Shown one piece after another: positions 1 to 11,894 of a DNA stretch of 11,894 nucleotides; positions within the stretch are counted from its first letter, which is position 1; each line of letters begins with the position of its first letter. The notes below the pieces were generated by a model. That model was not told the origin of the DNA. It made no database searches and saw only the letters and a program-made list of their open reading frames with translations. The position numbers were made by a program, and so were the translations under genes. The stretch is from a bacterium (GTDB lineage: Bacteria > BMS3Abin14). The stretch spans positions 199,798-211,691 of the forward strand of contig CP070698.1 of the NCBI GenBank assembly GCA_020349685.1, in the 5' to 3' direction.

Positions 1-93
1 TCCCAGCTCTTTCATCCGGATGGCCCGGTCAACGAGGGAGGCGAGCTGTTCCGGTTCCATATCCAGGAGGGTTATGAAATCTCTCTTCTTCAA
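1..93 (-). CDS. argF: Ornithine carbamoyltransferase, N-terminal fragment (runs off the window start)
   Basis: Manual translation from TTG at 93 gives MKKRDFITLLDMEPEQLASLVDRAIRMKELG, a typical OTCase N-terminus (RDFl-l-D...E...l...A..mK). It starts 4 nt after the argD stop and fits the argB-argD-argF order. Only 31 codons are visible. Confidence 0.75.
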   Translation of the reverse strand, partial: MKKRDFITLLDMEPEQLASLVDRAIRMKELG

Positions 94-97
94 TATT

Positions 98-1312
98 TCA
101 CCCTGAACTTTCTGCTAGGGTCTCGTCGAGCGCGGCGAGGACGGAGTCCACCTCGATGTCCGATATCGTAAGAGGGGGGGTGAACCGCAGCGTGGTTTCA
201 GCCACGGCCGTCACCAGATAACCCTTCTCGAGAAGGGTTTGCACAAAAGGCGCCGCAGGTTGCGACAGCTCCAGGCCCATAAGGAGGCCGAGGCCCTTCA
301 CACCTTTGACCAGGGAGGGATATTTTTCCATCAGCTTTTCCAGGCCACCTCTAAGACGCTTGCCGGCGGCCTGGGCCCTGCGCGGCAGGTCTTCCGCCTC
401 GAGGATGTTTAATGTGGCCAGGGCCGCGGAGCAGGCGAGGGGGTTCCCGCCAAAGGTGCTCCCGTGGGTTCCGGGACCCAGGGCCGCCGCCAGGTCGCTT
501 TTCGCCAGGACGGCACCGATGGGAAATCCGTTGGCGAGACCCTTGGCGAGGGTCATGACATCCGGTTCGATCCCGTAGACCTGGTGCGCAAAGAGGGCCC
601 CGCACCGGCCCATTCCGGTCTGGACTTCGTCCACCATGAAGAGAACGTCCTCTTTCCGGCACAGGTCGGCGGCCTTGAGCAGAAAATCCCGGTCGATAAG
701 GTTCACGCCTCCTTCGCCCTGAACCAGTTCGACGAACAGCGCGCTGGCGCTGGGGAGGTGTCCCTCGAGGTTCTCGATGTCCCCTGGTGCTATGTGGACA
801 AAACCCTCGGGATAAGGCGAGAAGGCCTCAAGGTGATGTTTGGGGTCGGTGGCCGTAAGAGCCTTCATGGTCCGGCCGTGAAACGCCCCGTAAAAGCTGA
901 TGATCAGGTTCCGCCCGGCGCCATACTTTTCAAAGGATCTCTTGCGGGCAAGCTTGATCGCAGTCTCGGAGGCTTCGGCCCCGCTGTTGCAGAAAAAGAC
1001 CCTGTCCAGGTTCGTCAGGGAGGTCAGTCTTTCGGCGAGGATCGCCTGCACGTCACTGTAGTACCAGTTTGATACGTGAACCAGGCGTCCGGCCTGGTTT
1101 ACAATGGCCCGGGTCACTCCCGGGTGGCAGTGCCCAAGGTTGCAGGTGGCGATGCCGGCGACGAAGTCGAGATATTCCTTACCGTCCGTGTCGCGCAGGC
1201 GGCTGCCCCGCCCGCTTGTGAAGACCACAGGGAACTGCCGGTAGTTGGGAAAGAGAGAGCTGCCGGCAGCGTCCAGATATTCGCGGGTGCTCTTTCCATA
1301 TACCCCGGTCAT
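98..1312 (-). CDS. argD: Acetylornithine aminotransferase (class III PLP-dependent)
   Basis: 404 aa with [38 protein letters not shown], the PLP-lysine motif [13 protein letters not shown] and [13 protein letters not shown] overlap with argB. Confidence 0.93.
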
Positions 1313-2190
1313 GGCAGGATCTCCGTTCCGATGCCTGTCTGGGTGAAGATCTCCAGGAGGACTGCATGGTTGACCCTTCCGTCAACGATGTGGACTTTGG
1401 AAACGCCCCCATCGAGGGCCGAGATCGCCGCCTCCACCTTGGGGATCATCCCCCCGTGGACGACCCCGGCGGCAACCATGCTGTCGAGCCGCTCCCTGCC
1501 GATGGAGGAGACCAGTTCGCCCTTCTCATCCGTGATTCCGGGTACATCGGTCATCAGGACAAGCTTTTTCGCCCTGAGCGCAGCGGCAAGGGCCCCGGCG
1601 ACGGAGTCGGCATTGATGTTGTAGGTGTTTCCATCGACGTCGACGCCCACGGGCGCGATGACGGGTATGAAATTGCCCTCATCCAGCCGATGGATCACTT
1701 CCGGATGAACGGAGATGATCCGCCCCACCTTTCCGGTATCGATGATCTCGGGGGGGCCGTCACCCCCTGGCGACTCGTGGATGAGAAGCTTCTCGGCGAA
1801 GAACAGGCCCCCGTCCTTGCCGGTCAACCCTACGGCCTTTCCACCGTGTTTCTGGATAAGGGCCACGATCTCCTTGTTCACCTTGCCGCCCAGGACCATC
1901 TCCACGACATCCATGGTCTCGTCGTCGGTGACCCTGTGTCCGCGAACGAACTTTGACTCCTTGCCCATCTTTTCGAGAGTCTTCCCGATCTGCGGTCCTC
2001 CGCCGTGGACCACGACAGGTTTGAGGCCGACATAGCGGAGCAGGATGATGTCCCGGGCGAAATTGGACCGCAGGTCCTCACTGACCATGGCGCTGCCGCC
2101 GTATTTGATGACGACTGTTTTCCCCGTAAATTCCCTTATGTAAGGCAGGGCCTCGAGCAGGATGTCCGCTTTTTTGATAAGTTCTTTCAT
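1309..2190 (-). CDS. argB: Acetylglutamate kinase (NAGK)
   Basis: 293 aa with [25 protein letters not shown] and GGMIPK. The N-terminal [11 protein letters not shown] helix and C-terminal LLEIFT..GIGT are typical of the arginine-inhibited hexameric type. Confidence 0.96.
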
Positions 2191-3746
2191 GTCGCCACCT
2201 TGCTCTTCAACCAGTTGAGCTCCTTCACTCTCTGCCTGACCTCCTGGTTGGCCTCCTCCAGCTGCTTGTTCGTCTCCACGACCTCGTCGATGCTCTTGAT
2301 CAGGTTCTGGTATAGCCAGGCCTGTTTGATGGCCATGGACGCCGGGGGAGAAACGGCTTCGAGGATCTCTTTATCCCAGTCATCAAAGGTAAGGTTCTCC
2401 TCCTTATTGTACACGGCGAGCACGCCGAGGACTTTGTCACCGGAAAGCAGGGGCGTCGCGGCGATGTTTCTGGGCGTGATACCCTTGGGGAAATCCGCCG
2501 CGACCTCCACACCGCTGTCGCCGGCTATTGTGTTTTTGATGACCACCTTTCCATTCCTGAGGACCGTTGAGATGACCCCGCTTCCCACGGGAACAGGCTC
2601 ACTGGATTTTTCCACCTGGTCCTCGGGGGCGACGTGTTCGATGTGGATCTTGTTTCCCCCCGGGTCCGAGAAGGCGAGGATGCCGCAAGTGGCCCTCAGA
2701 CCGGTCATGACCTTGCCCAGCAGGGCTTTGTATATCTGAGGCGGGTCCACAGTGGACACGAGCGTCTCGACGATCCCGTTTATGAACTGGAGCTTGAGTT
2801 TTTCCCTCTCCATCCTCTTCATCATGAAGATGTTGGCCACAGCCATGGACATCTGATTGGCGAAGGTGTTGAGGATGGCCAGGTCGCCTTCCGTAAACGG
2901 CTTCCTGTCCTTCTTGTCGTTGGCTGTGATCACACCGATGACCTTGGTGCCGCACAGGAGAGGCGTCACGATAAAGGACGAGGACTCGTATTGCCTTGTA
3001 TACTCGTTGGTCAGACCTCTCGTTTCCTTTGCCGCGTTCTCCACAAGAAAGGGCACTCCCTCCCTGACCACCCGCCCGGCGATGCCCTGGTTAACGGGCT
3101 GGCGGATGTTGGGGATCTTGCTCGGCAGGATCCAGTTGGACTTGGCCATGACGAGCTCTTTGCCGTCGCGGCTCATGAGCATCAGGGAGACCTTCTTGGC
3201 ATCGAGCACCTCAGAGATGAGATCGATGGATCTGCTTAAAAAATCGCTCTCTTTAAGAACGTCCTCCGGGGGCAGATCGCCCTCCTCGATGTGGGTCAGT
3301 TCGCTTGTCTGCTTTTCGAGCATCTGCAGTCTCGAAACCTGATGGTCTATGACCTCCTGGAGGTGTTTTTTCTCCAGGAGGTGCCTGATCACGATAAGAA
3401 CGTCCTCGACCTTGACGGGTTTGTTCAGGAACCATGCCGCCCCTCTGCTGAGGGCTCTCTGGGCGGACTGTCTGTCCTCTTCCCCAATGATCATCAGGAC
3501 GGGTGCCTTGGGCTGGAATTTGCGAATGGCAATGAGGGTGTCGAGCCCGGACAGCCCGGACAGCCTGTCCGCAAGGAAGATGATACCGATGTTTTCCTGG
3601 TTGCGTACCGCGGCGATCCCCTTCTGCCCGTCGTTCGCTTCCTGAACCTCGAAACCCTCGTTGGTGAGGATACCCTTGAGCATCTGGCGGCTGGCATGGT
3701 CGCTGTCTATTATTATCGCCCGGTTCATGAACTTACTTACCTCCAT
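2187..3746 (-). CDS. Signalling protein: atypical receiver domain, two GAF domains and a C-terminal coiled coil, no output domain. The true start may be ATG at 3728.
   Basis: Residues ~8-125 have the receiver pattern (IIIDSD..., GAAWFLNKP). Two GAF repeats follow ([10 protein letters not shown]...SFIVTPL...VIGVI..NDK...F and [10 protein letters not shown]...IAATPL...[10 protein letters not shown]...F). TAATG overlap with hslU and ATGA overlap with argB. A GGAGGT lies 10 nt upstream of the ATG at 3728. Confidence 0.88.
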
Positions 3747-5095
3747 TAGAGTATGTAACGGCTCAGATCCTCGTCTCCGACCACTTCGGCCAGTTTGCTC
3801 TGGACCGTGTTCTGGTCGATCACGATCTCGTCGTCGGTGAGATCGGGGGCCTGAAAGGAAATGTCTTCCAGCAGTTTTTCCATGATCGTGTGCAGCCGTC
3901 TCGCTCCGATGTTCTCGGTCCTGGTGTTGACCTCTTCGGCCATATGCGCGATGGCCTCCACGGCGTCCGGCGTGAAGGTGAGCTTGAGTCCCTCGGTCCG
4001 GAGCAGCTCCATGTACTGGAGGATCAGCGCGTTCTCCGGTTCCGTCAGGATGCGCACAAAATCGTCCCGTGATAGAGGGTCGAGCTCGACGCGTATGGGG
4101 AACCTCCCTTGCAGTTCAGGGAGGAGATCCGATGGTTTGCTTCCGTGGAAGGCCCCCGCGGCGATGAACAGGATGTGATCGGTTTTCACCATACCGTGCT
4201 TGGTTGTGACGGTTGTTCCTTCAATGATAGGCAGAAGATCCCTCTGCACCCCTTCGCGGGACACGTCGGGCCCCTGGGTGGTGCTGCGCCCGCTGATCTT
4301 GTCGATCTCGTCCAGGAACACGATGCCGCTCTGCTCCACCCGGGAAATGGCTTCGGTGGTGACATTTTCCATATCGATGAGCTTGGCCGCTTCCTCCTGG
4401 GCCAGGATCTCCAGGGCTTCCGGCAGCCGTACCTTGCGGATCTTTTTCTTACGCGGGAACAGGTTGCCCATCATGTCCTTCAGGTTTATGTCCATCCCTT
4501 CCGTTCCGGGGGCGTTGAAGATCTCGATAAAGGGCGTGGCTCTCTCTTCAACCTGGATCTCCACCTCTCTCTCGTCCAGCTGGGAATTGCGGAGCATCCG
4601 GCGCAGCTTTTCCCTGGTTTCAACGCTCGGAGGCGTTCCCTGCCCCTCTTCCGAGCCTGGAGGCCGGATGGCGCTCCTGGGCAGGAGAAGATCGAGGACC
4701 CGTTCCTCCGCGAGCATCTCGGCCCTTTCCATGACCGACACGACCTTTTCTTCCTTGAGCATCTTGATGGCCAGTTCCACGAGGTCGCGAACAATGGATT
4801 CCACGTCGCGTCCCACGTACCCGACCTCGGTGAATTTTGTGGCTTCCACTTTGATAAAAGGTGAGTCGGCAAGGGATGCCAGGCGACGGGCGATCTCGGT
4901 CTTTCCCACTCCGGTGGGTCCCATCATGATAATGTTCTTCGGGGCGATCTCGTCCCTGAGTTCCTTGGGGACCTGCTGCCGCCGCCACCGGTTCCTCAGG
5001 GCTATCGCAACGCAACGCTTCGCCTTGTCCTGACCTATGATGAAGCGGTCAAGGCTGTCGACGATCTCGCGTGGTGTGAAGTTTTTCTGGGGCAT
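3746..5095 (-). CDS. hslU: ATP-dependent protease ATPase subunit HslU (ClpY)
   Basis: 449 aa with TPREIV, Walker A GPTGVGKT, pore loop GYVG, Walker [24 protein letters not shown] and C-terminal DLSRYIL. Confidence 0.98.
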
Positions 5096-5103
5096 AAGCT
5101 ATA

Positions 5104-5138
5104 ATTCCAAATTCCAGATTCCAGATTCCAGATTTCTG
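5104..5138. repeat. Heptamer tandem array (ATTCCAG)n
   Basis: ATTCCAA-ATTCCAG-ATTCCAG-ATTCCAG-ATTTCTG read directly. It ends 8 nt upstream of the hslU ATG. Confidence 0.9.
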
Positions 5139-5206
5139 TTAAAGATAAAATCCCATTTTCAAGATCCTGAAGAGAGTTGTCACTCTAAACAAATCATATT
5201 TTATCC

Positions 5207-5276
5207 AGACCTTAAACCCTAGACCCTAGACCCTAGACACTAGACACTAGACACTAGACACTAGACACTAGACACT
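5207..5276. repeat. Heptamer tandem array (AGACMCT)n, 10 units
   Basis: AGACCTT-AAACCCT-AGACCCTx2-AGACACTx6 read directly. It lies 4 nt past the hslV stop codon. Confidence 0.97.
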
Positions 5277-5280
5277 GCCT

Positions 5281-5808
5281 CTATTCCAGTTCTTCTATCG
5301 TGATCTCCTCATTCGTGTAGACGCAAATCCTGGCGGCAATGCCCAGGGCCTCCTTCACCACCTCGGCTGCTCCCATATTGGTGTGGTCCAGCAGCGCCCT
5401 GGCGGCGGCGCTGGCGTAGGGGCCGCCTGAGCCGATGGCCAGGGCCCCTCCCTCGGGTTCGAGCACATCCCCGGTTCCGGAAATGAGGAAAAGGCTCTCT
5501 CGGTCGGCCACTGCCATCAGGGCCTCCAGCCTGCGAAGCACCCTGTCCGTCCTCCAGTCCTTGGCCAGTTCCACCGCCGCTCTCGACAGGTTCCCCTGGT
5601 GCTGCTCGAGTTTCTTTTCAAAACGCTCGAAGAGGGTGAACGCATCCGCTGTGGATCCCGCGAATCCCGCCAGGATCTTTCCCTGGTAAAGGGTGCGGAC
5701 CTTTCTGGCCGTGTGCTTGATCACCGTATCGCCGATGGTGACCTGGCCGTCGCCGCCCATGGCAACTTTACCGTCACGTCGGACTGCCAGCACGGTGGTC
5801 CCTTTCAT
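5281..5808 (-). CDS. hslV: ATP-dependent protease peptidase subunit HslV (ClpQ)
   Basis: C-terminal 175 aa of the 5281..6471 ORF: [50 protein letters not shown] at 5808 overlaps the xerC TGA (ATGA), with a G-rich RBS upstream. Confidence 0.97.
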
Positions 5809-6743
5809 AACCGACCCCCCTTTCGTTCTGATCTGGGATGGGACCTGTCGTAGACCTCCAGAAGCCTGTCGAGGGTGACGTGGGTGTATCGCTGGGTCGT
5901 CTGAAGGCTCTCGTGTCCCAGCATCTCCTGAATGGCCCGAAGGTCGGCGCCGCTGTCGAGAAGGTGGGTGGCGAAGGTGTGCCTGATGACGTGAGGGCTG
6001 ATCCTCGTGTCCAGGCCGCATTCCCGGAGCCTGTTTTCCAGGCGCTTCTGGATCCCCCGGACGCTGAGCCGGTCCCCATGCCGGTTGAGGAATACGGGCG
6101 CGCCGTGCTCCGTCGCCGGCCATCGACCGGTTACCTTCAGGTACTCGAGGAGGCGGCCTGAAGCCCTCGTGCCAAGGGGAACGATCCTCGTTTTGTTGCC
6201 TTTGCCCCGGATTCGTATGACCTGCCCTTCCTGATCCCAGTCGCCGGTGTTGAGGCCGGCGAGCTCGCTGACCCTGATCCCGGAAGAATAGAAAAGCTCC
6301 CAGATGGTCCTGTCCCTGATGTCGATAGGGCGGTCCCCCGAGGAGCCGTCCAGGAGGGCGGTAACCTCCTCGAGGCTCAGAAATCTCGGGTTGTTCTTTC
6401 GAGCCTTGGGTGTGGGGACGGAATCGCAGGGGTTGTTGTCCAGGACACCCTCCCGGACAAGATATCGGCACAGGGACCTGACCGCCGAGACCTTTCTCGC
6501 CATCGTCGACCGGGCGAGCCCCCTTCGGAACAGGTAGCCGATGAAGGATCGCACCGAGTCCGGGCTTTCCGGCGGGAGCTTCTTCTCGTCCAGGTACTGG
6601 AAGTACTCGTCAAGATCCCTTCTGTAGGCCGAAACGGTATTGGGAGATGAGCCCCGGACCTTCTCCATGTACAGCAGGAATTCCGGAAGCTTTTGCCTCG
6701 CGGATCCAGAAATTGTGGTGGAACCCTGAGATCGATCCGTCAT
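5805..6743 (-). CDS. xerC: Tyrosine recombinase XerC (XerC/CodV type)
   Basis: 312 aa with N-terminal [12 protein letters not shown] and the full catalytic set: SSGIRVSEL (R), GKGNKTR (K), SPHVIRH (HxxR), MLGH, TTQRYTH (Y). Position between trmFO and hslV favours xerC over xerD. Confidence 0.9.
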
Positions 6744-6827
6744 GAGAAGTCACCCCGCCCTCATCCATCCGAAACAAAAATAATAGGAGTTTTGGAGGGT
6801 ATTGTCCAGAGGGGAGAGCGTGACCTG

Positions 6828-6859
6828 AGCACGCAGCACGCAGGACGCAGCACGCAGCA
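6828..6859. repeat. Heptamer tandem array (AGCACGC)n, left arm of an inverted pair
   Basis: AGCACGC-AGCACGC-AGGACGC-AGCACGC-AGCA read directly. Confidence 0.95.
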
Positions 6860-7038
6860 GGAAAAATTTCATCTATGATCCAGTGCCCAGACGGGTGCTG
6901 TTTATTTAAAGCTGTGAAAAGCACATTAATAAATGGAATGGCCGGTTTGAGAGGGGATCATACGATTCTTTAAAAAAGACAGTGATATTATCGAAACGGA
7001 TTTTTCCTGGATATCATGCAATTTGCCGGATTTTGATC

Positions 7039-8376
7039 TTATTCCGCGTGCTGCGTGCTGCGTGCTGCGTCCTGCTCTTCCAGCCACTCCCCCATATCCC
7101 TCAACGCCCTCTCTGCCAGCATCCGCCGTTTCACGTCCTTCTTCTGCTTCGGGTCGGGCAGAGGGGGCAGGAGACCGAACTGGGCGTTAACCGGCGTGAA
7201 GGGCGAGACCCCGGTATCGGTGAGTTTTCTCAGGATCGCCCCTGTCATGGTGGTTTCCGGTGGAGGAACAGGCTGGCGACCTGCCAGGAGACCAGAAATG
7301 TTAAGCCCCGCTAAGAGGCCGCTCGCCGTCGATTCGACGTAGCCCTCCACACCGGCTACCTGACCGCAAAAGAAGATCCGCGGATCCTTACGGAACCTCT
7401 GCGCAGTGTCCAGCACCGAAGGGGCGTCGATGTAGGTGTTCCGGTGTATGGTGCCGAGGCGCTCGAAGGTCGCGCTGCCCAGGCCCGGGATGGTCCTGAA
7501 TATCCGCTCCTGATCCGGAAAGCGCAGACGGGTCTGGAAACCCACCATGCTGTAGGAGGTAGCCGCCCTGTTCTCGGGTCGCAGCTGGATCACGGCATAG
7601 GGTCTTTTGCCGCTTCTAGGATCGATCAGTCCCACGGGTCTCAGGGGCCCGAAGGCCAGGGTCCTCTCCCCCCGGGATGCGAGCTCCTCGATGGGCATGC
7701 AGGCCTCGAAATAGCGTGCCTCCTCGAATTCGTGGGGTTTTAGCGGATCGGCTGATCTTAAGGCCGATACCAGGGACTCGTACTGGCTCCGGTCAAGGGG
7801 GCAGTTGACATAGGCCCCGGAGCCGGGGTCCTGGTAGCGGTCCTGAACAAACACCTCGTCCCACGAGATGGTGTCGGCCTCCACGATGGGGGCGATGGCG
7901 TCATAGAAAAAAAGGGATTGTGTTCCCAAAAGGCTCTGGATGGTATCGGCCAGTCCGCCCGAGGTCAGCGGGCCCGAGGCGATGAGGACGAAGCCCTCTT
8001 CGGGGAGGGTCGTCACTTCCTCCCGGACGACCTGAATGAGAGGCGACCGGCCGATGAGATCCGTCACCGTGCGGGCAAATTCGCATCGGTCAACGCACAG
8101 GGAGGACCCGCCGGGGATCGCCGTCTTAAGGGCTGTATCCAGGATCAGGGACCCGGCGAGGCAAAGCTCCTCCTTGAGGAGGCCCGAGGCGCGGTCCGTT
8201 CTTAGTGACTTGAGGGAGTTGCTGCAGACCAGTTCAGCCAGATCGCCGGTCCGGTGGGCCGGTGATGGGACGTCGGGGCGCATCTCGAAAAGCCGGACGG
8301 CAAATCCCCTGAGCGCGATCTGCCACGCGGCCTCGCATCCGGCGAGGCCGCCGCCGATCACGTTAACCAGATCCAT
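7039..8376 (-). CDS. trmFO: Methylenetetrahydrofolate--tRNA-(uracil-54)-methyltransferase TrmFO (Gid)
   Basis: 445 aa with the FAD-binding motif VIGGGLAGCEAAWQ, AELVCSNS, FFYDAIAP, YFEACMPIE, GPLRPVGL, MVGFQTRL, HRNTY and GVEGYVES. Confidence 0.97.
   Translation of the reverse strand: MDLVNVIGGGLAGCEAAWQIALRGFAVRLFEMRPDVPSPAHRTGDLAELVCSNSLKSLRTDRASGLLKEELCLAGSLILDTALKTAIPGGSSLCVDRCEFARTVTDLIGRSPLIQVVREEVTTLPEEGFVLIASGPLTSGGLADTIQSLLGTQSLFFYDAIAPIVEADTISWDEVFVQDRYQDPGSGAYVNCPLDRSQYESLVSALRSADPLKPHEFEEARYFEACMPIEELASRGERTLAFGPLRPVGLIDPRSGKRPYAVIQLRPENRAATSYSMVGFQTRLRFPDQERIFRTIPGLGSATFERLGTIHRNTYIDAPSVLDTAQRFRKDPRIFFCGQVAGVEGYVESTASGLLAGLNISGLLAGRQPVPPPETTMTGAILRKLTDTGVSPFTPVNAQFGLLPPLPDPKQKKDVKRRMLAERALRDMGEWLEEQDAARSTQHAE
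7046..7075. repeat. Heptamer tandem array (GCGTGCT)n, right arm of the inverted pair, inside the trmFO 3' end
   Basis: GCGTGCTx3-GCGTCCT-GC, the reverse complement of the 6828-6859 unit. Confidence 0.95.
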
Positions 8377-10621
8377 CTCCCTGGACCTTGTTCTGGCACT
8401 CCTTGTTCGCGCAGGTCAGCACGTCGCCCCTTTTCGTCGAGCGCCGCGTCATGACCGGGAATTCGCAGACCGGACATGGCGTCTGAACCGGTTCGTCCCA
8501 GACCGCGAAATCGCACTTGGGATAGGACGAACAGCCGTAGAAGGTCTTTCCTTTCCGGGTCCGGCGGACGATGAGCTGACCGTCACAGCCCTCCCGTGGA
8601 CAGGCTATTCCGGTGGTGAAGGGCCTTGTTCCCTTGCAGTCGGGATAGCGCGTGCAGCCGAGGAAAGGACCCGTGGGACCCTGTTTGACGGTCATGGGGC
8701 CATCGCACTCGGGGCACTTTTCGGGGCGCTCTTCCCCTTTGGTCAGGTGGAATTTTCCGTCGGAGGTCCGCTCGAAATCCGATGTGAAGCGGCACTCGGG
8801 GTAGCCGCTGCATGCCAGGAACTCCCCGGTCCTGCCGCTCATCTTGACCATGAGAGGCTTTGAGCACTCGGGGCAGGTGAGGTCCGTCTCACCCCAGGTG
8901 AAGTCCTCATCCTTTTCTTCCACGGATATCAGTTCCGAGGTGAAGGGATCGTAAAAAGCTTCCAGGACCTGCAGGTAGGTCTTGTCCCCCTCTTCCACCA
9001 GGTCAAGTTCATCCTCAAGGTGGGCGGTGAACTGGACGTCCACCAGGCGGGGAAAGCGGCTGACGAGGTAGTCGTTGACTCCCAGCCCCAGCGAGGTGGG
9101 GAAGAACCTTCTCTTGTCCTCCATGACGACGTATTTTCTCTTCCTGATGGTGTCGAGGATGGCGGCATAGGTGCTCGGCCGCCCGATCCCCTTCTCCTCC
9201 ATGGTCTTGACAAGGGTCGCTTCCGTGTACCTCGGAGGAGGCTGTGTGGTCTTCATCTGAAGATCCACTTCGACAAGCCCGAGCTCCTGTCCCGCTTTGA
9301 GGGGGGGCAGGGTGACCTCCCCGTCGTTGTTGTCGTCCTTTCCTTCCTCGTAAAGGGCGGTGAAACCCGTAAAGAGGATCCTTTGTCCGGACGCGGTGAG
9401 ACCGATGGTACCGGCAGTGATCTGAACTTTCGTTCGCTCGATCCGCGCGTTCTCCATCTGGGATGCCAGGAACCGTCTGTAGATCAGCTCGTACAGGCGG
9501 GCCTGGTCCCTGTCGAGATAGGATGAAACATCCTCCGGTCTCAGATCCGGCTGACTGGGCCTGACTGCTTCGTGGGCATCCTGGGCTCCCTTCCGGTTCC
9601 GGTAGTGGCGGGGGGAGGCGGGGACGAACTCCTGGCCGAAGTGACTTGCGATCTGTTTCCGTGCTGTTTCAACGGACTGGGCCGACACCCTGACGGAGTC
9701 TGTCCTCATGTAGGTGATGAGGCCCATGGTGCCCCGTTCACCGAGGGCGATGCCCTCGTAGAGCTGCTGGGCAACCATCATGGTCTTCTTGGCCGTGAAC
9801 CTCAGTTTTCGGGCGGCCTCCTGCTGCAGCGTGCTGGTGATGAAGGGGGGAGGCGGCGACTTTGCACTTTCCCTGACTTCGAGGTCGTTGACGATGTGCG
9901 CTTCCCCCTCCAGAACAGATCTGATCTTCAGGGCCGTGGCCTCGTCCGGTATGCGGCCGTTCTTCAGTGAGGTCTTCCCATCATCCAGGGAAGTGACCCG
10001 GGCCTTGAGGACGGGTGGCTGATCGGCGCCAAGGATCGAATGCACGAGCCAGTAGTCCTCGGGTATGAAGGCCTGGATCTCCCGTTCCCTTTCACAGATG
10101 AGCCGAAGGGCTACCGACTGCACTCGCCCCGCGGACAGACCTCTCTGGATCTTCTTCCAGAGCACCGGGCTGAGTTTGTATCCGACGAGCCTGTCGATGG
10201 CCCTGCGGGCCTGCTGGGCGTGGAATTTCCGGTCGTCAAGTTTTCCGGGTTTATCAAGGGCCTTGAGGATCCCGCTCTTGGTGATCTCGTGGAAAAGGAC
10301 TCTGTAAACCCTGTCGTCGGGGAGCTTGAGGTGCCGGCTGATGAGATACCCGATGGCCTCGCCTTCGCGGTCGGGGTCGGTAGCCAGCAGGACCCTTTCC
10401 GCCTCCCTGGAGGCCTTGGAGATCTGCCCCAGGACCTTCTTCTTGCTGGGGATGACCATGTTCTTGAGGGTAAACTCCTTCTCCGGATCAACGGCCAGCT
10501 CCTTGGCGGGCAGGTCGATGACGTGCCCGTTGGATGAGAGAACGTCGTAATCCTTTCCCAGGATCCTTCCGATGGTTTTTGCCTTTGTGGGTGATTCGAC
10601 GATGATGAGATCTTTGCCCAT
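8363..10621 (-). CDS. topA: DNA topoisomerase I (type IA) with C-terminal zinc ribbons
   Basis: 752 aa with TOPRIM motifs LIIVESPTKAK and ATDPDREGE, SAGRVQS, catalytic LITYMRTD, AQDAHEA and GIGRPSTYA. Four C-terminal Cys4 repeats (CPEC..CSGYPEC and others). Overlaps the trmFO start by 14 nt. Confidence 0.98.
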   Translation of the reverse strand: MGKDLIIVESPTKAKTIGRILGKDYDVLSSNGHVIDLPAKELAVDPEKEFTLKNMVIPSKKKVLGQISKASREAERVLLATDPDREGEAIGYLISRHLKLPDDRVYRVLFHEITKSGILKALDKPGKLDDRKFHAQQARRAIDRLVGYKLSPVLWKKIQRGLSAGRVQSVALRLICEREREIQAFIPEDYWLVHSILGADQPPVLKARVTSLDDGKTSLKNGRIPDEATALKIRSVLEGEAHIVNDLEVRESAKSPPPPFITSTLQQEAARKLRFTAKKTMMVAQQLYEGIALGERGTMGLITYMRTDSVRVSAQSVETARKQIASHFGQEFVPASPRHYRNRKGAQDAHEAVRPSQPDLRPEDVSSYLDRDQARLYELIYRRFLASQMENARIERTKVQITAGTIGLTASGQRILFTGFTALYEEGKDDNNDGEVTLPPLKAGQELGLVEVDLQMKTTQPPPRYTEATLVKTMEEKGIGRPSTYAAILDTIRKRKYVVMEDKRRFFPTSLGLGVNDYLVSRFPRLVDVQFTAHLEDELDLVEEGDKTYLQVLEAFYDPFTSELISVEEKDEDFTWGETDLTCPECSKPLMVKMSGRTGEFLACSGYPECRFTSDFERTSDGKFHLTKGEERPEKCPECDGPMTVKQGPTGPFLGCTRYPDCKGTRPFTTGIACPREGCDGQLIVRRTRKGKTFYGCSSYPKCDFAVWDEPVQTPCPVCEFPVMTRRSTKRGDVLTCANKECQNKVQGDGSG

Positions 10622-10663
10622 GAGATTTCCCCGCCCCTGAAAAGAGTTTGTCGTCCTGATTCA

Positions 10664-10731
10664 GGATTGCGGATTACAGATTACGGAAAATTATTCTTTT
10701 ACCGTAATTGTCAATTCGCAATTCGCAATGT
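10664..10731. repeat. Inverted pair of degenerate heptamer arrays forming an imperfect hairpin
   Basis: GGATTGC-GGATTAC-AGATTAC-GG, then AAAATTATTCTTTTA, then CC-GTAATTG-TCAATTC-GCAATTC-GCAATGT. The core ATTACGG (10680-10686) is the exact reverse complement of CCGTAAT (10702-10708). Confidence 0.75.
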
Positions 10732-10776
10732 ATTTTTGAGTTTGCTTCTAAACCAGACAATAGCCACTTTTGTCAA
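10688..10776 (-). promoter_or_regulatory. Candidate sigma70-type promoter region for topA
   Basis: Two perfect minus-strand TTGACA hexamers (10776-10771 and 10714-10709) in an AT-rich spacer. Neither has a good -10 at 17 nt; the best is TAATTT at 15 nt from the second. Confidence 0.3.
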
Positions 10777-10791
10777 GGGGAAAGGTTTTTC

Positions 10792-10819
10792 AAAGCTCAG
10801 AGCTTTAAGCTCAAAGCTT
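10792..10819. repeat. Degenerate heptamer array (nnAGCTY)x4
   Basis: AAAGCTC-AGAGCTT-TAAGCTC-AAAGCTT, with AGCT recurring every 7 nt, 13 nt past the dprA stop. Confidence 0.8.
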
Positions 10820-10832
10820 CCAGCCGCCTTTC

Positions 10833-11690
10833 TCATTTCAACGAGAACATCCCGCCCGGATCGCGGCGGACAAGCCCATCGAGCTCCAACTTTGTTAGTT
10901 GGGCCAGCACCTGGGAGAGGGGCATTCCCGTGGCCGCTGCCAGTTCCTCGGGAAGCCGGGGGCCGGGTTTGAGCGCCCTTGCAAGGGGATCTCTTTCCGG
11001 GTTTTTGTCCCGACAGGTGAGGTGAGGTCCGAGAAGGTGATCCAGCTCCAGGAGGCGCAGAATGTCCTCCCCACCGCACACCGGCGCGGCCCCATCCCTC
11101 AAAAGGGCGACAGGCCCGGCCGAAAGGGGGTCGTCGGCCCTGCCGGGCACGGCCATGACCTCCCTCCCCTGGTCCAGGGCCCAGCGGGCGGTTATCAGGG
11201 AGCCGCTGCGCCCCCTGGCCTGGACCACCACCACCGCCAGGGAAAGGCCGCTGATGACCCGGTTGCGGGAGGGAAAATTCCTCGGCAGCGGGGGAGTGCC
11301 GGGCGCGAACTCTGAGAGGATGGCCCCGCTGGCGATGATGCGCTTCCTCAGTTCTTTTGACCCTCTTGGGTAATCGATGTCGAGCCCGCAGCCGATCACG
11401 GCGATGGTCCTCCCGCCCCGGTCCAGAGCTGCTGTGTGGGCTTCGGTGTCTATGCCCCGCGCGAGTCCGCTGACGATGGTCACCCCGCTGGCGGCCAATT
11501 CACCTGAAATGAGGCGCGCCATGTGCCGCCCGTAGGGCGTCGGGGTCCGGGATCCGACCACAGCCACCGAGAGCTGATCTTCCCTGGTCGTCTGTCCCCT
11601 GACATGCAAACACGGGGGAGGGTCCTTTATGCGGTCAAGGAGTTGAGGGTAATCAGGGTCTTCGCGGTGAAGGCGGCTGTCACCCCTCAA
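10833..11690 (-). CDS. dprA: DNA-processing protein DprA (Smf), short form
   Basis: 285 aa with YPQLL..I.DPP, VAVVGSR, IVSGLARGID, FPSRNRVISGLS, SGSLITA and GREVMAVPG, plus a C-terminal winged-helix-like LTKLELDGLV. TTG start with GGAG 7 nt upstream. Confidence 0.95.
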   Translation of the reverse strand: MRGDSRLHREDPDYPQLLDRIKDPPPCLHVRGQTTREDQLSVAVVGSRTPTPYGRHMARLISGELAASGVTIVSGLARGIDTEAHTAALDRGGRTIAVIGCGLDIDYPRGSKELRKRIIASGAILSEFAPGTPPLPRNFPSRNRVISGLSLAVVVVQARGRSGSLITARWALDQGREVMAVPGRADDPLSAGPVALLRDGAAPVCGGEDILRLLELDHLLGPHLTCRDKNPERDPLARALKPGPRLPEELAAATGMPLSQVLAQLTKLELDGLVRRDPGGMFSLK

Positions 11691-11894
11691 GGTCTTGCTC
11701 CGCCAGTTTGAAGTCCACGTGGCGCCTGGCGAGGTTCACGTCGACCACCTCCACCGTCACCCGATCGCCGATGGAAAACACGGTGCCCGTGTTCTCTCCG
11801 ATGAGCATGAGGCGATCTTCCTGGAACCTGTAGTAGTCGTTGTGCAGGGCCGAGAGGTGTACGAGGCCCTCGATGAAGAATTCATCCAGTTCCA
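11680..11894 (-). CDS. rnr: Ribonuclease R, C-terminal S1 domain (gene begins outside the window)
   Basis: Manual translation gives ELDEFFIEGLVHLSALHNDYYRFQEDRLMLIGENTGTVFSIGDRVTVEVVDVNLARRHVDFKLAEQDLEG*, matching the RNase R S1 pattern (EGLVH.S.L..DYY.F......L.G...G..F..GD.V.V.V..V......IDF). Stop TGA at 11682-11680. Confidence 0.85.
   Translation of the reverse strand, partial: ELDEFFIEGLVHLSALHNDYYRFQEDRLMLIGENTGTVFSIGDRVTVEVVDVNLARRHVDFKLAEQDLEG

Follow-up and report, generated by a model that had tools for sequence, protein, structure and literature searches.

A conserved family of signalling proteins, present in many uncultured bacteria, is encoded directly behind hslU, and one of its members lies between hslU and argB in the stretch of bacterial DNA analysed here (11,894 nucleotides, hereafter the window). 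Positions 2187-3746 on the minus strand hold a genuine gene for a REC-GAF-GAF-coiled-coil protein, which we call RGG. It belongs to an orthologous family with conserved length, and is a conserved cytoplasmic signalling protein without catalytic or DNA-binding output. The C-terminal coiled coil is proposed to be its output element, and we tentatively favour, with somewhat less than even confidence, the reading that RGG is a ligand-gated dimeric switch acting via this coiled coil, and that its partner is more likely HslU than ArgB.

Gene structure and genomic context

The longest open reading frame for RGG (2187..3746, 519 aa) starts at 3746. The ATG at 3728, 17 nt past the hslU stop, is probably the true start, since its equivalent is the start in all full-length orthologues and the database gene call (P0002, 513 aa) agrees with it. 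A Shine-Dalgarno-like motif stands ahead of this codon (Table 1), purine-rich motifs precede the equivalent start in the orthologues, and no Shine-Dalgarno-like sequence was found in the window ahead of the first ATG. The sequence-only reading had the gene coupled to both neighbours by overlaps, and both overlaps are literally present. The one with argB is real, with the argB ATG at 2190-2188 and the RGG stop TGA at 2189-2187 (ATGA). The one with hslU, in which the stop TAA (3748-3746) runs into the ATG of the longest frame (3746-3744) as TAATG, is probably not used and an artefact of picking the longest frame, because the orthologues and the database call start at the ATG at 3728, behind the GGAGG.

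RGG is part of a compact co-directional row, xerC-hslV-hslU-RGG-argB-argD, whose first gene encodes a recombinase scoring 317.6 with the XerC family TIGR02224, below the cut-off of 335. The genes trmFO, topA and dprA lie on the same strand, and none of the genes on this strand is a kinase gene, as had been noted from the sequence. ArgB carries 23 residues ahead of the kinase fold (Pfam AA_kinase begins at residue 24), an extension that we take to be the mark of the arginine-sensitive hexameric type. A small fraction of the window's sequence words occurred in two metatranscriptome runs. The exact matches among their contigs were two short ones only, at 2800-2978 (X1) and 1977-2127 (X2), the remaining contigs being relatives of 85-90% likeness, and no contig of the two runs bridged the hslU-RGG or the RGG-argB junction.

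Table 1. Features of the RGG locus in the window.
Feature	Position	Strand	Basis and remarks
argD (acetylornithine aminotransferase)	98..1312	-	TIGR00707, 445.3 bits; overlaps argB end by 4 nt
argB (N-acetylglutamate kinase)	1309..2190	-	TIGR00761, 263.7 bits, cut-off 151; ATGA overlap with RGG
RGG CDS (REC-GAF-GAF-coiled-coil)	2187..3728	-	513 aa + stop; probable start, from orthologue starts and database gene call
C-terminal helix / parallel-type coiled coil	2190..2381	-	residues 450-513; model helix, heptads
GAF2	2382..2744	-	residues 329-449; Pfam; least conserved; NKx5Fx3DxE; PDB matches to PDE5/6 GAFs
GAF1	2829..3248	-	residues 161-300; Pfam, conservation; motifs QYxSxSFxxxP and NDKx5Fx3DL
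REC domain, degenerate	3375..3728	-	residues 1-118; PF00072; residue tally; model strand ends
GGAGG, Shine-Dalgarno-like motif	3740..3744	-	11 nt ahead of RGG ATG 3728; read from sequence
hslU (AAA+ unfoldase of HslUV protease)	3746..5095	-	TIGR00390, 639.7 bits, cut-off 362; directly upstream of RGG
hslV (peptidase subunit)	5281..5823	-	NF003964, 291.6 bits; start approximate
XerC/XerD-type tyrosine recombinase	5805..6743	-	NF001399, 280.7 bits, cut-off 279; heads xerC-hslV-hslU row

Domain architecture and coiled coil

In the 519-aa frame, Pfam places Response_reg at residues 11-118 (PF00072, E = 2.9e-18, 66.5 bits, cut-off 30.2) and GAF stretches at 169-303 and 334-473. The AlphaFold2 model (pLDDT 82) has the alternating strands and helices of a receiver, with long helices (107-144, 280-325 and 450-512) joining the domains, so that the layout reads (pseudo-)receiver, helix, GAF1, helix, GAF2, six-heptad coiled coil. 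In a Foldseek search the best matches of the model were the dimeric tandem-GAF modules of PDE6/5/2 and CyaB2, as well as the REC-GAF part of the dual-sensor kinase 6oap. By Pfam and Foldseek, RGG has the two GAF folds and the long joining helices of a tandem-GAF protein.

No HisKA, HATPase_c, GGDEF, EAL, HD, PP2C or HTH family was detected in RGG (Pfam, E <= 0.01), and after the coiled coil the protein ends, without a His and without HisKA/H-box or HATPase_c. Pfam and the model therefore uphold the architecture read from the sequence, namely a receiver, two GAFs and a coiled coil with no output domain, and the relatives agree with it. The full-length matches at E <= 1e-20 all have 497-523 aa and lack an output domain, while the one-stretch matches of a profile search have 497-516 aa, except for a 668-aa protein that has a third GAF. 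The near relatives thus give no sign of a recent truncation, and RGG qualifies as an output-less REC-GAF regulator in the descriptive sense, having REC and GAF and no output either in itself or in its near relatives.

The C-terminal helix (450-512) is a single one in the model and contains six unbroken heptads (residues 473-511 in the 513-aa numbering), with Y, I, N, N, V and K at the a positions and L, V, L, V, L and V at the d positions, including Asn at two successive a positions. Both the helix and the heptads bear out the coiled coil first proposed. It carries the family signature K-x-x-W-L-x-x-N-L-x-x-S-x-D and is the part of RGG with the highest identity between the window protein and other clades (0.36), followed by GAF1 (0.33), REC (0.27) and GAF2 (0.21).

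The receiver domain

For the receiver residues, we compared 59 sequences from the window's clade with 26 from other clades. In CheY the acidic pair after strand 1 is D12 and D13; the window RGG has D8-S9 there, instead of two acidic residues, and the second position is occupied by S55/N3/A1 in the 59 window-clade sequences, whereas DD is found in 25/26 of the other clades. The column of the canonical phospho-acceptor Asp holds A57/S2 in the window's clade and Asp in 26/26 of the others. In the window RGG the aligned residues are A53-D54, and an Asp stands one place past the canonical column in 54/59 members of its clade. At the Thr/Ser switch position, at the end of strand 4, the window has I81 and its clade M32/I20/L4/V3, compared with T11/S4/A8/V3 in the other clades, where five sequences have a Thr one column later. 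The Lys after strand 5 and the following Pro are kept (K103-P104 in the window; K55/R4 and P59 of 59 in its clade), and the Lys is also present in 26/26 of the other clades.

As the key phosphorylation residues are missing, the receiver of the window's clade is probably a pseudo-receiver, and it is in this clade that the degeneracy lies, the receiver being canonical in the other RGG clades. The shifted Asp (D54) sits right at the end of strand 3 (47-53) in the model, and could still take a phosphate. With the second acid, the Thr/Ser and the canonical-column Asp missing, the absence of a kinase gene from the window matters little for this clade.

The GAF domains and candidate ligands

After the coiled coil, GAF1 is the part of RGG best conserved between clades. 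Its best match to a curated family is the GAF of NifA (E = 1.1e-17), and its PDB sequence matches include the GAFs of Lcd1, PtsP and Nlh1/2, the top one being a cAMP-binding GAF. GAF1 is also the better conserved of the two GAFs. The GAFs of NifA and PtsP sense 2-oxoglutarate or glutamine. The NKFDE signature of cyclic-nucleotide GAFs (N-K-Xn-F-X3-D-E) does not predict the ligand, and the NKFDE-like motifs of GAF1 and GAF2 (Table 1) are both near it, neither being exact. The scarcity of class III cyclases, the only class covered by our search (PF00211), weakens the case for a cyclic nucleotide as a shared ligand, since no such cyclase was found in genome G000 (82% complete) and only 1/5 near-complete genomes of the phylum has one.

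Family distribution and linkage to hslU and argB

RGG was searched with two patterns, one of them drawn from the coiled-coil signature. It is present in 16/16 species genomes of the window's one-family phylum, in which the frame is open throughout and full-length wherever the assembly allows; it is broken by the assembly only, through an N gap in G004 and over two contigs in G008. The seemingly REC-less copy in G004 (CP070682.1) is likewise an assembly gap, with an N run directly upstream, and not a natural truncation. Full-length members occur in 5/285 genomes of other families, and 41 metagenome loci were found with a narrow alignment. From 85% down to 26% identity the length stays at 497-523 aa.

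The notion that RGG is the degenerating relic of a hybrid histidine kinase, functionless after loss of the kinase core, is hardly credible. In an alignment with MadS, RGG stops near the point at which a kinase dimerisation/His domain would start, and its distant giant relatives are REC-(GAF)n-HisKA-HATPase kinases. However, these giants are only 22% identical to RGG, the C-terminal helix has a conserved signature of its own, and the open frame and constant length, in our sequence comparisons, would bring this notion close to refuted.

The gene hslU lies directly upstream of RGG in 14 of the phylum's 15 other genomes (in the remaining one an N gap interrupts the assembly there), in 5/5 of the full-length members in other families, in 3/3 further genome contigs and in 28/28 informative metagenome loci, where -3 to 43 nt separate the two genes. 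Downstream, argB follows directly in 28/32 informative metagenome loci and in 3/5 distant genomes, with 0 to 3 nt between the genes or a small overlap in most lineages and longer spacers of 90-435 nt in G006, L079, L085 and L103. In L105, L107, L108, G016 and G033 RGG still stands behind hslU without argB downstream, and the genes that follow it there have nothing in common. No copy away from hslU was found among the 285 other-family genomes and the metagenome loci searched. The linkage is thus very strong, and scattered homologues, which would have spoken against a functional tie, did not appear. Between hslU and argB, G064 encodes a protein of 309 aa that has no recognisable GAF; its receiver is 31% identical, and a short stretch matches the beginning of the coiled coil (E = 0.001).

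It is possible, if unlikely, that the neighbours are not targets at all, and that RGG works in a two-component or second-messenger pathway elsewhere, its place behind hslU in a stable housekeeping operon being a frozen accident like that of codY (see below). RGG might then pair with a histidine kinase, for example the paralogous REC-GAF-HisKA-HATPase protein, via its GAFs and coiled coil, or might serve as a phosphate or ligand sink. GAF2 and the coiled coil resemble the sensor of GAF kinases and the first part of their dimerisation helix (MadS-family match of residues 318-513 onto 28-214 of 434). A REC-GAF-HisKA-HATPase paralogue does exist in the same genome as the window RGG (L005 in G000, the only one whose domains were scanned), and paralogue-like second matches, in frames of 510-643 aa, occur in 14/15 other genomes of the phylum (not in G013). 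In addition, the canonical receiver of the other clades needs a kinase, and kinase-core matches are found within 5 kb in 0/41 family loci; similar output-less REC-GAF clusters also occur in many phyla of the Protein Atlas, although these are leads only. Against such an accident, the position is kept in every informative locus at 26-33% identity to the window RGG, even though RGG evolves much faster than its neighbours, and an accident should have scattered some copies away from hslU.

The hslU-argB junction

In 14/35 sampled genomes that lack RGG, hslU is directly followed by argB, which confirms the adjacency that the sequence-only reading had stated for other genomes. Since this adjacency is common without RGG, RGG is an insert at an existing, old junction. 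The insert had been thought lineage-specific; it is indeed an insert, but not one of a single lineage, as the HslU lineages that it accompanies number at least six or seven. In a quick tree of HslU the RGG-linked sequences are interspersed among the others in about seven groups; support for the deep branches is weak, and the insert could still have a single origin. In two more sampled genomes, genes of the carbamoyltransferase family (argF or pyrB, not told apart) stand behind hslU.

A further gene found at this place is codY, directly behind hslU in the Firmicutes genome G238. We know of no functional tie between CodY and HslUV. In Staphylococcus aureus codY also lies in an operon behind hslU, according to a passage of PMC12795462. 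Homology of RGG with CodY was considered and rejected, as a profile comparison with true CodY gave a probability of 0.8% and Pfam detected neither the CodY GAF (PF06018) nor the CodY HTH (PF08222) in the window RGG. A weak CodY-GAF match in the distant member L024 (E = 6.5e-4, below the cut-off) reflects general GAF likeness.

Proposed mechanism and partner

Gene order suggests that RGG may control HslU or ArgB by direct contact. RGG would form a parallel dimer, like other tandem-GAF proteins, and a small molecule bound in a GAF would alter how the helices of its spine pack or are in register. The input in the window's clade would be the ligand and not phosphorylation; in the other clades, because their receiver is canonical, phosphorylation by a kinase encoded elsewhere may be a second input. 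The conserved coiled coil would then relay the signal by contacting another protein.

The partner may be ArgB, with RGG as an allosteric, PII-like regulator of N-acetylglutamate kinase that binds a metabolite by GAF1, but we consider this quite improbable. The model for it is PII acting on NAGK in cyanobacteria and plants: RGG would relieve or strengthen feedback inhibition by arginine, the cue being a nitrogen or carbon metabolite. Consistent with it are the ATGA overlap and the short spacers in most lineages, the frequency of argB directly downstream, the N-terminal extension of the window ArgB, and the resemblance of GAF1 to the GAFs of NifA, PtsP and Nlh1/2. On the other hand, the top PDB sequence match of GAF1 binds cAMP and is not a 2-oxoglutarate sensor, and ArgB identity to the window protein is similar with RGG (49-58%) and without it (54-62%). 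The hslU-argB adjacency is older than the insert, so the nearness of argB needs no functional reason, and the broken rows (L102 and the five loci listed above) keep RGG with hslU, not with argB.

HslU would be the likeliest partner, with RGG as a ligand-gated regulator or adaptor of HslUV, comparable to RssB and CpdR. We prefer it over ArgB only because RGG keeps its place after hslU even in loci that lack argB downstream. Several observations weigh against HslU. Gene order can mislead, and an old, stable hslU-argB junction may simply carry the insert along; codY occupies the same place in Firmicutes; no feature distinguishes HslU beside RGG from HslU without RGG in the alignment blocks viewed; and the tight ATGA overlap fits ArgB as partner equally well, although this coupling is not universal. 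Complex prediction of full-length RGG with HslU from alignments scored 0.00 in two runs without controls, which counts neither way.

A more far-reaching version, which we regard as rather improbable, is that HslUV has in RGG its first dedicated regulator or adaptor, gated by a ligand, and that RGG couples proteolysis to the arginine/nitrogen economy. A nitrogen or carbon signal (2-oxoglutarate or glutamine) on the NifA/PtsP-like GAF1 would switch the coiled coil and alter degradation by HslUV, and RGG would be produced alongside the enzymes of the first committed steps to arginine. If so, the widespread hslVU-argB linkage would mark a real coupling of proteolysis with arginine and nitrogen metabolism, and CodY behind hslU in Firmicutes would be an independent solution to the same need.

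Comparison with known systems

HslUV is, to our knowledge, the sole widespread bacterial AAA+ protease without a known adaptor or dedicated regulator, and the output-less REC-GAF regulators are, as far as we know, a large class without one known target. The invariant genomic partner of RGG makes both gaps experimentally addressable. The hslU-argB adjacency is documented here as common, and we found no discussion of it in the literature searched, nor any paper on the RGG family or on such an HslUV adaptor. If the neighbours are not its targets, RGG would be, beside codY, a clear case of a sensor gene that has kept its place in the hslVU operon despite very deep divergence.

The closest class is that of the output-less REC-GAF regulators, which have the same receiver and GAF domains and, like RGG, no recognisable output; we found no member with a known target in the literature searched. 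RGG differs in being a single orthologous family that has two GAFs, a conserved coiled coil and a fixed place behind hslU, and in having a degenerate receiver in one clade. In the census of Galperin and co-workers (PMC5847659), output-less REC-GAF and REC-PAS-GAF regulators form a class whose members are expected to signal either through dimerisation or through contacts with targets yet to be identified.

The tandem GAFs of PDE2/5/6 and CyaB2 are the best structural matches (9cxi, 3lfv, 3ibj and 1ykd; Foldseek E = 2e-18 to 4e-16) and share the GAF-helix-GAF-helix layout and NK...F...D motifs in both GAFs. Their helices lead to a catalytic domain, whereas in RGG the helix is the end of the protein, and with so few class III cyclases there is no obvious case for a cyclic nucleotide as shared ligand. 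The dual-sensor kinase 6oap (REC-GAF-HisKA-HATPase) has a REC and a GAF like those of RGG (sequence E = 8e-26; Foldseek E = 4.7e-16), which in contrast lacks the His-phosphotransfer and ATPase domains.

The likeness to CodY is one of position only, a GAF-containing metabolite sensor directly behind hslU in a xerC-hslV-hslU row. CodY has a winged-helix DNA-binding domain, is without the receiver, second GAF and coiled coil of RGG, and shows no specific sequence kinship with it. PII-NAGK, in which a small signalling protein controls ArgB by contact on a metabolite cue, is an analogy only, as the PII fold is unrelated to RGG. For the mode of action that we tentatively favour, with HslU as partner, the nearest parallels are the ClpXP adaptors RssB and CpdR, in which a receiver without enzymatic or DNA-binding output steers a AAA+ protease. 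The comparison concerns the mode of action and not homology beyond the receiver, for which the RssB family NF045505 is among the matches (E = 5.7e-11). RGG would differ from them in having HslUV as candidate protease, and has GAF sensors where a PP2C-like domain stands.

Gene order and junctions

All substantial genes of the window lie on the minus strand in a single row, in which the gene for the REC-GAF-GAF-coiled-coil protein, here called RGG, stands between hslU and argB. Sizeable gaps are found only at 5096-5280 (185 nt, hslV to hslU) and 6744-7038 (295 nt, trmFO to recombinase), and each holds one promoter-like site.

Genes and sites of the window, with the support for each assignment
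Feature	Positions	Strand	Support or remark
dprA	10833-11690	-	
topA	8363-10621	-	
trmFO	7039-8376	-	Passes NCBIfam cut-off
Promoter-like site	6808-6780	-	10/12 consensus match only
XerC/D-type recombinase	5805-6743	-	Passes only the subfamily model: 280.7, just above the generic tyrosine-recombinase cut-off of 279; 317.6, below the XerC equivalog cut-off of 335.15; overlaps hslV start by ~19 nt
hslV	about 5281-5823	-	Passes NCBIfam cut-off
Promoter-like site	5183-5155	-	9/12 consensus match only
hslU	3746-5095	-	Passes NCBIfam cut-off
RGG	2187-3746	-	Longest ORF (519 aa); Pfam
argB	1309-2190	-	Passes NCBIfam cut-off
argD	98-1312	-	Passes NCBIfam cut-off

The first ATG of the RGG ORF (3746-3744) shares one base with the hslU stop (3748-3746), and no Shine-Dalgarno-like motif was seen before it in the window sequence. 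We take 3728, 17 nt after hslU, as the probable start, because the full-length orthologues all use the start that corresponds to the second ATG (MNRAIIID...), the database gene call has 513 aa (P0002), and GGAGG lies at 3744-3740. Of the coupling to both neighbours proposed in the sequence-only reading, the ATGA linking the RGG stop with the argB start (2190-2187) is retained; the TAATG with hslU is probably not used. In orthologues the hslU-RGG spacer ranges from -3 to 43 nt, and the RGG-argB junction is in most lineages the same ATGA or a few-base spacer, widening to 90-435 nt in genome G006 and loci L079, L085 and L103. Judging from this spacing, hslU, RGG and argB are likely co-transcribed. 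No noteworthy terminator-like or promoter-like site was found on the minus strand at these junctions, the one weak terminator-like match (3261-3245) lying inside RGG; two RNA libraries with traces of the region yielded only two short exact contigs, none bridging a junction.

Domain anatomy and family extent

Pfam places a receiver (11-118) and two GAF stretches (169-303 and 334-473) on the 519-aa ORF and, at E <= 0.01, no family of kinases, cyclases, phosphodiesterases, phosphatases or DNA-binding proteins. This domain content, together with the identities of the neighbours (NCBIfam), bears out the original description of an output-less REC-GAF-GAF protein between hslU and argB. The AlphaFold2 model (16-row alignment, mean pLDDT 82, pTM 0.48) has the order receiver, helix 107-144, GAF1, helix 280-325, GAF2 and a single helix 450-512. 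Foldseek matches it to the dimeric tandem-GAF modules of PDE6/5/2 and CyaB2, and to the REC-GAF part of the dual-sensor kinase 6oap, a placement with which a profile search of PDB sequences agrees. In the last helix the sequence shows six heptads without a break, and Asn occupies two a positions in a row. Such heptads are typical of parallel dimeric 'signalling' helices, which normally lead into a catalytic domain, whereas RGG ends at this helix.

GAF2 and the last helix (318-513) align to 28-214 of the 434 residues of a MadS-type kinase (sensor and first part), the window's genome has a REC-GAF-HisKA-HATPase paralogue (L005), and 14/15 other genomes of the phylum, all but G013, have a second match that looks like a paralogue, in a frame of 510-643 aa. 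These likenesses make the RGG family look like an old derivative of REC-GAF-HisKA-HATPase-type kinases that has lost its kinase core. The paralogue, a hybrid kinase of 570 aa (L005:1483-3195, plus strand; about 401140-402852 of contig C1), might pair with RGG.

In the genome collection the window's phylum consists of one family of 16 species, all 16 of which carry the RGG gene, the orthologues being 41-82% identical and 502-513 aa long; that RGG is a functionless remnant seems to us very improbable. A word-indexed search brought up 66 proteins with E <= 1e-20, annotated at source only as 'GAF domain-containing protein'; all full-length ones have 497-523 aa, and anything shorter is a fragment at a contig end. 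The exhaustive profile search returned mostly giant multi-GAF kinases, scoring via many stretches, and its full-length matches in one stretch (P0007, P0063, P0117, P0147, P0183 and P0203) have 497-516 aa. The only full-length relative found with anything past the helix is P0204, a metagenome protein of 668 aa with a canonical receiver and a third GAF after the coiled coil, and giant REC-(GAF)n-kinases with a similar beginning are merely 22% identical. Close relatives thus carry no full output domain, whose presence in them the sequence-only reading had named as the sign of a recent truncation; judged by these sequences, RGG is a family and not such a truncation. A receiver-less copy in G004 (CP070682.1, a 'chromosome'-level MAG) was rejected as a natural form: an N run in the assembly (L033:5746-6000), directly upstream of RGG, cuts the gene, annotated by NCBI as a partial protein, and removes the receiver part and hslU.

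Between the window's RGG and the other clades, identity is highest in the coiled coil (0.36) and GAF1 (0.33), followed by the receiver (0.27), GAF2 (0.21) and the first linker helix (0.18), and the coiled-coil signature K..WL..NL..S.D was one of two family-finding patterns in both collections. In genome G064 the gene between hslU and argB (L144:13-942, plus strand) codes for a protein of only 309 aa. Its receiver shares 31% identity with that of the closest RGG lineage, a GAF cannot be recognised in it, and a stretch of 24 residues towards its end matches the beginning of the RGG coiled coil (E 0.001, two-sequence comparison). The protein may be a reduced family member, and it gives a weak but suggestive hint that receiver and C-terminal helix are the indispensable parts.

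Conservation of the neighbourhood

In the phylum the order is hslU-RGG-argB-argD wherever contigs allow: among the other genomes, hslU lies directly upstream of RGG in 14/15, the fifteenth having an assembly gap, and argB downstream in 14/15, where the remaining contig ends. Three genome contigs labelled Desulfuromonadales or Deltaproteobacteria show hslV-hslU-RGG-argB at 31-33% identity, and five of 285 genomes of other families (G016, G033, G169, G172 and G202) have a full-length RGG, always directly behind hslU and three times followed by argB-argD. Among 49 metagenome loci, 41 hold family members and eight are partial domain matches to other proteins; where flanking DNA suffices, hslU is directly upstream in 28/28 and argB within 214 nt downstream in 28/32 (exceptions L102, L105, L107 and L108), counts that overstate independence, as many loci are near-copies forming about six groups by identity. 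The genes downstream of RGG in the argB-less loci are unalike: one is a radical-SAM gene on the opposite strand, another encodes a VWA protein, and others encode unknown proteins. The invariant neighbour of RGG is hslU. ArgB as the partner of RGG would fit the tight overlap of the two genes, but argB has been lost from RGG's side in several lineages, and we consider this improbable; HslU is preferred because RGG never leaves hslU.

Two genomes of one further family encode a REC-GAF protein (528-aa frame) ~5 kb upstream of hslU on the same strand (G142, C59:36549-37544 and hslU C59:30041-31405; G297, C32:6566-7564 and hslU C32:51-1421).

The junction itself was examined in the 35 best-scoring HslU matches outside the window's family and without full-length RGG, a sample ranked by HslU score that does not show which phyla are involved, and from which G068 was left out, its downstream stretch being judged short. 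There argB follows hslU directly (15-173 nt) in 14/35 (L135, L137, L138, L140, L143, L145, L149, L150, L154, L157-L160 and L163) and after one or two other genes in two (G158, G064), an aspartate/ornithine carbamoyltransferase-family gene follows in two (L155, L156), codY in one (G238), and unrelated genes in the rest. This supports, and goes beyond, the adjacency named in the earlier reading: the hslU-argB junction is widespread and older than the RGG inserted in it. We know of no explanation for the widespread linkage of hslVU to arginine genes. In a quick HslU tree, whose deep branches are weak, RGG-linked HslUs form about seven groups interspersed with RGG-less ones, which leaves room for a single origin with many losses.

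The receiver of RGG

We tallied the five positions that define a phosphorylatable receiver in the window's clade, i.e. the window and 58 homologues from the database, each 495 aa or longer, grouped by likeness to the window and not by taxonomy.

Residues at the five receiver positions
Position	Window's clade (59)	Other clades (26)
First acidic residue	D/E in 59/59	D in 25/26
Second acidic residue	S55/N3/A1	D in 25/26
Canonical phospho-acceptor column	A57/S2; Asp one place later in 54	Asp in 26/26
Thr/Ser switch position	M/I/L/V in 59/59	T11/S4/A8/V3; Thr in next column in 5
Receiver Lys	K55/R4	K in 26/26

Because the metal-binding Asp and the switch Thr are missing, normal phosphorylation-driven signalling is unlikely in the window's clade, whose receiver is probably a pseudo-receiver. 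In the AlphaFold2 model the shifted Asp directly follows strand 47-53, so that with a shortened loop it may still lie in the pocket. There is indeed no kinase gene in the window, as had been pointed out, but this matters little for a clade with a probable pseudo-receiver; a kinase core was found in the flanks of 0/41 metagenome RGG loci.

Possible mechanism and partner

RGG would be a dimeric switch: a ligand bound by a GAF domain would send a signal down the helices to the C-terminal coiled coil, and this coiled coil would contact a partner protein; in clades with a canonical receiver, phosphorylation may provide a second input. With HslU (HslUV) as the partner, this is our best explanation of the observed anatomy, conservation and gene order, although we hold all its steps together only tentatively, at somewhat less than even confidence.

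Among curated families GAF1 is nearest to the NifA GAF (E 1.1e-17), and among solved structures, compared by sequence, to the cAMP-bound Lcd1 GAF (1.1e-8) and the PtsP GAF (2.6e-7), with NifA-like Nlh1/2 GAFs also among the nearest; GAF2 is nearest by sequence to PDE5/6 GAFs. A class III cyclase domain, the only class searched, was not found in the window's genome and turned up in just 1/5 of the phylum's near-complete genomes, and this scarcity makes a cyclic nucleotide less likely as the shared ligand. As the GAFs of NifA and PtsP sense 2-oxoglutarate or glutamine, a metabolite of nitrogen or carbon status is, by analogy, a reasonable lead and no more.

Comparison with known systems

REC-GAF proteins without output form a class listed in a response-regulator census, which gives their targets as unknown (PMC5847659), and the Protein Atlas has many similar clusters, which we regard as leads only. 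Four things are new: one orthologous family whose coiled-coil end is conserved has been delimited, it holds a fixed position in the hslVU-argBD row in deeply separated lineages, one of its clades has a probable pseudo-receiver, and the hslU-argB junction that underlies its position is documented; in titles and abstracts of the literature we found nothing on any of these four. The parts of RGG are unsurprising, but it offers a rare and directly testable handle on two open questions, the regulation of HslUV and the role of output-less REC-GAF proteins.

The target of RGG could also lie elsewhere, its position being merely frozen, as for codY; this has a precedent in the Staphylococcus aureus operon xerC-hslUV-codY (PMC12795462), and we regard it as rather unlikely, though likelier than ArgB as the partner. 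The gene behind hslU in G238 (L133:81-860, plus strand, 80 nt away) is a true codY, with CodY GAF (E 7.4e-82) and CodY HTH domains, in the same position as RGG. Kinship of RGG with CodY was rejected, since the profile comparison gave a probability of 0.8%, and the likeness between the two is thus one of position behind hslU only.
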